A stretch of 64,000 nucleotides of DNA from the NCBI GenBank assembly GCA_041686075.1, contig JAWLEO010000004.1, positions 11,006 to 75,005 of the forward strand, given 5' to 3'. Shown in pieces: positions 1-64,000 of the stretch. The position numbers were made by a program, and so were the translations under genes. The notes under the pieces were generated by a model, which ran no database searches, had not been told where the DNA came from, and saw only the letters and a list, made by a program, of their open reading frames with translations. How positions within the stretch are numbered: the first letter of the stretch is position 1; each line of letters opens with the position of its first letter. This DNA comes from Bacteroidales bacterium (GTDB lineage Bacteria > Bacteroidota > Bacteroidia > Bacteroidales > VadinHA17).

Positions 1-391
1 GTGCCTTGGCCATACCGAGGGCAGCGGATATAGATGTTGATGCATGCCCTACCCCGAAGGCGTCATATTCACTTTCCTCCCGCTTTGGGAAACCGCTAAT
101 TCCCTTGTATTTACGATTCGTATGAAAGTTATCCCGCCTGCCTGTCAGTATTTTATGTCCATATGCCTGGTGGCCTACATCCCAGATAATTTTATCATAG
201 GGTGTATTATAAACATAATGCAGGGCAACAGTAAGCTCGACAACACCAAGGCTGGCCCCAAAGTGACCTGGATTACAACTTACCACGTCAATGATAAACT
301 GCCTGAGCTCCTTGCTTAGAACTATCAGGTCCTCGGGCTTCAGTTTCTTCAGATCGTCAGGAGAAGAAATAGTGTTAAGCAGGTTGTACAT
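1..391 (-). CDS. dxs: 1-deoxy-D-xylulose-5-phosphate synthase, N-terminal ~130 codons (gene continues past the window start)
   Basis: Absent from the ORF track because it runs off the edge. Reverse-strand translation from the ATG at complement 389-391 reads [88 protein letters not shown], the canonical DXS N-terminus. Confidence 0.92.
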
Positions 392-527
392 TTTATCCGT
401 CAAATATTATAAAGCTTATTACAAAGATAAAAATAATATTGCTATATGTCTTTGCATGTTGATACATCGAATTTGTTATTTTTGTAGATTAACGAAATTC
501 AGACTTTTTTGTTTAAAGCTACCTGTT

Positions 528-1541
528 ATGAGTAATATAAAATTCTTATTAATAATCTGTTTATCAGTTTTTTTAACAATAGTATCCTGTGTTCCCGGTG
601 GTAGGTACAGGACATTGCACGATAAGAGTGTCCAGTACATGAATGAGAGGGATAATTTGAAAACTGAAAACCTTGACCTGTCTATGAGGAACAGGGAGAT
701 GGCTGCTCAACTTGAATCACTTAAGGAGGACCTGGAAGGTATGGAAGATGAGAGAGAAGAACTCCAGGCAGAAGTTGACAGGGCAAGGGCTCAATACAGT
801 GACATTAACAACAGGTACACTGAACTGCAAAAGGCTCAGGAGGACCTTATAAGGGGTAATGTTGCTGAAACCAGGCGTTTGCTCCGCGAACTGCAGGAGG
901 CCCAGGAAAACCTCCAGAACAAGGAAAACCTTATGAAGCAACTGGAGATGAATATGGAGGCTAAAAGAGCGTCCCTGGACGAGTTGTCATACGAACTGGA
1001 ACAAAGGAATGCAAGGCTCACGGAGCTGGAACAGATACTTGAGGAACAAACCAGGATTGTCAAGGACCTGAAGACCAAGGTGTCGGATGCATTATATGGT
1101 TTTGAAGGCGAAGGATTAACGGTATCAATGAAGAACGGTAAGGTATACGTTTCACTTGAGGAAAAACTGCTGTTCCGGACAGGCAGTTACAACATTGACG
1201 CCAATGGCCGTAATGCACTGAGAAAACTGGCCACTGTATTGAAGAACAATCCTGATATACAGATAACTATTGAAGGACATACCGATGACGTACCATATAT
1301 TTCATCAGGTGGCCCCATCCAGGATAACTGGGATTTAAGTGTGAAAAGGGCAACAACCGTTGTCAGGACATTGCTTGACGGCTCGGGTATTAATCCTGCA
1401 AGGCTGACAGCTGCCGGAAGGGGAGAACATTTACCTGTTGATGATAATAAGACTGCCGAGGCAAGAAGGAGAAACAGGCGTACCGAAATTATACTGACTC
1501 CCGACCTGAGTGAGCTTTACAGGGTTATTGAGAGTTATTAG
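528..1541 (+). CDS. OmpA/MotB-family lipoprotein with long coiled-coil segment
   Basis: ORF 291..1541. The internal ATG at 528 gives MSNIKFLLIICLSVFLTIVSC, a lipoprotein-type signal. A heptad-like E/L/Q/R-rich region follows, then an OmpA_C-like domain (TIEGHTDDVPY, NWDLSVKRA, NRRTEIIL). Confidence 0.85.
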   Translation: MSNIKFLLIICLSVFLTIVSCVPGGRYRTLHDKSVQYMNERDNLKTENLDLSMRNREMAAQLESLKEDLEGMEDEREELQAEVDRARAQYSDINNRYTELQKAQEDLIRGNVAETRRLLRELQEAQENLQNKENLMKQLEMNMEAKRASLDELSYELEQRNARLTELEQILEEQTRIVKDLKTKVSDALYGFEGEGLTVSMKNGKVYVSLEEKLLFRTGSYNIDANGRNALRKLATVLKNNPDIQITIEGHTDDVPYISSGGPIQDNWDLSVKRATTVVRTLLDGSGINPARLTAAGRGEHLPVDDNKTAEARRRNRRTEIILTPDLSELYRVIESY

Positions 1542-3063
1542 AAGTGTATTCGCCTAACCGGGCATTTATACGTGACAGGGCTTCCTTAATGCTTTCTTCA
1601 GGCCTGACATAATTATCAGTACCCCAGAATTCCCTGTCATAGCTGTTTATTGTTTCAGAAAAGATTGAATGCAGGGGTGCACGTTCCTCCCTTGCAAACC
1701 TTTGCACGTTTACAGTGTCAATATTGGTAATTGCCATTTCAAAGAAGATGGTGTAGGTATTGCCAAATATCCTGTTTTTCTTCCTGGCATAGAATTCAAG
1801 GTCACCCCTTACGTGGTTAAGATAATAGCGATTGTTAATATGACGGTAATTAATACGATACTGTGCTGACCTTATTTTTACATTAAAACCTTTGGCCGAA
1901 CGTTGAATAAAAGACCTGTCAAGTTTGTTAATGTAATCCTGGTTAATCTCAAAGTCAAAGGCATGAATGCCATAGTCTTGTGTGTTTATGTATATTACGC
2001 CTTCGGGCAGGGCTGTTTCATCAAGACCTTCTTTCTGTTCAAACTCAATAACAAAGGCAGCTTCATCGCCAATGTTTATAATGTTGGTCATCCTGTAATT
2101 GTAATCAGGAAAGCTTTCTTCCTTGAGAAAATCAAAGGTATTCTTCACACCATCGAGTAAAAGACATCCGTCCAGGCCCGACCTCAGCTTGAAAGTCAAT
2201 GTGTCTGACTGGTCGAGGTTATTTATTTTGCGACTTTTATAAATTTTTACCTGGTCATTAAACAGGGTGGCAGTGTATGAACTTTTATATAATTCGAGAA
2301 CTGCTTCCGAGTATTCCAGTAATTTCCTCTTCTTAGATACCGATTCGCGGTAGAAAGCAGTCATATGAGCAGGGTTGTTGCCATAGTTTTCGGGTATCCT
2401 TTCCTTTGCATTCCGGATCAGTTCAAGTGGATCCCTGTTTCTGATTATTACTTCAGGTATGGGAACATACATCCTGGTCAGGCTAATATTGAAGTAACTA
2501 TTAATCGCCTGCTTAACAGGGATCCTGCGACTGAAGAAGCCGAGGTAGGATACAACAAGTGTATCATCCAGGAAATCTTTGCTCAATTTAAGGTTATACT
2601 TCCCCTCATAATTTGACACAGTGCCTTTACCCTTTGACATTACACCTATTGTGGCATAAGGCAGGGGATCGCCACTGGCGGCATCTGTCACCTCACCTGA
2701 GAGCCTGTAAACGGCCTCCCTCCCTTCTTCCTTTATCAAAGGAGTGGAGTCACTGACTGACCGGTAGATTATTATGTGATTATCAATGATGGAATAATTC
2801 AGCATTTTGTCATAAAAGATGGTATCAAGAATATCCTTCAGGGATTCATTTTCCATCTTCAGCGTTATTATGCTTTCGGGTTCTATAAGGTCTGTGTCGT
2901 AGGTAAAATGGTAGCCAGTTTCCCGGGATACGGATTTTAAAATTGTTGAAATGCTGACATTATTAAGATTAAAAGAAAATGGAGTTTCAAGAACACTTTC
3001 CTGTGCGAAGGTAAAAGAAGGGCATGTTATAATGAGAATGAATATAACAAGCCTTTTTATCAT
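1525..3063 (-). CDS. secreted STN-domain + CarboxypepD_reg-like protein, lacks TonB-dependent plug/barrel
   Basis: ORF 1525..3096; likely start is MIKRLVIFILIITCPSFTFAQ (ATG at complement 3061-3063). An STN-like segment (NVSISTILKSVSRETGYHFTYDTDL..IIIY) is followed by a carboxypeptidase-regulatory-like segment (LSGEVTDAASGDPLPYATIGV..GTVSNYEGKYNL). The ~300-aa C-terminal domain is shared with 4601..5902. Confidence 0.7.
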   Translation of the reverse strand: MIKRLVIFILIITCPSFTFAQESVLETPFSFNLNNVSISTILKSVSRETGYHFTYDTDLIEPESIITLKMENESLKDILDTIFYDKMLNYSIIDNHIIIYRSVSDSTPLIKEEGREAVYRLSGEVTDAASGDPLPYATIGVMSKGKGTVSNYEGKYNLKLSKDFLDDTLVVSYLGFFSRRIPVKQAINSYFNISLTRMYVPIPEVIIRNRDPLELIRNAKERIPENYGNNPAHMTAFYRESVSKKRKLLEYSEAVLELYKSSYTATLFNDQVKIYKSRKINNLDQSDTLTFKLRSGLDGCLLLDGVKNTFDFLKEESFPDYNYRMTNIINIGDEAAFVIEFEQKEGLDETALPEGVIYINTQDYGIHAFDFEINQDYINKLDRSFIQRSAKGFNVKIRSAQYRINYRHINNRYYLNHVRGDLEFYARKKNRIFGNTYTIFFEMAITNIDTVNVQRFAREERAPLHSIFSETINSYDREFWGTDNYVRPEESIKEALSRINARLGEYTSNNSQ

Positions 3064-3111
3064 AGCATTATATTTGGCATAAGCTAATACATTCATGAAA
3101 TAATTTAACCT

Positions 3112-4053
3112 TTATTTTGTATCCAGGAAATAAATATTCCCCTCTTTATAATATTCAAGGTTAAAAGTAGTACAAATAATACGGATAATTGTTTCAGGTG
3201 ACTGCTTATCAAAAACAGATGTGACTCTCAGATTGTGTATTTCATCATTTTCAATTTCTATGTTGATATTATGAACTTTTTTCAGATCGGAAATCACTTT
3301 CTCCAGGCTATCACCTTCAAATACCAGTACATCGGTTTTCCAGGCCAGGTAGTTTGGGTCGGGGTTAATATTTTTTGAGGTGTGGTTGTCAATTATTGAT
3401 CCCAGATCTCCCGGTTCAAGTGTCACTGAATGGTTTTCTTTATTGCTGAGCCTGACCTTACCTTCAGTGACAAAAACCTCAACTTTGTTATTTTCTGTAT
3501 TTACGTTAAAGGATGTTCCGAGCACTGTAATGTCAGCTTTACCGGCATCAACGGTGAAGGGCCTGGTGGCATCATATTCAACATCAAAAAATGCTTCACC
3601 TTCCAGCTTCACCCGTCTTTCTTGATTGTCAAAGCGGTCAGGATATTCTATTCTCGAATTCCTGTTAAGAAATACCTTACTGCCATCAGGCAGATTAACA
3701 GGGACATTTTTTTGTTCTATTCCTGCACTTATAACATTCGTATTATTTTTTCCAAAGCCATTTGTTCCAATGTATATGCCTGCAAAGCCAAGCCCGACAA
3801 TCAGTATCACAGAAGCAGCTATTCTGAAAACAGTATTATTGAATATCTTCTTCCTCTTGATAAGATTATCTTCTTCAAACCTGTTATAAAGCTTGTTCCA
3901 TGCTTTATCGGTATCGACTTCGGTATTTTTCACTATTTCATCCATTTCCTTCCAGTATTTTTTAGCAGATTGGTTTTGTCCGGAGAGGAACTCATCAAGC
4001 ATAGTCCTTTCCCTATCTTCCATTTTGTCATTATTTTTTTCTCTTTTTCCCAT
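3112..4053 (-). CDS. FecR-family anti-sigma factor
   Basis: 313 aa with one central TM helix (VFRIAASVILIVGLGFAGIYI) and a periplasmic FecR-like beta-rich domain. The start lies 2 nt downstream of the ECF sigma stop. Confidence 0.8.
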   Translation of the reverse strand: MGKREKNNDKMEDRERTMLDEFLSGQNQSAKKYWKEMDEIVKNTEVDTDKAWNKLYNRFEEDNLIKRKKIFNNTVFRIAASVILIVGLGFAGIYIGTNGFGKNNTNVISAGIEQKNVPVNLPDGSKVFLNRNSRIEYPDRFDNQERRVKLEGEAFFDVEYDATRPFTVDAGKADITVLGTSFNVNTENNKVEVFVTEGKVRLSNKENHSVTLEPGDLGSIIDNHTSKNINPDPNYLAWKTDVLVFEGDSLEKVISDLKKVHNINIEIENDEIHNLRVTSVFDKQSPETIIRIICTTFNLEYYKEGNIYFLDTK

Positions 4054-4055
4054 TT

Positions 4056-4589
4056 TTACACTGAAAATTCTTTCCTGAATTCTTTTAACGCCTTACCCAT
4101 ATTTGCTTCAACCGTTTTTATTGAAATTGACAGTTGTTCGGCTATCTCGGCATATTTGAGACCGTCGAAACGGCTCATACAGAAAACTTTTGCACATCGT
4201 TCAGGTAGTTTCTCTATTATCCCGGCTACCTTTTCGTGCATCTCTTTATAGTAGATTTCATGCTCGGGGTCTGCACCGGTGCTTTTGACACTGTCCTTCA
4301 TTTCTTTTTCATGTTTCATTACAACTTTTTTGTGTTCGATAAAATGAAGACACCTGTTATATACAGACCGTAAAAGATAAGCATTCAGAGAACTATTAAT
4401 TTTTATCTTTTTCCTGTCACGCCATAATACATAGAAAAGTTCCTGGACTATCTCTTCAGATATATCCTTGTCTCTCAGTATTGATCTGGCATAATTAACC
4501 AGAGAATTATAGGAGGACCTGAAAAGATTCTCAAATTCCTTGATATCATCCTTTCTGATCCTCCTGATAATTTCTCTATCGGTTACCAT
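4056..4589 (-). CDS. ECF-type RNA polymerase sigma-70 factor
   Basis: 177 aa. Region-2-like FENLFRSSYNSLVNYARSIL and a region-4 HTH, LPERCAKVFCMSRFDGLKYAEIAEQLSISIKTVEANMGKALKEFR. Confidence 0.88.
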   Translation of the reverse strand: MVTDREIIRRIRKDDIKEFENLFRSSYNSLVNYARSILRDKDISEEIVQELFYVLWRDRKKIKINSSLNAYLLRSVYNRCLHFIEHKKVVMKHEKEMKDSVKSTGADPEHEIYYKEMHEKVAGIIEKLPERCAKVFCMSRFDGLKYAEIAEQLSISIKTVEANMGKALKEFRKEFSV

Positions 4590-4600
4590 ATACCTTTCAT

Positions 4601-5902
4601 CTAGTTATCAAATAAATCGCTCCACCTGAGCTTCCGGTTGAGTTTTCTTATTGCGGATTCTATACTCTGGTCGGGTTCAATAACATTGTACTCACCCCAG
4701 AAATCAGGATCTGCAAAAGCACTCAATTGTTCAGTAAAGATATCACCTTTTCTGATTTTTTCACGTGATGCAAATTTTATCACTTCCTCTTCAGTCCTGT
4801 CAGTAATAGCTATTTCTGACATTGTGGTGTAAGTTTTATTAAAGAGTTTTCTCTTCCAATTACACTTAAACTCCACTTCAGCACGTGCATATGCAAAGTA
4901 GTACTTACCATCCTGTTCACGGAACTTAACCCTGTAGCTTGCTGCTTCGGGAGTTACTTTCATCCCGAGTGGTTTTTTCCTCACGAAAATTGATGCTGCC
5001 AGGTCTTCATCTTCAAGATTAATGCTGAATTCCGCTTCAGTTATGGCATAAGTGTTCATCTCGACATAAAATTTTCCGAGGAATAAGGGTACTTCTACAT
5101 TTGGACGCTGCTTAAATTCAATTACATAATGAGGCTTTTCATCAATTGTTATGATATTGTCAAGTTTATATTCATATGAGTCCATGATATCATAAGTGAG
5201 TATCCCATATGTATTCTTGGCGATATCAAGCTGTAAAGTTGTAACCGGTCCACCCTGCAGCCGGAACAATACTGTGTCAATCTTTGAGACATCAATATTT
5301 TTCCTTCCTTTGTAGACTTTTGTTGCATCAAACCTGAAAACACTGTTATAGGGAGCTTTAAAGACTTCTATCACAGCTTCAGCTATTGATACGTAATTCC
5401 TGTTTTTCTTGATGGTTTCACGGTAGAAACCTGTCATAAGGTTAGGTACCAAGGCATAATTATCAGGTATATTACTTATTACCTTTTCAATGATTTCTGT
5501 AGGGACTACAGGTTTAACGGTAACTTCCTGTATGGGTATTGTTGCCTGCCTTAGCTCTATAACATTTTCTTCCTCACCGGTTGAGAGATTTACAAGGGGG
5601 ATCTCTTTATTCTTGTAACCTACATACGTTACCTCTATATAGGGATTTTCTACCTTAACGTCTATTTTAAGAAGAAAATCGCCGTCGAGGTTAGACACTG
5701 TTGCCACATTTGTACCTTTCAGGGCAACGGTTGCAAATATCAGGGGGTCACCTGTTTCGTAATCCACTATCTTACCCCTGATTGTAGTAAAAGGTTGTTG
5801 ATCCTGGTCTGATATCTGAGCTTTAACTTCTGCATTGGCACTGAAAGAAGAAATAATACCAAGGATCAAAACAATCATTGTAATATTGATAAATCTTTTC
5901 AT
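4601..5902 (-). CDS. secreted CarboxypepD_reg-like protein, paralog of 1525..3063 without the STN domain
   Basis: Signal peptide MKRFINITMIVLILGIISSFSANA, then IRGKIVDYETGDPLIFATVAL..TVSNLDGDFLL. It aligns with the other paralog by eye (MTGFYRETIKKNRNYVSIAEAVIEVFKAPY vs MTAFYRESVSKKRKLLEYSEAVLELYKSSY; FWGEYNVIEPDQSIESAI vs FWGTDNYVRPEESIKEAL). Confidence 0.7.
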   Translation of the reverse strand: MKRFINITMIVLILGIISSFSANAEVKAQISDQDQQPFTTIRGKIVDYETGDPLIFATVALKGTNVATVSNLDGDFLLKIDVKVENPYIEVTYVGYKNKEIPLVNLSTGEEENVIELRQATIPIQEVTVKPVVPTEIIEKVISNIPDNYALVPNLMTGFYRETIKKNRNYVSIAEAVIEVFKAPYNSVFRFDATKVYKGRKNIDVSKIDTVLFRLQGGPVTTLQLDIAKNTYGILTYDIMDSYEYKLDNIITIDEKPHYVIEFKQRPNVEVPLFLGKFYVEMNTYAITEAEFSINLEDEDLAASIFVRKKPLGMKVTPEAASYRVKFREQDGKYYFAYARAEVEFKCNWKRKLFNKTYTTMSEIAITDRTEEEVIKFASREKIRKGDIFTEQLSAFADPDFWGEYNVIEPDQSIESAIRKLNRKLRWSDLFDN

Positions 5903-6139
5903 GACTTTTAATTTTTTTTAAAATTTTTTAATGAATTCTCATTGTTCGTTTCTCACCTGTATGACCGGTAATATTGCTTTTACCCTATATAAAATATAAG
6001 CTTATTGTCATAGTAACTTTATAACAAGATAAATGCCTATTATGTTTTATTATAAAATAATAACGAATTTGCCCGTGACTTATCAGGCTGGGGAGGGTGT
6101 CATTAAAACACTCACCGGTATTCTTGAGGATGGAAGGTT

Positions 6140-6703
6140 TTACACAGTCATTATATCTGTTTCTTTTGCCTCAATTATCTCATCAACTTTTTTGACATAT
6201 TCATCGGTCAGTTCCTGGACATTATTTTCTGCATCTTTTTCCGCATCTTCTGAGAGGCCTTCCTGAAGGAGTTTTCTAAGTTCGTCATTGGCCCACTTAC
6301 GTGAATTACGTATACTTATTCTGGCTGATTCTCCTTCGTTTTTTACCATTTTAACAAGCTGCGACCTTCTTTCTTCAGTGAGAGGTGGAACATTAATCCT
6401 TATTACTTCACCATTATTGATGGGCGTAAGGCCGATGTTGGCAGCCAGGATAGCTTTTTCTATCGGGCCAAGCATTGTTTTTTCCCAGGGCTGTATGATT
6501 ATTGATTTGGCATCGGGGGTATTAATATTCGACACCTGGTTTAGAGGTGTATTAACACCATAATAATCGACTTTAATATCGTCCAGCAGGGAAGGTGTTG
6601 CTTTGCCAGCCCTTAGTTTTGACAGCTCGGTTTCAAGGTGCTTAATAGCTCCTTTCATCCTGTCAGTTGTTTCTTCCATTATGATTTCTATCTCTTCATT
6701 CAT
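6140..6703 (-). CDS. frr: ribosome recycling factor
   Basis: 187 aa, full-length RRF pattern (KLRAGKATPSLLD..VDYYG..TPL..PPLTEERR). Confidence 0.95.
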   Translation of the reverse strand: MNEEIEIIMEETTDRMKGAIKHLETELSKLRAGKATPSLLDDIKVDYYGVNTPLNQVSNINTPDAKSIIIQPWEKTMLGPIEKAILAANIGLTPINNGEVIRINVPPLTEERRSQLVKMVKNEGESARISIRNSRKWANDELRKLLQEGLSEDAEKDAENNVQELTDEYVKKVDEIIEAKETDIMTV

Positions 6704-6771
6704 ACCGGTAGTTTTAAATTATGACGATTTGCCAGTTAGCAAATTTAAAAAAAATCTGTAAAAACATAATT

Positions 6772-7482
6772 TCAGCCCTTATATACCAGTGTTCCCACTT
6801 TCTGTCCCCTGATGACCCTGGTAAGATTACCTGAAATATTCATGTCAAATACAACTATTGGTATATTGTTTTCACGGCACATGGTGAAAGCAGTCTGGTC
6901 CATTACCCTGAGTTGCCTGGATATCACTTCATCGAAAGAAATACGGTCAAATTTATAAGCCTCAGCCGACTTTTCAGGGTCATCGGAATATACACCATCA
7001 ACCCGTGTTCCTTTTAGCAGTGCGTCACAACCGGTCTCCACAGCCCTGAGTGCTGCTGCGGTATCGGTTGTAAAGAAGGGGTTGCCAGTGCCCCCGGCAA
7101 GAATGCATACACAGCCGTTTTTCATGTTACTTACCACCTTATCCCTCTTGTATAATTCTCCCACAGGTTCCATCCTGATTGAAGTGTATACCTTCGCACT
7201 GCAGTTCAATAATAGTAATTCACTTTCAAGCGCAAGACTGTTTATCACCGTAGCCAGCATACCCATCTGGTCACCTTTAAGCCTGTCAAAGCCTTGCGTG
7301 GTACCTGTTACACCCCTGAATATATTGCCACCCCCGATAACTATACCCATTTCGGTTCCTGAATCGACCACCTCCTTTATCTGCCCGGAATAATATTTGA
7401 GTTTTAAAGGGTCAATTCCGTAATTATCATCACTCTGAAGGGATTCGCCGCTAAGCTTAAGGAGTATTCTCTTATATTTCAT
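6772..7482 (-). CDS. pyrH: UMP kinase
   Basis: ORF 6772..7551. The conserved N-terminus MKYKRILLKLSGESL starts at complement 7480-7482. GGGNIFRG and the frr-pyrH synteny support the call. Confidence 0.93.
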   Translation of the reverse strand: MKYKRILLKLSGESLQSDDNYGIDPLKLKYYSGQIKEVVDSGTEMGIVIGGGNIFRGVTGTTQGFDRLKGDQMGMLATVINSLALESELLLLNCSAKVYTSIRMEPVGELYKRDKVVSNMKNGCVCILAGGTGNPFFTTDTAAALRAVETGCDALLKGTRVDGVYSDDPEKSAEAYKFDRISFDEVISRQLRVMDQTAFTMCRENNIPIVVFDMNISGNLTRVIRGQKVGTLVYKG

Positions 7483-7672
7483 CTTTTGTGAGGGTGTAAT
7501 TTTTATATTATTTATTAGCACCAGTACCGACCTTATAACTGGCAGTATCAAAAATAGTAATTTTACTTATATAAATATGAGTTCGAAAATATGGGTAAAA
7601 TGAAAAATTGTATTTCTTTGTAACAGGTTCAGGGGCTAAGTATTAAATATTTTTAGGATAATTTCAGAATCA

Positions 7673-9082
7673 ATGAAAAACACATACTTTAATCTGGTCG
7701 AACAAACTTACTATTTCCCTCAGGAGGGATTTGATTTGATTGACGACTACCTTACTTTCTATGGTGTTTCACTTAAGTACCTGATTCAAAAGCATGGTAC
7801 TCCTTTCAGGTTGATCTACCTGCCAAGGATAGGAGATCAAATAAAGAGAGCCAGGAACCTCTTTAACAGGGCAATAAAAAGCACCGATTACAATGGAGCC
7901 TACCATTTCTGCTATTGTACTAAATGTTGTCATTTCCATCATGTTGTAAGTGCTGCACTCAAACATAACGTTAATCTTGAAACTTCCTCTTCGTTCGACA
8001 TTGACCTTATTGAAAAATTATATATGAAAGGAGAGATTGATAAGAAAAGGATTATTATACATAATGGTTATAAAAGTCCCGAATACATAGGGAAGATATT
8101 GAGATTGCAGAAAAGTGGATTTATTAATTCTATAATCATCCTTGACAGCGAGGAAGAGCTTAGCCGTATAATGGACCAGGTAGGGGACACTAAAGTACAG
8201 GTTGGCATTCGTATGGCCATTGATGAGGAACCCCAATCGGCTTATTACACCTCAAGGCTGGGATTACCTTATTCTGATATAATAAATTTTTATGTTAACA
8301 AGATTAAGAATAATCCAAGGGTGGAAATGAAAATGCTGCATTTCTTCGTTGATTCAGGGATCAAGGACAGCCTGTACTACTGGGGTGAACTCCAGAAAGC
8401 GCTCAAGCTGTATGTTGATTTAAAAAAGGAATCAAAAAGCCTTGATTCAATAAATCTCGGCGGAGGTTTTCCTATAAGGAACCACCTTGGCTTTGAATAT
8501 GATTATGAATACATGATACTGGAAATAGTACGTAATATTAAAGAAACATGCACTAATGCAGCCATCAGGGATCCGGATATTTATACCGAATTTGGAAAGT
8601 ACACCGTGGGAGAAAGCGGGGCTATCATTTTCAAAGTTTTGGAACAAAAACAACAGAATGACAATGAACTGTGGTATATAGTTGATAACAGTCTTATGAA
8701 CACCATCCCCGATGCATGGTCCATGCATGAAAAATTCATACTTCTGCCGGTTAATAAATGGCATAATGAATATACACGGGTGAACATTGGTGGTATCAGT
8801 TGCGATCATTCGGATTACTATAATTCGGAAGACTTTAACCAGCAGATATTATTACCTAAATATAAAAAGGAAGAAAAGGAACCCCTTTATATCGGCTTTT
8901 TCCACACCGGTGCTTACCAGGATTCAATAAGTGGCTACGGGGGGATTAAACATTGCCTGATACCTGCACCCAAACATGTTATAATTGACAGGGACAGCAC
9001 AGGAAATTTCGTTGATTATGTTTACAGGAATGAACAATCAGTAGATGATATGCTGAATATTTTGGGTTATCTTAGCGTATAA
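7673..9082 (+). CDS. type III PLP-dependent decarboxylase, short arginine-decarboxylase-like
   Basis: 469 aa. Candidate PLP-lysine context YCTKCC, glycine loop NLGGGFPI, and GGISCDHSD (G-x-x-CD-x-x-D substrate loop of Orn/DAP/Arg decarboxylases). Its stop overlaps the start of the ureohydrolase gene (TAATG). Confidence 0.7.
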   Translation: MKNTYFNLVEQTYYFPQEGFDLIDDYLTFYGVSLKYLIQKHGTPFRLIYLPRIGDQIKRARNLFNRAIKSTDYNGAYHFCYCTKCCHFHHVVSAALKHNVNLETSSSFDIDLIEKLYMKGEIDKKRIIIHNGYKSPEYIGKILRLQKSGFINSIIILDSEEELSRIMDQVGDTKVQVGIRMAIDEEPQSAYYTSRLGLPYSDIINFYVNKIKNNPRVEMKMLHFFVDSGIKDSLYYWGELQKALKLYVDLKKESKSLDSINLGGGFPIRNHLGFEYDYEYMILEIVRNIKETCTNAAIRDPDIYTEFGKYTVGESGAIIFKVLEQKQQNDNELWYIVDNSLMNTIPDAWSMHEKFILLPVNKWHNEYTRVNIGGISCDHSDYYNSEDFNQQILLPKYKKEEKEPLYIGFFHTGAYQDSISGYGGIKHCLIPAPKHVIIDRDSTGNFVDYVYRNEQSVDDMLNILGYLSV

Positions 9083-9927
9083 TGAAAACATTTGGTAAGA
9101 TAGAGGAAAAATTTGCCGGCTTTGAAAGTTCGGATATTTTATTGCAGTCTTTACCTTACGATGGTACCACCACCTGGGGTAAGGGCTCTGACAGAGCATT
9201 TCAAGCTTTCCTGGAGGCGTCAAACCATCTCGAGCTATACGATATTGAAACGGGGTCAGAAGTTTTCAGAAAGGGTATTCACATATTGCCGGAGATAGCC
9301 CTGGAAGGTAATCCTGAAGAGGTATCCATAAAAATATATGAACGAACAAAGCACCTGTTGGAAATTGATAAGTTGTTGACTTTTATAGGAGGAGAGCATT
9401 CTGTCAGTATTGGTATCATAAAGGCCTTCGCTGAGAAATTCAGTGGCCTGAGTGTTTTACAGTTGGATGCACATACCGATCTCAGGCCTGAATATATGGG
9501 TTCAGTATATAATCACGCCTGCGCCTTGCATGAGGCATCAAAAAACACCGATCTTATACAGGTGGGAATAAGAAGCATGGATATCAGTGAACTGGAGTAT
9601 TTTGACCGTTCGAAATGTATCTTCGCCGAAGAGATGCAGGATAATGATTACTGGGTTGAAAGGGTTGTTTCACTTTTAAATGATGATGTTTATATCACTG
9701 TGGACATGGATGTATTCGATCCTTCCGTCATGCCTGCAACAGGTACACCGGAACCGGGTGGTATGACATGGTACCAGGTTCTTAAGCTCTTGAAGAAAGT
9801 ATTTACAGCGAGCAATGTCAGGGGATTCGATATCGTGGAACTTGCGCCAATGGAAAGCATGAAGGCCCCGGCTTTCATGATGGTTAAATTATATTATAAA
9901 ATGTTAAGCTATAAATACTATGGCTAA
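9082..9927 (+). CDS. speB: agmatinase (ureohydrolase family)
   Basis: 281 aa. Mn-binding ureohydrolase motifs GGEHSVS, LDAHTDL, DMDVFDPS. Sits between the decarboxylase and the DHS-like gene. Confidence 0.8.
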   Translation: MKTFGKIEEKFAGFESSDILLQSLPYDGTTTWGKGSDRAFQAFLEASNHLELYDIETGSEVFRKGIHILPEIALEGNPEEVSIKIYERTKHLLEIDKLLTFIGGEHSVSIGIIKAFAEKFSGLSVLQLDAHTDLRPEYMGSVYNHACALHEASKNTDLIQVGIRSMDISELEYFDRSKCIFAEEMQDNDYWVERVVSLLNDDVYITVDMDVFDPSVMPATGTPEPGGMTWYQVLKLLKKVFTASNVRGFDIVELAPMESMKAPAFMMVKLYYKMLSYKYYG

Positions 9928-10891
9928 GGGTAGAATAAGTACATTTATGGATGAGCATTTCAGGCATTTCAATTCCGCCAGCTTGCTTGATGCCGCGAGG
10001 GCATACAATGCACAGCTTGAAAATGGTGCCAGGATGATGATCACACTTGCCGGGGCGATGAGTACGGCAGAGCTGGGTAAATCACTCGCTGAAATGATCA
10101 GGGAAGATAAGGTGCATATCCTTACATGTACAGGGGCAAATCTTGAAGAAGATGTCTTTAACCTTGTTGCACACAGTCATTATAAAAGAATACCGGAATA
10201 CAGGAACCTTAGTGACGACCAGGAAAGCAAGCTGCTGAAAAATCATTATAACAGGGTTACCGATACATGCATACCGGAAGAAGAAGCAATGAGGAGAATA
10301 GAGAAGCACCTGATGAAAGCATGGGAGAAGGCCAGTAAGGAGGGTGAGAGATATTTCCCCCATGAATATTTTTATGATATTCTGAAGAGTGGTGAACTAA
10401 AGGAATATTATGAGATTGATCCCCGGGATTCATGGTTGCTTGCTGCAGCCGAAAAAAATCTGCCCGTAATAGTGCCGGGATGGGAGGATTCGACATGTGG
10501 CAATTTTTTCGCATCTCATTGCATACGGGGCTTATATGACACATCAATTATTCGGTCAGGGATAGAATATATGATGTTCCTTGCTGAATGGTACCAAAAG
10601 AATTCCGCCGATGGCGTTGGCTTTTTCCAGATAGGAGGTGGCATAGCCGGTGATTTCCCTGTATGTGTTGTTCCCATGTTACACCAGGATCTTCAACTTG
10701 AAGATATTCCGGTATGGTCTTATTTTTGCCAGATAAGTGATTCAACTACCAGTTATGGTTCCTATTCGGGTGCTGTGCCCAACGAGAAAATAACATGGGG
10801 TAAGCTGTCACCGGAAACACCCAGGTTTATTATTGAATCAGATGCTACGATAGTGGCCCCGCTTATGTTTGCATATATCCTTGGCTGGTAA
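9920..10891 (+). CDS. deoxyhypusine synthase-like protein (probable homospermidine synthase)
   Basis: 323 aa. IGGGIAGDF and ITWGKL resemble the GGG..KH and SWGK (catalytic Lys) motifs of DHS-family enzymes. 8-nt overlap with the agmatinase stop. Confidence 0.75.
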   Translation: MAKGRISTFMDEHFRHFNSASLLDAARAYNAQLENGARMMITLAGAMSTAELGKSLAEMIREDKVHILTCTGANLEEDVFNLVAHSHYKRIPEYRNLSDDQESKLLKNHYNRVTDTCIPEEEAMRRIEKHLMKAWEKASKEGERYFPHEYFYDILKSGELKEYYEIDPRDSWLLAAAEKNLPVIVPGWEDSTCGNFFASHCIRGLYDTSIIRSGIEYMMFLAEWYQKNSADGVGFFQIGGGIAGDFPVCVVPMLHQDLQLEDIPVWSYFCQISDSTTSYGSYSGAVPNEKITWGKLSPETPRFIIESDATIVAPLMFAYILGW

Positions 10892-10912
10892 CTCCAGATA
10901 AAACTGGAATAT

Positions 10913-11039
10913 TGGAATAATGGAACCAAGGATCCCGAGCCCTACTCCCCTCGGCACGGTTCTTCCACCTTCGCCTTTCAAGCTCCGGCGGACAAAGGGA
11001 GAACCGCGCCAGCGGGGTGAGTCAATGATGGAATAATGG
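10913..11039. repeat. GC-rich hairpin element flanked by an 11-bp direct duplication (TGGAATAATGG)
   Basis: TGGAATAATGG occurs at 10913-10923 and 11029-11039. Clamp stem is GGCACGGTTCT (10953-63) / AGAACCGCGCC (11000-10) followed by AGCG. Inner arms are CCACCTTCGCC (10965-75) / GGCGGACAAAGG (10987-98). Confidence 0.75.
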
Positions 11040-11052
11040 GTTTTAATTCGGT

Positions 11053-11883
11053 TTAATCATTCAGGGTATACCTGACAAATCCGGTTACCGTGAGATCTTT
11101 ATCTGCAGATTCAAGGTATTGCCTGATAGTTTGTTTGTTATTCTTAACGAATTCCTGGTTAAGCAGTGTATTTTCCTTAAAGAATTTACCCAGTTTGCCC
11201 ATGGCTATTTTCTCCAGCAGGTTATCGGGCTTACCTTCACGGCGTGCCTGTTCTTTACCGATCTCTAATTCCCTGTCTATATCTTCCTGTTTTACATCAT
11301 CTTTATCTACAGCAATGGGATTCATTGCAGCAATTTGCATTGTAACATCCTTGTAAACCTGGGTATCAAGGCCTGACTTATTGAATCCTGCCAGTGTAGC
11401 CAGCCTGTTACCGGGATGGATATATGAATGCACGTGCTCCGCTTTAATATTATCGTAAAACGACAGTTCTAATTTTTCTCCTATAATGCCAATTTGCTCA
11501 ACGACTTTATCTTCAATCTTAACACCATCTATTTTACTTTTTTTCAGCTCATCAAGATTCTCAGCCTTCTCTTCAAGTGCCTTATCAAGTATTTCGTTAG
11601 CCAGCTTTTCGAAGTCAGCATTTTTTGCCACAAAATCAGTTTCGCAGTTAAGCACTATGAGGGCACCAAATTTTTCATCAGCGGTGGTCCTGGCGAGCAC
11701 CACTCCTTCACTTGCTTCACGATCGGCACGTTTACTGGCAACAGCCTGTCCTTTCTTTCTTATTATTTCAATTGCTTTGTCGAAATCACCTTCAGCTTCC
11801 TGCAGGGCATTTTTACAGTCCATCATACCCGCACCGGTCATTTTTCTCAGTTTTGCTACATCAGCAGCACTTATTGAAGCCAT
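11053..11883 (-). CDS. tsf: translation elongation factor Ts
   Basis: 276 aa. N-terminal UBA-like VAKLRKMTGAGMMDCKNAL and the EF-Ts core; downstream of rpsB. Confidence 0.95.
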   Translation of the reverse strand: MASISAADVAKLRKMTGAGMMDCKNALQEAEGDFDKAIEIIRKKGQAVASKRADREASEGVVLARTTADEKFGALIVLNCETDFVAKNADFEKLANEILDKALEEKAENLDELKKSKIDGVKIEDKVVEQIGIIGEKLELSFYDNIKAEHVHSYIHPGNRLATLAGFNKSGLDTQVYKDVTMQIAAMNPIAVDKDDVKQEDIDRELEIGKEQARREGKPDNLLEKIAMGKLGKFFKENTLLNQEFVKNNKQTIRQYLESADKDLTVTGFVRYTLND

Positions 11884-11919
11884 TTTATAATCCTTTTTAT
11901 TATTTATTAGTTTGATAAA

Positions 11920-12801
11920 TTATTTTTTCCTCAGGTTCTTATCATAATCATCCCCTGTTTTTCTCCTGCGCCTGGTTTTTGGTTGTTCTTCTTCCACATT
12001 TATCTCTTCCAATTCGTCATAATCTTCAGCTTTCACCGATCTCACTTTCTTTGCGGATGCCTTTGTTTCCTTTGGTCTTTTTTCCCTGGCATCTGCTTCT
12101 TTTTCCTTTTCTGTCTTCCTCTCGTTAAGGCCTTCCTCGACTGCCTTACAAAGAATATCAACAATGAGGGATATTGACTTTGATGCATCGTCATTTGCCG
12201 GGATAGGAAAATCAACATCATTGGGGTCTGAGTTTGTATCAACCATTGCTATCACGGGTATCCCTAATTTTTTTGCCTCTCTTACTGCAATATATTCTTT
12301 GGTTATATCAACAACGAAGAGGGCGGCGGGCAACCTGGTAAGGTCAGCAATACTACCCAGCAATTTCTCCAGTTTGGCGCGCTGGCGTGTAATCTGTAAC
12401 CTTTCTCTCTTCGACAGGTTATCAAAGGTGCCGTCTGTTGACATTTTATCAATAGCCGACATTTTTTTTACTGCCTTCCTTATTGTAGGAAAATTAGTAA
12501 GCATGCCCCCGGGCCAACGCTCCGTTACGTATGGCATATTTACCTGTTTTACTTTTTCGGCAACTATGTCTTTTGCCTGCTTTTTAGTTGCTACAAATAA
12601 GATTTTTTTCCCTGATTTTGCTATCTGCTTGATGGCCGATGCCGCTTCTTCTATCTTTTGTTCTGTTTGCTCGAGGTCAATAATATGAATACCGTTACGC
12701 TCCATGAAGATGTAAGGAGCCATTGCGGGATTCCATTTCCTTTTAAGATGTCCGAAATGAACACCTGCATCCAGCAGTTCGTTGAAATTTGTTCTTGGCA
12801 T
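11920..12801 (-). CDS. rpsB: 30S ribosomal protein S2 (with K/E-rich C-terminal tail)
   Basis: 293 aa. LLDAGVHFGH..RWNP..YIF, then a charged ~60-aa tail. Confidence 0.95.
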   Translation of the reverse strand: MPRTNFNELLDAGVHFGHLKRKWNPAMAPYIFMERNGIHIIDLEQTEQKIEEAASAIKQIAKSGKKILFVATKKQAKDIVAEKVKQVNMPYVTERWPGGMLTNFPTIRKAVKKMSAIDKMSTDGTFDNLSKRERLQITRQRAKLEKLLGSIADLTRLPAALFVVDITKEYIAVREAKKLGIPVIAMVDTNSDPNDVDFPIPANDDASKSISLIVDILCKAVEEGLNERKTEKEKEADAREKRPKETKASAKKVRSVKAEDYDELEEINVEEEQPKTRRRRKTGDDYDKNLRKK

Positions 12802-12899
12802 TTTGTGATTTTAAAGTTTACATTCTGTTTGTCAATTGCATAGTAGCCCGCTGTGCGAAGTCAATGCAATTTAGATACTAAACATGCATCTATATGGTT

Positions 12900-13286
12900 T
12901 TAACGTTTACTAAATTGGAATCTCTTTCGGGCTTTGGGCTGACCCGGTTTCTTTCTTTCCACCTCCCTGGGATCTCTTGTGAGGAAACCTTCAGATTTAA
13001 GGGTAGGCTTGTCCTCTTCGTTCAGTTTTACCAGGGCCCTCGATATCCCGAGTCTTAAAGCTTCAGCCTGTCCTTTCGATCCGCCTCCGTTAAGGATTAC
13101 CTTAATGTCATATTTGTTGGAAACATTCAAAAGGTTGAGAGGTTGCATAACAACATACTGAAGTGTTTTTGCAGGGAAATACTCCTTGTAATCTTTATTG
13201 TTGACAGTGATCTGTCCTTTGCCTTCGGAAAGATAAACTCTTGCTATGGCTGATTTCCTTCTTCCTGTAGTATTGATAACTTCCAT
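12900..13286 (-). CDS. rpsI: 30S ribosomal protein S9
   Basis: 128 aa. GRRKSAIARV and C-terminal ..PGQPKARKRFQFSKR. Confidence 0.95.
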   Translation of the reverse strand: MEVINTTGRRKSAIARVYLSEGKGQITVNNKDYKEYFPAKTLQYVVMQPLNLLNVSNKYDIKVILNGGGSKGQAEALRLGISRALVKLNEEDKPTLKSEGFLTRDPREVERKKPGQPKARKRFQFSKR

Positions 13287-13289
13287 TTA

Positions 13290-13745
13290 TTATTTTATTT
13301 TATCCAGTTCGATTTTTTTTGGTTTCTGAGCTTCCTGCTCATGCTTGTCTCCAGCATATACATAGAGATTATTAAAAATAGCCCTTCCAAGCCTGTTTTT
13401 TGGCAACATTCCCCTCACAGCATTTTCCACAACTTTCTCAGGATGCTTTTTAAAAACTTCACTGACATGGACTGATTTTTGTCCACCGGGATATCCCGAA
13501 TATCTTATATATTCTTTTTCTTCCCACTTGTTTCCCGTCATTTTCACCTTGTCAGCATTTATTATTATGACATTATCACCACAATCAACGTGGGGTGTAA
13601 AGTCGGGTTTATGCTTGCCGCGGATGAGCTTTGCTACCTTTGATGCCAGGCGACCCAGAATTTCACCATCAGCATCTACAAGGAGCCACTCCTTATTCAC
13701 CGTTGCCTTATTAGCCGAAATGGTCTTGTAGCTATTGGTATTCAC
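13290..13745 (-). CDS. rplM: 50S ribosomal protein L13
   Basis: 151 aa. WLLVDADGEILGRLAS..A..LRGKHKP.FTPH.D.GD.VI. Confidence 0.95.
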   Translation of the reverse strand: MNTNSYKTISANKATVNKEWLLVDADGEILGRLASKVAKLIRGKHKPDFTPHVDCGDNVIIINADKVKMTGNKWEEKEYIRYSGYPGGQKSVHVSEVFKKHPEKVVENAVRGMLPKNRLGRAIFNNLYVYAGDKHEQEAQKPKKIELDKIK

Positions 13746-13956
13746 GTCCTTTTGTTTTAATCTTTACTATTATATTTTCCTAATATCCTGTATTTTCGGG
13801 TGTGCAAAAGTACAATATTTTTTAATAAAAAAGAATAATCCATGGATTAAATTGGGTTAAGTCTGTTATATATGCAAAAAAGTATTATCGAGCAATGTAA
13901 TCTTTCATGGTTTTTATATTTTCTTAATCTTTGGATAAAAAAATAAGAAAAAAATT

Positions 13957-14475
13957 ATGCATGAGGGCAAACGCTTAAACAGGGATTTTTTTACCAGGGA
14001 TGTTCTGGAAGTAGCTCCCTCTTTGCCTGGTAAATTATTGTGCGTAAATGATGCGGACGGCATTACAGGCAAATATATGATAACGGAAGTTGAGGCTTAT
14101 CGTGGTGAAGAGGATAAAGCCTGTCATGTAAGCAGGGGAAGGACCTCGAGGAACGAAATTATGTATCAGAGGGGAGGGTTTATATATATGTACTTAATAT
14201 ATGGCATGTACTGGATGCTCAATATTGTAACGGCAGAAAAAGAAATACCCCAGGCTGTTTTAATAAGAGGAATCAAGGGCTTTCATGGGCCGGGCAAGCT
14301 AACCAGGCATCTTAATCTGGATGGCTCATTTTATGGAGAAGATGTATGTGAATCGGAGAGGATTTGGCTGGAAGACCAGGGTATACATGTGGAAGTGAAA
14401 CAGGGAAAGCGTATAGGGATTGACTATGCCGGATCGTACTGGAGAGATATTGAGTGGAGATATTATGCAAGGTAA
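13957..14475 (+). CDS. DNA-3-methyladenine glycosylase (MPG/AAG family)
   Basis: 172 aa. FF.RDVLEVAP.L.GK.L, ITEVEAYRGEEDKACH, GGF.Y.YL.YGM..MLN.V, VLIRG motifs. Confidence 0.8.
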   Translation: MHEGKRLNRDFFTRDVLEVAPSLPGKLLCVNDADGITGKYMITEVEAYRGEEDKACHVSRGRTSRNEIMYQRGGFIYMYLIYGMYWMLNIVTAEKEIPQAVLIRGIKGFHGPGKLTRHLNLDGSFYGEDVCESERIWLEDQGIHVEVKQGKRIGIDYAGSYWRDIEWRYYAR

Positions 14476-14538
14476 TGGCTTTTCGATATATTTACAATTA
14501 ATTTCATTCAAATATGCCTTATCAAATCCTATCAAAGA

Positions 14539-17500
14539 ATGAGTGATTACAATCTCTACTTCAGAAAAATAAACAATATCACAGGCTGGGTGGTTTTCCT
14601 GATCTCACTTACTGTTTATACACTTACACTGGAACCAACTGTAAGCTTCTGGGATTGCGGTGAGTTCATCCTTTCAGCCTGGAAACTGCAGGTTGGTCAT
14701 CCCCCCGGTGCACCCTTCTTCCTTCTGCTGGGACGTTTTTTCTCATTATTCAGTTTTGGCAATGAGTCAGGTGTGGCCATGATGGTTAATTTTCTTTCCG
14801 CAATGGCCAGTGCCTTTACGATCATGTTTCTTTTCTGGACAATTACACACATGGTAAGAAAGGTTTTCCTGGATGAGGAAGCTAAAACATTTACCGGCGT
14901 AGCCACTGTAATGGCCAGTGGTGTGATAGGGGCACTTACCTGCACTTTTTGTGACACTTTTTGGTTCTCTGCTGTTGAAGGAGAAGTATATGCTACATCT
15001 TCGCTGTTCACAGCCTTAGTATTCTGGGCCATCCTCAAATGGGAAGATGAAAAGGAGGAAGGGCTCAAAGGAAGGTGGCTGGTCTTGATAGCTTACCTGA
15101 TGGGATTATCTATAGGTGTACATCTGCTTAACCTGCTTGTCTTACCGGCTATTGTGCTGGTATATTATTTCAATACATACAAGGTGACTACCAGGGGTGC
15201 AATAAAAGCATTGCTGGCATCATTTGTCATATTGGGCTTCCTGGTCTTTTTACTCTTGCCCTATACAGTAAAAATTGCAGGCTGGTTTGAACTTTTATTT
15301 GTTAACGGCCTTGGCCTTCCTTTTAACTCGGGACTTTATTTTTATTTAATACTTCTTATTGCTGTGCTTATATGGAGTATGAACTACTCAATAAGACATC
15401 ATAAGGTTTTACTCAATTACGCAGTAACAATACTGGCAGTTATTTTACTCGGCTATTCATCATATGCACTCATACCTATAAGGGCTGATGCCCGTCCTCC
15501 CATGAATCAGAATGATCCTTCAGATGTGTTCTCAATGATATATTATGTAAACAGGGAGCAGTATGGCAGCACTCCTTTGCTGACAGGTAATTATTATACT
15601 GCACCGGTTATTGATATTAAAAAGAAGACCGGAGGCTATATCAAAGAAAATGGCCGGTATCTTCCCTATAAAAAGAACGAATATGTTTTTGATGACCGAT
15701 TTACCACCATCTTCCCCAGGATGTGGAGTCCCGAGGAAAGGCATCGCTCCGAGTATGAATACTGGGGCAGGGTAGAAGGTAATAAGGTCAGAATGAATAC
15801 CTCGAGTGGTCGCCAGGAATTCATAGTTCCGACTTTTGCAGAGAACCTCAGGTTCTTTTTCAATTACCAGCTAGGCTACATGTATGGACGCTACTTTATG
15901 TGGAATTTTGTTGGAAGGCAAAACGACATACAGGGTAATGGCAATGTAATACATGGTAACTGGATCAGCGGTATTGATGCCATAGATAATTCCCGACTTT
16001 GCGACCAGGATACATTACCCGATGAGCTAAAAAATAACCCGGCAAGAAACACTTACTACTTCCTCCCACTCATCCTGGGCCTGCTGGGTATGGCCTGGCA
16101 ATACAAAAAAGACCGGAAAGGATTCTGGGTTATAACTGTTCTTTTTGTTATGACAGGCATAGCCATAGTGGTGTATCTAAACCAGTATCCCCTACAACCC
16201 CGGGAGAGGGATTATGCATATGCAGGCTCATTTTACGCTTTCTCCATATGGGTGGGTTTGGGCTTATGCTTTATAGTGGATAAGCTGGGTAAAATTGTGC
16301 CTCACAAAATAATATTGCCCGTGGCTTTCCTTATATGCCTTGCAGCGGCACCTGTTCTTATGGCAGTTCAGAACTGGGACGATCATGACCGTTCAGGCCG
16401 GTATACTGCCCGGGATATAGGCAGTAATTACCTTAACAGTTGTGACGAGAATGCAGTATTGCTGACATATGGCGATAATGACTCGTTTCCCGTATGGTAT
16501 GCACAGAATGTAGAGGGTATAAGAACCGATGTAAGGGTTGCGAACCTGAGTTATCTCTCTGCCGGCTGGTATATCGATATGATGAGGCAGAAGGCATATG
16601 AATCTGAGCCAATAAAATTTACTCTCGGACCGGAGAAGTACAGGCCCGGCAAAAGGGAGCAACTGCCCGTAACAGACAGGATAAAGAGGCCTTATGATAT
16701 TATTGAACTGATAAAATTTGCGGGCTCGGATGAAAGGCAAAGCAAGATAGATTTCTCAGGCAGGGGTGATTATTATAATTACATCCCTTCAAGCAATTTC
16801 CTTGTGCCCGTAGATTCAGCCAGGGTAATGAAAAAGGGCATAGTGAAAGACTATCAGGCTGAAAGGTTGCTTAATAATGTGATATGGCATTATGACGACA
16901 GGGAAATGTATAAAAATAACCTGGCAGTAATGGATATGTTTGGCACCAGCAAATGGGGCCGTCCTTTTTATTTTGCCAGTACGGTTCCACCATCAAACTA
17001 TATGGGCCTGGATGATTACTTTCAGCTTGAAGGGCTGGCTTACCGGATAGTACCGCTGGATTCAACGGGAACCCGCACCCAGGACATAGGATATATTGAT
17101 ACGCGGCAGATGTATGAAAATGTAATGAACAGATTTAAATGGGGCAATGCTTCAGATCCGGATGTTTACCTTGATGAAAATAACAGGCGTATGTTCAGTA
17201 ACTTCAGGAGAATGTTCGGCATGTTAGCTGAAGGTCTTATAGAAGAGGGTGATACACTTAAAGCAAAAGAAGTACTGTACAAAAGCCTGGAAGAAATACC
17301 AGCATCTAAAATTGGACATAACTACTATTCAATTAATCTTTTCAATGGCTTATACAGGGTGGGAGAAAAAGAAGAGTCCATGAAGATAGCTGTTGACATA
17401 GTCAATAATGCCAGGGCATACCTTGAAATGGTACTTCAACTGGAGACTGCAAGAAGATACGATCTTGATTATGTAATTGGTTTAAACATACAGGCACTTA

Positions 17501-17607
17501 TCAGCCTCTATAACATGTCTGCCTCGATGGGCATAACTGACCTTATGGATCTCATTGAGCCGGATATTGACCGCTATTATAATGAACTAATTATGAAACC
17601 TTCATGA
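14539..17607 (+). CDS. DUF2723/TMEM260-like polytopic membrane protein (putative glycosyltransferase) with C-terminal soluble domain
   Basis: 1022 aa with a large N-terminal multi-TM region. The SFWDCGEF motif in the first loop is typical of this family. The helical C-terminal part is by-eye recognition only. Confidence 0.65.
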   Translation: MSDYNLYFRKINNITGWVVFLISLTVYTLTLEPTVSFWDCGEFILSAWKLQVGHPPGAPFFLLLGRFFSLFSFGNESGVAMMVNFLSAMASAFTIMFLFWTITHMVRKVFLDEEAKTFTGVATVMASGVIGALTCTFCDTFWFSAVEGEVYATSSLFTALVFWAILKWEDEKEEGLKGRWLVLIAYLMGLSIGVHLLNLLVLPAIVLVYYFNTYKVTTRGAIKALLASFVILGFLVFLLLPYTVKIAGWFELLFVNGLGLPFNSGLYFYLILLIAVLIWSMNYSIRHHKVLLNYAVTILAVILLGYSSYALIPIRADARPPMNQNDPSDVFSMIYYVNREQYGSTPLLTGNYYTAPVIDIKKKTGGYIKENGRYLPYKKNEYVFDDRFTTIFPRMWSPEERHRSEYEYWGRVEGNKVRMNTSSGRQEFIVPTFAENLRFFFNYQLGYMYGRYFMWNFVGRQNDIQGNGNVIHGNWISGIDAIDNSRLCDQDTLPDELKNNPARNTYYFLPLILGLLGMAWQYKKDRKGFWVITVLFVMTGIAIVVYLNQYPLQPRERDYAYAGSFYAFSIWVGLGLCFIVDKLGKIVPHKIILPVAFLICLAAAPVLMAVQNWDDHDRSGRYTARDIGSNYLNSCDENAVLLTYGDNDSFPVWYAQNVEGIRTDVRVANLSYLSAGWYIDMMRQKAYESEPIKFTLGPEKYRPGKREQLPVTDRIKRPYDIIELIKFAGSDERQSKIDFSGRGDYYNYIPSSNFLVPVDSARVMKKGIVKDYQAERLLNNVIWHYDDREMYKNNLAVMDMFGTSKWGRPFYFASTVPPSNYMGLDDYFQLEGLAYRIVPLDSTGTRTQDIGYIDTRQMYENVMNRFKWGNASDPDVYLDENNRRMFSNFRRMFGMLAEGLIEEGDTLKAKEVLYKSLEEIPASKIGHNYYSINLFNGLYRVGEKEESMKIAVDIVNNARAYLEMVLQLETARRYDLDYVIGLNIQALISLYNMSASMGITDLMDLIEPDIDRYYNELIMKPS

Positions 17608-18227
17608 TTCCAAGATTTTTTAGATTCCCCGCCGTGGCACGATTATTTTACAGGGATGCCATTTACAGGATCAAGGGAAGTGGCAGGAAAATATATCTCA
17701 CATTCGATGACGGTCCGTCTGAAGAGGGTACCGGGGAAATAATAGGTGTACTTAAACAGAATGATATCGGTCAGGCAGTATTTTTTTGTACGGGCTCAAA
17801 TATCCATAAGTATCCTGGTTCGGCAGTGATGATAAAAAATAATGGGTACTCACTGGCAAATCATGGTTACCTTCACCTGGATGGCTGGAAAAGCAGGCGC
17901 AGGGACTATGTTGATAATTGTATTAAGGGATCGGAACTCAGCGGCTCAATGTTTTACAGGCCGCCATACGGTCACCTTTCGGTGCCTCAGTATATGGATT
18001 TAAGGAAAATAATGAAAATTGTTTTCTGGGACCTCTTATTGTATGATTTCGACAAAAAGCTGCAGGCGGAATATATACTGAGGAAATCTGAAAAACTCCT
18101 TCGCCCGGGATCTGTCGTTGTATTACACGATAAAGAAAATATGTGTGCACTGAGGGTACTTGAGGGGTTGATAAGCCTGTGCATAAACAGAGGGTATGAA
18201 TTTGGAGATCTGACAAAAGATTTGTAA
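17604..18227 (+). CDS. polysaccharide deacetylase (NodB-homology) family protein
   Basis: 207 aa. LTFDDGPS motif and later His residues (HGYLH). ATGA start/stop overlap with the upstream gene. Confidence 0.75.
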   Translation: MIPRFFRFPAVARLFYRDAIYRIKGSGRKIYLTFDDGPSEEGTGEIIGVLKQNDIGQAVFFCTGSNIHKYPGSAVMIKNNGYSLANHGYLHLDGWKSRRRDYVDNCIKGSELSGSMFYRPPYGHLSVPQYMDLRKIMKIVFWDLLLYDFDKKLQAEYILRKSEKLLRPGSVVVLHDKENMCALRVLEGLISLCINRGYEFGDLTKDL

Positions 18228-18316
18228 GCTTTTGGGACTTATGAGACAGCCCCAGGAGAATTTTTTTTCTTCGCCGTATATGCTATTTTTGAGAAATTTA
18301 TTGAATTCCAGATAAT

Positions 18317-19588
18317 ATGAATGTTCTTATACTTGGATCGGGAGGGAGAGAACACACCCTCTCATGGAAAATATCACAGAGTGACAGGCTTAGTAAAATA
18401 TATATTGCACCCGGCAATGCAGGTACCGCTCTCGAAGGCGAAAATGTGAATCTTGATATCGGCAATTTTGAATCTGTTGCTGAATTTGCTCTTGAGAACA
18501 AAATAGATATAATAATTGTCGGACCCGAAGCACCCCTGGTGGCAGGTATCCATGATTTTTTTATTGAAAATGAAAAATACAGACATATACCGGTGGTGGG
18601 GCCCCAGAAAAGAGGGGCAATGCTGGAAGGGAGCAAAGATTTTGCAAAAGGCTTCATGAAGAAGTACGGGATACCCACGGCAGCTTACAGGAGCTTTAAC
18701 AAAGAAAGTTTTGATGATGCACGCGAATTCCTGAAGACCATGAAGAAACCCTATGTTTTAAAAGCTGATGGACTTGCTGCGGGGAAGGGAGTATTGATAT
18801 TAGATGATTATGATGAAGCTGTTAATGAACTTGACAGGATGTTCTCGGGGAAATTCGGAGAGGCAGGAAACATTGTAGTAATTGAGGAATTTCTTAAGGG
18901 GATAGAATTATCGGTCTTCGTTATTACAGACGGAGATGATTATAAGATTCTTCCCGAAGCCAAGGATTATAAACGAGTGGGTGAAAAAGATACGGGGCTC
19001 AATACAGGTGGCATGGGCGCTGTTTCACCGGTGCCCTTTGCAGATGATATCTTTCTCAAAAGAGTTGAGGAGAGAATTATTAAGCCAACCGTATCAGGAC
19101 TGAAAAGAGAAGGTATAAGATATAAGGGCTTTATTTATTTTGGGCTTATGAATGTAAGTGGGAATCCCTATGTTGTTGAATACAATGTACGTATGGGTGA
19201 CCCCGAGGCTGAGGTCGTGATACCGAGGATAAAGAGTGATTTGATGGATTTGCTGCTTGGTGTTGCTCAAGGTAACCTGGGGAAAAGAAAGCTTGAAATA
19301 TCATCAGATACCGTTACCACTGTAATGCTTGTATCGGGAGGTTATCCAGGTTCGTATAAGAAAGGGAAGGAAATAATGAATATTGACAGGACCCGGGATA
19401 GTATTATTTTCCAGGCAGGCACAAAAATGGATGGTGGAAGATTGCTGACTTCCGGAGGCAGGGTTCTGGCAATAAGCTCTTTTGGACATAATTTAAAAGA
19501 GGCATTGAAAAAATCATACAGGAATGCGGAAATAATTGATTTCGAAGGTAAATATTTCAGGAAAGATATTGGATTTGACTTATACTAA
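18317..19588 (+). CDS. purD: phosphoribosylamine--glycine ligase
   Basis: 423 aa. MNVLILGSGGREH..W, ATP-grasp core, GLNTGGMGA, and VEYNVRMGDPE (cf. the E.N.R.GDPE pattern). Confidence 0.95.
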   Translation: MNVLILGSGGREHTLSWKISQSDRLSKIYIAPGNAGTALEGENVNLDIGNFESVAEFALENKIDIIIVGPEAPLVAGIHDFFIENEKYRHIPVVGPQKRGAMLEGSKDFAKGFMKKYGIPTAAYRSFNKESFDDAREFLKTMKKPYVLKADGLAAGKGVLILDDYDEAVNELDRMFSGKFGEAGNIVVIEEFLKGIELSVFVITDGDDYKILPEAKDYKRVGEKDTGLNTGGMGAVSPVPFADDIFLKRVEERIIKPTVSGLKREGIRYKGFIYFGLMNVSGNPYVVEYNVRMGDPEAEVVIPRIKSDLMDLLLGVAQGNLGKRKLEISSDTVTTVMLVSGGYPGSYKKGKEIMNIDRTRDSIIFQAGTKMDGGRLLTSGGRVLAISSFGHNLKEALKKSYRNAEIIDFEGKYFRKDIGFDLY

Positions 19589-19591
19589 TAT

Positions 19592-20590
19592 ATGCTTTTA
19601 AGAATTTACAGGGGAGTTGGCCCGGGGACCATCATGGCCATAATAATAAGCCTTGTGCTGGTATGGTTGCAACCACTGTTGCATCCTGTTGAACCGTCAC
19701 TATACCACAATATTAATCCTGCACCTTTGTATTCCCTGATTATGGCTCCTTTTAAGGGGAAGGCTTTAGCCGGGATAATTTTTTCAATGCTTATGGTTCT
19801 TTTAACAGCCATCTACCTGGTTAATTTCAACACCCGTTTGTTTTTTATTAATGAAAGAACATTCCTGCCCGCTTCACTTTATGTTCTCCTGAGCGGGTAT
19901 ATATACAGCAACCAGGTGCTCAACCCGGTATTGCCGGCCTCCCTTCTTCTTCTTGTATCTATCAACAGAATAATCGTTTCTTACAGGAAACCCGGAATTG
20001 CCTATAATCTTTTTGATGCTTCCCTGTTGATTGGGATTGCTGCCTTGATTTATACTAATATTATTTGGTTTTACCTGCTGATAATTATCGGAATAGGCTT
20101 ATTCCGCTCCGTTAATTTCAGGGAAATCTTAATTTCTCTGGTGGGATTGATCACTCCCTTTATAATATTATACTCCTTTTATTACTTTATGGGCCGGGAC
20201 ATCACATGGCTGAATCAATTTTTCATTAAGAGCATAATAACTGATGTGCGTGATTTCTACTGGTCGCCTGAATTTATAATAATATCATCTATTAACGCAT
20301 TCATTTTCATAGTGGCCTTATTACACCTGTGGAGCGTTTTCAATACCAAAAAAGTAAGGTCAAGGAAAATATTTTCACTTTTTACCTGGATGTTAATAAT
20401 CACCGTGCTTATTTATCTTATAATACCGTCAGCATCCGTTGAAATGATGTATGCTTTTCTTATCCCGCTGGTTTATTTCCTTACTCATTATCTTGTTATG
20501 ATGAGGAATAAAAAAATAGCAAATTATTTATTTGCTATTATTTTTCTGTCGGTATTATTCATGCAATTAAACAGGGCAATAATTATTTAA
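19592..20590 (+). CDS. polytopic membrane protein, unknown function
   Basis: 332 aa with ~9-10 hydrophobic helices. Starts 4 nt after purD. No recognisable catalytic motif. Confidence 0.6.
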   Translation: MLLRIYRGVGPGTIMAIIISLVLVWLQPLLHPVEPSLYHNINPAPLYSLIMAPFKGKALAGIIFSMLMVLLTAIYLVNFNTRLFFINERTFLPASLYVLLSGYIYSNQVLNPVLPASLLLLVSINRIIVSYRKPGIAYNLFDASLLIGIAALIYTNIIWFYLLIIIGIGLFRSVNFREILISLVGLITPFIILYSFYYFMGRDITWLNQFFIKSIITDVRDFYWSPEFIIISSINAFIFIVALLHLWSVFNTKKVRSRKIFSLFTWMLIITVLIYLIIPSASVEMMYAFLIPLVYFLTHYLVMMRNKKIANYLFAIIFLSVLFMQLNRAIII

Positions 20591-21017
20591 GCAGGGATAC
20601 AATGCCTACTCCCAGTCCTTTCTTGCCGTCTTTAAATGAGTACCATAAGGTATAAAGTCCTGTTTTATTACAGGAAAATTCCACGGCGGAATACACCTTG
20701 CCGTTTCTTTTGTTTATGGAACTTGTAATAAGGCCATTTGCATCATATAATCCAATTATCAGTTCACCCGCGGAATCTTCTGCATTACACTGAGTAAACA
20801 GGTATGTTTGTTTCTTCATGAGGTATATATTCTCTTTATGAACGGGAATGTTATCCTGGTTGCTTGCTTCCGGTAGCTTAATAACAAAATCTTTAAGGTA
20901 AGTGGTATTCCCGCCTATGCTAAGAGCACAATCACTAACCATCTGTTGATGATCCTGGGCATTTAGTGAGAAAGAAGCCAGTAATAAGGTAATAAAAACG
21001 ATTGTTGTCCTTTTCAT
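20583..21017 (-). CDS. secreted hypothetical protein
   Basis: 144 aa. Sec signal MKRTTIVFITLLLASFSLNAQ, with beta-rich composition. Last gene of the ABC/lipoprotein gene string on this strand. Confidence 0.55.
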   Translation of the reverse strand: MKRTTIVFITLLLASFSLNAQDHQQMVSDCALSIGGNTTYLKDFVIKLPEASNQDNIPVHKENIYLMKKQTYLFTQCNAEDSAGELIIGLYDANGLITSSINKRNGKVYSAVEFSCNKTGLYTLWYSFKDGKKGLGVGIVSLLK

Positions 21018-21026
21018 ATCCAGGGC

Positions 21027-21944
21027 TTAAAATGATACTATTTTATTTCTGATCTCTTCTGTTTTCTGTATTATACCCTCCAGCACATCATCACTGAATA
21101 TTACAGTGCTTTCTTCATTTTGCACTACGATGAGCCTTCCATCTTTTTTTTCAACTGTTTCAGGCTCGCCGGGGGTGTAAGTTATATCAACATCTGAATA
21201 GTTACGCTTTAAATGCTCCAGCTCATTGTAAAGCTCGCTGTATTCATCACTGGTCTCATTGTAGGGTAGGAGCAGCATCAGCAGGTCATTAAGTATGATT
21301 TTTTGTTCACCTATCCTGTTTTTCAGATCTTTGTGTGGATAATCCTTTACTATCTCGCATGCAAGGTATTGGGCCTCCAGCCATACACCTGTTATCATTA
21401 AAGCCGACAGATAGCCCCGGTCGTTATCCCGCAGGTATTTATCGATCTGGTTATACGAGCGAACTGAAAGGAAGAGGAGTGAGTCAATATTACTCCTGTT
21501 TATGGCAAGGTTTTTAAGAGTCTCGAAATCAAAAAATTGGCCAACTCGTAAGTCTTCTGCAAGCTTGTTTATGGTTGATAGTGTTTCAACTGCACTTCCT
21601 GTCTTTTCATATATATTAAGGTAGCCAAGGTCAGCACCGTAAATTCCCAGGCGAAGAGCTTTCTGAAAACTGGTGCTAAGGCTTCCTGCTTCCTCGATTG
21701 ATGCCAGGTGTTTAGCAGTAAAAGGTACTTCCAGGTCAATCAGCAGAGATGCCATTTCAACCGGGGAGCCGATATTCTGGACAATATCGTCTATAGCTTC
21801 CTGGCTTAATTTTTCAGCCTCCTTAACGGGGATGGAATCAGATTCAGGGAAGATAAATTCTGATTCTTTTTTACCCCTGTTCTTACAGGAGAAAGTAAGA
21901 ACCAGAATTATCAAAATTGTGAAAACGGAGAGAACTTTTTTCAT
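21027..21944 (-). CDS. hypothetical lipoprotein (helical)
   Basis: 305 aa. Signal and lipobox-like MKKVLSVFTILIILVLTFSC. 73 nt downstream of the ABC gene on the same strand. Confidence 0.6.
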   Translation of the reverse strand: MKKVLSVFTILIILVLTFSCKNRGKKESEFIFPESDSIPVKEAEKLSQEAIDDIVQNIGSPVEMASLLIDLEVPFTAKHLASIEEAGSLSTSFQKALRLGIYGADLGYLNIYEKTGSAVETLSTINKLAEDLRVGQFFDFETLKNLAINRSNIDSLLFLSVRSYNQIDKYLRDNDRGYLSALMITGVWLEAQYLACEIVKDYPHKDLKNRIGEQKIILNDLLMLLLPYNETSDEYSELYNELEHLKRNYSDVDITYTPGEPETVEKKDGRLIVVQNEESTVIFSDDVLEGIIQKTEEIRNKIVSF

Positions 21945-22017
21945 ATTAGGGCCTTATTGACTTTATTATACAAAAGTAAAAAAATAATAATATTAATGAA
22001 GTTACTTTGTTAAATGA

Positions 22018-25000
22018 TTATTTTTTTGATAAAGAGTTGACTATTCGCTCCAGAATATTGTAATACAAAAGAACATACAATATCAATGACATGAGCCATA
22101 CAAATATCATATTAAAAGTATAGGTGTCAAATCTTATACCCAGCGATACTTTGGTAGGGGCAAAAAAATGGCTCCTGAAAGCAGGGAATTCATCACCTGT
22201 GGGATCACGGTAAATCGGGTCAAAATTTTGAACAAGCCTGTTTTTGTACTCCAGTATCTTATTTTTTTCATATATCTTCCTGACAATCTCTTCCAGCCGG
22301 TCATTGTGATACTGGTTATATAATTCATCCAGCCTTTCCCGGTTGGCACTTATGAATTTGTCTTTCCTGATATCCGCAGAATTACTCATTCTCAGGAATA
22401 TCCTGTTTACAGAGTCAATATATTCAGAAAGTCTTTCAGCAACAAGGTTATCGAAATCAGAATAATTTATTTTACCCAGGTCATTAAATTCGTACAGGTT
22501 TTCATTTTGGGAGAGTTCGGAAATTTCATTACTCAATAGAGACAGTTTGGATGGATTATCCTCGGTCAGCTGTCCACTCCTGTAGTGCAAGACTGTTGTG
22601 TTAAGGGCATTCTCCAGTTCAGGCAAACGGAATATGGAATTGTAATCAGCCACACTGATGGTTTTATTTATGTCGTAAACAAGCATGTCATATTTATTAT
22701 CTTTGAACTGTGTAACCATCAGGGCTTCATAAGTCCACTTCGTAGGCATTATTTCAGCTATCCAGGGAACCTTATCAACACTGCTCACATTACGGTTCAG
22801 TTTATCAAAGGGGAACATTGAACCGCTGAGTACCATCATTGGTATTATAAGGATTGGCACTACAATGTATATGGTGATTGCAGAATTAAAAGCATCCGAG
22901 ACATTGAGGCCCAGGATATTTGCAAATGTTGCAGTGGTAAAAAAAGCAAACCAGTAATGGAAATATAGTTCTTTTATTCCCAGTATAGGATTTGCCACAA
23001 TGATGAACAACAGGGCCTGTATGGCGGATATCGAAAATAAAATAAGGACTTTTGCAGCAAGATAACTACCCTTGCTAAGGTTTAGGAATTGTTCCCTGTG
23101 ACGTATCTTTTTATCTTTAAAGATTTCCTCTGCACTTGTTATGAGACCGAGAAAAAGAGCAACGATGAGGCAAACAAATATATATATCGGGATATTCTCA
23201 TTTTCCCTGAAAATATAAACACTTGAGCCGGGATCAACTATATATCTTATTATGTATGATAATATGAATCCGAGAACCGGTGCCTCGAGGAGGGTGAGAA
23301 GCAAATACTGCCTGTTGGATATTTTGCTGCCCAGGTCCCTGCGGATAAAGATCTGAAATTGTTTCAGGAGGTTTGGCCTTTTAAGGTTCGACCTTGGTCT
23401 GGTTTTTACCTCACGCAGGGGGACAGAAGTGTGCGATTCATTGTACCTCTCAGCCCATTCGGTGGGTGAACGTTTTCTGACACCCGTATATCTCCCGTAT
23501 TCATCTACCACTTCTGTTTCAATGATGTTAAAGATAGCTTCCGGGTTTATGTTGCCACATGTTGGGCATTCACCTATATGGCTTTCTATTTGTTCATCAA
23601 GTCTTTTAAAATATATAAGCGCCTCAATTGGATTTCCGTAGTAAATCATTTCACCACCTTCGTCAAGGATTATTATCCTGTCAAATATCTTATATATTTC
23701 TGAAGATGGTTGGTGTATTGATGTAAATAAGAGTTTGCCTTTTAAGGTCAAATCCCTCAATAAAGACATTACATTCTCGGAATCCCTGGATGATAATCCC
23801 GTTGTGGGTTCATCAACGAAAAGTATCGATGGTTCGCGTATTAGTTCCAGTGCTATGTTCAATCTTTTTCTCTGACCGCCGCTGATTACCTTTTTAAGTG
23901 TGGAGCCCACTTTAAGATCCCTTTTATTGTATAGCCCCAGGGACCTGAGCATCCTGTCTACCTTTAATGTTATTTCATTACTGTCCAGGTCATTAAAACA
24001 AAGGGATGCTGTATAATAAAGGTTTTCGAAGACTGTGAGGTCTTCCATAAGCATGTCTTCCTGGGGCACGTAACCAATTATACCATCCGGTAGGCGGGAT
24101 TTATTATTAAGATCGATACCATTTATTTTCACTGAACCACTGGACGGTTGATTAATCCCAATGAGAAGATTGAGGAGAGTGGTTTTACCCGCTCCGCTAC
24201 CTCCCATTATGCCAATAAGGTTGCCCTCCCTTTCAGCAATGTTTACATTATGAATCCCTGTTTGGCCCCCGGGAAATTTATAAACCAGGTTCTGGGTTAC
24301 CAGGCTTATCTTGTTGAATGACCTTCTCGATAAATAATGGGATGATATATCGCTGTAATATATAGGCTGGCCGTGTTGGTACCTCAGTGCGCTTCCCTTG
24401 GCCAGTGTATATATTTTACCCCTGTCAACGGGCAGGCCATTAAGGTATAGCTGCTTATCAGAGTAATGCTTAATAAAATAAAGGTCCACACTACTTATCC
24501 ACAGTATAACAAGGAGATTGGTTTCTGTATCTTTCTTTTTAGTATTGATACCAGGATCCGGGGAACGCGCAGGATGCTTAAGAACCAGTAATGAACTGTC
24601 ATGGGGGTCCTCATCGGAAGTATGTTTAATAAAACGTTCTATACTTCTGAATTCGTCAGGTAATATTCTGAATACTTCTGCTACAGTATTGATGATATTC
24701 ATTCTCTGAAGGGTGAACCTTTTATCGGCATTTACCAATTCATAAAGCCGCATTACCACAACCACTTTTTGAGCCTGGTTGAGGGTTCGGTTAATTTGCC
24801 TGCATATATTGAATATCTTAACGGAATCTTTTACGGAGGGTGGTTTGTTTTCTACATAAGAAGCATCATCCATTAACGGCCCGGCATTACTGTCGAAGAG
24901 CTTCAGGTATTCATTTACTGATTCATGGCTTAGTTGCGTTTCAAGGAAGTTCACAACATATTCCCTTTCGCTCGATAGCATACCTCCATCCTGCTTAATG

Positions 25001-25047
25001 ATCAGGGCAAAAAGTTGCATCAGCGCTTTCAGGATCTCTTCGCTCAT
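22018..25047 (-). CDS. ABCG/White-type ABC transporter (fused ATPase + ABC-2 permease) with long N- and C-terminal extensions
   Basis: 1009 aa. Walker A GGSGAGKTT, signature ISGGQRKRLNIALELI, Walker B ILFVDEPTTGLS, H-loop SIHQPS. About 6 TM helices are followed by a ~270-aa extension ending in one more TM. The N-terminal ~270 aa include a TerB-like helical segment (LFALIIKQDGGMLSSEREYV). Confidence 0.8.
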   Translation of the reverse strand: MSEEILKALMQLFALIIKQDGGMLSSEREYVVNFLETQLSHESVNEYLKLFDSNAGPLMDDASYVENKPPSVKDSVKIFNICRQINRTLNQAQKVVVVMRLYELVNADKRFTLQRMNIINTVAEVFRILPDEFRSIERFIKHTSDEDPHDSSLLVLKHPARSPDPGINTKKKDTETNLLVILWISSVDLYFIKHYSDKQLYLNGLPVDRGKIYTLAKGSALRYQHGQPIYYSDISSHYLSRRSFNKISLVTQNLVYKFPGGQTGIHNVNIAEREGNLIGIMGGSGAGKTTLLNLLIGINQPSSGSVKINGIDLNNKSRLPDGIIGYVPQEDMLMEDLTVFENLYYTASLCFNDLDSNEITLKVDRMLRSLGLYNKRDLKVGSTLKKVISGGQRKRLNIALELIREPSILFVDEPTTGLSSRDSENVMSLLRDLTLKGKLLFTSIHQPSSEIYKIFDRIIILDEGGEMIYYGNPIEALIYFKRLDEQIESHIGECPTCGNINPEAIFNIIETEVVDEYGRYTGVRKRSPTEWAERYNESHTSVPLREVKTRPRSNLKRPNLLKQFQIFIRRDLGSKISNRQYLLLTLLEAPVLGFILSYIIRYIVDPGSSVYIFRENENIPIYIFVCLIVALFLGLITSAEEIFKDKKIRHREQFLNLSKGSYLAAKVLILFSISAIQALLFIIVANPILGIKELYFHYWFAFFTTATFANILGLNVSDAFNSAITIYIVVPILIIPMMVLSGSMFPFDKLNRNVSSVDKVPWIAEIMPTKWTYEALMVTQFKDNKYDMLVYDINKTISVADYNSIFRLPELENALNTTVLHYRSGQLTEDNPSKLSLLSNEISELSQNENLYEFNDLGKINYSDFDNLVAERLSEYIDSVNRIFLRMSNSADIRKDKFISANRERLDELYNQYHNDRLEEIVRKIYEKNKILEYKNRLVQNFDPIYRDPTGDEFPAFRSHFFAPTKVSLGIRFDTYTFNMIFVWLMSLILYVLLYYNILERIVNSLSKK

Positions 25048-25160
25048 AGAAGCAAATGTTGTGAGTCACTATGGATTCTTAAAAGTAATTAATAATTATT
25101 ACCTGTCAATAAATCCAAGCTTGTAAAATTATAAACGGAATATTTCTTATTTCCTGTATA

Positions 25161-27875
25161 TTATTTATTTTTCTTTTGCAGATTTTCCTCTTCTTTTTTC
25201 TCCATATAAGTTTTGCCTTCTTTTATCCAATCCTCAGCAGGTTCACCAAGTAAGTGATGATCAATAAACTGTTTCACCTTCATGGAATAATCAAGCATAT
25301 TTTCTTCTTTTCTCAAACCATGGTTCTCGCCTTCATAAACAAGCATAATGTATGGTTTTTCCATTCGGCGCATTGTGGTGAACATCTCTATACCCTGGTG
25401 CCAGTCAACCGCTCCGTCCTGATTACCGAAGGTGACGAGGAGGGGAGTTGTGATATTGGCTGCATTGAACATTGGTGAATTGTCCATGTATTCATCCATA
25501 ATCACCCACCACGGTTCTCTTAACCTGCCCTGGGATGTTTCAAAAATTCTCTGGTTGGGCGAACCCGTATTCCAGTATATCACATTATACATACTTATCA
25601 TATCTATTAGCGGGGCACCGGCTATTGCCGCGGCAAAAAGGTCGGTCTGTGTTATTATAAAACTAGTCTGGTAAGCACCCCAGCTATGTCCCATCAGGGC
25701 TATCTTTTTCTCGTCAATCATTCCTGTTTCAAGTACTTTCTCAACGGCAGGTACAACACAGTCAACTGCCGACTCCCCGGGATGATTTGTTTTATATACT
25801 ATATCGGGCTGAAAGACAAAGAAACCAGCGGTTGTGTAATTAGTGGTGTTATAAGCACTTTTCGGACTGGGACTCACATAGCGGTGTACACCTCTGGACC
25901 GTATCTCGTAGATATAGACTATCATGGGATATTTTTTGCCTTTTTCATAATTGGCAGGATAGTACAGGGCACCCTGAAGTTCTTTGCCATCTGTGTTTGT
26001 AAATTCGATGAGTTCACTTTTTCCCCAGTAATAGTCAGACTGCTGGGGATTGGTATTCGTCATCTGTACTTTCTTCCTGAATTTGCTGCTTGTAAGGAAA
26101 ATATCAGGTGAATCAGAATAACTTTCTGAGCGGTACAACAATTGATCGGCAGACTTAGCTTTTCTCAATCCTGATATGTAAAGATCATCAAAGATCATCT
26201 CCTGTAATTTACCCTCAGGGCTTATTTTATAAAAACCGCTTTTCTTTGTTTTGTCACCTCTTGCAGAAAGGTAGAGATCCTCACCTGGTTCGAAATAATT
26301 ATTCTCATAATCGAGCCTGAGGGTTCTGAATATTATCTCGTCTTCACGTCCGTCGGTGAGCTTTATTGTTTCGGTAGTGGCAGGAGAAACCTTCCATACG
26401 TCATATTCATCGTAAATAAGCATATGGCTGTCATCTTCGTACCATCCGCCGGAACCGAAAGGGGGCTTTACTTCCCTCGGGCTATCGTCTCTTGTATTCC
26501 AGAGCTCTGTTTCAATGGAAGAACTTATTAACCTGTTTTCTCCTTCCTTGATATCATATACCCACCAGTTTTTATCTTTAAAATACGGAATATACTTACC
26601 GTCAGGTGACGAATTACCCAGGCGTGTAAAATTCTCGATGATCAGTTTCTTCTCACCTGTTGAAACATTCACAATATAATGGTCATAATATTCAAGCCTG
26701 AAGGCAGGCTGGTATGGCAGATCGGTGCTGATAACTACATTCTTCCCGTCGGCGGTGATATTATAATCCCTGAATTCCTCGTTGCTTATCCTGTTCACTT
26801 TATTATTAGTAAGGTCCCATGAGCATAGGTATACATAATCTTTTTCACTTCTTTCGTACCTTTTTTCCTGTTCGGGCTGGATGGGATCATCTTTCCAGTG
26901 CCAGATATCGACATCGGGTATTTTTTCATCTTTTTTATCCTTTCCTTTTTCTTTTTCTTTTTTCTCCTTCACATGCCAATCATAAATACCGAAGTAAAGT
27001 ATTCTCATATCCTTTGAAAATCTTGGGGTAAAAGTCTCCCGCACTCTCATACTATCAGGTATAACGTCCTTATCGAGCGGATTAAGGCTTTTGATATCCA
27101 AATCGTTGTAGATATCCAGTACAGCAAAGACACTATGATTTTTTTCAACATAGCCGGTATCCTCAAATGACTTGAGAAAGCCAAAGGCATTACCTTCTTT
27201 TTCCCATGCCAGTCTTGTATAAGTACATGTATCAGTGTCAATAATCCTTATTGAATAATCATCCAGGCTGAATAATTCTACTCCATTGCCTTTCTTACCT
27301 TCAGCATCAATTATATAGGCAAGGCGGTTGCCTTTTTTATTGAGACCATAATCTGATACATTGCCTATATTTTTCAATGTCTTCTTTTTAAGATTATAAA
27401 TATAGAGGTCGTAGTTCTTGGTGTTCTCATCGGGGTAATCACTCATAATGAGGTGTTTGTTGTCCTTGCTGAGTGTAAACTGCTGAATATCGTTAAAGAT
27501 TCTTTTGCTGCCCGACTCAAGGTTAAGAAGAACAACTTTGTTCTGTATCTTCTTTTTCTGCTCCTTCATTTTTTCTGTTTCCTCCTTGCTATAACCTTTC
27601 CTTGCTGCCAGCCAGCGGGAGTCATCAGAGAAAGAAGGTGAAGAGCAAAGGCCAAGCTTGTATTCAGTTTCTTTATCCGATGATATAATAAAGAGGGTGT
27701 CATTCCCTTCAACGGGTGATATTAAATAGGAGATCCAGTTACCGTTGTCAGATATGGAATAGGAACCTAAATTTTGCCATTTATCATAATCTTCACGGCT
27801 AAGATTCTTTTTCTGTGCACTGAGTTGGAAGACCATTAAGAGACTCAGCAGGGGAATACTAATATACTTTTTCAT
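25161..27875 (-). CDS. S9 family serine peptidase (prolyl oligopeptidase/DPP-like) with N-terminal beta-propeller region
   Basis: ORF 25161..27980; likely start is MKKYISIPLLSLLMVFQLSAQ (ATG at complement 27873-27875). Nucleophile elbow GHSWGAY, then later GNQDGAVD and ENHGL for the Asp/His of the triad. Confidence 0.85.
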   Translation of the reverse strand: MKKYISIPLLSLLMVFQLSAQKKNLSREDYDKWQNLGSYSISDNGNWISYLISPVEGNDTLFIISSDKETEYKLGLCSSPSFSDDSRWLAARKGYSKEETEKMKEQKKKIQNKVVLLNLESGSKRIFNDIQQFTLSKDNKHLIMSDYPDENTKNYDLYIYNLKKKTLKNIGNVSDYGLNKKGNRLAYIIDAEGKKGNGVELFSLDDYSIRIIDTDTCTYTRLAWEKEGNAFGFLKSFEDTGYVEKNHSVFAVLDIYNDLDIKSLNPLDKDVIPDSMRVRETFTPRFSKDMRILYFGIYDWHVKEKKEKEKGKDKKDEKIPDVDIWHWKDDPIQPEQEKRYERSEKDYVYLCSWDLTNNKVNRISNEEFRDYNITADGKNVVISTDLPYQPAFRLEYYDHYIVNVSTGEKKLIIENFTRLGNSSPDGKYIPYFKDKNWWVYDIKEGENRLISSSIETELWNTRDDSPREVKPPFGSGGWYEDDSHMLIYDEYDVWKVSPATTETIKLTDGREDEIIFRTLRLDYENNYFEPGEDLYLSARGDKTKKSGFYKISPEGKLQEMIFDDLYISGLRKAKSADQLLYRSESYSDSPDIFLTSSKFRKKVQMTNTNPQQSDYYWGKSELIEFTNTDGKELQGALYYPANYEKGKKYPMIVYIYEIRSRGVHRYVSPSPKSAYNTTNYTTAGFFVFQPDIVYKTNHPGESAVDCVVPAVEKVLETGMIDEKKIALMGHSWGAYQTSFIITQTDLFAAAIAGAPLIDMISMYNVIYWNTGSPNQRIFETSQGRLREPWWVIMDEYMDNSPMFNAANITTPLLVTFGNQDGAVDWHQGIEMFTTMRRMEKPYIMLVYEGENHGLRKEENMLDYSMKVKQFIDHHLLGEPAEDWIKEGKTYMEKKEEENLQKKNK

Positions 27876-28002
27876 TTCTGGTAAATTTTTATTGAAAACG
27901 TAAATATAGGAATTATGTATAGTTTTGGCCGGAGCCCAGACATTTTTGTAAAACACAGCTAAACCAAAGACATTCTGCATTCAACATTCAACTCCCTGCT
28001 CC

Positions 28003-30162
28003 CTAAATTGCTTCCAATGTCCCGTTTAGCCGGATATCTTCCGAAGAAGCACCGACCATCAATTTGATCTTCCCCCTTTCAAGAATGAAGTCATGTTTTT
28101 CTACGTTCCAGTACCTTAGCTCATCTGCTTCCAGGGGGATGGTAACAGTCATGCTTTCACCTGCTGGGATATGGATACGCTTGAAGCCCTTTAAAGCCTT
28201 GACCGGTCTTTTAACTTTTGAATCAGGGAAGCTTACATAAAGTTGTACCACTTCATCGCTGTTAACCGTACCGGTGTTTTGCACAGTGAGAGAAACATCA
28301 ACTACCTCTCCTTCCTTTAGTGTTTCCTTTTCAAGCTTAAGGTCAGAGTACTCAAATGAAGTGTAGCTAAGCCCATGTCCAAAGGGGAAAAGAGGTTCAT
28401 GTTTGTCGTACATATATGTGCGGCCATGGCGGATATTGTAATCAAGTATTGGCAGCAGGTTATCTATTGAAGCTGACCATGTTTGTACCAGCCGGCCGGC
28501 AGGGCTTACTTTGCCGAAGAGTATATCTGCCAGTCCGTTTCCCATCTCCTGGCTTGATTGTGTAATGTGAAGGATAGCCGGTACATTTTCTTTAGACCAG
28601 TTAATGGCATATGGGAAGCTGGAAACCATTACAAGCACGGTATTTGGATTGGCAGCCTTTACCAGCTTCACCAGGTCTTCCTGCTCAATGGATATTGCCT
28701 GGCGGTCCACTTCTTCGCGCCCGTCACTGTATACATGATTCTGTCCCCAACCGAGGCCGTAGCTTAGGGGATGGTTGCCGATGCATACTATGGCAATATC
28801 CGATTCACGGGCTGCTGTAACGGCTGAATCCGCCTTATTGGTTTTTGCAAATTTAACTTCGAGATTTTCGCCGGCAGCCTTACTGATGCCGTCAAGTATT
28901 GAGACTCTGTAGGGAGGAGTGCCCGAATACCAGTCCGGGACGACAAGGTTGGCACTGGGACCTATCACGGCGACTGATTTGATTTCTTCCTTGTCCAAAG
29001 GTAAGAGGCCATCATTCTTCAGCAGGACTATCGATTTGACCGTGGCCTCCCTTACCAGGTCCCTGGCTTCCTGCTTTGTCCATGGTTTTGTTATGTCATC
29101 AATACCGATATTGTTGTAAGGATTTTCGGGATCCTCATCAAGTAGACCTAGCCTGAGCATTACCCTGAGGTTACTTCTTACGGCCTCATCTATTTCTTCT
29201 TCAGTCACAAGGCCCTGGTTCAGTGCTTCCCTGAGGGCTGATTTATAATCATCCAGGAAAACAGTTATTCCTGCTTTAATGCATTCAGCGGCTGCTTCAG
29301 GGAAATTATCATAGTACTGATGTGAATTGACCAGGTGGGTAAAAGCGCCACCATCGGTACAGATGATTCCGTTCTGGCCCCATTCTTTCACAGTTATATT
29401 TTCCAGCATGGGGTGGACGGTACAGGGAATACCGTTGTATTTGTTATAGGCAGCCATGAAAGCCCTTGATCCGCCTTCAACAACTCCTTTATAGAAAGGG
29501 TAGGAATAATATTCACGGAAGAGGCGTTCATCAAAGTCGGACGAGTTGATATAGCGGTTATTCTCGTTGCTGTTTGCCAGGAAGTGCTTCATCAGGGAGG
29601 CTGTTTTCCAGTAGCGGGGGTGGTCACCCTGGAGGCCTTTCACAAAGGCGCCTGTAAGGACGGAAGCGAGGTAGGCATCTTCACCGTAGCATTCTTCAGT
29701 GCGGCCCCAGCGTATATCCCTCCCCAGGTCTGCGTTGGGAGCAAGTAAGATAAGGCCGGCACTTTTATAGTCTTCATTCTGTGCCAGGAAACGTGTCTCG
29801 TACGCTTCCCATGCGGCTATTTCCTGGTGCAGCACAGGGTCCCACATCTGTGCCAGGCCATAAGCCTGGGGGAAGGTGGTGGTGGGCGCCTCACCCTCGC
29901 CTTTTACGGCCCAGTTAGCCGGCCCGCTTAGGGCAAGTCCGTGAAGGCCTTCAACAAAGCGCGTTCCTTCCACCCCCAGCCTGGAGATGCCTGGCAGGCG
30001 GGACGACAGGTGGTCGATTTTCTCATCCATGGTCATCAGGGAGATGAGGTTGTCAAGGCGTTCTTCATCGGGAAGATCAGTGTTTCTGAACGGGTATTCC
30101 TCTGTCTGCGAACAGGACAGGGCAGTAATGATTATAAAAATCAGAAATAATGCTTTTTTCAT
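28003..30162 (-). CDS. glycoside hydrolase family 3 lipoprotein (beta-glucosidase/xylosidase-like)
   Basis: 719 aa. Signal MKKALFLIFIIITALSC, GH3 N-terminal barrel, nucleophile-region GIICTDGGA (cf. SDCGA/SDW), alpha/beta sandwich, and a C-terminal FnIII-like domain (VSFPDS..RPVKALKGF..I). Confidence 0.85.
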   Translation of the reverse strand: MKKALFLIFIIITALSCSQTEEYPFRNTDLPDEERLDNLISLMTMDEKIDHLSSRLPGISRLGVEGTRFVEGLHGLALSGPANWAVKGEGEAPTTTFPQAYGLAQMWDPVLHQEIAAWEAYETRFLAQNEDYKSAGLILLAPNADLGRDIRWGRTEECYGEDAYLASVLTGAFVKGLQGDHPRYWKTASLMKHFLANSNENNRYINSSDFDERLFREYYSYPFYKGVVEGGSRAFMAAYNKYNGIPCTVHPMLENITVKEWGQNGIICTDGGAFTHLVNSHQYYDNFPEAAAECIKAGITVFLDDYKSALREALNQGLVTEEEIDEAVRSNLRVMLRLGLLDEDPENPYNNIGIDDITKPWTKQEARDLVREATVKSIVLLKNDGLLPLDKEEIKSVAVIGPSANLVVPDWYSGTPPYRVSILDGISKAAGENLEVKFAKTNKADSAVTAARESDIAIVCIGNHPLSYGLGWGQNHVYSDGREEVDRQAISIEQEDLVKLVKAANPNTVLVMVSSFPYAINWSKENVPAILHITQSSQEMGNGLADILFGKVSPAGRLVQTWSASIDNLLPILDYNIRHGRTYMYDKHEPLFPFGHGLSYTSFEYSDLKLEKETLKEGEVVDVSLTVQNTGTVNSDEVVQLYVSFPDSKVKRPVKALKGFKRIHIPAGESMTVTIPLEADELRYWNVEKHDFILERGKIKLMVGASSEDIRLNGTLEAI

Positions 30163-30362
30163 GGGATGTATATTTCAATGGAATTGATTTACTAAAATAC
30201 TGATTTTGCATGCCAAATAAAATTTTTACAATAAACAAGGATCGTTCCCCTTGTTAACCCGATTCAGCACTTTAACAATTAAACAGTTCAACAATAAACA
30301 GGGGCATGATTTTTGCAATTAATTTATTGACTGCTTATACATTAATAATTAATGCAGGTGTT

Positions 30363-30482
30363 CTTTGAAGATGGGCAGACAAAGGCTGGGGGGTGTTCGC
30401 TACGCTCACCGTCCCCTTACCTCCAGTACTGAAAATAAAAACAATCACTCGCTACGCGATTACCGGAACAAGCTCCGTTCGA
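30363..30482. repeat. cluster of short GC-rich hairpins downstream of tRNA-Ala (GCGTAGCGA-loop type)
   Basis: CTTTG..GGGCAGACAAAG (30363-30385). GGGGTG-TTCGCTACGCT-CACC..CCCC (30388-30416). AATC-ACTCGCTACGC-GATT (30443-30461). GTTCGAAC palindrome (30476-30483). The motif TCGCTACGC occurs twice. Confidence 0.5.
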
Positions 30483-30490
30483 ACCGTATG

Positions 30491-30518
30491 AAAAACAAAA
30501 AACCTCCTGGCGGAGGTT
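30491..30518 (-). terminator. Rho-independent terminator after tRNA-Ala
   Basis: On the minus strand AACCTCC-GCCA-GGAGGTT is followed by TTTTGTTTTT (complement of 30491-30500). Confidence 0.7.
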
Positions 30519-30536
30519 GATTGTTTTTGCTTTAAC

Positions 30537-30611
<75 letters not shown>

Positions 30612-30623
30612 ATCGAAGTTCTG

Positions 30624-30654
30624 CAAAAATAAATGAAAAATTATTATATGCAAA
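30624..30654 (-). promoter_or_regulatory. Bacteroidetes-type sigma-A promoter for tRNA-Ala (TTTG-N19-TATTTTTG)
   Basis: The minus strand reads acccacTTTGcatataataatttttcattTATTTTTGcagaacttcgat followed by tRNA +1. This matches the -33 TTTG / -7 TAnnTTTG consensus with 19-nt spacing, 12 nt before the mature 5' end. Confidence 0.55.
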
Positions 30655-30820
30655 GTGGGTTAAATAGTTATTTGTTTTTTCATGAGAGTGATGCAGAGCA
30701 TTTTGACATGAAAAAAATTGACAAAAAGAAAAATATTTCGTATATTAATCAGAGTATTTAAATAAAATTTTGAAATTATTCTTTTAAATACTTAATTTTA
30801 GGCACTCAAAACGTAAAAAT

Positions 30821-31510
30821 ATGGAAATCAAGAAAAACGACAATGTAAATCTGGAGAAGCGTAAGGGTATATTCTTGCAACTGGGGCTCGTCATTGTCCT
30901 GGCAATATGCCTTATTGCTTTTGAATGGACTTCAGGAGAACGGAGAGATAGTGTTTTCGATACCGGTGGAGAGGAAGTGATTGATGAGGAGATGATTCCG
31001 ATTACCGAAATGGAAGAGCAGCAACCCGAAGCTCCACCTGAAGTACCAAAGGTGACAGAAATATTTGAAATCGTTGAAGATGATGTGGACATCGAAAATG
31101 AAGTCTTATTTGAAGATGATGAAGCTGACATCGATGAAGAGGTTCAAATGTATGATTTTGAAGTAACGGAAGAAGAGGAAGAAGAAGAAGAGGAAATTTT
31201 CGTTGTTGTTGAGGATATGCCTACTTTCAGAGGTGGTGATGTGAATAAATTCCGTGAATGGGTACAGCAAAGAATCAAATATCCCCAGATAGCAGCAGAA
31301 AATGGAATCCAGGGTAAAGTATTTCTCATGTTTGTTGTCGAGCCTGATGGTTCAGTAAGTAATGTTTCAGTTTTAAGGGGTGTTGACCCTGCACTCGACA
31401 ACGAAGCCGTAAGAGTGGTTGAAAGCTCACCAAAATGGTCTCCTGGCAAGCAAAGGGGATCATCTGTGAGGGTACGCTTTTCGATTACAGTTAATTTCCA
31501 GTTACAATAA
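30821..31510 (+). CDS. TonB-family energy transducer
   Basis: 229 aa. N-terminal TM anchor (GIFLQLGLVIVLAICLIAF), acidic/Pro-Glu linker including E9, and a TonB_C domain (MPTFRGGDVNKFREWV..YP..A..NGIQGKV.L.FVV..DGSV). Confidence 0.85.
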   Translation: MEIKKNDNVNLEKRKGIFLQLGLVIVLAICLIAFEWTSGERRDSVFDTGGEEVIDEEMIPITEMEEQQPEAPPEVPKVTEIFEIVEDDVDIENEVLFEDDEADIDEEVQMYDFEVTEEEEEEEEEIFVVVEDMPTFRGGDVNKFREWVQQRIKYPQIAAENGIQGKVFLMFVVEPDGSVSNVSVLRGVDPALDNEAVRVVESSPKWSPGKQRGSSVRVRFSITVNFQLQ

Positions 31511-31538
31511 AAAAATTCACTTTTATATTATTTTAAAT

Positions 31539-31569
31539 GCCGCCCTGTTAAATGAGGCGGCTTTTTTTT
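31539..31569 (+). terminator. Rho-independent terminator after the TonB-family gene
   Basis: GCCGCC-ctgttaaatga-GGCGGC followed by TTTTTTTT. Confidence 0.7.
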
Positions 31570-31623
31570 CAGGAAAATTATAATATCATATCTTTATTGC
31601 CAATAAACCAATAATCTTTAAAA

Positions 31624-32796
31624 ATGAGAAAGGTAATTTTTTATTTCGTAATTATCTCTATCTTCTTTGCGTCCTGTGGGTCAGCAAAAAGGCAGATGGA
31701 GTCAGGCAATTATGATGCAGCAATAAGCAAAGCTGTTGAAAAGATTCGAAAAGACAGGACCGATACGAAAAATATCGACATCCTGGATCAATCTTATAAA
31801 ATTGCCCTTGAACAGGATAATGAGAAAATAAGATTGTTGAAGATGGAAGGGAAACCACAAAACTGGGATGAAATATACCTGATCTATAAAAAAATGCATG
31901 ACAGGCAGTCGATGGTACGAACAGTATTGCCACTGAAGTCCGGTAACCGTACCGTTGATTTTCCATACGTTGATTATATGGAAGAAATGATTACGGCGAA
32001 AAACAAAGCTGCTGATTATTACTATGCAAACGGCCTTGAATTAATGAAGAACGGGACAAAAGAATCATACCGACAGGCCTTTGCCGAGTTTTCAAGGGCT
32101 AAGGAATATGTTGGTAATTACGAGAATATTGATCAGCTAATTGAAGAATCAAGGTACATGGGCATGAGCAGGGTATTTGTAAGGGTGGATAATCGTTCTC
32201 ATATTAATTTCCCCCCTGAATTTGAATCTGACCTCCTTGCCCTTGACCTGCCAAGGCTTGATAATTCCTGGGTAGAATACCATACGAAGCAGCTGGATGA
32301 GGATACGGAGTTCGATTATATAGTCTCCGTTATAATTAAATCAGTTGCCGTGTCTCCGGATAACACTTTCGAGAAAGATACCCTGATCAAAAGAGAAATT
32401 GAAGATGGTTTCCAGTATGTCCTGGATGATAATGGTAATGTAATGAAAGACAGCCTTGGTAATGATGTAAAAGTGAAAAAATACAAAACTGTGCAATGTG
32501 CACTGATTGAATCGGTGCAAACCAAGGAATGTATTATTGACGGCCAGGTGGAAATTGTCACTGTTAAGCTGGCGAAAGTGCTGAAAAGTGACCCCCTGTC
32601 TGCTGATTCATATTTCGAACATGTTTCAGCAAGGGCAATAGGGGATGAGGAAGCACTGATGCCGGCCGAGCGAGAAAAGATAAATAGCAAACCTATTCCC
32701 TTTCCTTCCGATCTCGAAATGGTGATAAGATGTTCTGAGGCTCTGAAGATGGGGATACGGAATGCAATGCAGAGAAACAGGAGATTCATAATATAA
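31624..32796 (+). CDS. hypothetical lipoprotein
   Basis: 390 aa. MRKVIFYFVIISIFFASC lipoprotein signal; no recognisable catalytic motifs. Confidence 0.6.
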   Translation: MRKVIFYFVIISIFFASCGSAKRQMESGNYDAAISKAVEKIRKDRTDTKNIDILDQSYKIALEQDNEKIRLLKMEGKPQNWDEIYLIYKKMHDRQSMVRTVLPLKSGNRTVDFPYVDYMEEMITAKNKAADYYYANGLELMKNGTKESYRQAFAEFSRAKEYVGNYENIDQLIEESRYMGMSRVFVRVDNRSHINFPPEFESDLLALDLPRLDNSWVEYHTKQLDEDTEFDYIVSVIIKSVAVSPDNTFEKDTLIKREIEDGFQYVLDDNGNVMKDSLGNDVKVKKYKTVQCALIESVQTKECIIDGQVEIVTVKLAKVLKSDPLSADSYFEHVSARAIGDEEALMPAEREKINSKPIPFPSDLEMVIRCSEALKMGIRNAMQRNRRFII

Positions 32797-32849
32797 AACT
32801 TCCTCATTTGTAAATATTATTATAACCTGCGGTCGTTTTGAATTGAATA

Positions 32850-34052
32850 TTGAGTATGGGTAAAATGATTGAAACGGCAGGCCAATCCGACCGTGCTGTT
32901 CTTATTGGTGTGGTGCTTCCTCGCCAGAGTGAAGAAGAAACAACTGAATACCTTGATGAACTGGCCTTTTTAACAGAAACAGCCGGCGCAATACCGGTAA
33001 AGACATTTGTGCAGAAACTTAATGCACCCGATCCTAAAACCTTTGTTGGCAGAGGTAAGATCAAGGAAATAGAAATTTATATCCGCAATAATGATATAGA
33101 TCTTGCAATATTCGATGAGGAACTGAGCCCCTCACAGCTCCGAAATATAGAAAAGATACTAAAATGCAGGATACTCGACCGTACTAACCTGATCCTCGAT
33201 ATCTTTGCACGCAGGGCACGGACTGCCCATGCCAAAGTGCAGGTTGAACTGGCACAATATGAATACCTCCTGCCACGACTTACAAGAATGTGGACCCACC
33301 TGGAAAGACAAAAAGGAGGAATAGGATTAAGGGGACCAGGTGAAACCGAGCTTGAAACAGATCGCCGCATAATACGTGATAAGATAGCCAGGCTTAAAAA
33401 GCAATTGCAGAAAATAGACAGGCAGATGACCGTTCAGCGTAAGAACAGGTCAAAAATGGTGCAGGTGGCCCTGGTGGGATACACTAATGTTGGTAAATCA
33501 ACCATAATGAACTTGCTCAGTAAGTCTGATATTTTTGCTGAGAATAAGCTTTTTGCAACCCTTGATACCACCGTGAGAAAAGTAGTAATAGGAAACCTGC
33601 CCTTCCTGCTCTCAGATACCGTGGGGTTCATTAGAAAGCTACCTCCTGAATTGGTTGAGTCATTTAAATCGACCCTCGATGAAGTAAGGGAAGCAGATAT
33701 CCTGTGCCATATAGTCGATATATCACATTCTGGCTTCGAAGACCAGATCAGGATAGTTAACGAAACACTGAGTGATCTGAAAGTGGATAATAAAGAGATA
33801 ATAATGGTATTCAATAAGATTGATGCTTTTCGGTATACCGTAAAAGACGAGGATGATCTCACAGCGAAAGGGAAAGAAAACTTTACGCTTGAAGAACTGG
33901 AGGAGAGCTGGATGTCAAATAATAAAAATGCCAAAACAGTATTTATCTCGGCAAAGGGAAAAACAAATATTGATGCCTTCAAGGAAATTCTCTATACCGA
34001 GGTGAAGAAACTGCATGAGAAAATTTATCCCTATGATAATTTTTTGTATTAG
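32850..34052 (+). CDS. hflX: GTPase HflX
   Basis: 400 aa. HflX N-terminal domain, G1 GYTNVGKST, G3 DTVGF, G4 NKID. Confidence 0.92.
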   Translation: MSMGKMIETAGQSDRAVLIGVVLPRQSEEETTEYLDELAFLTETAGAIPVKTFVQKLNAPDPKTFVGRGKIKEIEIYIRNNDIDLAIFDEELSPSQLRNIEKILKCRILDRTNLILDIFARRARTAHAKVQVELAQYEYLLPRLTRMWTHLERQKGGIGLRGPGETELETDRRIIRDKIARLKKQLQKIDRQMTVQRKNRSKMVQVALVGYTNVGKSTIMNLLSKSDIFAENKLFATLDTTVRKVVIGNLPFLLSDTVGFIRKLPPELVESFKSTLDEVREADILCHIVDISHSGFEDQIRIVNETLSDLKVDNKEIIMVFNKIDAFRYTVKDEDDLTAKGKENFTLEELEESWMSNNKNAKTVFISAKGKTNIDAFKEILYTEVKKLHEKIYPYDNFLY

Positions 34053-35029
34053 GGAAAAATAATTTCCGCTATCTGGATGGCATTAGTTGCTGCCCCCTTA
34101 CGTATATTATCAGCCACTATCCACATGTTCACAGCATTATCACATGAGTAATCTTTCCTTATACGCCCAACAAATACCTCATTTTTACCTGAAGCATCCA
34201 CGGGCATAGGATAGATATTTTTGGATGGATCATCCCTTACAAGCACACCCTCTGTTTTATTGAGTATCTTTTTTATATCAGACAGCCTGGCTTCCTTTTT
34301 GAATTCTACATTTACGGATTCTGAATGTCCTCCGGTAACAGGTAATCTCACTGCTGTTGCAGTAATCTGAATGCTATCATCCCCAAGGATTTTCTTTGTT
34401 TCGTTGACCAGCTTCATCTCTTCACGGGTATACCCGTTATCAAGAAAAGTGTCACAATGAGGCAGGCAATTCATGAATATTTTATGGGGGTAAGCCATGT
34501 TTCCACTTACACCCTTTATCTCGTTCTCCAGTTGCTTAACGGCTTCAGTGCCTGTGCCTGTAACAGACTGGTAGGTTGATATTACCAGGCGTTTAATGCC
34601 ATAAAGCCTGTACAGGGGAGCCAAAACCATTATTAGTTGTACCGTGGAACAGTTAGGGTTGGCTATGATCTTGTGTTCCCGGCTGATTGCCGTGGCATTA
34701 ACTTCAGGCACTATCAGCGGTATTTCTTTGTTCATCCTCCAGGCCGAAGAATTATCGATAACCGTAATGTCCTTTGCAGCAAAAACAGGGGCCCATTCCA
34801 GTGATATTTTACTGCCTACTGAAAAGAATGCTATATCAGGTCTTTTTTCAAGTGCGTCAGCAATGCTTATAATCTTATGTTTTTGACCCTTGAAAATTAT
34901 CTCTTTACCTTCAGACCGGTGTGATGCAACCGGTATTAATTCACCAAGCGGAAAATTCCGTTCCTCAAGTACTGTGAGCATTGCCTGTCCTACCAAACCA
35001 CTCACTCCAACCACTGCCACTTTCTTCAT
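34049..35029 (-). CDS. asd: aspartate-semialdehyde dehydrogenase
   Basis: 326 aa. VAVVGVSGLVGQ Rossmann N-terminus and active-site NCST (ANPNCSTVQL). Confidence 0.92.
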   Translation of the reverse strand: MKKVAVVGVSGLVGQAMLTVLEERNFPLGELIPVASHRSEGKEIIFKGQKHKIISIADALEKRPDIAFFSVGSKISLEWAPVFAAKDITVIDNSSAWRMNKEIPLIVPEVNATAISREHKIIANPNCSTVQLIMVLAPLYRLYGIKRLVISTYQSVTGTGTEAVKQLENEIKGVSGNMAYPHKIFMNCLPHCDTFLDNGYTREEMKLVNETKKILGDDSIQITATAVRLPVTGGHSESVNVEFKKEARLSDIKKILNKTEGVLVRDDPSKNIYPMPVDASGKNEVFVGRIRKDYSCDNAVNMWIVADNIRKGAATNAIQIAEIIFP

Positions 35030-35118
35030 AAACTTTTTGTTTTTTAAAATATATTGCTGAAATTTATAAGACTAATATTGTAAAGATAGTTTTTTAGCTT
35101 CTTTCATCTATTCGCTGC

Positions 35119-37740
35119 ATGAGAAAAATTGTATTACTATTTGTTATGATACCGGGCATGGTATATGCCCAGGTTATCAATGAAAATTTCGAGTCAGGCC
35201 TGACTGGAAATTGGCTTCAGGATCCCCCAAACAGGTGGGGTATTGATTCGCTGCAAAATATTAGCGGTTCTTATTCTCTCCACCATTCTTTTGATAATCC
35301 CGAGTCAGGATGTGACAGGATCGGGATAATGATAAATGGTCTTCAACCGTCTGCTTCTGAAACAAGCTGGCAGTTTAAGATCAGACATTCATACAATCCT
35401 TCTTCGGCAAATAACTGGTCTTTTTTCCTGATGTCTGATCAGCCTCCATCCGGCATGATAACAGGAGGGACAACGTCAGCTTATGCCCTTGGGGTAAATC
35501 TGAGTGGCTACGATGACATACTGAGCCTGTGGAAGATTGTAAATGGTGACCCGTCAAGAGTGTTTCCAACTTCCCTTAACTGGCAAAGTGATATAGGGGT
35601 CGACTCGGTGGTTTGCTTAACAGTAAAAAGAACAGTTGAAGGAAACTGGCAGGTTTTCATTGCTGATGAAAGGGATAATCAGGTACTGATTGGAGAGGGT
35701 ATTGACGATGATCTGTTTTATATTGGCTGGGCGGGAATAATGTACGAATACTCCTCAGCACAGGATCGCAAGCTATGGCTTGATGATATCATCATCGAAG
35801 GACATGTTGAAGTGGATGACAGGGCACCTGCTGTTGATACTGCATTTTTTTCAGGAAGTAAGATGCTGATCATGGAATTTGATGAGGCCCTGGCCGATGA
35901 CCCCCGCCCGGAAGAATGCCTGTTGATGCCAGGCAGTCATTTACCCGCATGTATAAAAAAAAGCAATGAAGCCTATATGCTTGAATTTACGACTGACCTT
36001 CCAGACAAAACATATTACACATTGCATCTGAATGATATTTGTGATTTATCAGCGAATTGTTGCGATATAATTATTGACAGCATACTCCTGGTGATACCCG
36101 GATGGAACGATATTATTATTTCAGAAATAATGTTCGATCCTGATCCGCCTGTTGGATTGCCACCATGTGAGTACATCGAGCTTCATAACATCTCGGGGTT
36201 TGATCTTAATATTGACGGGTTCATGCTACAGGTGGGAGACCGAAAGCACAGAATAAAGGGAGGCTATTTTGAGGCAGGCGACTATTTATTGCTTACCAAT
36301 GAGAGTGATGTAAATTCTTTTGCTTCCCCTGGCAGTATCTTTTATACCGAAAGCAAATTCAGCATGGATAATAAAACGGACAGGTTGCTGTTATTGAATT
36401 CTTCCGGCAATGTTATCCATGGGGTCGACTATGATATCGATTGGTATAATAATCAGCTGAAGAAATACGGCGGCTGGTCACTGGAAATTATTGACCCGCT
36501 CTATCCTTTTGCGGGAAAGACAAACTGGTCGGAATCTACAAACAGGACAGGGGGCACTCCCGGATCTGTCAATTCAAACAATGGCCTGAACCCGGACCTT
36601 GAGAGCCCTCTAATTACCAATATATATCCACGAACAGGCAAAGTAATACACATTATGTTTTCAGAAACCATGAAAGAGAATGTAACGGATAAGGAAAATT
36701 GGGCTTTTCAGGATAATACTGCAGAAGATATAGTCCTGGCTGATGAATTAATAAAGAGTATTGATATAAAGTTTAGAGACAGCCTGGTTACAGGTACCAT
36801 TTATAAAATAAGTACACTGGAAGACATGAGCGACCAGGCCGGTAATATTCTGATAATAAAGGACGATAGATTTGGTCTTCCTGCTGACACAGAAGAAGGG
36901 GATTTACTTTTTAATGAAGTGTTATTTGATCCCTTACCCGGGGTGCCTGAATTTATTGAGTTATTTAACCCATCTGAAAAGATTATTGATCTGTCAGACC
37001 ACTTTATCGTAAGTTTTAATTCCGAGACTTCTGATACAGGGAGGATAATATGGTTGTCAGAAGAGCCCAGGTGCCTGATGCCGGGGGACTATTTTGTTAT
37101 AACAACTGACCGGGAAGCTTTAATCAATGCATACAGCACCTGTGACAGAGACAGGATTTATGAGCTGGGCTCATTGCCTTCAATGCCCAATAAAGGCGGT
37201 GGCCTGCTTTTATTTAACAGGAGCCTGGGCTTGATAGACAGGATGAATTATTCTGAAGACATGCATTATAGCATGCTTTCTATCACCTGTGGAGTTTCAC
37301 TTGAACGTATCGATATGGCTAAGCCGGGAACTGACAATGATAACTGGAGGTCGGCTTCAGGAATGGCAGGCTATGCCACCCCCGGAATGGAAAATTCCTG
37401 TGGTGAAGTTGAAGAGGTAGTCAGTGAGGAAGTTATGAGTTTATCGTCAGGTAAGATAAGCCCTGACAATGACGGCTGGGAAGATTTTCTGGAGATTAAT
37501 ATCAACCTGCCCGATGATGAAAATATAGTGGAAGTAAGAGTGTACAATGATATGGGTTATCCTGTGCGGGATCTGGCTGATAACCTGACTGCCGGCTATC
37601 TTTCAAAGATAATATGGGATGGATGCGACGACCATGGCTATCCTGTCAGAGAAGGGATTTACATAATATGCTCGAAAATAATATCCCCTGGCAGGGCACC
37701 ATGTGTTTTAAAAGAGGTATGTGCCGTTGTTTATTATTGA
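35119..37740 (+). CDS. secreted protein with two lamin-tail-like domains and a T9SS type-B-like C-terminal domain
   Basis: 873 aa with signal MRKIVLLFVMIPGMVYAQ. LTD-like segments are IIISEIMFDPDPPVGLPPCEYIELHNISGFDLNIDGFML and LLFNEVLFDPLPGVPEFIELFNPSEKIIDLSDHFIV. The C-terminus ISPDNDGWEDFLEI..VRVYNDMGYPV..WDG..G..V.EGIYI resembles the gliding-motility/CHU_C sorting domain. Confidence 0.65.
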   Translation: MRKIVLLFVMIPGMVYAQVINENFESGLTGNWLQDPPNRWGIDSLQNISGSYSLHHSFDNPESGCDRIGIMINGLQPSASETSWQFKIRHSYNPSSANNWSFFLMSDQPPSGMITGGTTSAYALGVNLSGYDDILSLWKIVNGDPSRVFPTSLNWQSDIGVDSVVCLTVKRTVEGNWQVFIADERDNQVLIGEGIDDDLFYIGWAGIMYEYSSAQDRKLWLDDIIIEGHVEVDDRAPAVDTAFFSGSKMLIMEFDEALADDPRPEECLLMPGSHLPACIKKSNEAYMLEFTTDLPDKTYYTLHLNDICDLSANCCDIIIDSILLVIPGWNDIIISEIMFDPDPPVGLPPCEYIELHNISGFDLNIDGFMLQVGDRKHRIKGGYFEAGDYLLLTNESDVNSFASPGSIFYTESKFSMDNKTDRLLLLNSSGNVIHGVDYDIDWYNNQLKKYGGWSLEIIDPLYPFAGKTNWSESTNRTGGTPGSVNSNNGLNPDLESPLITNIYPRTGKVIHIMFSETMKENVTDKENWAFQDNTAEDIVLADELIKSIDIKFRDSLVTGTIYKISTLEDMSDQAGNILIIKDDRFGLPADTEEGDLLFNEVLFDPLPGVPEFIELFNPSEKIIDLSDHFIVSFNSETSDTGRIIWLSEEPRCLMPGDYFVITTDREALINAYSTCDRDRIYELGSLPSMPNKGGGLLLFNRSLGLIDRMNYSEDMHYSMLSITCGVSLERIDMAKPGTDNDNWRSASGMAGYATPGMENSCGEVEEVVSEEVMSLSSGKISPDNDGWEDFLEININLPDDENIVEVRVYNDMGYPVRDLADNLTAGYLSKIIWDGCDDHGYPVREGIYIICSKIISPGRAPCVLKEVCAVVYY

Positions 37741-38921
37741 TTTCCTGTATTATTATTTGTTTTTTCCGGGATCCTGAAGGCAAAAATGATGGAGAAGAAA
37801 GCCATTAAGCCTGCTATGAGGTAGGTGGTGTCCATACCAATGTGGTCAGAAAGGGCACCAACACCAAGAGTCATAACCGCGGTGATGAAAAAATTAATCA
37901 TCATGTACACACCGTTAACAAAGGGTAGGTGCTTAGTATCGAGATCGTGAATGACGGCAAGGTTTACTGACTGGGGTGCTACAAGGAAGACTCCCATCAG
38001 GACTAATAAGACAATATTTACCAGGCCTGTTGAATTAATGAACAGGAGCATCAGAACAGGTGACACTATGGATACAATTATCAATGTTTGGCGGCGTCCT
38101 ATTTTATCAGATATTGAACCTGAAATAAATGTGCCGGCAGCGCCTGCCAGCTGAAGGACAGATAAGGATATGCCAGCACCCCACAGTTCCATCCCTTTGC
38201 CGGTCAGGTAAACAGGAAGATATAATGTCAATGAGGCTTTCATGGCGCCCCTGAAGAAGGTTATCCCTGCCAGTGTAAGAAAGACCGGAAGAAAATGTCT
38301 GAAAATAAGCAGGTAATTAGGTTTCTCTGTTCTTATTTCTTCGCTGATTGATACTTTTCTGAGCCGCAACCAGAGAATGAATGAAGCCAGTACACCAAAA
38401 GGAATAAGTCTCAATGTACCATTCAGACCCCATTGTTCAACAGCTGCAACCACTATCAATGGCCCCAGTGTCCTGGCCAGCTCGCCACCGACCATAAAGA
38501 AGCTCATACCCATGCCTGTCCTTTCTCCGGATATTTTCTTTACCATTACCGGGGCAGGAACATGGAACATGGTTGAACTGATACCACTTACTAAAAGCAA
38601 TATTACGAGTATTATATACAGGGGGGCCACTCCTATTAGACCCATAGCAATGGTGGTAACCGCAGGTGCAAATATTACGAAATACCTTACTTTAATATTC
38701 TCAGCCAGTATACCTACCAGGGGATTAAAAAGTGATGGTACCCGTTGTACAACACTCAGAATACCAGAGAGGAAAAGTGACATATTAAATTTCTCAATTA
38801 AAAGAGGCAGTAATGGTGCCAGGAAGGAGGTATAGATATCATGAATAAGGTGAGCCAGTGAGATCAGTATTACATTATCTGTTTGAAATCCATTCCTGCT
38901 GACCTTATTCTCGTTTTGCAT
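37734..38921 (-). CDS. MFS transporter
   Basis: 395 aa, ~12 TM helices, with MFS loop-type motifs (ISDKIGRRQT). Confidence 0.8.
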   Translation of the reverse strand: MQNENKVSRNGFQTDNVILISLAHLIHDIYTSFLAPLLPLLIEKFNMSLFLSGILSVVQRVPSLFNPLVGILAENIKVRYFVIFAPAVTTIAMGLIGVAPLYIILVILLLVSGISSTMFHVPAPVMVKKISGERTGMGMSFFMVGGELARTLGPLIVVAAVEQWGLNGTLRLIPFGVLASFILWLRLRKVSISEEIRTEKPNYLLIFRHFLPVFLTLAGITFFRGAMKASLTLYLPVYLTGKGMELWGAGISLSVLQLAGAAGTFISGSISDKIGRRQTLIIVSIVSPVLMLLFINSTGLVNIVLLVLMGVFLVAPQSVNLAVIHDLDTKHLPFVNGVYMMINFFITAVMTLGVGALSDHIGMDTTYLIAGLMAFFSIIFAFRIPEKTNNNTGNQ

Positions 38922-38929
38922 TACCCGGT

Positions 38930-39739
38930 TCAGATTTTATTTATCAGGCGTGTCATTATTGCCGTCATTTTTGATTCGCTCGCGGCGGCGGCTTCTTTTA
39001 CCATTTCATGGGTGATATAATGTATTTTGCCTTCAACACCCAGGTCGCTGATTATGCTAACCGCAAAAGATGGGACGCTCATGTGCCTGGCAATTATGAC
39101 TTCAGGGACCGTGGACATACCTACGGCATCGGCTCCTATCAACCTGAAGTGCTTATATTCTGCCGGTGTCTCAAAGGTAGGTCCGGAGGTAGCAAGGTAT
39201 ATTCCTTTTTTAATATGAATATCCAGTTCCTTTGACACCTTTTCTGCTTTTGCAATCATGGTTTTATCATATGCCTCACTCATATCAGGGAATCGCGGTC
39301 CGATCATATTATTATTTGGTCCTATCAGTGGATTGGGTAAGAAATTAATATGATCAGTGATGATCATTATATCTCCAACGTTGAAATCCGGATTTAATCC
39401 CCCTGCAGCATTTGACAGGAAGAGGTATTTTATGCCGAGATATTTCATTACCCTTATAGGAAATACAAGTTGATCCACCGTGTAACCCTCATAGAAGTGA
39501 AAGCGACCTTTCATAGCCACTATTTTTTTATTTCCAAAATCACCAAAAATCAATTTACCCTCATGTCCTTCAACGGTGGCAACAGGGAAATTAGGGATCT
39601 TCGAATAATCGATCTCATTTCTGATATTAATTTTTGACACCAGCCCTCCAAGTCCGGTACCCAGCACTATGCCTGCATCAGGTGCTGTAAAGCCTTTTGA
39701 TTTAAGAAATGATGCTGTTTTTTCTATTTTTTCTAACAT
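38930..39739 (-). CDS. purine nucleoside phosphorylase (trimeric PNP/PunA type)
   Basis: 269 aa. GIVLGTGLG, VEGHEGKL, GRFHFYEGY, SNAAGGLN, GMSTVPE motifs. Confidence 0.9.
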   Translation of the reverse strand: MLEKIEKTASFLKSKGFTAPDAGIVLGTGLGGLVSKINIRNEIDYSKIPNFPVATVEGHEGKLIFGDFGNKKIVAMKGRFHFYEGYTVDQLVFPIRVMKYLGIKYLFLSNAAGGLNPDFNVGDIMIITDHINFLPNPLIGPNNNMIGPRFPDMSEAYDKTMIAKAEKVSKELDIHIKKGIYLATSGPTFETPAEYKHFRLIGADAVGMSTVPEVIIARHMSVPSFAVSIISDLGVEGKIHYITHEMVKEAAAASESKMTAIMTRLINKI

Positions 39740-40796
39740 AGTCTTTAATTAATTTATTAAAATCGTCTCCCTGATTATTAATGAAAACAATATTTATCCT
39801 CAGAAAAAAAAGTTTATCGTCAGGGAAAAATTCTTCATGGATGATTTCCTTTAGCCGTATTGCATCTTTTTCCGTTGTAATTAAACATCTATCGCCTTCC
39901 GGCAGGCTAAGATACTTATCTCTTATCCTCATGCAATCCTGGCGATTGTACCTGTGATGATCCCGATATTTCAGATGACTTATTTCAAGGTTATATTCAT
40001 TTAAATAGTTAACTAATATCCCGGGTTCAGCTATACCTGTGACCAATAGGACGTTTTTAAGTTCATAAGCTATCTGATCCATACTGATATCTTTCCTATG
40101 CTGCTCGAAAATACTTAAAGGCTGATCATACGATAGGCAGGTGTAAAATAAATGTTGTTCGGATGACAGTTGTATTTTCTCTGATATGAGGTTCATTTCA
40201 GGATGAGGCAGGCCAGGTGGCGATTTGGTAATAAGAACAATATTAGCTCTTTTGACAGAAGAACGGGGTTCTCTTAACCTGCCTGCCGGCAGGAGATAAT
40301 CATTGGTTATCAACCGGTTATAATCAATTAGAAGTATACTCAGGCCCGCCTCGACATATCGATGCTGGTATGCATCGTCAAGAATAATGATTTCTGTTTC
40401 TGGTTTTTTTGAGAGAATTTCATTTATCCCATGCACCCGGTTCCTGTCGACGGCTACAGTAACACCTGGATATTTGCATTTAATCTGCAGAGGTTCGTCA
40501 CCGGTGGTATCAACCCCTGAGTCAGTTTCAACTACATTGAAATTTTTTGTTCTTCTCTTGTATCCCCTGCTCAATACAGCAATATTGTAATCATCTTTAA
40601 GCAACTCAAGAAGGTACTCAACATGAGGGGTTTTACCTGTCCCGCCAACTGTCAGGTTGCCAACTGTGATGACAGGCAAGGCAAAATAAGTTGATTTTAT
40701 TATGCCTGTATCGAAAAGCAAGTTACGTATCCTTATCACTAAGCCATAGGCAAGGGCAAAAGGGAATAATAATATTCTATCCAGCTTACTCTTCAT
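39702..40796 (-). CDS. lpxK: tetraacyldisaccharide 4'-kinase
   Basis: 364 aa. P-loop GNLTVGGTGKTP and LSRGYKR. Start overlaps the sppA stop (TAATG). Confidence 0.9.
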   Translation of the reverse strand: MKSKLDRILLFPFALAYGLVIRIRNLLFDTGIIKSTYFALPVITVGNLTVGGTGKTPHVEYLLELLKDDYNIAVLSRGYKRRTKNFNVVETDSGVDTTGDEPLQIKCKYPGVTVAVDRNRVHGINEILSKKPETEIIILDDAYQHRYVEAGLSILLIDYNRLITNDYLLPAGRLREPRSSVKRANIVLITKSPPGLPHPEMNLISEKIQLSSEQHLFYTCLSYDQPLSIFEQHRKDISMDQIAYELKNVLLVTGIAEPGILVNYLNEYNLEISHLKYRDHHRYNRQDCMRIRDKYLSLPEGDRCLITTEKDAIRLKEIIHEEFFPDDKLFFLRINIVFINNQGDDFNKLIKDYVRKNRKNSIIS

Positions 40797-42562
40797 TACC
40801 TGGTCTCGAGAAAATAGGGCAAGCGGGCCTGTATGCCTTTCAGGGATCTGAGCTCATTAATATTCTCATAATGCCTGGCCAGTTCGCCGAGTTCTTTATT
40901 TATTATCCTGGCTGTAATATCTCCTGTGAGGCTTTTCATAATTTTGGTATATGGGTCCTCAGGTTCCGGATATTCCTTAATTTTATAATCTTCCAGCGAT
41001 GCCAGCTTTGCAGCCTCGTCTATTGCTTCCGGCAGGCCGCCTATATAATCAACAAGGTTTAATTCAAGGGCATCTTCACCACAGTATACATGACCCTGTC
41101 CCAATTCATCAACTCTTTCTTTATCCATGCCGCGTCCCTTAGATACGCGGTTCACAAATTCGTCATATGTCCTGTTAATGTGCTCCTGGTATATGGTTTG
41201 CTCATAGCTGTTCATCCCTCTGTATAATGATAGTATGTCTGAATTTTCATTCGTTTTAACAACATCTGTGGTGATACCCAGCTTTTCTTCCATAAGCTCG
41301 CTTGCTTCAGGGAAAAGGCCAAATACACCAATAGAACCGGTTAATGTTGTAGGATGGGCAAATATTTTTGTTGCAGGAACTGAAATATAATACCCGCCGG
41401 AGGCAGCAAAATTACTCATTGATACCACAACGGGGATAGAATCTGCGGTAAGTTTTATCTCCCTCCACATATTATCCGAAGCCATTGCATTACCACCCGG
41501 TGAGCTTACCCTGATCACCACAGCCTCATAATCGCCACTCTCCCTTATTTTCCTGAATATAGAGGCGTAACCATCGCCTCCTATCATGCCAGTTGTAGAC
41601 TTACCCATGTTAATGGTGCCTTCGGCATATATTACAGCTATGCTCGATTCAGCTTTTTCTTTTTTCTCCCTTTCCACATTCCTGTATTTAGCCATTGTAA
41701 CTTTTTCAGGATCTTTCTCTTTTTCGGCACTGCATAGGGTTTTTAATTCTTCGATAAGCTCATCTTCATACATAAGTTTATCTATAAGGCCTTCTTCAAC
41801 AGCTTTATTAATATCAAATACTATGAGGTCATCGGCTAGCTGGTTTAGTTTGTCAGCACTGATGTTTCGTGCTGACGAAATCTCACCTATCACATGAGTC
41901 CATATACCTGTTAAATAATCATTGATCTGCTCACGGTTGGCTTCGCTCAAGCTGTTAAGCATAAATTTTTCTACTGCTCCTTTGTATTTACCATGTCTTA
42001 TTACCTGAACATTTACGCCAAGTTTCTCAAGGGCATCTTTATAGAAAACAACCTCAGAGGCCAGTCCTTTAAATTCCATAATAGCATTGGGATTGACATA
42101 TATCTTGTCTGCAAGGCTTGAGATATAATATGATTCCTGGGTTAATATATAATCGGTATATGATATAATGAACTTACCGGACTCCTTAAACCTTTGCAGC
42201 GCATTACGTATTTCTTCTGCTTTACCCCATCCGTTTACCATGAGGCCGTTTTCAATAAGAACTCCTTTTATCCTTTCGTCATCAGCTGCCTTCTTAAGGT
42301 TTGATAATATATCATTTATACCGGGAGCTGGTTTAAATGTGAAATTTATGGGATCAAAACTACTCCATGGATCATTTGTTCCCTGTTCCGGCATTATTAA
42401 TCCTGTATTCAGTACAAGAACTGAATTGGAACTTATGCTAACAGGTTTTTCCGCTGAAGCGATCATCAGACTGAGACTTGCCAGGCTGATAAAAAAGAAT
42501 AATATACCGGCAATAAGAAGGCCTGTGATTGTAGCTAAAGTATATTTCAGGAAACTCTTCAT
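40796..42562 (-). CDS. sppA: signal peptide peptidase SppA, 67K type
   Basis: ORF 40796..42613; likely start is MKSFLKYTLATITGLLIAGILFF (ATG at complement 42560-42562). Duplicated ClpP/crotonase-like S49 domains (GGNAMASD, AASGGYYIS). Confidence 0.88.
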   Translation of the reverse strand: MKSFLKYTLATITGLLIAGILFFFISLASLSLMIASAEKPVSISSNSVLVLNTGLIMPEQGTNDPWSSFDPINFTFKPAPGINDILSNLKKAADDERIKGVLIENGLMVNGWGKAEEIRNALQRFKESGKFIISYTDYILTQESYYISSLADKIYVNPNAIMEFKGLASEVVFYKDALEKLGVNVQVIRHGKYKGAVEKFMLNSLSEANREQINDYLTGIWTHVIGEISSARNISADKLNQLADDLIVFDINKAVEEGLIDKLMYEDELIEELKTLCSAEKEKDPEKVTMAKYRNVEREKKEKAESSIAVIYAEGTINMGKSTTGMIGGDGYASIFRKIRESGDYEAVVIRVSSPGGNAMASDNMWREIKLTADSIPVVVSMSNFAASGGYYISVPATKIFAHPTTLTGSIGVFGLFPEASELMEEKLGITTDVVKTNENSDILSLYRGMNSYEQTIYQEHINRTYDEFVNRVSKGRGMDKERVDELGQGHVYCGEDALELNLVDYIGGLPEAIDEAAKLASLEDYKIKEYPEPEDPYTKIMKSLTGDITARIINKELGELARHYENINELRSLKGIQARLPYFLETR

Positions 42563-42677
42563 AACAGTATTTTTTACGGGTTTTATTTGAGACCTTAAAT
42601 ATATAAAAAACAAGGACAGGGGAGTTTGGTTTTAAATGATTTAATAATTTTGAAGCTGGAGAATATAGATTATTGCC

Positions 42678-43166
42678 ATGGCAAAAGTATACCTGGGACT
42701 GGGTTCTAATATTGGCGAGCGGTATGAAAACCTTGCAGAGGCAAGGAAAAGACTGACCGGTTTGTCTTTTGAGATATTATCGGTTTCACCCGTTTATATT
42801 TCAGAACCATGGGGCTTTAAAAGCAATAATGATTTTTATAACCAGGTGATTGAAGTTAAAACTGATGTTGATCCCTATGACTTGCTGGATATTATCCAGG
42901 AGACAGAAAACAAAATGGGGAGAGAGCGAAGAATAAAAGGTTATTCAGACAGGATTATTGATATTGATATTCTCTTTTACGATAATAAGATAATAAGCAG
43001 TAAACCTTTGATTATTCCACATCCGCTTCTTCATAAACGTATGTTCGTTCTACAACCTATGGCTGATATAGCCCCTGAGTTTATACACCCGGTGTTTAAT
43101 AAAACTATTGAAGAATTGATGCAAGAGTGCGAGGATCCCCCTTTGAAGGGGGTCAGGGGGATGTGA
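42678..43166 (+). CDS. folK: 2-amino-4-hydroxy-6-hydroxymethyldihydropteridine diphosphokinase (last ~10 codons supplied by a repeat unit)
   Basis: 162 aa. V.LGLGSN.G, SPVY.SEPWG, R.IDIDIL.Y, IPHP.L..R.FVL.P motifs. The C-terminal EDPPLKGVRGM is encoded by the first 31-bp repeat copy. Confidence 0.88.
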   Translation: MAKVYLGLGSNIGERYENLAEARKRLTGLSFEILSVSPVYISEPWGFKSNNDFYNQVIEVKTDVDPYDLLDIIQETENKMGRERRIKGYSDRIIDIDILFYDNKIISSKPLIIPHPLLHKRMFVLQPMADIAPEFIHPVFNKTIEELMQECEDPPLKGVRGM

Positions 43167-43226
43167 TCCCCCTTTGAAGGGGGTCAGGGGGATGTGATCC
43201 CCCTTTGAAGGGGGCCAAGGGGATGT
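43134..43226. repeat. 3 tandem copies of a 31-bp unit GATCCCCCTTTGAAGGGGGTCAGGGGGATGT
   Basis: Copies at 43134-43164, 43165-43195 and 43196-43226; the third has 2 substitutions. Each unit contains the CCCCC-TTTGAA-GGGGG palindrome. Confidence 0.95.
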
Positions 43227-43609
43227 TAATCCTCCTCTCCACCACCCTCAATCTCATGTATTGTTTTCTCAATCACCCTTAAAACATTCCACATTTTTTT
43301 CCTTACTTCATATTCATCAAACCGGATAACCTTGATGCCATAAGATTCAAGGATGCCCTGTCTTGCCTTATCGTTTTCATATTTATGATCATGACTTGAT
43401 CCGTCAATTTCAATAGCCAACATTAGCTCATGGCAATAGAAGTCAACTATGAAATTATCAATAGGTACCTGTCGGTGGAATTGATGTCCCATGGATTTGT
43501 TTTTTATTTCCAGCCAGAGAAGTACTTCTCCCAGAGTACTCTTTTTGCGTAATATTTTAGCAAGTTCTTTTAGTTTTGGCTTATAGGGAATTATTTTATT
43601 TTTTGGCAT
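43226..43609 (-). CDS. DUF559 / Vsr-like endonuclease-domain protein
   Basis: 127 aa. ..LAKILRKKSTLGEVLLW..I.....GHQFHRQVPIDNFIVDFYCHELMLAIEIDGSSH......D..R...L...GIKVIRF matches the DUF559 pattern (aE..LW, kFrRQ.pi..yivDFyc...kl.iE.DG..H, vlRf). Confidence 0.85.
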   Translation of the reverse strand: MPKNKIIPYKPKLKELAKILRKKSTLGEVLLWLEIKNKSMGHQFHRQVPIDNFIVDFYCHELMLAIEIDGSSHDHKYENDKARQGILESYGIKVIRFDEYEVRKKMWNVLRVIEKTIHEIEGGGEED

Positions 43610-43633
43610 GTGTCAGGTGTTTAGGTTTTTTTT

Positions 43634-43682
43634 TACATCCCCCTTGTCACGCTGCGCGTGACTTTCCCCCTTCAAAGGGGGA
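43634..43682. repeat. reverse-complement copy of the 31-bp unit, split by an inserted perfect hairpin
   Basis: ACATCCCCCT + [tGTCACGC-tgc-GCGTGACttt, stems at 43645-51 and 43655-61] + CCCCCTTCAAAGGGGGAGC. The uninterrupted reverse-complement unit would be ACATCCCCCTGACCCCCTTCAAAGGGGGATC. Confidence 0.85.
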
Positions 43683-43689
43683 GCCCCTT

Positions 43690-44373
43690 CTATATCATCC
43701 CATTATCCGCATAGCTGTAATAACCGTTATCGGTTACGATAATATGGTCGAGCAGGCTGATATCAAAATAAGCTACAGCTTCCTTGATCTTTTGTGTTAT
43801 ACGGTTGTCAGCCTCGCTGGGGTCCAGGTTCCCCGAAGGATGGTTGTGGCATATTATCATTGAAGAGGCAAGCAATTCAAGTGCCTTTTTTACTATTAAA
43901 CGTACATCGGTTATGGTGCCGCTGATTCCTCCCTGGCTTAATTTGTGGCGACTCAGTATTTTGTTAGACCTGTTAAGGTAGAGCAACCAGAATTCTTCAT
44001 GGGTGAGATCGGCCAGCAGGGGATTGAATATGGTATACACATCATTGCTTGACCTAATTTTAGCAGCTTCAATTATCTCTGCTGATTTGCGTCGACGTCC
44101 AAGTTCAAGGGCAGCCATAATATTAATTGCTTTGGCCGTTCCTATCCCTTTTAGTTTAACCAGGTCATGTACATCCAGCTTACCAAGACGGTTCAGGTTA
44201 TTGGAAGCAAGATTCAATATTTCGCGTGCCAGGTCCACAGCAGATTTATCATTACTACCGGAGCCGATCAATATGGCTAATAGTTCAGCATCGCTCAGGC
44301 TTGAAATACCTTTATAAAGGAGTTTTTCGCGGGGCCTGTCCTCCAGGGCCCAGTCTTTAATTTTTAGTGACAT
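43690..44373 (-). CDS. radC: RadC-family JAB-domain protein
   Basis: 227 aa. N-terminal HhH-like region (L.D.ELLAILIG.G) and the JAMM motif HNHPSG..PS..D. Confidence 0.88.
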   Translation of the reverse strand: MSLKIKDWALEDRPREKLLYKGISSLSDAELLAILIGSGSNDKSAVDLAREILNLASNNLNRLGKLDVHDLVKLKGIGTAKAINIMAALELGRRRKSAEIIEAAKIRSSNDVYTIFNPLLADLTHEEFWLLYLNRSNKILSRHKLSQGGISGTITDVRLIVKKALELLASSMIICHNHPSGNLDPSEADNRITQKIKEAVAYFDISLLDHIIVTDNGYYSYADNGMI

Positions 44374-44423
44374 GCAGCAAGATTTTTTATTCTACTGCAA
44401 TTTACATAAACAAAGCGAAAAAT

Positions 44424-44450
44424 AAAAAAGGCTGTCCGGGAAAGACAGCC
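44424..44450 (-). terminator. Rho-independent terminator after rpsT
   Basis: Minus strand reads GGCTGTC-tttcccg-GACAGCC followed by TTTTTT. Confidence 0.7.
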
Positions 44451-44472
44451 TTAAAACTTTTAATAAATTTTT

Positions 44473-44724
44473 TTACAGGCTATTCACATGTTTTGCCAGC
44501 GATGATTTAAGGTTGGCTGCTTTTTTCTTATGGATAATATTCTTCTTCACCAGTTTATCAAGCATGGAAGACACTTTGGGATATAAATCCTGAGCTTCTT
44601 CCTTATTTGTTGTAGCACGCAGCTTCTTCAGGTTGGTGCGCATCGACTTAAGAAAGTACTTGTTATGTAATCTCCTGTTTTCACCCTGCCTGTTCCTTTT
44701 TTCTGCTGATTTGTGATTAGCCAT
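44473..44724 (-). CDS. rpsT: 30S ribosomal protein S20
   Basis: ORF 44473..44742. The conserved start MANHKSAEKR.RQ is at complement 44722-44724. Basic helical protein of S20 size. Confidence 0.9.
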   Translation of the reverse strand: MANHKSAEKRNRQGENRRLHNKYFLKSMRTNLKKLRATTNKEEAQDLYPKVSSMLDKLVKKNIIHKKKAANLKSSLAKHVNSL

Positions 44725-44753
44725 ATTTTTATCCTCTGTCATTTATAAACTTG

Positions 44754-44825
44754 TACTCCGTAGGGGAATCGAACCCCTGCTACCAGGATGAAAACCTGGC
44801 GTCCTAACCACTAGACGAACGGAGC
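44754..44825 (-). tRNA. tRNA-Glu (anticodon TTC)
   Basis: Reverse complement is GCTCCGTTCGTCTAGTGGTTAGGACGCCAGGTTTTCATCCTGGTAGCAGGGGTTCGATTCCCCTACGGAGTA. It folds as a cloverleaf with anticodon loop TTTTCAT. The 1:72 pair is G.U. Confidence 0.9.
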
Positions 44826-44941
44826 AAAAACTCTCTTTTACAGAAAGCGGATGCAAAGAAAATACCTTTTTTTGAATATTACAAATCCTTAGTTGGAAAA
44901 AGGAAGGATAAATAACCTTTACCAGATCCTCTGGCATTATC

Positions 44942-45406
44942 TTAGAAGACGTACCTGACGGATAATCCTCCGTGTATCCCTCCCCAGCCGGTATAGCCAA
45001 TAAGGTTGACACTGGGCATTAAGTCCAGAGCCAGGTTCAGTGGTATTTCGTCAAAGGTGTATTCCAGGCCCAACACAAAATCTGCTCCCAGGACAGATGT
45101 AACATCAGGGTCATCTATGTAACGATTGCCATCCCAGAAACCTACATGGGCACCAAAGCCCCAGTACCAGTTAAGACCGGGATATTGTCCTGTCCAGTGT
45201 TCATTTTCATATAAGCCGGTTATTACAAAACCACCCCAGCTGCTGGCAAGTATACCTTCTAGTGCATTGGTTTCGTTGAGGAAGTGTTTAACAGTTACAC
45301 CGTATGGGAAACCTGCCCTCAAACCCAGGCTGGTACGGTAATCCTGGGCATTCACTGTGAATCCCAGTACAAAAAGTGTTATAAGTATCAGTACAACTTT
45401 TTTCAT
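44942..45406 (-). CDS. small outer-membrane beta-barrel protein
   Basis: 154 aa. Signal MKKVVLILITLFVLGFTVNAQ, alternating Gly/aromatic strand pattern, and C-terminal ..LSVRYVF (terminal Phe beta-signal). Confidence 0.7.
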   Translation of the reverse strand: MKKVVLILITLFVLGFTVNAQDYRTSLGLRAGFPYGVTVKHFLNETNALEGILASSWGGFVITGLYENEHWTGQYPGLNWYWGFGAHVGFWDGNRYIDDPDVTSVLGADFVLGLEYTFDEIPLNLALDLMPSVNLIGYTGWGGIHGGLSVRYVF

Positions 45407-45565
45407 TGCATTGGTTTATTTATTAAACATGGCAGTTTATTAAAATGAGTTACAAGATAACCAAAATAAAGCGGCTTCTCAAACAATATTTACAATTTTA
45501 ACCACATCTGAAGCCGGATCAAAACGTTTACTGATAGAGTTTACTGTCTCTATCCATTTTCAGGC

Positions 45566-46927
45566 TTAATACTTTATCAGCTCCTCTGCAAGCTTGTGAA
45601 TGTCAAAGCCATTGAAATTGCCTGAGCTCATAAATAAATATACTGTGCCCTCACCGGCTTCCTCGTTAATTTTATAGAATAATTCATCTGAATCATCTGT
45701 AACAGCGATATTGGAATCACCGAATGCTTGTTTTACTTTTTCCTTGCTAAGCATCTCTAGCTTTTTTAATTTAAGCGCCCGGGGGTTATAGTATACATAT
45801 GCTTTATGGGCCTCATCCATACAGCCCTGGTAATTATTGAGGAAGGTGGAATTCAGGCTGCTGTAGGTATGTAGTTCCAGGCAGGCAATGAGCCTGTGGG
45901 CAGGGTACCTTTCAGCTACGGCATTAACTGTTGCTTTAACTTTGGAAGGGGCGTGGGCAAAATCAAGGTACACCAGGCAATTGTCTCCGGAGCTTAACAT
46001 TTCAAGACGTTTGCCCGAACCTAAAAAGCTGCCGGCTGCGGAATAAAAATCATCATCACCTATTCCCAGTTCATCGCATACAGCTTTGGCAGCCCCAAGG
46101 TTAATCATATTATGTTCACCAAAGATTTCCATTTTTTGTGTCCTGTTGAGAGTGGCAGCAAAGAATCCCTTCTTATTCTGAAAATAACCGTGGACCGTGT
46201 AAGGGATCAAAGTGATATCCCTGCGGGCTTTTTGTGCTAGCTTCTCAACCAGGGGGTCATCCTGGAAATACACCAGCTTACCGTTTTCACTTATGGTGTC
46301 TGCAAAAATCCGGAATTGTTCCAGGTAGGTGTCAAAATCAGGAAAAACATTGATATGGTCCCATGATATGCCGTTAATTACAGCTATATCCGGCTTATAC
46401 AGGTGAAATTTAGGCCGGGGATCAAGTGCCGAGCTGAGGTATTCGTCTCCCTCGAAAATAGCTATTAATGAATTGTCTGACAGCTTGACCGTTGTATCAA
46501 AACCGTTGAGCTGTGAGCCAACCATGTAATCAAATTCAACACCGCATGATTTCAATACGTGCAATATCATTGATGTGATGGTCGTTTTTCCATGGCTGCC
46601 ACCGATAACCACCCTTTTTTTATTCTTTGTTTGATCGTAAAGGTATTCTGGGAAGGATTTTATTTCAAGCCCCAGTTCCTGTGCCTTTAATAGTTCGGGG
46701 TTGTTTTTACGGGCATGCATGCCCAGTATTACAGTATCGATGTCATTAGTTATTTTTTCGGGGTGCCAGCCCTTTTCTGTGGGGAGCAGCCCATAAGCCG
46801 CAAGTCTGCCTGCCGAAGGTTCAAATATTTCATCATCTGAACCGCTTACCTGGTGCCCATTCCTGTGTAATGATATCGCCAGATTATGCATTACCGCTCC
46901 GCCAATGGCTATAAAATGTATCCTCAT
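45566..46927 (-). CDS. mpl: Mur-ligase family enzyme, Mpl-like (UDP-N-acetylmuramate:tripeptide ligase)
   Basis: ORF 45566..46933 starting MLMRIHF; the Mpl-type N-terminus MRIHFIAIGG..M..LA is at the third codon. ATP site GGSHGKTTITSM. Confidence 0.7.
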   Translation of the reverse strand: MRIHFIAIGGAVMHNLAISLHRNGHQVSGSDDEIFEPSAGRLAAYGLLPTEKGWHPEKITNDIDTVILGMHARKNNPELLKAQELGLEIKSFPEYLYDQTKNKKRVVIGGSHGKTTITSMILHVLKSCGVEFDYMVGSQLNGFDTTVKLSDNSLIAIFEGDEYLSSALDPRPKFHLYKPDIAVINGISWDHINVFPDFDTYLEQFRIFADTISENGKLVYFQDDPLVEKLAQKARRDITLIPYTVHGYFQNKKGFFAATLNRTQKMEIFGEHNMINLGAAKAVCDELGIGDDDFYSAAGSFLGSGKRLEMLSSGDNCLVYLDFAHAPSKVKATVNAVAERYPAHRLIACLELHTYSSLNSTFLNNYQGCMDEAHKAYVYYNPRALKLKKLEMLSKEKVKQAFGDSNIAVTDDSDELFYKINEEAGEGTVYLFMSSGNFNGFDIHKLAEELIKY

Positions 46928-47038
46928 AAGCAAATTTTATGCAAAAATACCCATTTCAACGGTTTAACAGGTAAACGATTCAAAAAATAACTTTTTATCT
47001 CTGCTAAAGCACTGTATATTTGCAAAAAATTTTCCCTT

Positions 47039-47878
47039 ATGAAATTGTCACCGGTACATATTTCAAATTTTAAAGTTGACGGGGGCACTATGTTCGGAGT
47101 AGTGCCGAAGGTTTTATGGAATAATAGATATCCCGCCGATGAAAATAACATGATAAACCTGGCCCTGCGCTCTTTGCTTGTTAACAACGGGGAGAATGTG
47201 ATATTGATAGATAATGGCTGGGGTGATAAGCAGAGCAAGAGATTTTTCAGGCATGTTCATCTCTACGGTGGTGACGGACTGGAAGGTGGTTTGAGAAAAG
47301 CGGGGTATGGGCTTGAAGACATCACCGATGTGGTACTTACCCATCTTCATGCTGATCATTGTGGTGGCGGGGTTAAAAAAGCAGCTGATAGAAGAGGTTA
47401 TGAGATGGTTTTTCCAAATGCTAAGTACTGGGTCAGCAGACAACAATGGGACTGGGCAATTAATCCCAACCCACGGGAGGCAGACAGCTTCCTGGAAGAA
47501 AACCTTCTTCCGATGATGGGGCATGGTAAACTGCATATGGTGGAGAAAGCCGGTAAATTATTCGAGGGATTTGACGTAAGGATAGTGAACGGGCATACCC
47601 CGGGACAACTGATACCGATAATAGATTATAAAAAGACAAAACTTGTTTTTGCAGCCGACCTTATACCCACAGTGGCGCATATTCCCTTACTGTGGAATAT
47701 GAGTTACGACCTTGACCAGCTTGCCACAATAGAAGAAAAAAGAGAAATTCTTGAGGAATCGCTGGCTAATAAATATATCCTGTTTTTCGAACATGACATT
47801 CATACGGAATGCTGCACCGTGAAAGACACCCCCAAAGGTATCAGGGAAGACAGGCTGATGAGGTTCAGAGACATATAA
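47039..47878 (+). CDS. MBL-fold metallo-hydrolase
   Basis: 279 aa. HxHxDH motif (LTHLHADHCGG) and later His/Asp ligands. Confidence 0.8.
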   Translation: MKLSPVHISNFKVDGGTMFGVVPKVLWNNRYPADENNMINLALRSLLVNNGENVILIDNGWGDKQSKRFFRHVHLYGGDGLEGGLRKAGYGLEDITDVVLTHLHADHCGGGVKKAADRRGYEMVFPNAKYWVSRQQWDWAINPNPREADSFLEENLLPMMGHGKLHMVEKAGKLFEGFDVRIVNGHTPGQLIPIIDYKKTKLVFAADLIPTVAHIPLLWNMSYDLDQLATIEEKREILEESLANKYILFFEHDIHTECCTVKDTPKGIREDRLMRFRDI

Positions 47879-47961
47879 ACTCGTTTCTCGTTGCTCGTTT
47901 CGTTTCCCCACCTTCGCTCTACGGGCTACGGCGGGCAGGCTTGGTTCTTGGTTCTAATTTT
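47879..47961. repeat. GC-rich spacer element sharing the CCACCTTCGC..CGGCGG core with the 10.9-kb element
   Basis: CTCGTTTC occurs twice (47880-87, 47894-901). Core is CCACCTTCGC (47908-17) ... CGGCGGGCAGG (47929-39). Tandem CTTGGTT x2 (47940-53). The element fills the whole convergent spacer. Confidence 0.6.
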
Positions 47962-49899
47962 TCATTTTTGTACGGCAAGAGCCGCTTCCACATCCTTTTG
48001 CAGCTGTTGGTAATCAAAATGATAAGACATTATTTCGTTTGCTTCCTTAATTAGTTGATAAGCTTCTTCATACCTGCCGAGTTTATAGCAGGCATAGGCT
48101 TTAAGAGCTTTCCCGTTTCCTGATTCAGGGTTTTGTGCCAGCCATTCTTTCTCAACGAATTCCAGACCTTCATTAATATCAATTTCCTGGTCGATAAGGA
48201 GGTGGGCCAGATTGGCCTTATAAACAAAGTTATTGGGATTAAGTTCCGTGGCTTTCCTCATGTGTTCTTCTGCTTCTTTTTTCCTTCCTGCCTCCCAATA
48301 GATATGCCCCAACCAATACTGAATATTATCAGCGGATTCACCCAGGCGATGCTTGGTATTTAAATATTCCCGGAGGTATTTATCAGCAGCACTTGTGTCA
48401 TTCCCGGAAAGGGCACATAGCGAAAGGAGGAAGTAAATTTCTCTTTGGCTTATATCGTCATGTAATATTTCCAGGCCCTTTTCGAGTATTTCTTTTTCCC
48501 TGTCATGGTAGCCGGCATTATGTAAAGCATTTCCAAAATGGGTGTAAAATTTCCAGGTCTTAGGATAATCACCTCTTTCCTGGCTGATACGCATTATCTT
48601 CTCAAATGCGTGAATGGTTTTTTCATATTGTTTTAAAAAATCGTGATATGTTACACCAATGTCATACCAGAGCAATGTTGACTCTATCCCTGATACCTCC
48701 AGCATCTCCAGTTTTTTCCTGATCCTGTCCGGGTTTTCCTCGATGAGAGCTTCATACCATAGGTCAACCCAGTTCTGGTACCTGGGCTGCAGGTTTTCTT
48801 TATGCCGGTATGCTATCTTTGTCCACTCTCTTGCAGCATCCTGATCCTGGGGAGTTTTAAAGCAATGGCTGAATGCAATAAAGAATGAAGCAAGGGTAAA
48901 AGTGGAGTCTATTTCGAGCGCCATTTTCATTTCCTCAATTGCAGGATCATAGTTGCCGGCCAGGAGCATATTCAGACCATCGATATAATGCCTGTATGCT
49001 CCGGGTGACTGTGTATATGCCTTTATGATGTCAGCACCTGCATTCGCTTCAATAGCCCTGATCTCGAGGTGGTTTTTTATTTCCTCGCATAAGGAAGAGG
49101 CCATTTCAAGGTAGCCTGATGACTCCAGGTTACCTTCAACCCGGAGGCTTGATATGACATTCCCTGTTTCCGTATTTACCAGGTTGGCAAGTATCCAGTA
49201 GGTAGATTCACGTCCCTGGTAACTGCCAGTGATATATGTCTCTGCCCTGGCCAGCTTTGCTATTCCCTGTGCCCTGGCGGGTGATATGCCCGCGGTGTAG
49301 ACCTGGTTGGCACTTTCTGTTACCTCGTACATGGTATGATCATCGCAGACTGCCAGTTCAGGCGAAGTGCCAAGTATGTTTATCAATAGTGATGATATCC
49401 CGTTGCTGAACCAGTTCAGTGTTGTGTCACCCGTCTGGTTAACAAAGGGCATAACTGCTATGGAGATCCTGCCGTCATCCTGTCGTATATCATGGAATTT
49501 ATCCCTTTTAAATATTTTAGGATAGACGAGGACCATGACCATTACCACAAGTATGGCAATTACTAGATCGCTTACCTTCAGTTTTCTTTTTTTTGCTCCG
49601 GCAGGAGCAGTATCCCCTGGGTAATTTACATTTTCAGCCCCAGTTGTCTCAGTTTTCTTGATTCCCTCGGATGTAAAATCATATATCCATGAAACCACTG
49701 CAGTAATAACGAAGCCGATGCAAAGGAGGACCAGGACAAAATTTATTGTCCATGCAGGTAAGCCGAGCGGATCGACTATGATCGAAGTTAATTCAAGAAT
49801 AACATAGGCAGCGGCGGCATAAGCGATAATAACACGGATTACCTTCCTGCGCTTCAGTTCCTGCCAGAATGAAAGAGGCTTTTTCGATTTGCCGGCCAT
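47962..49899 (-). CDS. membrane-anchored TPR-repeat protein
   Basis: 645 aa. N-terminal FWQELKRRKVIRV + 2 TM helices, then multiple TPR-like helical repeats (A..Y.LG.Y.EA patterns). Confidence 0.65.
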   Translation of the reverse strand: MAGKSKKPLSFWQELKRRKVIRVIIAYAAAAYVILELTSIIVDPLGLPAWTINFVLVLLCIGFVITAVVSWIYDFTSEGIKKTETTGAENVNYPGDTAPAGAKKRKLKVSDLVIAILVVMVMVLVYPKIFKRDKFHDIRQDDGRISIAVMPFVNQTGDTTLNWFSNGISSLLINILGTSPELAVCDDHTMYEVTESANQVYTAGISPARAQGIAKLARAETYITGSYQGRESTYWILANLVNTETGNVISSLRVEGNLESSGYLEMASSLCEEIKNHLEIRAIEANAGADIIKAYTQSPGAYRHYIDGLNMLLAGNYDPAIEEMKMALEIDSTFTLASFFIAFSHCFKTPQDQDAAREWTKIAYRHKENLQPRYQNWVDLWYEALIEENPDRIRKKLEMLEVSGIESTLLWYDIGVTYHDFLKQYEKTIHAFEKIMRISQERGDYPKTWKFYTHFGNALHNAGYHDREKEILEKGLEILHDDISQREIYFLLSLCALSGNDTSAADKYLREYLNTKHRLGESADNIQYWLGHIYWEAGRKKEAEEHMRKATELNPNNFVYKANLAHLLIDQEIDINEGLEFVEKEWLAQNPESGNGKALKAYACYKLGRYEEAYQLIKEANEIMSYHFDYQQLQKDVEAALAVQK

Positions 49900-50052
49900 C
49901 GGATTTCTGTTAGGTATAATTTATTATTAAAGATATGATATACAGATTACATGTCAAAATAAAGAATTGACATTAAGTATCCCATTCAGAGTAAACAACC
50001 CTAAGAGTTGGAAATGCCTTAAACTTAGCCTTCAGATGTTTTTGTCATGCCT

Positions 50053-51462
50053 TTATTGCACTTCAATATCAAAGATTTCATGCCGGTCAAGGTTTTTCCA
50101 GTAAAGTATGGCTTTTTGCCGAACCAGTTCCCAGTATATATTGCTGTCGAGCCCGTAAATGAAATTGATCTCTTTCAGTTCGTTTCTTATCGCAGAAGCT
50201 AAATCATCAACAAGACTCAGTTTTATAGTTCTGTCCATATAGGTAAAGCTTGCTTGTGGTACACCTTCATCATTGACCACCTCAAGCAAGCCATGCCCTG
50301 GTGTTGCTCCGCAGCTTACCTGCAGGCCGTCATTCAAGCAGCTTACCGGGGTTACTGAACCTGCATACGAGACAACATTCATTTCATCCACACCTATATG
50401 GAAATATTCCCTGGCTCTTATGCCCATCTTTAAACCTATTATTGCATATATACCGAGATGGCGGTGTAACTCATTTGTAAGTACACCAGCTTCAAATTCC
50501 TCCTTGCCATGGCGAGAAATTATATCCGGTATGTATTCCTGTATATCTGGAAAATAAAATGATGTATCGGAAGGTATGTCCTTGAATACCTGGTTCCTGT
50601 TGACCGTATTACCCGATAGGATATCACATATCGCCTCATCATCTATATTTTCCATTACCGGCCTGTAAAAAGAAATATTACCGAGCGAATCACCTGTAAA
50701 CATTTCCGGGTAATGAAGATAAAGGGGTATCATGTCATCTACAAGTCCAAATATGAAGTCGTGATGCTTTTGAGAATTTAAAAGTTCGGATGTTTTCTTA
50801 GCATATGGAGTGTTGATCTCTTTGATCTTTTGCTGAAGCAGGCTGTCATAAAACTCCGGGAAGAAGTATCCCACCACTTTTACAGGTATATCCTTCTCCA
50901 TCATCTTCATGGCCGATAATGTATCGAGCTCGTAATTGAAGCCCCCCAGCGGATTAATGCCATCATTACTCCAGATAAGATTTTTTACCTGGCTGAAAAG
51001 AACAGGATGTTCTTCAGAAAACCGGTAAGCGGTGTTAAGACTTGCCAGTGAAATAAAGCTCACTGGTGTTTTTTCGTGCTGCAGCACATAGCTCAGCACC
51101 TTGTTATAATTCTCGGCCTTATCCGGGTTTATCCCGGTGATATCTGCCCAGTCAAAGGCCATGGGCAGAGGCATTTCCCTGAATGCGGAATTTCTGTTTA
51201 TACCTACTTTAAGACCCTGATGGTAATAATGATTGAGCAAGCTCCTGACTTTAATATATGACTCTTCGGCAGGCATAAGACCGCCGGATGCAATAATTGC
51301 CAGCACCCTGACGTCAGGAGAGGCAAGTAACATGTTTATGGCCTTCAGATCGTCCAGGCCCCCGTCAGTGTCTATTATAACATAATGGGATGGCTTCCAT
51401 GGATGGGCAAATAATATTTGCGTACAAAATATAAGTAAGAGAGCACTTATTATCTTTTTCAT
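50053..51462 (-). CDS. secreted fusion: nucleoside-hydrolase-like domain + FmdE-like domain
   Basis: 469 aa with signal MKKIISALLLIFCTQILFA. N-terminal VIIDTDGGLDDLKAINMLL matches the IUNH DxDxxxDD motif. C-terminal ELHRHLGIYAIIGLKMGIRA..VSCLNDGLQVSCGATPGHGLLEV resembles the FmdE family (HGH.CPG..iG.r.. / C..D.iQ...GCT.Gkg.L) with the first metal motif degenerate. Confidence 0.6.
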   Translation of the reverse strand: MKKIISALLLIFCTQILFAHPWKPSHYVIIDTDGGLDDLKAINMLLASPDVRVLAIIASGGLMPAEESYIKVRSLLNHYYHQGLKVGINRNSAFREMPLPMAFDWADITGINPDKAENYNKVLSYVLQHEKTPVSFISLASLNTAYRFSEEHPVLFSQVKNLIWSNDGINPLGGFNYELDTLSAMKMMEKDIPVKVVGYFFPEFYDSLLQQKIKEINTPYAKKTSELLNSQKHHDFIFGLVDDMIPLYLHYPEMFTGDSLGNISFYRPVMENIDDEAICDILSGNTVNRNQVFKDIPSDTSFYFPDIQEYIPDIISRHGKEEFEAGVLTNELHRHLGIYAIIGLKMGIRAREYFHIGVDEMNVVSYAGSVTPVSCLNDGLQVSCGATPGHGLLEVVNDEGVPQASFTYMDRTIKLSLVDDLASAIRNELKEINFIYGLDSNIYWELVRQKAILYWKNLDRHEIFDIEVQ

Positions 51463-51563
51463 AATTCATTGAAATAATATGCGACTGTAAAAATAAGCAA
51501 ATGTCGTGCCCATATGAAAAAGTTTTTTCTATATTGAGCGATCATTACTTTCGACCACAGTAA

Positions 51564-53084
51564 ATGAAAAGATTCTGGTTCATTTTCATCCCTGGCCTGA
51601 TACTGGGGATTCTTTTGGTTCTTGGAAGTAACAGTGCCATAAGGCTTACTTCCAGGAATGAATTCTGCGCAAGTTGTCATATTCATCCCCAGGCTACCAC
51701 CTCATGGAAACAGTCAGTACATTATATTACGAGGTCAGGTGATAAAACAGCCTGTGTCGAATGTCACCTTCCCCCTAAAGGCCAGGGGCATATACCTGCC
51801 AAGATAAAGACCGGTGTAAGGGATGTATGGGGACAGTGGTTTAAGGATCCGGAGAGTTTTAACTGGGAAGAAAAATCAAGGCTCGAAAATGCCAGGAAGC
51901 ATGTACCGGAGAGTTCGTGCCTCTATTGCCATGAAACATTGTTTACACCCGAGTTGACAAGGGAAGGAGAAGAGGCCCATCTTTATTATGACCAGGCTGA
52001 AAAAACCGATGATCTTCATTGTATTAACTGCCACCTGAATGCAGGTCATTATATCGAGGGGTATACTTATGGCAGCAATGAATCATTCGGGTTGGAGGAG
52101 AAGCCCGAAATAATTTATGACAGGCCGGCAAATGTTATATCATTCAACTCATACACTGAATATATACCGGGCTCTTCCGTTTCCTTTCAGATGGTGGCAA
52201 TCCCCGGAGGTGAATTCACCATGGGCAGCCCGGAGAATGAGCCTTTCAGGGATAAGGATGAAGGGCCGCAGGTTAAAGTAAAGATCAGTCCCTTTTTCAT
52301 GGGAAGGATTGAGGTTACCTGGAATGAATACCTTGCTTTTTATGAGCAGACCTCTGCTGAAGGGCGCACAACAGATACAGAAGGGGTAAGAACAGGGTCG
52401 GCTGTCGATGCCATAAGCGGTGCCACACCCCCATATGGTCAGCCCGACCAGAACTGGGGTATGGGTGACAGGCCTGTGATTTCTATTACCCATCATGCCG
52501 CCCAAACGTATTGTAAATGGCTTAGCCTGGTTACGGGGAAGACCTACCGCCTGCCTACAGAAGGGGAATGGGAATATGCCTGCAGGGCAGGTACGGAGAC
52601 ACCGTATTTCTTTGAGGGCGATCCTGAAGATTTTCAACGAAGAGGATTTTTGTCGTGGATAAGGAAAAATGATACCTCAAAAATTAATACATTTGTCGTA
52701 TACCGGGCCAATAGTTCGGCTAAGACACAGGAGCCTGGAGTGGTGAAACCAAATCCCTTTGGCTTAAAAAATATGCCGGGTAACGTGGAGGAATTTTGTT
52801 CCGATTGGTATTCAGACAGTACATATGCCATGTATCCTGAATCTGGAGTGACAGATCCTATAGGACCACCCTCGGGTGAAGAAAAGGTAATAAGAGGGGG
52901 ATCTTTCAGGGACCCGGCCAGTGAGCTGAGGTCAGCAGAACGTGATCATACAAAAACAGAACGGTGGCTGATGACAGATCCCCAGATACCAAAGAGCATA
53001 TGGTGGTATTCTGATTGTTACCACGTCGGCTTCAGGGTAGTATGTGAGTACGATGAGAACACAGGCAAAACAATGAACGAGTAA
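51564..53084 (+). CDS. membrane-anchored tetraheme NapC/NirT-like cytochrome c fused to an FGE/SUMF1-family domain
   Basis: 506 aa with N-terminal TM (FWFIFIPGLILGILLVLG). Four CxxCH motifs: CASCH, CVECH, CLYCH, CINCH. The FGE-sulfatase-type domain follows (MVAIPGGEFTMGS, PV..ITHHAAQTYCKWLS, YRLPTEGEWEYACRAG, NPFGL.NM.GNV.EFC.DWY, IRGGSF, VGFRVV). Confidence 0.8.
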   Translation: MKRFWFIFIPGLILGILLVLGSNSAIRLTSRNEFCASCHIHPQATTSWKQSVHYITRSGDKTACVECHLPPKGQGHIPAKIKTGVRDVWGQWFKDPESFNWEEKSRLENARKHVPESSCLYCHETLFTPELTREGEEAHLYYDQAEKTDDLHCINCHLNAGHYIEGYTYGSNESFGLEEKPEIIYDRPANVISFNSYTEYIPGSSVSFQMVAIPGGEFTMGSPENEPFRDKDEGPQVKVKISPFFMGRIEVTWNEYLAFYEQTSAEGRTTDTEGVRTGSAVDAISGATPPYGQPDQNWGMGDRPVISITHHAAQTYCKWLSLVTGKTYRLPTEGEWEYACRAGTETPYFFEGDPEDFQRRGFLSWIRKNDTSKINTFVVYRANSSAKTQEPGVVKPNPFGLKNMPGNVEEFCSDWYSDSTYAMYPESGVTDPIGPPSGEEKVIRGGSFRDPASELRSAERDHTKTERWLMTDPQIPKSIWWYSDCYHVGFRVVCEYDENTGKTMNE

Positions 53085-53098
53085 TTATTATTAATCTT

Positions 53099-53275
53099 AT
53101 AACTGATAACCTTGTCCACTGTAGCAAGGCACGGATCTGGAACCGAGGAGCCTGAGCTTGCTATGGCAAGCGATGGTGACGAGCTCGACGAAATGAGTTG
53201 GCACGAGTCTGGAGACTCGCGCCAGCGATTTAAGTCAGATCCGCGCCAGCGAAGGAGGACTCATAACTGATAACC
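53099..53275. repeat. nested GC-rich hairpin element flanked by a 13-bp direct duplication (ATAACTGATAACC)
   Basis: ATAACTGATAACC occurs at 53099-53111 and 53263-53275. Outer clamp is GGCACGGATCT (53128-38) / AGATCCGCGCC-AGCG (53237-51). Inner clamp is GGCACGAGTCT (53200-10) / AGACTCGCGCC-AGCG (53213-27). An extra stem GCTTGC-tatg-GCAAGC lies at 53156-71. Confidence 0.8.
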
Positions 53276-54622
53276 ATGAAAAATTCCATATCACGACGAA
53301 GCTTTCTTGGCAAAGCTGCAGCAGCAGGTGCAGCAGGTGCCGTAATACCCTCTTTTTTGAACTCATGTGCCCCCGATGGCAGTAAGAGAGATATCATAGT
53401 ACCTGAATTCCTTGACCAGGCACCCGACGGACCTGAATTAAAGGCCGGACTTATCGGCTGCGGTGGTCGTGGCACAGGAGCGGCAATTGATTTCCTTTCA
53501 TCCGGCCCGAACCTGAAAGTAATTGCCCTGGGTGATGTGTTCACCGACAGGCTTAATTCATGCAGGGAGAGGCTGGTGAAGGAGAAAAATAATGAAGTGG
53601 CCGATGAAAACTGTTTTATTGGCTTTAATGCTTTTCAGGAGGTAATTGACTCTGGTGTGGATGTAATAATTCTTGCCACTCCACCTTTCTTCAGACCTGA
53701 GCATTTTGCTGCTGCAGTGGATGCACGAAAACATGTTTTCATGGAGAAACCTGTTGCAGTAGATCCTCTAGGTGCAAGGTCAATAATGGCCACTGCAAAA
53801 AAAGCAGAGAGCATGGGCCTCAGTGTCGTGACGGGAACCCAGCGCAGGCACCAGAGGGATTATGCCAATACTTATGCACAGGTTGCGGCAGGCACCATGG
53901 GTGAGATAGTAAGTGCAAACTGCTATTGGAACCAGAGTAAACTGTGGCACCGTAATCCAAACGCAGAGTGGACTGAAATGGAATATATGATCAGGAATTG
54001 GGTAAACTGGTGCTGGCTCTCAGGTGACCACATAGTTGAACAACATGTTCATAACCTGGATGTTATCAACTGGTTTACCGGTAAACACCCTGTCCAGGCT
54101 GTAGGTTTCGGATCACGACACAGGAGGGTTACGGGAGACCAGTATGATAATTTCAGTGTAGATTTTGTTCTGGATAATGGTGTACACGTCCACAGTATGT
54201 GCCGGCAGATCAATGCTTGTGCAAATAACGTTTCAGAGCATATACAGGGAACCCTCGGTTCATCCAATTGCCGGGATTCAATAGTTGATCTCAGTGGACA
54301 GGTGATATGGAAATATGATTATCCCCTGAATGATGAGGGAGAAGAAACAAACAGCGTAAGTATCAGCCCTTATGTCCAGGAACATATTGACCTTGTAACT
54401 GCAATCAGGACAGACAAGCCTTTCAATGAAGCAGAAAATACAGCTATCTCTACAATGGTTGGCATCATGGGTCGTATATCATCTTACACGGGAAAACTGG
54501 TGACATGGGATGAAATGATGAATTCAGACCTTAAGCTCGGACCCCAGGTGTTCGAATTTGGACCGGTAGACATTCCAAAAGAAGTACCTGTTCCCGGTGA
54601 ACCATATAAGCCCGATGTGTAG
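53276..54622 (+). CDS. Tat-exported Gfo/Idh/MocA-family oxidoreductase
   Basis: 448 aa. Twin-arginine signal SRRSFLGKAAAAGAAGAV, Rossmann GLIGCGGRGTGA, and the family EKP motif (FMEKPVA). Confidence 0.85.
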   Translation: MKNSISRRSFLGKAAAAGAAGAVIPSFLNSCAPDGSKRDIIVPEFLDQAPDGPELKAGLIGCGGRGTGAAIDFLSSGPNLKVIALGDVFTDRLNSCRERLVKEKNNEVADENCFIGFNAFQEVIDSGVDVIILATPPFFRPEHFAAAVDARKHVFMEKPVAVDPLGARSIMATAKKAESMGLSVVTGTQRRHQRDYANTYAQVAAGTMGEIVSANCYWNQSKLWHRNPNAEWTEMEYMIRNWVNWCWLSGDHIVEQHVHNLDVINWFTGKHPVQAVGFGSRHRRVTGDQYDNFSVDFVLDNGVHVHSMCRQINACANNVSEHIQGTLGSSNCRDSIVDLSGQVIWKYDYPLNDEGEETNSVSISPYVQEHIDLVTAIRTDKPFNEAENTAISTMVGIMGRISSYTGKLVTWDEMMNSDLKLGPQVFEFGPVDIPKEVPVPGEPYKPDV

Positions 54623-54683
54623 GGTACTGTTATTTCTCGCTATAACTTTTATACTGGATGCCTGCTCATACAATGAGCCTTTA

Positions 54684-55271
54684 TTATTTAGTTTTGCCGT
54701 GTCGGTGCAAGAGTGATTTCTTATGTGGCGGCGGTGCTGCCTGGTGGAATACTTCGCGGTTGACCAGCCTTATGGATTCAATTGTATAAAGGGCACGGGG
54801 GTTATAATTATTTATTATTTCAAGCACAGGCTTGACCATGCTTCTTTTCACTATGATATAAACCACACCTACTTCTCCTTCAACACCGTGTGCCTGTATG
54901 AAGGTAACACCAAAGCCTTTATCCCTTAATGCATCCACAAGGTCTAAGGCTTCGCTCTTTGTTATTACCCTTATCATTTCATGGCCTATGGCCAGGCGCT
55001 CTTCCAGTAACATCCCGATGTAATTACCCGCAGCAAATCCTCCGGCATAAGCAAGGTATGCAATCCAGTTGTCAAGATCCTGGAATATCCTGCTTATCGC
55101 AAGTAACCATATAAGTATTTCGAAGAAACCAATCAGGGGTGCCACATTTTTCATACCCTTGGATACAAATATTATCCTTATTGTTCCAAGTGAGACATCT
55201 GCAATACGTGCCAGGAAGATGAGAAGAGGAAGAACAAGGTAGGAGAAAATGCCGGTTTCAAGAAATTCCAT
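54684..55271 (-). CDS. UPF0316/DUF2179-type small membrane protein
   Basis: 195 aa with 3 N-terminal TM helices (RIADVSLGTIRIIFVSKG pattern) and a C-terminal soluble DUF2179-like domain. By-eye family recognition. Confidence 0.6.
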   Translation of the reverse strand: MEFLETGIFSYLVLPLLIFLARIADVSLGTIRIIFVSKGMKNVAPLIGFFEILIWLLAISRIFQDLDNWIAYLAYAGGFAAGNYIGMLLEERLAIGHEMIRVITKSEALDLVDALRDKGFGVTFIQAHGVEGEVGVVYIIVKRSMVKPVLEIINNYNPRALYTIESIRLVNREVFHQAAPPPHKKSLLHRHGKTK

Positions 55272-55312
55272 TTCGTAAGGGTTTAGATAATATAATTTAT
55301 TTAACTAATCTA

Positions 55313-56677
55313 TTATTCCAGTGCTTTTTTCAGGGCTTCTGTTGTGGTGTAATATTTGACGATCATGTTGGGCACCTCCCATTCTGGCATCTCTCCTTTC
55401 TCCAGGTATTCCAGGTATTTTTCCATTACCTGGCCGAAATGGGCCTCGTGACCCAGCCTGTATTTTTCAGGTATTATGAATTTCCATTTCTTGTCGTTGA
55501 CCTCCAGGTATTCAACTCCATCCCACGGTAATTCATCAAGTGCACTTTTCAGTATATCTTCAAACCCAGGGAGGGTATTTTCAAGTTCAATGTACAGTAC
55601 AGGTATATATCCTTCCTTCTCCCCATGCCTGATCACCAGGTTCGACTTTGTCCCGCGCATTATTGAATAATGAGTATCTCCTGTCCTTTCAGGTGCCCGG
55701 TATTTCCATACAACAACTATCCTGGCAAAGGTGTCTTTTATCTTATACAATATTTCTCCGTTTGCATATACGTGGAGCTCACCATCAATAATATCTTTTT
55801 CAAGATATGGTGGGAAGTCATCCATTCCGGTTACTTTGCTGAACTGGTCAGCACTCAGGACCGTAGGCCACCTGCGGGCTTCAATAATTTCAATATCAGA
55901 TCTTTCAAGTATCTCACCCGGGTAACATTCCCATTGAATGAGGTCAACCAGGTGGGTCGTTACATCCACAATACCTTCTCCCTGTTGCTCGGTGTCAAAG
56001 AACCACGGGGGCCTGACAAGGGCGGAACCGGCCACATATTTAAAGAAGTGATGTACACTCTCTTTGGTAACAGCTGGTTTATCGGGGCTTCCCCTTACTA
56101 GTTGACCGAAAATTTCATTGTTTTGAGACAGGGCTTTCTGAAGCATTGTTGTGATCTCGTATCTCTCGGTCATAATATCATAGAGCAGGACATTATTATC
56201 TTCAGCTATGTTGAATGCCTTTTCCAGCATGGGAAATTTATCCGGAGTAATAACCATGGGCTTATCGGCCAGTACATTCAAGCCGGACTTGATCGATTCA
56301 AGAATATAATCCGTTTTCTTTTGATTATTGCCTGCCAGCACAACAAGATTCCCCGGTTGCTTCACAAGCATCTGTTCAAAGAAATCGGGACCGGTATATA
56401 CCTTTTCTTCCCAGGCTGTGGGATTTTCAGACCTATTATTAAAAGACTTTATCTTTTCCAGGTGCTGATTGAGCTCTTTTCCTTCAGGGGCGAAAACAAA
56501 TACTTCGGGAGATACTCCTTCGTACATATTCTTCTGTACCAGTGCGGCATGGAAATGCCCGGGGTCAACAGTCATAAGTCTAACGTTTTTCATCTTATCA
56601 TTACCGTCTTTTTTACCTGTACCGCAGGATGTTACTGCAATAATGAAAATGATTAACAGGTATTTAATAAATTGCAT
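55313..56677 (-). CDS. lipoprotein oxidoreductase (Gfo/Idh/MocA-related, 'DPGHFHA' type)
   Basis: ORF 55313..56752; likely start is MQFIKYLLIIFIIAVTSC (ATG at complement 56675-56677), 1 nt after the stop of the upstream gene. MTVDPGHFHAALV..VLADKPMVI resembles the putative-oxidoreductase family common in Bacteroidetes. Confidence 0.65.
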   Translation of the reverse strand: MQFIKYLLIIFIIAVTSCGTGKKDGNDKMKNVRLMTVDPGHFHAALVQKNMYEGVSPEVFVFAPEGKELNQHLEKIKSFNNRSENPTAWEEKVYTGPDFFEQMLVKQPGNLVVLAGNNQKKTDYILESIKSGLNVLADKPMVITPDKFPMLEKAFNIAEDNNVLLYDIMTERYEITTMLQKALSQNNEIFGQLVRGSPDKPAVTKESVHHFFKYVAGSALVRPPWFFDTEQQGEGIVDVTTHLVDLIQWECYPGEILERSDIEIIEARRWPTVLSADQFSKVTGMDDFPPYLEKDIIDGELHVYANGEILYKIKDTFARIVVVWKYRAPERTGDTHYSIMRGTKSNLVIRHGEKEGYIPVLYIELENTLPGFEDILKSALDELPWDGVEYLEVNDKKWKFIIPEKYRLGHEAHFGQVMEKYLEYLEKGEMPEWEVPNMIVKYYTTTEALKKALE

Positions 56678-56678
56678 A

Positions 56679-58100
56679 TTATATTCCTTTAAAATTCTTA
56701 AGTGTATAATTTGTCCCATAGGGCCATCTCTGTGGCCTGGAAAGCATTCCATTTGCCCGGTCGTTATTTATGAATTTTTCTTTATCCGGATCCCAATAAA
56801 GTTTGCCAGGCAATTTCATAGCGATATGATGAAGCAGGCATGCAGAACATGAACGGTGTCCTATTTCAGCTGTTGCTACAGGGTCTTTGCGGCTGACAAT
56901 ACAGTCAATCCAGTTTTTATGTTGTTCCGGGCTCTCATAGAGGTGTAGCTCATCTGGTCCTATAACTGAATCCAGTATTTTTTTGTCCGAGGCATCCAGT
57001 GCCTGGAGCTCCGTGTCTTCTGCCCCGGGGTCAGAAGCAGTAACCTTAACCGCTCCCCTGGAAACAAAGATCCATCCCTCTGATCCCACAAATTTTACCC
57101 CGTTGGGGTATTCTCCGCTTAGATGCATAATTACGCCATTGGCATACCTTGCAGTGGTCTTAAACTTACCATGTACATTCCACAGGCCACTCTCGGGAAA
57201 TTCCGCATAACCTTCCACTTCCACAGGACCTGTATATTCTGTTCCCAGGCCCCAGTGAGCTGTATCAATATGATGGGCACCCCAGCCGGTGATCATTCCT
57301 GCCCCGAATTGTTCGCACCGCAGCCACCCGGGCCTGCTGCCTATATCCGTTTGTGAATGCACCCTTTTCTCGGTGTAATATACATAGGGGGTTGAACCCA
57401 GCCACATATCATAATCCAGGTTGTTGGGCACGGGCATTTCGGGTTCTTTTGGTCCGGATGGATCGCCCGGAAGGCCAACATAAATTGTATGTATATCGCC
57501 TATTCTGCCATTTCTCACCAGTTCACACGCTTTCTTAAACTGGGGCCATGGATCAAGTGATCTTTGCTGGCTTCCCTGCTGAAAGATGCGGCCTGTACGG
57601 TGAATGATATTGCTCATCTGCCGGCCTTCTTCAATTGTGAGTGAGGCGGGTTTCTGAAGATAAATATCCTTACCTGCGAGTGCGGCTTCTATAGCAGGCT
57701 GGGCGTGCCAGTGATCAGGGGTTGATATAATCACGGCATCAATCGATGGGTCCAGAAGCATTTCATGATAATCCCGGTAAAGTGAAATATCAACAAAATT
57801 CTTTTTACCTGTTTTTTCCTCATAAAATTTCAGGGTCCACTTTTTGCCCTCTTTTGCCCTCTTGCTATCTACATCGGCAATTGCTACCAGCCGTGTAATA
57901 TCATGCATCAAAGTCATAGGCAAATCATGAGTCATAGCTATTCTTCCAAAACCTATCTGGGCTATGTTGATCTTATTACTGGGTGCACTGTGTCCAAATA
58001 CAGAAGATGGTACTATGGTCGGCAATACAATTGTTCCGGCAGCACCTGCCAGGCTGTTCCTGATAAATTTACGTCTGGTAATATTTTTTCTGCATGTCAT
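56679..58100 (-). CDS. Tat-exported Gfo/Idh/MocA-family oxidoreductase
   Basis: 473 aa. Twin-arginine signal TRRKFIRNSLAGAAGTIVLP, Rossmann IAQIGFGRIA, and the YLQKP (EKP-type) motif. Confidence 0.85.
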   Translation of the reverse strand: MTCRKNITRRKFIRNSLAGAAGTIVLPTIVPSSVFGHSAPSNKINIAQIGFGRIAMTHDLPMTLMHDITRLVAIADVDSKRAKEGKKWTLKFYEEKTGKKNFVDISLYRDYHEMLLDPSIDAVIISTPDHWHAQPAIEAALAGKDIYLQKPASLTIEEGRQMSNIIHRTGRIFQQGSQQRSLDPWPQFKKACELVRNGRIGDIHTIYVGLPGDPSGPKEPEMPVPNNLDYDMWLGSTPYVYYTEKRVHSQTDIGSRPGWLRCEQFGAGMITGWGAHHIDTAHWGLGTEYTGPVEVEGYAEFPESGLWNVHGKFKTTARYANGVIMHLSGEYPNGVKFVGSEGWIFVSRGAVKVTASDPGAEDTELQALDASDKKILDSVIGPDELHLYESPEQHKNWIDCIVSRKDPVATAEIGHRSCSACLLHHIAMKLPGKLYWDPDKEKFINNDRANGMLSRPQRWPYGTNYTLKNFKGI

Positions 58101-58111
58101 TGTTTTACATT

Positions 58112-58963
58112 TTATTCCGGTAATGTATTGGTTTTTACACTTGTATAATCAGGTCCACTGCCATCTCCAATGGCCCATATTATTCCGCCTTTTATGTGGT
58201 TGATAAGGTCCGGATCGGAATAATGTTTTATTGAGTGTCCCAGGGCAGTGTAGAACACCCTTCCTCCTTCAAATTCATGGTACCAGGCCAGTGGGAAATA
58301 GTTCCCAAACACTTCCCCGGGGTATATATCCTTTTGATCATCTTCAATAGTGCGTAGATCAGCGGCTAATAAGATATTAATGTCAGGGTTAAGATGTTTG
58401 AGGTAATAGCATTCGTCCTCCCAGTGCCATATGTTTCCCAGAAAACTTGTAGATGGATGATCATGGTCTATAACTTTTATTTCAAACGGTTGGTAGGGAG
58501 GGTGCCTCTCAAATTTCCCCCCCAGCATAGCCCAGAACCATTGCCATTCCCGTTCCGATCCGCAGGCTGAATGAATGCCCACCACACTTCCTCCGGCGTG
58601 TAGATACCTCACGAAAGCCAGTTTCTGCTCATCGGTGTCAAAGGTTTCATTATTGGTGTTTGATAATACAATGCAATGATACCTTTTCAGGTTATCCTCG
58701 TTTATAACTATAGGATTATCACTAACATCAACATTCATCTCATTTTGCTTTCCTATCTTTTCCAGTGCTTTAACGCTTGCTTTTATATTATCATGGACAT
58801 AGCCTTCACCGTTTTTTGTGTATACAAGTATGTTGGTGTTATAATCTGGTTTCATTTTGCAATCGTTATTGAAGGATAACATTGCGGTCAGAAGGATTAT
58901 GAGAATCTTATTCATATTTAAATTTTGTGATATTCTTTTCATAAAAATATTACTACTCCACAA
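58112..58963 (-). CDS. ThuA-domain (trehalose-utilisation-like) secreted protein
   Basis: 283 aa in the ORF; start is ambiguous (M1, MKRIS or MNKILIILLTAMLSF). ThuA pattern ILVYTKNGEGYVHD, YHCIVLSNT, GGSVVGIHSA, LGGKFERHP, HPST, WEDECYY. Confidence 0.78.
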   Translation of the reverse strand: MWSSNIFMKRISQNLNMNKILIILLTAMLSFNNDCKMKPDYNTNILVYTKNGEGYVHDNIKASVKALEKIGKQNEMNVDVSDNPIVINEDNLKRYHCIVLSNTNNETFDTDEQKLAFVRYLHAGGSVVGIHSACGSEREWQWFWAMLGGKFERHPPYQPFEIKVIDHDHPSTSFLGNIWHWEDECYYLKHLNPDINILLAADLRTIEDDQKDIYPGEVFGNYFPLAWYHEFEGGRVFYTALGHSIKHYSDPDLINHIKGGIIWAIGDGSGPDYTSVKTNTLPE

Positions 58964-59203
58964 TTCTTGCTTCTTTCAGCCTGTTTTCCTGTTTTAGGTG
59001 GTGGCCGTTGCAGTAATGTGGTTTATATATACCGGATTAGTCAGTCTAAAATAAACAAAAAGTTTATAGTATTTCAAATAACAGTGTAACAGATGCCAGG
59101 TAAAATAAATGTGTTTATAAGCATCTTACTTTTATTTAATGTCATATCTTTCTAACTTTGATAATAAGTGTACCACGAATATTACTAACCAAATAAAATT
59201 ATA

Positions 59204-60820
59204 GTGATGGCCGATTTTATATATGAAAAACCATTCCAGATCAGTGAAGACAAAACTGAATATCGCCTGATAAGCTCAGATTATGTGAAGCTTAAGAAGG
59301 TAAAAGGCAGGAAAATTCTGCATGTTGATCCTGAAGGACTTGAGGAGCTGGCGCGTGAAGCCATAAATGATGTTTCCTTCCTTATGAGAAGCTCCCATCT
59401 TGAAAAGTTGAAAAAGATAATTGATGATCCTGAAGCAACAGACAATGATAAATTCGTGGCTTATGTAATGCTCAAAAACCAGGTTATTGCAGCTGCCGGT
59501 GAACTGCCATCATGCCAGGATACAGGAACAGCAATTGTAATAGCAAAAAAGGGGGAGGATGTATATACAGGAGCTGATGATGCTGAGCACCTGTCAAAAG
59601 GTGTATATGATGTTTATAAGAACAAAAACCTCAGATACTCACAAATTGTGCCTTTTTCAATGTTCGAAGAAAAAAATTCAGGGACTAACCTCCCTGCACA
59701 GATCGATATATATTCCAGGCCTGGCAACGAATATGAATTCCTTTTTATCACTAAGGGAGGAGGATCGGCCAATAAGACTTTCCTTTATCAGCAAGCTAAA
59801 TCCCTGTTAAACGAAGAGAACCTCACCAAATTTGTTAAGGAGAAGATCAAGGATCTGGGTACAGCAGCATGTCCTCCCTATCACCTTGCTCTTGTGATAG
59901 GAGGCACCTCGGCGGAAGCAACGCTTAAAACGGTGAAAGAAGCATCAGCAGGTTACCTTGATCACCTGCCAACTGAAGGTAATGCCAGCGGAAGGGCATT
60001 CCGTGACCTGGAATGGGAAAAGAAAATTGAAAAGATATGTCAGGAATACGGTGTTGGGGCCCAGTTCGGAGGCAAGTATTTTGTACATGACGTAAGAGTA
60101 ATAAGATTGCCCCGGCATGCAGCCTCGTGTCCTGTTGGTATGGGAGTGAGTTGCAGTGCTGACCGGAATATTAAAGCTAAAATAAATGAAAAGGGGATAT
60201 ACCTTGAACAACTTGAAAAAAATCCTCAACGCTTTATGCCTGAGAAAGCTCCCGACCTGGATGAACCTGTTGAAATTAACCTTGACAGACCCATGGAGGA
60301 AGTGCTGTCTGAACTGACAAAATACCCTGTTAAGACAAGGTTGAGCCTTACAGGCACCCTGGTGGTTGCCAGGGATATGGCACATGCAAGGATAAAGACT
60401 ATGCTTGACGAGGGTAAGCCGATGCCTGATTATTTCAAAGACCACCCGGTATACTATGCAGGCCCTGCCAAAACACCCGAAGGCATGGCGTCAGGAAGTT
60501 TTGGTCCTACCACAGCAGGAAGGATGGACCCCTATGTAGATCTCTTCCAGAGCCACAGGGGGTCGATGATAATGCTGGCTAAAGGCAACCGTTCGCGACA
60601 GGTTATTGATGCCTGTAAAAAACACGGGGGGTTTTACCTTGGTACAATAGGGGGGCCGGCAGCTGTACTGGCCAAGGATAATATTAAATCGGTTGAGGTG
60701 GTCGATTTTGAAGAACTGGGAATGGAAGCCGTAAGAAAGATAAGGGTTGAGAACCTGGCGGCATTTATACTCACCGATGACAAAGGGAATGACTTTTTTG
60801 ATGAATACAATAAATTTTAA
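59204..60820 (+). CDS. class I (Fe-S) fumarate hydratase
   Basis: 538 aa, two-domain FumA/FumB-like. [31 protein letters not shown] and the C-terminal beta-subunit-like domain (L.G...VARD.AHA). Confidence 0.9.
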
Positions 60821-60870
60821 TCATCAGTTTTGGGCTTGAGTAAACAAAGATTAAATCAAACAGCAGATAA

Positions 60871-61773
60871 TTGGCAAAGTGGACCAAAAGCAATATTGGG
60901 CGACAGGACAATAAAATTGTAATTGTCACCGGTTCGAACAGTGGTATTGGTTTCCACACAGCAAAAATGCTTGCCTTGAGGGGTGCAAAAGTAATTATGG
61001 CATGCCGTAATATTGAAAAGACAAAAATTGCTGCCGGAAAGATATATGAGCAGGACAAGAATGCCGACCTGGAAATAATTCACCTTGACCTTTCTGACCT
61101 GGCATCGGTAAGGCGATTAGCAGCGGAGATCAATAAGAGGTATGACAGGCTCGATATACTGATAAATAATGCAGGGGTACTGGCTACTCCATATAAAAAG
61201 ACCAGGGACGGTTTCGAATGGCAGTTCGGCATAAACCACCTGGGTCACTTTGCCCTTACAGGCCTACTGATTGACCTGCTGATGAAAACTAATGGTTCAA
61301 GGGTTGTAACGGTTACCAGTATAGCTCATTTCAGAGGCACGATACATTTCGATGATCTGTCGGGTGCGACATGGTACGGCAGGATGAGGGCATACAGGCA
61401 GTCGAAGCTTGCAAACCTGCTTTTTGCATATGAATTGCAGAAAAGACTAAAGAGTTCGGGATCAGGAACAATATCAGTGGCAGCACAGCCTGGTATCAGT
61501 TCAACACATATTGTATGGCTCCCTTTCCCGGTTAATAAATTGAAGAATCTTGTATTGATGAGTGCTGCAAAGGGCTCACTTTCGGTACTTATGGCGGCAA
61601 CAGAAAAAAACATCAGGGGTGGTGAATATATTGGTCCTTCCGGTGTCTGGCATGCTTATGGTTATCCATCTGTCCTCAGGTCAGGTAAATCATCCTATGA
61701 TGAGGCATTATGGGCTAAACTCTGGAAGGTGTCAGAACAGATGACAGGAATATCCTATCTGAATGTTAAATAA
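60871..61773 (+). CDS. short-chain dehydrogenase/reductase (SDR)
   Basis: 300 aa. VTGSNSGIG cofactor motif, NNAG, catalytic YRQSK. Confidence 0.85.
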   Translation: MAKWTKSNIGRQDNKIVIVTGSNSGIGFHTAKMLALRGAKVIMACRNIEKTKIAAGKIYEQDKNADLEIIHLDLSDLASVRRLAAEINKRYDRLDILINNAGVLATPYKKTRDGFEWQFGINHLGHFALTGLLIDLLMKTNGSRVVTVTSIAHFRGTIHFDDLSGATWYGRMRAYRQSKLANLLFAYELQKRLKSSGSGTISVAAQPGISSTHIVWLPFPVNKLKNLVLMSAAKGSLSVLMAATEKNIRGGEYIGPSGVWHAYGYPSVLRSGKSSYDEALWAKLWKVSEQMTGISYLNVK

Positions 61774-61860
61774 GGAATTGTTTTAAAATTATTCTTTTCC
61801 GGTATTACATAGGTGTATAATTCGCCCGCTATAAATATTCATGTTTTCACTAGCCTAAAT

Positions 61861-62727
61861 TTAACCATGGTCTACGGGTTCCATATGTATTGTAGCTTCA
61901 ATATCGTGCTTATTCCTTATTTCATTTTCAATTTTGGTAACCAGGTCATGACCCTTGTTTACTGAAATATCACCATCCATGATAATATGAAAAGTCAGTT
62001 CTTTATGATTAACATAATTGTGGATTTGGAAGTGATGGGGGTGCAGGTCTTTCCCCGCTGTTGAATAAACGATGGATTTAATGTTATTTACAAGTTCCTG
62101 GCTTGGCTTTTCACCAAGGATTTTATTTATCGATCCAGCAACAATTTCATATGTGGCATAGAAAATCATCAGGGAAATTATAATCCCCAGTACACTGTCA
62201 ATCCACCAGAAATAATTCCTCAGCATGATACCAACAAGGACGATTAATGATGATAAAGCATCAGTACGGTGATGCCAGCCGTCAGCTTTTACAGATGCAT
62301 TTTCAAATTTGCGGGATAGATAGAAAGCATATTGAGCAAGCCCTTCTTTTACCAGTATCGATACAATTGTTACTATAATTGCAACCAGGCCAAAATCTGC
62401 AGATTCCCTTTCCCTGAAATTTATAACAGAATCTTTAATAAAATTCCAGGCTATGAGTGCCAGCAGAAACCCTATAAATAAAGCTGCTATATGTTCCCAT
62501 CGTCCGTGACCGAATGGATGTTCTTTATCCGCTTTTTTTGCTGAGAGTTTTGTTCCTGCGATAACTATCACCGAACTTGCCGAATCGGAAAGTGTATGCC
62601 AGGCATCGGCTACCAGTGCTATTGAATTTGATATTATTCCTGCCCATAATTTAAGACCGAAAAGAACTACATTGGCAACAATTGACACTATTCCTTCAAG
62701 GTATCCGGCTCGTTGTCTTTTTTTCAT
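61861..62727 (-). CDS. cation diffusion facilitator (CDF) family transporter
   Basis: 288 aa with 6 TM helices. HTLSDS and HHRTDALSS metal-site motifs, plus a C-terminal cytoplasmic domain. Confidence 0.88.
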   Translation of the reverse strand: MKKRQRAGYLEGIVSIVANVVLFGLKLWAGIISNSIALVADAWHTLSDSASSVIVIAGTKLSAKKADKEHPFGHGRWEHIAALFIGFLLALIAWNFIKDSVINFRERESADFGLVAIIVTIVSILVKEGLAQYAFYLSRKFENASVKADGWHHRTDALSSLIVLVGIMLRNYFWWIDSVLGIIISLMIFYATYEIVAGSINKILGEKPSQELVNNIKSIVYSTAGKDLHPHHFQIHNYVNHKELTFHIIMDGDISVNKGHDLVTKIENEIRNKHDIEATIHMEPVDHG

Positions 62728-62859
62728 ATACGTAATTATTCAGGATAGTTCTTTAACGCTGTAAAGGTAACATAGTTATATTTAAATAGCCATAAAACGT
62801 AATATGTTATAGTTGTTATCGGGCTAAGTAACTCAACATACAATTATTTTGATCATTGT

Positions 62860-62891
62860 TTTGGTCAGTCGCTTAAACAATGTTATATTTG
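62860..62891 (+). promoter_or_regulatory. Bacteroidetes-type sigma-A promoter for initiator tRNA (TTTG-N20-TATATTTG)
   Basis: TTTG at 62860-63, a 20-nt spacer, then TATATTTG at 62884-91. This lies 9 nt before the tRNA 5' end. Confidence 0.55.
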
Positions 62892-62900
62892 CACACACAT

Positions 62901-62972
<72 letters not shown>

Positions 62973-62977
62973 CAAAG

Positions 62978-63009
62978 AAAAGCCTTAACGCAAAGCGTTG
63001 AGGCTTTTT
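62978..63009 (+). terminator. strong hairpin terminator after tRNA-fMet
   Basis: AAAAGCCTTAACGC-aaa-GCGTTGAGGCTTTT forms a 14-bp stem including one U.G pair, with a T-run. It could act bidirectionally (A-run upstream). Confidence 0.7.
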
Positions 63010-63110
63010 ATATACCCGCCCGTCAAAAGTTTGCTTTTGTAAGGGATGTTATATAAAAAGCCTCATCCATGCATAGCATGGTAAGGCTTTTCTTTGTTAA
63101 GCACTTCACA

Positions 63111-63213
63111 AGAAGATCACGAGCGAAGCGAGTAATCTTCCCCCCCGAAGATCACGCGACCGCAGGGAGGGTAATCTTTAACCTTCGCCAGGAATCCCGG
63201 GCTCTGCTAAGGT
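63111..63213. repeat. twin hairpins with identical stems (GAAGATCAC / GTAATCTT) plus a CCTTCGCC hairpin
   Basis: Hairpin 1 spans 63113-63139 (loop GAGCGAAGCGA). Hairpin 2 spans 63148-63178 (loop GCGACCGCAGGGAGG). Both carry the same single C.A mismatch. Hairpin 3 is ACCTT(CGCC)...AAGGT at 63181-63213, with CCCGGG in the loop. Confidence 0.7.
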
Positions 63214-63328
63214 CACCCCCTTACTTCAATAAGAGTAAATTAATTTGTAATTTTGAAACTCGACTTAATAATGTGTTTAATGCAAATAAAAGGTAACTTT
63301 ATCCGGCTACCAATTTAATAGTACATCT

Positions 63329-63712
63329 ATGCCACGCGTATTCAAAGCTACCAATATAGAGAATGAAGAAAAAGAGGTAAAGAAGGATTACCTAGACCGG
63401 CACATGCCCCATGTAATTTGTGAAGACAGGGTAAAGAAAGGAGAGGCGTTCAGGGTGAAAGTAAGGATGGGTGAACATTACACCCACCCAGATGATTATG
63501 ATCATTATATAAGCAACATCCAGTTATGGAACAGGGAAACACTACTGGCAGAAACAAGGTATTCATCGGGAGCATACGGGAATAAAGCTTCCAATGTGGA
63601 GGTTGATTTCTACATTATTGCTCCCGAGGTATCGATGAACCTATCGGCTATGGCCGTATGTACAAAGCATGGCTTGTGGCAGAGTGAAGATAAACCCGTG
63701 AAAGTTATTTAA
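63329..63712 (+). CDS. superoxide reductase-like protein (desulfoferrodoxin Fe-binding domain, single-domain type)
   Basis: 127 aa. HMPHV (cf. KHVPV), HPDDYDHYI (cf. HPM...HYI.WI) and CTKHGLW (cf. CN.HGLW) give the His4-Cys ligand pattern. Confidence 0.55.
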   Translation: MPRVFKATNIENEEKEVKKDYLDRHMPHVICEDRVKKGEAFRVKVRMGEHYTHPDDYDHYISNIQLWNRETLLAETRYSSGAYGNKASNVEVDFYIIAPEVSMNLSAMAVCTKHGLWQSEDKPVKVI

Positions 63713-63713
63713 A

Positions 63714-64000
63714 ATGGCAAAAACCGACACCAAAAAAAGGAGCTGGAGAGATAAGTACCGGTTCTCCATATACAATGACAAAACATTTGAAGAAGTATGG
63801 CATATACGAATGACAAGGTACAGTGGCTTCCTTCTGCTTGTTTTCCTTGTGCTTTTTATTGTCGGTCTTACCACGGTGCTCATATCTTTCACCAATCTAA
63901 GGGAATTTATCCCGGGATATCCTGATGGTAATACCAGGCGCAATATTATAATGAATGCAATAAGGCTCGATTCCCTTGAGAATGAACTGGAACTCAGAGA
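63714..64000 (+). CDS. membrane-anchored protein, N-terminal fragment (M23 peptidase-like N-terminus; continues past the window end)
   Basis: Not in the ORF track because it is open at the edge. ATG at 63714 gives MAKTDTKKRSWRDKYRFSIYNDKTFEEVWHIRMTRYSGFLLLVFLVLFIVGLTTVLI.., which resembles the N-termini of Bacteroidetes M23 metallopeptidases. The catalytic part is not in the window. Confidence 0.45.
   Translation, partial: MAKTDTKKRSWRDKYRFSIYNDKTFEEVWHIRMTRYSGFLLLVFLVLFIVGLTTVLISFTNLREFIPGYPDGNTRRNIIMNAIRLDSLENELELR

Follow-up and report, generated by a model that had tools for sequence, protein, structure and literature searches.

The cytochrome-FGE fusion and its domains

The gene under study lies in a window of 64,000 nucleotides, the whole stretch of Bacteroidales DNA that was analysed, where it occupies positions 51564..53084 of the + strand as an intact ORF of 506 aa. 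Its product combines a membrane anchor, a NapC/NirT tetraheme module, a linker and an FGE-like domain, and is followed on the same strand by its operon partner, the gene of a Gfo/Idh/MocA NAD(P)-dependent dehydrogenase (53276..54622, 448 aa). In a consensus scan, a terminator-like hairpin has been located after the partner gene (54664..54678, + strand) and none between the two genes, a placement that fits a two-gene transcription unit but on its own is weak evidence.

The domain borders have been set with Pfam. The NapC/NirT tetraheme cytochrome c domain (Cytochrom_NNT, PF03264) covers residues 5-163 (51576..52052, + strand) at 100.8 bits against a cut-off of 24.1 (E 9e-29) and takes up profile positions 9-170 of 174, and the FGE-sulfatase domain (PF03781) covers residues 209-463 (52188..52952, + strand) at 146 bits against a cut-off of 23.3 (E 2e-42), with the fold continuing to about residue 497. 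A preliminary description of this DNA had recognized one N-terminal transmembrane helix, four CxxCH motifs in a NapC-like module and the signatures of an FGE-type domain, and all of these have been recovered. The helix is placed at about residues 4-27 (51573..51644, + strand) by the sequence and by alignment with the NrfH helix, in agreement with the AlphaFold2 model, in which the membrane anchor forms a predicted helix at 2-29. The heme motifs, all on the + strand, are CASCH 35-39 (51666-51680), CVECH 64-68 (51753-51767), CLYCH 119-123 (51918-51932) and CINCH 153-157 (52020-52034), and the FGE-type motifs are GEWEYACRAG 334-343, RGGSF 444-448 and VGFRVV 488-493. According to the positive-inside rule and the need of heme attachment for the periplasm, K2 and R3 would be cytoplasmic and the remainder of the fusion periplasmic.

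A structural model computed with 36 close homologues reached a pLDDT of 43 and was discarded; the addition of a more distant clade cured this, and the resulting alignment of 143 sequences yielded an AlphaFold2 model of the fusion with a mean pLDDT of 89.2 and a pTM of 0.88. No solved structure spanning both the NapC/NirT and the FGE-like domain has come up in structure searches, no NCBIfam model attains its cut-off on the fusion protein, and a literature search for the architecture or its partner has returned no describing paper, the partner phrase having probably missed the spelling 'Gfo/Idh/MocA'. The view that the fusion is uncharacterised has therefore held.

Within the cytochrome domain, the eight heme-binding Cys and the proximal H39, H123 and H157 are invariant among the 143 sequences, and at least 90% conservation has been found for H68, the proximal His of the second motif. 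Candidate distal ligands are H53, H139 and H162, which are likewise invariant, and H41, which is conserved to at least 90%. A phmmer alignment to Desulfovibrio NrfH (2j7a_C) has brought K80 and D87 (segment 51801..51824, + strand) onto Lys82 and Asp89, which in the NrfHA structures belong to the menaquinol site adjoining heme 1. Among the 143 sequences, K80 does not vary and D87 is kept in at least 90%. The link to the quinone pool claimed for the fusion from the start is strengthened by these conserved NrfH-equivalent residues, and the protein is predicted to act as a quinone reductase or quinol dehydrogenase. Its scores stay far below the cut-offs of the NCBIfam equivalogs napC_nirT (66.9 against 310.6), NrfH (67.4 against 134.2), TorC (76.1 against 478.2) and NapC (46.1 against 349).

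Distribution of the family and its dehydrogenase partner

The fusion architecture recurs in Bacteroidales, Marinilabiliales and Ignavibacteriota, where the sequences that show it number in the hundreds. Among the 120 best database homologues, identity is 64-85%, almost all lengths are about 500-520 aa (overall 489-563) and both domains are always present; a second, more distant set of about 117 members shows the identical architecture. The loci comprise 76 from genomes, with the cultured carriers Sunxiuqinia, Mariniphaga, Maribellus and Draconibacterium among them, and 80 from metagenomes. A representative search was dominated by giant multi-FGE-domain proteins, and the divergent or stand-alone relatives of use that it contributed number only about ten. 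Four or more CxxCH motifs have been counted in 240 of 242 proteins and in all 153 locus ORFs. The reading that the fusion stems from a frameshift or assembly join, or is a functionally meaningless chance juxtaposition, is refuted by this family distribution and hardly deserves credence: more than 390 independent full-length sequences from isolates, MAGs and metagenomes carry the architecture with invariant heme motifs, and the single chain is modelled with confidence (pTM 0.88). The cytochrome-FGE fusion is a genuine, widespread and uncharacterised membrane protein.

The dehydrogenase encoded downstream has been assigned by Pfam (PF01408, PF22725), NCBIfam and a TAT model, and contains GCGGRG, MEKPVA and GDHIVEQH, which represent the GxGxxG of a Rossmann NAD(P) domain, the EKP motif and a catalytic D/H motif. 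Its match to the twin-arginine signal model TIGR01409 suggests export, and the protein is probably a Tat-exported lipoprotein; among 116 orthologues, the RR motif is present in 113, a lipobox-like Cys in 103 and EKP in all 116, and identity across phyla amounts to 54-67%. The NCBIfam models of the BT_2158-family glycoside 3-dehydrogenase (32.8 bits, cut-off 750) and of IolG (63 bits, cut-off 355) fall short on this partner.

At 137 of 152 loci, the fusion is followed by a same-strand gene of the partner type, which comes first in 120 and second in 17, usually at a spacing of 5-50 bp or with overlap. The pairing persists in Ignavibacteriota and in fusions of as little as about 43% identity, and stand-alone secreted FGE-like relatives without a cytochrome domain also adjoin a Gfo gene. 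Besides Gfo/Idh/MocA, no neighbour is conserved between clades; one of the neighbouring Tat-exported dehydrogenases pointed out in the preliminary description has turned out to be the conserved operon partner. At a few loci (L046, L095 and others) the partner is not directly downstream, in a subclade with a SusC/SusD insertion the Tat-Gfo gene recurs about 9 kb downstream, and after the divergent member P0135 comes another Tat protein, a 67-aa partial gene with its Tat signal as sole identification. The contigs of P0222 and P0248 are too short for neighbours to be read.

The wider gene context is catabolic. In Ignavibacteriales, the order TIM barrel, DUF1080 3-keto-disaccharide hydrolase, fusion, Gfo, GH78 and TonB receptor has been observed; in Marinifilum, SusC/SusD and a hybrid two-component regulator share a PUL with the fusion-Gfo pair; and TIM barrels with Tat signals adjoin at about 17 loci. 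A parallel to this context exists in the 3-keto-glycoside pathway of BT2156-BT2159, whose periplasmic Gfo-type enzyme has been stated to be re-oxidised by an unknown acceptor (PMC8121099).

The FGE-like domain and a candidate flavinylation site

In Foldseek searches with the C-terminal domain, the top match has been PvdO (5hha, TM up to 0.78), and FGE structures have been matched at E ~1e-17. Alignments to five FGE/PvdO PDB structures end at GGSF, before the CxxxxC loop of FGE, the position of which is occupied by RDPASELRSAERDH... in the fusion. The Cu-binding catalytic Cys pair (human C336, C341) is absent from the FGE-like domain, nor is there an invariant His, Cys or Met in this domain among divergent members. 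For these reasons a true FGE and a Cu or Fe site in the domain have been rejected, and a role as copper or iron oxidase, which had been considered for the FGE fold in the preliminary description, is unlikely; the assignment as an FGE-type domain stands. Orthology to PvdO (NCBIfam 105.9 bits, cut-off 500; no pvd genes in the neighbourhoods) and to GldK/PorK (106.1 bits, cut-off 350; the C-terminal half alone aligned) has been rejected as well, as has a tryptophan/cysteine-derived quinone cofactor at WWYSDC, since C485 is not conserved in the members P0124 and P0135. C317 and C494 are lost jointly in the same two members and probably form a disulfide.

That the FGE-like domain might itself be a catalytic oxidase or dehydrogenase of PvdO or FGE type, with the hemes giving or taking electrons and a small molecule or a protein as target, for instance in the maturation of a neighbouring enzyme or sulfatase, appears very improbable. 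PvdO, a dihydropyoverdine dehydrogenase, is among the top NCBIfam matches besides being the best one in Foldseek, and no physiological reductant of FGE has, to our knowledge, been identified, both of which would suit such a role. The PvdO score is nevertheless 106 bits where 500 are needed, the Cys pair and any conserved metal ligand are absent, no sulfatase Pfam family occurs in any Pfam-annotated locus, and the conserved partner is a dehydrogenase.

At the position of the FGE catalytic-cysteine loop, the family has its own motif, T471-DPQIPKSIWWYSD-484 (52974..53015, + strand), in which D472, P473, Q474, P476, K477, S478, W480, W481, S483 and D484 are invariant in the 143 sequences and which is shared with the stand-alone FGE-like relatives. 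This motif might conceivably serve as a flavin pocket.

A motif scan has uncovered a further feature that the preliminary description had overlooked. The segment D282-A-I-S-G-A-T288 (52407..52427, + strand) matches the published ApbE flavinylation motif D-x-x-[S/T]-G-A-[S/T] (PMC12052999) and is a candidate site at which an FMN phosphoester is predicted on Thr288. It sits at the end of the sole low-confidence loop of the model, residues 267-282 in the pLDDT profile, and would be extracytosolic, as it follows an N-in anchor and heme sites of c type that are matured outside the cytoplasm. The pattern D..[ST]G[AP]T has been found in 240 of 242 and in 149 of 153 family members, compared to 15 matches in about 409 other FGE domains. 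The strict form with Ala is present in 198 of the 242; about 98% of members retain the motif, the Thr without exception, and in about 35% of members Pro replaces the Ala before this Thr (SGPT or TGPT). Two stand-alone relatives deviate further (DAVAGPT, DAVSRPT), and the relative with DAVSRPT has apbE in its operon.

An association with apbE has also been observed for the family. In one operon (L138) the order is ApbE, TIM barrel, fusion and Gfo, in another (L168) apbE is located between the FGE-like and the Gfo gene, and on the contig of P0259 it is the divergent neighbour. Co-localisation with apbE is a criterion by which new ApbE substrates have been nominated (PMC8238504). No apbE has been found in the window or in about 160 Bacteroidota and Ignavibacteriota loci, and a tblastn search with E. 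coli ApbE against the collected loci has given a single match, in L138, so that linkage to apbE is no general feature in Bacteroidota. Loci free of apbE may be served by a housekeeping ApbE for Nqr/Rnf. The FGE fold is not among the known flavin-binding folds. FGE, Gfo and NapC go unmentioned in two surveys of ApbE substrates (PMC8238504, PMC12052999). Flavinylation of the Gfo partner instead has been considered and rejected, with the motif in 0 of 116 orthologues.

The same two-gene module could operate with an FGE-like domain that is a cofactor-free docking partner or scaffold, in which the SGAT-like motif has a structural or interface role. Comparable to PorK/GldK, to SUMF2 or to the additional C-terminal domain of TorC, it would do no more than keep the dehydrogenase or the substrate of this enzyme close to the hemes. 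There are precedents for FGE-fold proteins without catalytic activity, the sequence and fold matches include PorK and SUMF2, and the domain is devoid of an invariant metal-ligand residue; the variation of the motif (Ala replaced by Pro; AGPT and SRPT among the stand-alone relatives) and the lack of apbE at nearly all loci point in the same direction. Yet a scaffold would leave the hydride of NAD(P)H with no path to the one-electron hemes and apbE inside or beside three independent operons unexplained, and the Asp, Gly and Thr of the ApbE-like motif are kept in about 98% of members while being rare in other FGE domains. On this balance we regard a purely structural domain as rather unlikely. 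A tentative proposal, to which we give a little less than an even chance, is that an FGE-fold domain has been turned into a loop-tethered electron carrier with covalent flavin, and hence into a new class of ApbE substrate, that would re-oxidise the NAD(P)H of Tat-exported Gfo/Idh/MocA enzymes; in Bacteroidota and Ignavibacteriota its fusion to the NapC/NirT module would open a direct outlet to respiration.

A predicted redox module in relation to known systems

Because the gene pairing is almost constant, and in view of the motif features, the partner dehydrogenase is probably wired to respiration by the fusion. We infer a complex of the two proteins, which would constitute a single redox module at the outer face of the inner membrane. 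The dehydrogenase would be exported folded, with NAD(P) bound, and would oxidise a sugar, a glycoside or a cyclitol. Its enzyme-bound NAD(P)H could then be re-oxidised by FMN that ApbE would have attached covalently to Thr288, a residue placed on a flexible loop where the FGE-like domain once had its active-site groove. The flavin is expected to split the two-electron hydride into single electrons and to pass them to the four putatively bis-His c-type hemes of the NapC/NirT domain, which in turn would hand them on to menaquinone at the NrfH-like site beside heme 1 (K80, D87), and the net reaction would be a substrate:menaquinone oxidoreduction that feeds the respiratory chain. The transfer from NAD(P)H (~-320 mV) to menaquinone (~-74 mV) is downhill. 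Gfo-type glycoside pathways may also be redox-neutral, with the 3-keto intermediate being re-reduced, and need no external acceptor. Taken as a whole, the description of the pair as a periplasmic sugar/glycoside dehydrogenase:menaquinone oxidoreductase, in which Thr288-FMN relays electrons from NAD(P)H via the hemes to the quinone pool, is the one we favour, at slightly better than even probability.

Electrons might run in the reverse direction, with the NapC/NirT domain as a menaquinol dehydrogenase, like classical NapC, NrfH or TorC, that by way of the FGE-like domain feeds a periplasmic reduction, e.g., of a 3-keto-sugar or a different oxidised substrate by the Gfo enzyme. Most characterised NapC/NirT proteins do oxidise quinol, the conserved NrfH-type Lys and Asp are compatible with either direction, and Gfo-family enzymes are reversible. 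Such a flow from menaquinol (~-74 mV) to FMN/NAD(P)+ (~-200 to -320 mV) would, however, be strongly uphill, the gene context with its PULs, 3-keto-disaccharide hydrolase, GH78, GH20 and TonB receptors is that of catabolism, and quinone-reducing NapC/NirT members exist (cM552 of Nitrosomonas). Overall, we consider the reverse direction quite unlikely and retain quinone reduction as the predicted activity.

Bacteroidota, Planctomycetota and their relatives are rich in Tat-exported periplasmic enzymes of the Gfo/Idh/MocA family, which are central to the 3-keto-glycoside route, by which glycans, glucosinolates and disaccharides are broken down. If the proposed oxidoreductase holds true, periplasmic sugar oxidation would be respiratory and energy-conserving in anaerobic or facultative Bacteroidota, and a large class of periplasmic 'orphan-acceptor' dehydrogenases would gain a respiratory outlet. 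The FGE fold would join the ApbE-flavinylated carriers, and a function would be assigned to a family that is now annotated either as 'SUMF1/EgtB/PvdO family nonheme iron enzyme', a name that is probably misleading, or as 'NapC/NirT family cytochrome c'.

With NrfH, NapC and CymA the fusion has in common the membrane helix, four CxxCH motifs within about 160 residues and, by alignment, the Lys and Asp of the quinol site. It differs in heme 1, which is of the type CxxCHxH instead of the CxxCHxM of NrfH (H41 corresponding to NrfH M49), and further in its 310-residue FGE-fold domain, in the predicted reduction of quinone and in having an NAD(P)-dehydrogenase as partner in place of a reductase for nitrate, nitrite or TMAO. 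In TorC/DorC, as is proposed for the fusion, a tetraheme module is extended by a domain that docks one operon-encoded periplasmic Tat enzyme, and TorC is the third-best NCBIfam match of the fusion; the extra domain of TorC carries a fifth heme, whereas that of the fusion has an FGE fold and a putative FMN in covalent linkage. FGE/SUMF1 and PvdO share the fold, but in the fusion the Cu-binding Cys pair is missing, DPQxPKSxWWxSD is found in place of the catalytic loop, the SGAT-type motif is inserted where the FGE loop reads AVAAAPWW or DAVVPEAPWW, and no sulfatase or pyoverdine genes lie nearby.

Carriers flavinylated by ApbE, among them NqrB/NqrC, RnfD/RnfG, NosR, PceC, PplA, periplasmic fumarate and urocanate reductases, DUF2271 and DUF3570, relay electrons between the membrane pool and a periplasmic enzyme (PMC8238504, PMC12052999). 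They resemble the fusion in the extracytosolic location, in the motif D-x-x-[S/T]-G-A-T and, in some lineages, in the apbE of the operon, and are distinguished from it by the fold, which here is FGE-like and neither FMN_bind nor one of the listed DUFs, and by a flavinylation that in the fusion is predicted. LacABC, a glucoside 3-dehydrogenase, and the FAD- or PQQ-dependent membrane sugar dehydrogenases, which are respiratory complexes with cytochrome subunits, also combine periplasmic sugar oxidation with Tat export, but the catalytic subunit in the present case is an NAD(P)-bound Gfo/Idh/MocA protein. TIM-barrel and DUF1080 3-keto-glycoside enzymes and PULs are shared with BT2156-BT2159, and the partner is only distantly related to BT2158 of B. 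thetaiotaomicron (33 bits, cut-off 750). The recycling of the cofactor outside the cytoplasm is an acknowledged gap for periplasmic Gfo/Idh/MocA enzymes (PMC8121099). As cited in the same source, the glucose-fructose oxidoreductase (GFOR) of Zymomonas is a Tat-exported member of this family that brings tightly bound NADP into the periplasm (PMC8121099). The cofactor of GFOR is regenerated on a second sugar substrate, whereas for the enzyme described here a dedicated membrane-bound cytochrome-flavin partner is proposed to take over this task.

Architecture and distribution of the fusion protein

The open reading frame at 51564-53084 (+) is uninterrupted and encodes 506 aa, beginning with a hydrophobic helix (K2 and R3 before it) and carrying the heme motifs CASCH (35-39), CVECH (64-68), CLYCH (119-123), and CINCH (153-157). 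The preliminary description had proposed a NapC/NirT module fused to an FGE-family domain, and this is borne out by the four motifs, by a Pfam search (Cytochrom_NNT at residues 5-163, E 9e-29; FGE-sulfatase at 209-463, E 2e-42), and by a confident AlphaFold2 model from a 143-sequence alignment (mean pLDDT 89.2, pTM 0.88), in which 267-282 is the sole disordered segment. The view of the combination as uncharacterised also holds: no NCBIfam model has reached its curated cut-off (best PvdO, 106 vs. 500, and GldK, 106 vs. 350; further TorC, 76 vs. 478, NrfH, 67 vs. 134, and napC_nirT, 67 vs. 311), and no solved chain spans both domains. Homologues are labelled 'NapC/NirT family cytochrome c', 'SUMF1/EgtB/PvdO family nonheme iron enzyme', or 'uncharacterized'.

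The best 120 database homologues (64-85% identity) are nearly all about 500-520 aa long (range 489-563) and each contain both domains. With a 38%-identical member as query, ∼117 more fusions came up, from Marinifilum, Carboxylicivirga, Labilibaculum, Saccharicrinis, Alkalitalea, Mangrovibacterium, Melioribacteraceae, and Ignavibacteriales. Genome contigs have yielded 76 fusion loci, including those of cultured Sunxiuqinia, Mariniphaga, Maribellus, and Draconibacterium, and metagenomes a further 80. This recurrence, with the intact frame, rules out a frameshift or an assembly join of two genes. The heme motifs are conserved as well: none of the 143 aligned sequences departs at the eight heme-binding Cys, at H53, H139, or H162, or at three of the proximal His residues, and conservation is 90% or higher at H68 (the fourth) and at H41. 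This pattern fits four bis-His hemes. The fusion is a genuine protein, and its initial interpretation is supported and extended.

A conserved dehydrogenase partner

One of the adjacent Tat-exported dehydrogenases pointed out initially (53276-54622, +) has a Tat signal and has proven to be the one recurring neighbour. When all ORFs in the fusion loci were clustered, a Tat-signal Gfo/Idh/MocA gene was found directly 3' on the same strand in 63 of the 72 genome loci where the fusion ORF is complete, most of the remainder being contig ends, and directly next in 53 of 66 informative metagenome loci (five more with an intervening ORF), where the pairing persists down to ∼43% fusion identity. Of the pooled 152 loci, 120 have the partner at +1 and 17 at +2; it is the only gene family that clades share as a conserved neighbour. 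The two genes are usually 5-50 bp apart or overlap, and a terminator scan of the window has placed no terminator-like site between them and one after the partner. The partner is better conserved than the fusion (54-67% identity across phyla), and its 116 orthologues show an RR motif (113), a lipobox-like Cys (103), and EKP (all 116). Characterised enzymes are only distantly akin (IolG 63 bits, BT_2158 family 33 bits), as are the PDB relatives DgpA and inositol dehydrogenases. Functional coupling of the two genes is very likely.

Stand-alone secreted FGE-like proteins of the same subfamily, which lack the cytochrome domain and show 48-55% identity across residues 193-496, likewise precede a Gfo/Idh/MocA gene: P0138 (loci L164, L165) one of a different subfamily, P0259 one on its own contig, and P0175 (L168) one that is orthologous to the partner in the window (54% identity). 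Judged from gene order, the partnership is one of Gfo/Idh/MocA with the FGE-like domain.

Several loci depart from this order. In one subclade (L009, L013, L014, L095, L097, L099, L113, L143, L144), whose fusions are 63-68% identical to the window protein, a SusC/SusD pair stands immediately behind the fusion gene; L009 and L013 carry Tat-Gfo ∼9 kb downstream, beyond this insertion. A tandem duplication in L010 (10001-15912) has fusion genes of 510 and 512 aa ahead of two Gfo/Idh/MocA genes that differ from each other (446 and 437 aa, both with Tat signals), which suggests paralogous modules with different substrates.

In the window the spacer between fusion and partner measures 191 bp, vs. 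28-53 bp in the related loci L001, L002, and L004. At 53100-53276 it contains a GC-rich insertion of ∼150 nt between direct repeats of 13 bp, ATAACTGATAACC (53100-53112 and 53264-53276). The insertion folds strongly (MFE -67.3 kcal/mol, z -4.1), occurs once in the window, is missing in the closest relatives, and matches nothing in Rfam; a MITE- or REP-like element with a target-site duplication is one possible origin. Upstream, a divergent gene (50053-51462, -) encodes a secreted 469-aa protein in which an inosine-uridine nucleoside hydrolase-like domain is joined to FmdE; it neighbours the fusion gene in this way in the Bacteroidales clade only (26 loci). A second periplasmic sugar-oxidation cluster (55313-58963, -) consists of ThuA (58112-58963, -), a Tat-signal Gfo/Idh/MocA protein (56679-58100, -; top NCBIfam match BT_2158 family, 127 bits vs. 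cut-off 750), and an Oxidoreduct_C (PF16490) lipoprotein (55313-56752, -); it could be an additional electron donor. Among the genome contigs only the closest relatives L001, L002, and L007 share it, and it therefore lies outside the conserved fusion module. Farther away, GC rises to 0.49 at 28001-30000 (∼0.40 in the rest of the window); no rRNA has been found, and a tRNA-Ala lies nearby (30537-30611).

The two halves and a candidate flavin site

Aligned to Desulfovibrio NrfH (2j7a_C), K80 of the fusion corresponds to Lys82, D87 to Asp89, and H41 to Met49. In the NrfHA structures, Lys82 and Asp89 border the menaquinol site beside heme 1; since K80 is invariant and D87 nearly so among the 143 sequences, an exchange of electrons between the fusion and the menaquinone pool is most likely. 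The first heme motif (51666-51686, residues 35-41) reads CxxCHxH, whereas NrfH has CxxCHxM with Met49 as heme-1 ligand, and heme 1 may thus be His-ligated in an unusual manner.

For the C-terminal half, the assignment to the FGE fold stands, as Foldseek also groups it with PvdO (TM 0.78) and FGEs, and identity as a true FGE is rejected. Alignments to FGE structures end at GGSF, immediately ahead of the copper-binding CxxxxC loop, which is absent, and six divergent members share no invariant His, Cys, or Met in this domain. Two motifs specific to the family are strongly conserved: [ST]G[AP]TPPxGxPDQxWG (285-299) and, in place of the FGE catalytic loop, TDPQxPKSxWWxSD (471-484). C317 and C494 are lost jointly in two members, which suggests a disulfide. 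Distant matches in a representative search (P0121-P0270) are mostly very large proteins, of up to 4448 aa and up to 19 FGE-like repeats.

ApbE transfers FMN onto the final residue of D-x-x-[S/T]-G-A-[S/T], and substitutions G-to-A or A-to-V still allow ∼50% modification (PMC12052999). The window protein matches this motif at D282-A-I-S-G-A-T288, after the one loop that is flexible in the model. Among 242 proteins, 240 carry D..[ST]G[AP]T at this position, as do 149 of the 153 locus ORFs (variants SGAT, SGPT, TGAT, and TGPT, Thr constant), vs. 6 strict and 15 loose matches in ∼409 other FGE domains and none in the 116 Gfo orthologues. Some loci also encode ApbE: in L168 the order is FGE-like, ApbE (4-nt overlap), Tat-Gfo; in L138, where the organism is high-GC and the fusion complete, it is ApbE, Tat TIM barrel, fusion, Tat-Gfo; and apbE is the divergent neighbour of P0259. 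No apbE linkage has been found in the Bacteroidota loci, Pro precedes the motif Thr in about one third of members, and two stand-alone relatives deviate more (AGPT, SRPT), one of them with apbE in its operon. On balance we lean slightly towards covalent FMN on the fusion. In FGE structures the aligned loop (human AVAAAPWW) flanks the catalytic cysteines and lines the substrate groove, so that a pocket for the flavin could be built from Thr288 and the WW motif where the active site used to be.

The divergent high-GC fusion P0135 (L170, 3151-4736) departs from the other members: its first heme motif is CxxxCH, its flavinylation-like site is degenerate (DLLSDLT), and its FGE-like domain is truncated. 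Its gene follows a TonB-dependent receptor and precedes a different Tat-signal protein (1-nt overlap), not resembling the partner cluster c1; the degeneracy would be compatible with a partner carrying its own flavin.

Proposed electron path and known systems

In the proposed mechanism, the substrate would reduce NAD(P) bound on the Tat-exported dehydrogenase, from which electrons would pass to FMN on Thr288, on to the four hemes, and finally to menaquinone. The flavin would convert hydride into single electrons, which hemes alone could not do, and the flexible loop might shuttle it between the two sites. Flow in this direction is thermodynamically downhill, and electrons probably run towards quinone. 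That the substrate is a sugar or glycoside is a reasonable, marginally less secure, expectation. Tat-signal TIM barrels come next in ∼17 loci and lactonases in a few. An Ignavibacteriales locus (L162) combines a TIM barrel, a DUF1080 3-keto-disaccharide hydrolase, the fusion, Gfo, a GH78 rhamnosidase, and a TonB receptor; a Melioribacteraceae locus (L157) has TIM barrel, fusion, and Gfo; and Marinifilum (L159) has SusD and SusC, a hybrid two-component regulator, fusion, and Gfo, with GH20 and a ROK kinase nearby.

This context is akin to the 3-keto-glycoside system BT2156-BT2159. According to Liu et al. (PMC8121099), the periplasmic Gfo-type dehydrogenase of that system has no known acceptor, and B. 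thetaiotaomicron is without cytochrome c-dependent dehydrogenases. Two surveys of flavinylated proteins make no mention of FGE, sulfatase, Gfo, or NapC (PMC8238504; PMC12052999). A periplasmic dehydrogenase with a membrane multiheme module at the quinone pool is of a kind already known; the adaptor, an FGE fold that is probably flavinylated as predicted from its motif, is without precedent.

Follow-up and report, generated by a model that had tools for sequence, protein, structure and literature searches.

Nested intergenic hairpins in a Bacteroidales genome as probable REP elements of a Bacteroidota RAYT

Canonical REP, BIME and REPIN systems, such as those of E. coli TnpA_REP and Pseudomonas, are built from GC-rich imperfect palindromes that are mostly extragenic, carry an unpaired conserved 5' tetranucleotide and contain an essential stem irregularity. 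Their RAYT gene has inverted flanking copies of the repeat, an arrangement termed a REPtron, and keeps a conserved chromosomal position. In E. coli, TnpA_REP binds the 5' tetranucleotide base-specifically, and it no longer binds once the irregularity in the stem is repaired (PMC3479197). A Bacteroidetes-specific RAYT subclass, 2.6, is equivalent to Bertels group 5 (Quentin et al. 2018, PMC6006769). The REPs listed for its member AFL81591.1 of Aequorivita sublithincola are GCTAGCGCGAGCGTCCCGCTCGTG and GCTGGCGCGGGCGTCCCGCCCGTG, and Belliella possesses a 122-nt multi-hairpin structure with GTCTGAAGAC cores (PMC6006769 Table S1). The same study labels the subclass 2.6 REPs only as 'atypical secondary structures', from manual inspection. 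The 16-mers flanking group 5 RAYTs are about as abundant as those beside insertion sequences (Bertels et al. 2017).

The window considered here, which is the whole 64-kb stretch of DNA that was analysed, holds three units of a hairpin family that we call H. On the minus strand, H reads 5'-CGCT-GGCGCG-NN-TCT-CC-AGA-NN-CGTGCC, in which CGCT is an unpaired foot, followed by an 11-bp stem with a 2-nt centre. The commonest form is a 28-nt hairpin with the plus strand GGCACG-NN-TCT-GG-AGA-NN-CGCGCC-AGCG. H has the GC-rich, imperfectly palindromic and mostly extragenic character of canonical REPs, an unpaired 5' tetranucleotide, a stem irregularity that in H is conserved, and a RAYT gene with inverted flanking copies in a conserved chromosomal position. 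It differs from them in its foot, which is CGCT where the canonical criterion calls for GT[AG]G (GTAG), and in its composites, which consist of hairpin-in-loop nesting and tandem half units, whereas canonical repeats form inverted doublets (REPINs) or alternating BIMEs. The H clamp is also conserved across orders, while canonical REPs are lineage-specific.

The Aequorivita REPs of subclass 2.6 resemble H more closely, with a GCTRG or CGCTGG foot, a CGCG..CGTG clamp and a G.T wobble at the same pair. Like H, subclass 2.6 REPs combine a variable complementary inner stem with a short loop, have copies elsewhere in the genome, and flank a Bacteroidetes RAYT with YIH[QN]NP and SS motifs. H is distinguished by its inner stem and loop, NN-TCT-CC-AGA-NN, and by the HUH motif of its linked RAYT, which is DH[SF]H rather than the NH[LIV]H of subclass 2.6. 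Judged from sequence, the window element belongs to the REP/RAYT class and is closest to the 'atypical' Bacteroidetes REPs of subclass 2.6. We consider it highly probable that the hairpins are REP elements, that is, cognate single-stranded DNA substrates of an HUH/Y1 RAYT encoded elsewhere in the same genome. Their composite organization, discussed below in terms of two modules, X and Y, goes beyond the descriptions found in the literature searched. The subclass 2.6 account in PMC6006769 is given without X/Y modules, loop insertion, tandem half-unit arrays or phylum-wide spread, and a search of the literature on RAYTs in Bacteroid* and on nested REPINs returned no description of a nested X/Y architecture. 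The features that exceed it are the construction from X and Y modules, nesting targeted to loops, arrays of half units and a clamp conserved across orders.

A scan of genome contigs for the full clamp, with one genome per species, gives 93 loci. About 80 of these, with ~100 copies, are in Bacteroidota, counts behind which stand only partial genomes, and most hold the 28-nt form. The hosts are Bacteroidales and Rikenellaceae MAGs, Rufibacter, Sabulibacter, Pontibacter, Dawidia, Cyclobacteriaceae, Lentimicrobiaceae and one Flavobacteriales MAG. These further copies agree with the first-pass annotation, which had been made from the window alone and had described a small non-autonomous repeat. That the clamp is common to Bacteroidales, Cytophagales and Flavobacteriales suggests a very old RAYT-REP partnership. 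Matches in high-GC genomes outside Bacteroidota (Ralstonia, Streptomyces, Chloroflexota, Bryobacteraceae and others) have long unstructured loops in GC-rich sequence and are attributed to chance.

The stem of H varies as expected for a structure under selection for pairing, as had been proposed from the three window units. In a set of 90 distinct copies, pairing is found in 98.9% of cells, with 46 double changes at one variable pair and 36 at the other. The covariation score was reached by none of 500 shuffles, and slid controls show pairing in no more than 22-54% of cells. In copies collected with the clamp alone fixed, complementarity of the five inner pairs is nearly universal and extends to entirely different stems such as GAAGT/ACTTC. 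Of 96 copies collected with the wobble position left free, 95 have G.T there in the minus-strand reading. The foot reads CGCT in 77 of 95 copies and fits NGCT in 90, with the stem-adjacent CT present in all 95, although the invariance of clamp and foot is partly an effect of the seed pattern used to collect the copies. The base-specific binding of the foot by TnpA_REP, and its dependence on a stem irregularity, would by analogy explain why foot and wobble are invariant in H. As DNA, the 28-nt unit is predicted to fold at -11.0 kcal/mol on the minus strand, where the 11-pair stem is uninterrupted, versus -9.3 kcal/mol on the plus strand. The corresponding foot-strand oligonucleotide of H is 5'-CGCTGGCGCGGATCTCCAGATCCGTGCC.

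Strong covariation, together with a conserved wobble that is a standard pair on one strand only, could also be expected of a structured RNA transcribed from the minus strand, such as a cis-regulator, terminator, mRNA stabiliser or small RNA, in which the mismatch would be a G.U pair. The folds are also very stable, with positions 53085-53280 scoring far better than shuffled sequence (z = -4.2 on the plus strand and -4.9 on the minus strand), and secondary effects of E. coli REPs on mRNA are known (PMC3479197). A crude ORF call places 92 of 104 copies between genes, and the orientation of H relative to its flanking genes is unbiased, with 22 convergent, 13 divergent, and 18 and 12 co-directional cases. 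In the window, the G.U strand at 53128 is antisense to both flanking genes. Rfam gives no gathering-score match near the sites, and even at E <= 10 it gives only two chance-level matches, both outside the element; a scan for promoter and terminator consensus sequences found nothing at the element, including any terminator-like tail. Copies also occur within a RAYT coding sequence (L027), where the ORF stays open, and sites come and go between close relatives. Recognition as DNA, on the other hand, accounts for the foot, the wobble and the inverted copies that flank RAYT genes. We therefore regard an RNA as the primary function of H as very unlikely, and an RNA reading of the G.U strand, raised at first pass, finds no support. 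Secondary effects of H on mRNA are possible, and at the 53-kb locus the element's highly stable structure of 150 nt, situated between genes that run in the same direction, may influence their expression.

Clustering all ORFs around the ~80 loci against each other revealed only common housekeeping-type families, with no recurring adjacent transposase. The link to a RAYT surfaced through a six-frame search for the HUH...Y motif, which uncovered two RAYT-like genes touching H copies. One of them, at 2362-2928 of L015, encodes a 188-aa protein that scores 114 bits against NCBIfam REP_Tyr_transpos (cut-off 80) and 38.8 bits against Pfam Y1_Tnp. The gene is preceded by tandem half units and by H copies in the foot-strand orientation, and its stop codon is directly followed by an inverted H. 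A homologue, P0005, is 75% identical and is encoded in GCA_964562315.1 (L181), a MAG whose contig CAZLTM010000322.1 (L002) carries the window locus base for base; P0005 is also present in run SRR31818008, the source of L001. P0005 retains the HUH motif, WQ, YIHSNP and a YSS tail, and its best PDB match is 4ER8, E. coli TnpA_REP. The HUH histidines, WQ and Y-I-H-x-N-P are invariant across eight homologues.

Five genomes (L015, L176/L178, L180/L181 and L183) carry the RAYT gene with inverted H on both sides, the upstream copies reading CGCTGGCGCG..CGTGCC and those just past the stop GGCACG..CGCGCCAGCG. In the set comprising L176/L178, L180/L181 and L183, a reversed X-type composite is also found upstream of the gene. 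The setting is shared as well. Where the contig extends far enough upstream, uvrB is present (L015, L176 and L180/L181), and where gene calls cover the downstream side, a Pyr_redox_2 gene follows (L176, L180/L181 and L183). RAYTs that are 75-92% identical to the L015 protein keep H, whereas those at 46-52% have other flanking hairpins. The latter include GGCGTGGATTTGAAATCCACGCC with tandem half units (L184/L185), CGCTGGTGTTGATCTCCAGATCAACGCC (L189), GTAG-type units (L187) and another inverted pair (L188). This arrangement of RAYT and H, as it appears in the contigs compared, matches that of a REPtron, with enzyme and repeat evolving together.

The enzyme belongs to the same HUH/Y1 superfamily as IS200/IS605 transposases and matches Pfam Y1_Tnp accordingly, so the hairpins might instead be ends or remnants of IS200/IS605-type elements and their non-autonomous derivatives, with a multi-copy TnpA_IS200, and not a domesticated RAYT, as the enzyme that moves them. 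H would share with such elements recognition of a hairpin on single-stranded DNA, insertion by a short specific sequence and a lack of terminal inverted repeats, and insertion after a short specific TGG without inverted termini does resemble their targeting. The linked gene, however, scores as a RAYT, with only 24.7 bits against transpos_IS200 (cut-off 55). It is not bounded as a mobile unit, is accompanied by neither tnpB nor a second ORF, and keeps a conserved position beside uvrB in several genomes, which is the behaviour of a RAYT and not of a hopping insertion sequence. The repeats also vastly outnumber the gene. An IS200/IS605 origin is very improbable. Three further classes of structured DNA or RNA were set aside because their defining sequence or array features are absent, namely attC sites, CRISPR repeats and group II intron domains.

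The nested composite occupies the spacer between a gene for a NapC/NirT cytochrome fused to an FGE-sulfatase domain and a downstream gene for a GFO/IDH/MocA oxidoreductase with a Tat-type N-terminus (RRSFL), both co-directional around a 151-nt block. The first-pass description of these two genes holds, and the sequence confirms the positions it gave for both 13-mers, for the two clamp hairpins (outer and inner) and for the third unit. The block is bracketed on the plus strand by an exact 13-mer, ATAACTGATAACC, at 53099-53111 and 53263-53275, with no other exact copy in the 64-kb window. The left copy is locus-specific and is not a family flank. The right copy directly adjoins the ATG at 53276, and when preceding bases are included the two copies match at 15 of 16 positions.

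Between the repeats, all features are assigned to the minus strand. The left arm of a Y module, TTGTCCACTGTAGCAA, spans 53112-53127, and its GTCC pairs in the fold with GGAC of the right arm. It is followed at 53128-53140 by GGCACGGATCTGG (plus strand), the 3' arm of the outer H on the putative RAYT strand, which is separated from its partner by the insertion of X. The X module itself (53141-53236) lies in the outer loop after TGG and runs AACCGAGG ... GACGAGCTCGACGAA ... inner H ... ATTTAAGTC. The inner H, a 28-nt REP hairpin at 53200-53227, reads CGCT-GGCGCG-AG-TCT-CC-AGA-CT-CGTGCC on the minus strand and GGCACGAGTCT-GG-AGACTCGCGCC-AGCG on the plus strand. At 53237-53251, AGATCCGCGCCAGCG (plus strand) supplies the 5' arm and CGCT foot of the outer H on the putative RAYT strand, and the right arm of Y, AAGGAGGACTC, completes the block at 53252-53262. 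In the outer unit, GGCACGGATCT (53128-38) pairs with AGATCCGCGCC (53237-47), which is followed by AGCG; segmented on the plus strand, the unit is GGCACG-GA-TCT (53128-38) / AGA-TC-CGCGCC-AGCG (53237-51), and its variable dinucleotides, GA and TC, complement each other over a loop of 98 nt. The 3' half, AGANNCGCGCCAGCG, has three exact matches in the window versus 0.30 expected, a number that none of 100 shuffles reached. The 151-nt block can thus be parsed as three stacked modules, consisting of the Y arms, an outer H split at its loop, and an inserted X with an H of its own.

Both modules recur across the family. Y is an H hairpin between a left arm, TTGTCCRCCGTAGCAW, and a right arm, AAGGTGGA, and the TTGTCCRCCGTAGCAW consensus is found beside H in many loci; in the window, the arms at 53112-27 and 53252-62 around the outer H read TTGTCCAC.. 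and ..GGAGGAC. X, of ~95 nt, is ordered as AACCGAGGAACCTGAG, a variable small hairpin, GGTGACGAGCTCGACGAA, 7 nt, an H hairpin and GGGTGAGTC. Its ends are constant in 11 copies from nine genomes, and the module is nearly always preceded by TGG. Homologues of X with the same ends are present in L009, L013, L027, L038, L066, L067, L074, L088, L180 and L183. X sits inside an H loop in the window, L027, L180, L183 and L013 (the last from alignment), and inside (AATGGAAT)n arrays, which are AATGG arrays, in L009, L038, L066, L067 and L088. A possible X remnant near 30177-30233 of the window proved unrelated on inspection of the sequence. A GTAG within the left arm of Y (CTGTAGCAA) was considered as a canonical REP foot and rejected, since it varies (GAAG, ATAG, GGAG) and is not adjacent to the stem. 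The E. coli-style guide rule, in which foot positions 3-4 specify the cleavage dinucleotide, is likewise a misfit at the Y junctions.

Matching the halves of H as brackets yields 83 simple complementary hairpins, nine non-complementary ones, 14 long-loop pairs and 54 orphan right halves, which are often tandem. The dominant forms are single hairpins (83), module-split hairpins (14) and tandem orphan halves (54), and inverted doublets of the REPIN kind do not seem to predominate. In 13 of the 14 long-loop pairs, the NN positions remain complementary across 21-98 nt of inserted material. The first-pass annotation had read the locus as a unit inserted repeatedly into itself. The nesting it described is borne out, with insertion into a hairpin loop, given that nearly all long-loop pairs still match, but the inner part is a distinct module, X, and not a second copy of the same unit. 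The window block aligns over its full length with the L027 composite (68% identity) and also with others, so nesting is an architecture of the family and not a local accident.

The second family site in the window, at 10913-11039, separates the converging genes of a deoxyhypusine-synthase-like protein and EF-Ts. It holds an X-type module (AACCAAGG ... GGGTGAGTC) at 10924-11023 on the minus strand, within which the third H unit (10953-11014) has GT/AC as its variable dinucleotide and a 36-nt loop carrying a reversed Y-arm hairpin (TCCACC..GGCGGAC). The site is bracketed on the plus strand by a direct repeat, TGGAATAATGG, at 10913-10923 and 11029-11039. The left copy is a family-level flank from (AATGGAAT)n arrays, and arrays of the AATGGAAT type adjoin X in several genomes.

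Both window sites are polymorphic for the presence of the element among the relatives whose spacers were compared, using orthologues of the GFO gene taken from metagenomes for the 53-kb site. The GFO spacer is empty in L096, L097, L101, L104, L105 and more distant relatives. In L005/L098, where the flanking protein is 88% identical, it contains a 62-nt H with the same GA/TC as the outer unit of the window, and in L099/L100 a degenerate right-half remnant alone. L103 carries a Y module with a different hairpin, GGTGTTGGGCGAAGCCCAACACC, and has GGAGGGAGACTC at the position of the right arm. At the other site, L193/L194 have an empty tsf spacer, and in L191/L192 the spacer contains a different family hairpin, clamp-less and of Y type.

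MITEs able to form stem-loops, such as Correia and RUP elements, are likewise small, foldable, non-coding intergenic repeats with presence/absence polymorphism. A classical MITE, derived by deletion from a DDE insertion sequence and moved with its terminal inverted repeats and a target-site duplication, was the model implicit in the first-pass annotation, and the exact 13-nt direct repeat around the 151-nt block is what such a model predicts. An empty orthologous site with a single 13-mer, sought as a check on the duplication, does exist in L096. It has one copy, ATAACTCATAACT, beside the ATG, and so does L103, which is occupied. These single copies indicate that the pair in the window is a genuine local duplication, but a duplication is not a feature of the family. 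L103 has an insert and only one 13-mer, and L101 has a 14-mer in tandem in a spacer that is empty; in L098 the spacer contains TAACTTG three times. The 11-mer of the second site is a flank seen at the level of the family and does not occur in the empty tsf site, and is thus not a target-site duplication. Flank repeats of at least 9 nt surround 12 of 147 family clusters versus 5 of 735 mismatched controls, an excess in the direction of a MITE, yet most of them are short-period arrays or parts of elements.

Other properties of the family also depart from those of MITEs, in which terminal inverted repeats match a DDE insertion sequence and target-site duplications are regular. The ends of X (AACCGAGG.. 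and ..GAGTC) are not inverted repeats, and neither are those of Y. No duplication accompanies X and Y modules that are nested in loops, and the only recurrent neighbouring transposase found is the RAYT. We consider it most improbable that the element is a MITE of this kind. HUH/Y1 chemistry is not known to make duplications, and a RAYT mechanism therefore does not account for the 13-mer repeat. The 13-mer duplication is not to be taken as a signature of mechanism.

Returning to the RAYT-REP reading, mobilisation of H modules by the enzyme is suggested by analogy with E. coli TnpA_REP and IS200/IS605. The recognised strand would be the minus strand of the window, presenting the CGCT foot, the GGCGCG-NN-TCT / AGA-NN-CGTGCC stem and the G.T wobble. 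By the same analogy, the RAYT would bind foot, clamp and wobble on single-stranded DNA, and would cut and rejoin the DNA, thereby spreading the modules. The enzyme may preferentially target the exposed loops of hairpins (TCTGG^AGA) as well as TGG^A sites within short tandem arrays that are AT-rich. Any effect on a polycistronic mRNA of the two flanking genes would then be a by-product. More tentatively, and with somewhat greater doubt than confidence, we propose an ancient RAYT-REP system spanning Bacteroidota that grows recursively through insertion into the loop at TCTGG^AGA, perhaps with a repair step that duplicates ~13 nt. If this is true, recursive loop insertion would generate stacks of hairpins within hairpins, tandem arrays of RAYT-bound half units and short-period arrays, products unlike REPIN doublets.

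For the RAYT field, H offers a well-defined substrate for non-GTAG recognition, with a CGCT foot, a clamp containing a G.T wobble and a free inner stem, and the family is a natural data set on insertion sites in hairpin loops and at TGG^A. In annotation, nested GC-rich intergenic hairpins in Bacteroidota are better treated as REP/RAYT elements than as candidate riboswitches or small RNAs. H elements may also add to contig breaks in short-read assemblies, as the contigs L001, L177 and L182 begin inside them.

The orthologous spacers upstream of the GFO/IDH/MocA oxidoreductase (GFO) gene vary in what they hold. A variant clamp family, GGTGTT..AACRCC with foot CGCT, lies on the flanks of a second lineage of REP-associated tyrosine transposase (RAYT; protein P0012 of MAG233, locus L189), and a hairpin of this type is found in the orthologous GFO spacer of L103 (~2430-2490). 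Because that hairpin belongs to the variant family of the second RAYT lineage, two REP lineages are represented at one site. In the empty orthologous spacer of L101, an exact tandem duplication (CAATAGACAATAAT x2) lies ~50 nt before the GFO gene begins, at locus coordinate ~940; it could be a footprint, or could simply reflect replication slippage. Within the window, the right arm of the Y module, the two-armed module around a clamp hairpin, reads AAGGAGGA at 53252-53259, which resembles a Shine-Dalgarno sequence and lies 17 nt ahead of the GFO start codon (ATG 53276). Since the family consensus is AAGGTGGA, this likeness is probably coincidental.

The spacer between tsf and the deoxyhypusine synthase gene contains, in L191 and L192 (~2340-2480), a Y-type hairpin that lacks a clamp, TTGCCCACCGAACTTCGAATAGCGAAGGTGGGA, accompanied by an array of AGCCTTATCCTTATCCTCAGCC. 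Together, hairpin and array occupy the position held in the window by the third unit (10953-11014).

Cytophagales copies, in Rufibacter, Sabulibacter, Pontibacter and Dawidia, carry a second hairpin ~10 nt upstream of the clamp hairpin. It lies to the left of every clamp hairpin in L006, L011, L018, L023, L029, L030, L032, L041, L045 and L050, and likewise in L053, L057, L060, L071, L078, L081, L082, L085 and L087. Its core, AGTCTGGAGACT, is constant, and its outer stem covaries freely (for example, GGGTAGTCTGGAGACTACCC). Clamp hairpin and second hairpin form a two-hairpin module in Cytophagales, none of which was seen among the Bacteroidales copies.

Half units, consisting of the foot and 5′ arm of the clamp hairpin (such as CGCTGGCGCGGATCTCT plus spacer), also occur in tandem with a period of 22-26 nt. 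Such arrays are present in L015 (2200-2300), L007, L047 and L080, and upstream of the RAYT in L176, L178 and L180; orphan right halves number 54 over all loci. A RAYT of 52% identity (L184/L185) has a like array upstream, made from its own, different hairpin. Behind the Aureibacter tunicatorum RAYT (L187, 1160-1500) are at least six tandem units of ~57 nt, each holding a GTAG-footed hairpin, GTAGTCCAAGTTGTAAACTTGAACTAG. Short-period arrays also border the modules: AATGGAAT arrays of at least eight units adjoin the ~95-nt X modules in L066 (minus strand, upstream of the module), and in L040, L067 and L088, and hexamer arrays of the AGCCTTAGCCTCAGCC type likewise border Y modules in L020, L026, L059, L070 and L090. 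Position 1 of the short-read contigs L001, L177 and L182 falls within the repeats, which would be consistent with enough copies to fragment assemblies. Finally, L027 (4058-4447) carries a full composite of Y, clamp hairpin and X within the coding sequence of a RAYT-like ORF, directly past the HUH motif, and the frame is open across the whole insert.

Follow-up and report, generated by a model that had tools for sequence, protein, structure and literature searches.

How does a periplasmic dehydrogenase that keeps its nicotinamide cofactor locked in dispose of the electrons that it takes up? For periplasmic Gfo/Idh/MocA (GFO) glycoside dehydrogenases the literature leaves the re-oxidation of the tightly bound NAD undecided, with cytochromes as one possibility, and for the nearest characterised enzymes published work favours internal, redox-neutral recycling and mentions cytochromes as a mere possibility. 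The 64-kb stretch of Bacteroidales DNA analysed here (the window) carries exported GFO genes beside a cytochrome gene, and a conserved operon partner of this kind is a candidate answer to the question. Our analysis points tentatively, at a little less than an even chance, to two separable groups of exported oxidoreductases of the sugar type, from families that work with a membrane cytochrome, in which the GFOs would be re-oxidised through the cytochrome fusion.

Exported oxidoreductases in two separable units

The neighbourhood consists of two separable units. Unit A, on the plus strand, comprises the cytochrome fusion and GFO1 (53276..54622; PF01408, PF22725, TIGR01409), a Tat-exported Gfo/Idh/MocA oxidoreductase with a C3-type C-terminal domain. 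Unit B, on the minus strand, comprises a ThuA-family lipoprotein (58112..58915; PF06283, 211.7 bits against a cutoff of 33.4), GFO2 (56679..58100; PF01408, PF19051), a Tat-exported Gfo/Idh/MocA oxidoreductase with a C2-type C-terminal domain, and a PF16490 (Oxidoreduct_C) lipoprotein oxidoreductase with the motif DPGHFHA (55313..56677; 397.9 bits). All four oxidoreductase and ThuA genes were found at the coordinates and in the order given by the initial annotation, and the gaps of 11 nt (ThuA stop to GFO2 ATG) and 1 nt (GFO2 to the PF16490 gene) were seen directly in the sequence. The ThuA gene lies where it had been placed, but its start does not: 58963 is just the first possible TTG, and the probable start is the ATG at 58915, with orthologues of 267-270 aa beginning MNK.. 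and with 58942 and 58963 as upstream alternatives. The PF16490 gene truly starts at the MQFIKY lipoprotein signal, as against the mechanical start at 56752. The GH3 gene (28003-30162) is unlinked, in agreement with the earlier statement that it is not adjacent.

An integral membrane protein gene of the DUF5698/DUF2179 type (54684..55271, minus strand; PF18955, PF10035), absent from the first reading, lies between the two units, 41 nt 3' of the PF16490 gene. It adjoins the PF16490 gene within the clade of the window, is separated from GFO1 by a terminator-like hairpin (54664-54678), and may be the final gene of the unit on the minus strand.

Every product was said to carry an export signal, and this held. 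GFO1 has the Tat motif SRRSFLGK (TIGR01409, 25.1 bits against a cutoff of 16.7) and GFO2 has TRRKFIR. Among orthologues, the twin arginines are conserved in 51 of 52 for GFO1 and in 13 of 14 for GFO2, and therefore the Tat motifs are not artefacts of wrongly called start codons, as had been considered. For the PF16490 protein and ThuA, the orthologues retain lipoprotein or Sec signals, with a Cys lipobox in the case of ThuA.

A tetrahaem cytochrome fusion as a candidate link to the quinone pool

The fusion (51564..53084, plus strand), previously named the only candidate electron outlet nearby, is indeed the sole ORF with CxxCH motifs in the whole 64-kb window. It joins a NapC/NirT-type tetrahaem cytochrome c to a domain resembling FGE-sulfatase proteins (PF03781, 146.2 bits), and is a candidate link to the quinone pool. 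Like the NapC/NirT family (NapC, NrfH, TorC, CymA), it combines an N-terminal membrane anchor, predicted from the hydrophobic sequence MKRFWFIFIPGLILGILLVLG, with four CxxCH motifs (starting at residues 35, 64, 119 and 153) and a PF03264 score of 100.8 bits, above the cutoff of 24.1. The haem motifs and distal His residues are all invariant in both subfamilies of the fusion. It differs from that family in the fused FGE-sulfatase-like domain, in NCBIfam equivalog scores that all fall far under their cutoffs, and in its partner by gene order, which is an NAD(P)-type GFO dehydrogenase instead of a molybdo-, haem- or copper-reductase.

True FGEs (formylglycine-generating enzymes) have a catalytic copper-binding Cys pair right after RGGS[FY]. 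The FGE-like domain has no Cys after RGGSF, where the sequence reads RDPASELRSAERD, and its alignments to genuine FGE structures end at RGGSF/GGSF. The domain, lacking the catalytic Cys pair, may instead be a docking or recognition module and not an oxidase.

Characterised NapC/NirT members mostly oxidise quinol, and the fusion might work in this usual direction, supplying electrons from menaquinol for a reductive or maturation reaction carried out in the periplasm by the FGE-like domain or the GFOs, with no outlet for sugar oxidation. The resemblance of the FGE-like domain to PvdO and GldK-type non-FGE members would suit such a role. However, this domain has no invariant His or Cys cluster that would hint at a catalytic metal site, and on thermodynamic reasoning the reduction of GFO-bound NAD(P)+ by menaquinol is uphill. 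We regard this direction as improbable.

The fusion and GFO1 form a conserved operon core

Comparisons of related loci showed that, in the group of uncultured Bacteroidales concerned, the fusion followed by GFO1 makes up a conserved operon core. Of the 70 species-level loci with enough sequence, 56 have GFO1 downstream of the fusion and on its strand, either directly after it (37 loci, median gap 62 nt) or behind an insert (19 more). The remaining 14 loci do not contradict this order: 13 end within or just past a SusC/SusD-type insert, and in the other (L012) GFO1 was found by tblastn. Inserts contained SusC/SusD genes in 24 loci and a NupG-like MFS transporter in 7, and the order of fusion and GFO1 was maintained although flanking genes were rearranged. 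Upstream of the fusion, 54 of 65 loci have a conserved, divergently oriented neighbour, which encodes an exported nucleoside-hydrolase-like IU_nuc_hydro/FmdE protein (50053..51462 in the window, minus strand; PF01156, PF02663), whose Sec signal is conserved in orthologues.

On the 3' side of GFO1, 30 of 40 loci have a Tat-exported xylose-isomerase-like TIM barrel, and 24 of 40 have a lactonase-like propeller that is also exported. The TIM-barrel and SusC/SusD partners fit a periplasmic pathway of sugar or glycoside oxidation. Neither the TIM barrel nor the lactonase was found in the window itself, which counts against the proposed mechanism there, as does the 151-nt structured insert that parts the fusion from GFO1.

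These partner genes also bear on whether the GFOs are dehydrogenases at all. Bacteroidota commonly have GFO-like glycosidases that are exported by the Tat pathway, and the two Tat-GFOs could be NAD+-dependent glycoside hydrolases with a GH109/GH4 mechanism, in which the cofactor cycles within each turnover and no electron outlet is needed. The GH109 alpha-N-acetylgalactosaminidase 2ixa is among the PDB matches of GFO2 (E = 1.2e-8, N-terminal domain only), but the similarity is confined to the Rossmann domain, the TIM-barrel and lactonase genes suggest processing of oxidised sugars, and a conserved operon with a tetrahaem cytochrome of the quinol-dehydrogenase type is left unexplained. Hydrolysis seems quite unlikely to us.

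A paralogous operon joins a second fusion to GFO and ThuA genes

A second fusion subfamily, 53-57% identical to the fusion of the window, heads an operon in seven of the eight loci examined (L037 and L162-L167), in a genomic context different from that of the window. The gene order is fusion, C3-type GFO (GFO1-type), C2-type GFO (GFO2-type) and ThuA, with adjacent genes either overlapping slightly or spaced by about 10 to 45 nt, and all products are exported. All seven operons have the same synteny and represent a single conserved origin rather than seven separate ones; as such, they support, independently and at the level of the families, the idea that fusion, GFO and ThuA are coupled. Identity between the window proteins and the operon versions is just 35-38% for GFO2 and 24-28% for ThuA, and these low values argue against carrying the mechanism over to the window.

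The earlier claim of coupling to the cytochrome, together with the comparison of neighbourhoods proposed for it, thus stands, at the level of gene order, for the fusion with a Tat-GFO, and for GFO and ThuA in the paralogous operon, but fails for the ThuA, GFO2 and PF16490 genes of the window, which are not co-conserved with the fusion.

ThuA, GFO2 and the PF16490 protein form a dispensable accessory module

Unit B, transcribed in the order ThuA, GFO2, PF16490 and perhaps including the DUF2179 protein, is a dispensable accessory module. Its relatives are spread over Bacteroidota and are hardly ever accompanied by a cytochrome: of the 53 loci that contain PF16490 relatives, 20 have GFO2-type genes, 20 have DUF6807 and just one has the fusion. 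ThuA and GFO2 are missing in loci L005, L006 and L009, and have been deleted or have decayed in L001, the closest relative of the window, which retained the fusion and GFO1. Both the rarity of a cytochrome beside these orthologues and the loss in L001 weigh against the proposed mechanism.

The nearest solved relatives of GFO2 are glycoside 3-dehydrogenases of the AL3/BT2158 type (8tdf, E = 1.4e-20). Against NF058561 (BT2158 glycoside 3-dehydrogenase; cutoff 750 bits), GFO2 scored 127 bits and GFO1 32.8 bits. In the alignment with 8tdf, Gln161 and His252 of AL3 are kept, and three sugar-binding residues are changed (Arg192 to Leu, Trp195 to Asp, Asp248 to Gly). No DUF1080 protein or xylose-isomerase-like lyase/hydratase partner was found in the entire 64-kb window. 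The glycoside-3-dehydrogenase type previously assigned to this module was therefore not sustained, and the label applies to GFO1 and GFO2 by analogy only. In the PF16490 protein an invariant DPGHFHAALVQK motif replaces the usual GxGxxG, and the match to PDB 4oo3 (E = 7e-156) leads to an entry labelled 'hypothetical protein' only.

Unit B could alternatively be a self-contained, cytochrome-free and redox-neutral periplasmic pathway like BT2156-2159/AL1-4, with its adjacency to the fusion being inherited synteny. One enzyme would oxidise a glycoside with bound NAD, and reduction of the keto-sugar product would recycle the cofactor, in line with the internal recycling preferred in published work. 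AL3-type enzymes as the best solved relatives of GFO2, the two oxidoreductases in a single operon, the recurrence of the module with DUF6807, SusC/SusD or UxuA in cytochrome-free metagenome loci, and the retention of the fusion in L001 after loss of ThuA and GFO2 all speak for this pathway. It is opposed by the GFO2-type and ThuA partners of the fusion paralogue in seven of eight loci, by the changed AL3 residues in GFO2 and by the lack of a DUF1080 protein or TIM-barrel lyase/hydratase near unit B in the window; moreover, loci that are cytochrome-free within 8 kb are still compatible with a cytochrome elsewhere in the genome. We judge this pathway unlikely, although it is the strongest competitor to re-oxidation through the fusion.

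Proposed re-oxidation through the fusion and comparison with known systems

In the mechanism that we tentatively prefer, the Tat-exported GFO enzymes would contain tightly bound NAD(P) and act in the periplasm, where they would oxidise a hydroxyl of a sugar, glycoside or riboside to give a 3-keto-type product. The reduced GFOs would then contact the haem domain of the fusion and be re-oxidised by it, with electrons flowing to menaquinone, and unit B of the window may use the same outlet. A chemical objection is that bound NAD(P)H gives up a hydride and haems take single electrons, a step for which a flavin or similar mediator is normally required, and none is evident.

Several known systems resemble parts of this arrangement. 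In the BT2156-BT2160/AL1-AL5 3-keto-glycoside pathway of Bacteroides and Alistipes (8tdf, 8tdh), BT2158/AL3 is likewise a GFO that is exported by the Tat pathway and acts in the periplasm with tightly bound NAD, and just as AL3 has AL1 for a neighbour, GFO1 orthologues have a xylose-isomerase-like TIM barrel. Here, in contrast, the GFO scores and the sugar-binding residues of GFO2 depart from AL3, the DUF1080 protein is missing from the window, and the conserved partner is the tetrahaem cytochrome fusion; for B. thetaiotaomicron, internal recycling of the cofactor is the presumed route.

The ThuAB system of Sinorhizobium meliloti and Agrobacterium tumefaciens, cited in PMC8121099 as forming 3-keto-disaccharides, resembles unit B in that ThuA adjoins a Gfo/Idh/MocA gene on the same strand. 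The window differs in the export signals of both ThuA (lipoprotein) and GFO2 (Tat), in the third oxidoreductase, PF16490, that follows, and in the lack of the thuEFGK ABC transporter, with no ABC transporter at all in the 46-64 kb region. Among the scanned ORFs of the window a single one is annotated as an ABC protein, at 22-25 kb, and it is unrelated.

The LacABC-type FAD-dependent glucoside 3-dehydrogenase (EC 1.1.99.13) shares the concept of periplasmic C3 glycoside oxidation with electrons passing to a c-type cytochrome. The dehydrogenases of the window are instead Gfo/Idh/MocA proteins, with no GMC-type flavoprotein domain among the window genes scanned and no small Tat 'hitch-hiker' subunit. 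The glucose-fructose oxidoreductase (GFOR) of Zymomonas mobilis is a Tat-exported Gfo/Idh/MocA protein with non-dissociable NADP, but its cofactor is recycled by ping-pong with a second sugar, with no cytochrome partner, and its similarity to the window GFOs is at fold level only (PDB matches weak, E about 1e-6).

A structured insert between the fusion and GFO1

In the window 191 nt separate the fusion from GFO1, a spacer that is widened by a GC-rich insert of 151 nt (within 53099..53275, plus strand) that has 13-bp direct repeats, ATAACTGATAACC, at both ends. The insert is missing from L001, whose spacer is 64 nt. Its predicted folding energy is -67.3 kcal/mol (z = -5.2), and an Rfam search gave no match. 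Locus L082 contains a partial copy of the insert.

Gene content and export signals of the locus

The fusion gene, which encodes a NapC/NirT–FGE-like tetrahaem cytochrome (51564-53084, plus strand; NapC/NirT domain, 100.8 bits; FGE-sulfatase-like domain, 146.2 bits), contains four CxxCH motifs, and no other CxxCH-bearing ORF was found within the 64-kb window. Downstream on the same strand lies GFO1 (53276-54622; PF01408 and PF22725), a Tat-exported Gfo/Idh/MocA oxidoreductase with a C3-type C-terminal domain, whose TIGR01409 Tat signal scored 25.1 bits against a cutoff of 16.7. The minus strand carries ThuA (58112-58963; PF06283, 211.7 bits), the C2-type enzyme GFO2 (56679-58100; PF01408 and PF19051; Tat motif TRRKFIR) and the PF16490 'DPGHFHA' oxidoreductase (55313-56677; 397.9 bits), a lipoprotein with the signal ...IIAVTSC. 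ORF lists and domain scans recovered every gene named in the initial annotation, and direct reading of the sequence confirmed the gaps of 11 nt and 1 nt that it had claimed. The annotation had lacked a DUF5698/DUF2179 membrane protein gene (54684-55271, minus strand) located 41 nt 3' of the PF16490 gene. The ThuA gene is present as described, but the start given for it, 58963, is merely the first possible TTG; because the orthologues (267-270 aa) begin with MNK, the likely start is ATG 58915. The PF16490 gene starts at 56677, versus a mechanical start at 56752.

The xRRxF[LIVM] motif was found in 51 of 52 GFO1 orthologues and 13 of 14 GFO2 orthologues from 160 related loci, which ruled out the possibility that the Tat signals were artefacts of wrong start codons. 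Lipoprotein or Sec signals were likewise retained by orthologues of the PF16490 protein and ThuA. Scans for promoters (23 promoter-like sites versus 18.3 ± 4.7 in shuffled sequence) and terminators (5 terminator-like sites versus 7.5 ± 3.0) performed no better on the window than on shuffled sequence, which leaves gaps and conservation as the basis for the operon boundaries.

Elsewhere in the window, a desulfoferrodoxin-type superoxide reductase (63329-63712, plus strand) suggests an anaerobic lifestyle, and a TMEM260-like putative protein O-mannosyltransferase of 1022 aa is encoded at 14539-17607 (plus strand). Three tRNA genes are located at 30538, 44754 and 62901; a search of the whole window against Rfam at gathering thresholds returned these three tRNAs and nothing else.

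The cytochrome fusion and GFO1 form a conserved pair

A scan with an alignment of fusion homologues, restricted to one genome per species, yielded 80 loci, all from uncultured Bacteroidales-type MAGs, in which the fusion was 63-89% identical to that of the window. In 70 loci the sequence extended for 1.6 kb or more 3' of the fusion; among these, a GFO1 orthologue was located on the same strand within 400 bp in 37 (median gap, 62 nt) and 1.4-9.7 kb downstream in 19, and was missed by the scan in 14. Thirteen of these 14 end inside or just past a SusC/SusD-type insert, and in the remaining one (L012) tblastn placed GFO1 about 30 nt 3' of the fusion. Two kinds of insert separated the genes: a NupG-like MFS transporter, or SusC and SusD with DUF6057 and a PD40 propeller. 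The fusion and GFO1 keep their order despite rearranged neighbours, such as the fumarase gene, which is upstream in most loci and downstream in the clade of the window.

In 54 of 65 related loci, the divergent gene upstream of the fusion encodes an exported protein that joins a nucleoside-hydrolase-like domain to FmdE (50053-51462, minus strand, with a DTDGGLDD motif, in the window). This neighbour and the NupG-like MFS transporter, present in 7 loci, hint at riboside or nucleoside-type substrates. Downstream of GFO1, 30 of 40 loci encode a xylose-isomerase-like TIM barrel that carries a Tat signal of its own, and 24 of 40 encode an exported seven-bladed lactonase-like propeller. No homologue of either was found anywhere in the window, and both are missing from its closest relatives.

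A paralogous operon unites the fusion, both GFO types and ThuA

At L037:10001-17454, in a related locus with two fusion paralogues in tandem, the second paralogue is 57% identical to the fusion of the window; next on its strand come a GFO1-type GFO, a GFO2-type GFO (PF19051) and a ThuA-family lipoprotein. A search with this second paralogue uncovered a large separate fusion subfamily. The order fusion→GFO (C3 type)→GFO (C2 type)→ThuA was observed in six of the seven long-contig loci examined (L162-L167; L161 contains fusion→GFO only), and these six together with L037 represent one conserved origin because the synteny is common to all seven. The genes of the operon are separated by about 10 to 45 nt or overlap slightly, and all products carry Tat or lipoprotein signals. 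The chromosomal context differs: gapA and msrAB lie on the upstream side, GT2 and TPR genes on the downstream side. Compared with the window proteins, identity was 53-57% (fusion), about 55% (GFO1), 35-38% (GFO2) and 24-28% (ThuA), and the operon ThuA proteins contain a long Pro/Ala/Gly/Gln-rich low-complexity insert. Together, the four-gene operon and the fusion→GFO1 pair show that the cytochrome fusion, the two GFO types and ThuA are held together by selection.

Each of the four haem motifs is invariant across both fusion subfamilies, as are the distal His residues. The FGE-like domain has no invariant His, and its sole invariant Cys residues are Cys317, Cys340 and Cys412. A true FGE was considered and rejected, as the FGE alignment ends at RGGSF with no Cys pair beyond. 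A search of representatives at 50% identity was dominated by giant multi-FGE repeat proteins, with few full-length fusion clusters (P0364, P0365, P0371 and P0462) and no genomic context.

ThuA→GFO2→PF16490 is an accessory module

Among the fusion loci, the complete ThuA→GFO2→PF16490 string was found only in the near relatives L002, L004 and L011 and in the metagenome locus L081. The closest relative, L001 (~90% DNA identity to the window), has kept the fusion, GFO1, DUF2179 and PF16490 genes and has no ThuA. At L001:15147-15493, the position of ThuA/GFO2 in the window, GFO2 is reduced to two fragments of 117 bp and 242 bp (87-88% identity), which shows that the ThuA-GFO2 pair decayed recently in this relative. 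In three other loci (L005, L006 and L009) the PF16490 gene directly adjoins fumarase.

Scanning metagenomes with an alignment of PF16490 yielded 80 loci (54-76% identity), about 25 of which had the PF16490 gene by itself among housekeeping genes (gcvP / URO-D-like / ddl). In the 53 loci with at least 1.5 kb upstream, a GFO2-type gene was found no more than four genes upstream of the PF16490 gene in 20 (immediately adjacent in 12), DUF6807 was nearby in 20, ThuA in 5 and the fusion in 1. The deletion of ThuA and GFO2 in L001, and the frequent occurrence of PF16490 alone, led us to reject the whole string as one conserved five-gene system. The cytochrome-coupled dehydrogenase module proposed in the initial annotation is borne out in part: strongly for the fusion with GFO1 and at the family level, and weakly for the ThuA-GFO2-PF16490 string of the window.

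In many loci, DUF6807 genes (formerly 'PmoA family') lie ahead of ThuA or GFO2; the window has none. The DUF6807 and ThuA families are tied together by a single 674-aa DUF6807-ThuA fusion protein (L126:3-2027), encoded just 5' of a GFO2-PF16490 pair. Apart from L081, one of the 80 PF16490 loci contained a cytochrome-type ORF: in L157, a protein with DUF7133, HEAT and mono-haem cytochrome c domains is encoded 1.2 kb 3' of the PF16490 gene (L157:10534-12891).

Relation to known dehydrogenases and a candidate route of re-oxidation

The ThuAB of rhizobia and Agrobacterium produces 3-keto-disaccharides, as cited in PMC8121099. BT2158 is a periplasmic, Tat-exported glycoside 3-dehydrogenase, for which GFOR-like working was proposed on the grounds that the limited electron transport chain of B. 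thetaiotaomicron probably precludes cytochrome c-dependent dehydrogenases (PMC8121099; PMC11300592). In the AL/BT study, NAD was tightly bound and the enzyme stalled reduced in vitro; how BT2158/AL3-type enzymes are re-oxidised in the cell is acknowledged as open, with cytochromes mentioned only as a possibility. Our literature searches returned no description of the NapC-FGE fusion or of its pairing with GFO enzymes, no match for ThuA with Gfo/Idh/MocA, and, for NapC/FGE-type tetraheme proteins with an oxidoreductase in Bacteroidetes, only an unrelated Caldithrix genome paper.

The best solved relatives of GFO2 are AL3/BT2158-type glycoside 3-dehydrogenases (8tdf, E = 1.4e-20; 8tdh, E = 4e-17). 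In the 8tdf alignment, GFO2 shares with AL3 the NAD-contact Gln and the His contacting OH-3, whereas Arg192, Trp195 and Asp248 of AL3 are replaced by Leu, Asp and Gly. Membership of the BT2158 family was rejected for both enzymes (NCBIfam scores of 127 bits for GFO2 and 33 bits for GFO1 against a cutoff of 750), which leaves the label 'glycoside 3-dehydrogenase' weak. The nearest solved relatives of GFO1 are inositol dehydrogenases and the C-glycoside enzyme DgpA (E = 1e-10 to 1e-6). The PF16490 protein matches PDB 4oo3, labelled only 'hypothetical protein' (E = 7e-156), and its family has an invariant DPGHFHAALVQK at the place of the GxGxxG dinucleotide-binding motif of Rossmann-type GFOs.

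We propose that, in the periplasm, the Tat-exported GFOs would oxidise a hydroxyl of a sugar, glycoside or riboside, and that their bound cofactor would be re-oxidised through the haem domain of the fusion into the menaquinone pool, with the FGE-like domain as a putative docking module. A tentative reading, which we regard as possible but rather doubtful, is that the fusion serves specifically as a quinone-linked re-oxidase of Tat-exported GFOs with non-exchangeable NAD(P), and that ThuA is an accessory subunit. A mediator from a hydride carrier to one-electron haems is not obvious, and no lyase or hydratase partner is present in the window. As the main rival, the ThuA-GFO2-PF16490 string may constitute a redox-neutral BT2158-like pathway, its nearness to the fusion being merely inherited synteny; the independence of this string from cytochromes elsewhere counts against its coupling in the window.

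The conserved operon of GFOs, ThuA and a membrane tetrahaem cytochrome is a concrete, testable candidate for re-oxidation. If the quinone-linked reading is true, it would constitute a previously undescribed respiratory module for anaerobic Bacteroidales, passing electrons from periplasmic sugar/glycoside oxidation to the menaquinone pool and giving ThuA-family proteins a biochemical role. Its confirmation would tie the foraging of glycans by environmental Bacteroidales to anaerobic respiration, and would give a role to each of three families that are poorly understood: the FGE-like cytochrome fusion, ThuA and PF16490.

A repeat-bracketed insert between the fusion and GFO1

Between the fusion stop codon and the GFO1 ATG, a GC-rich insert of 151 nt is bracketed on both sides by 13-bp direct repeats (ATAACTGATAACC; 53099-53275). 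It widens the spacer to 191 nt, versus 64 nt in L001, which lacks the insert. The spacer had no match in Rfam at E ≤ 1, and the folding energy of the insert was -67.3 kcal/mol (z = -5.2). A partial copy was found in another related locus (L082:1483-1530). The insert resembles a small element of the MITE/REP type, and it may affect the co-transcription of the two genes.
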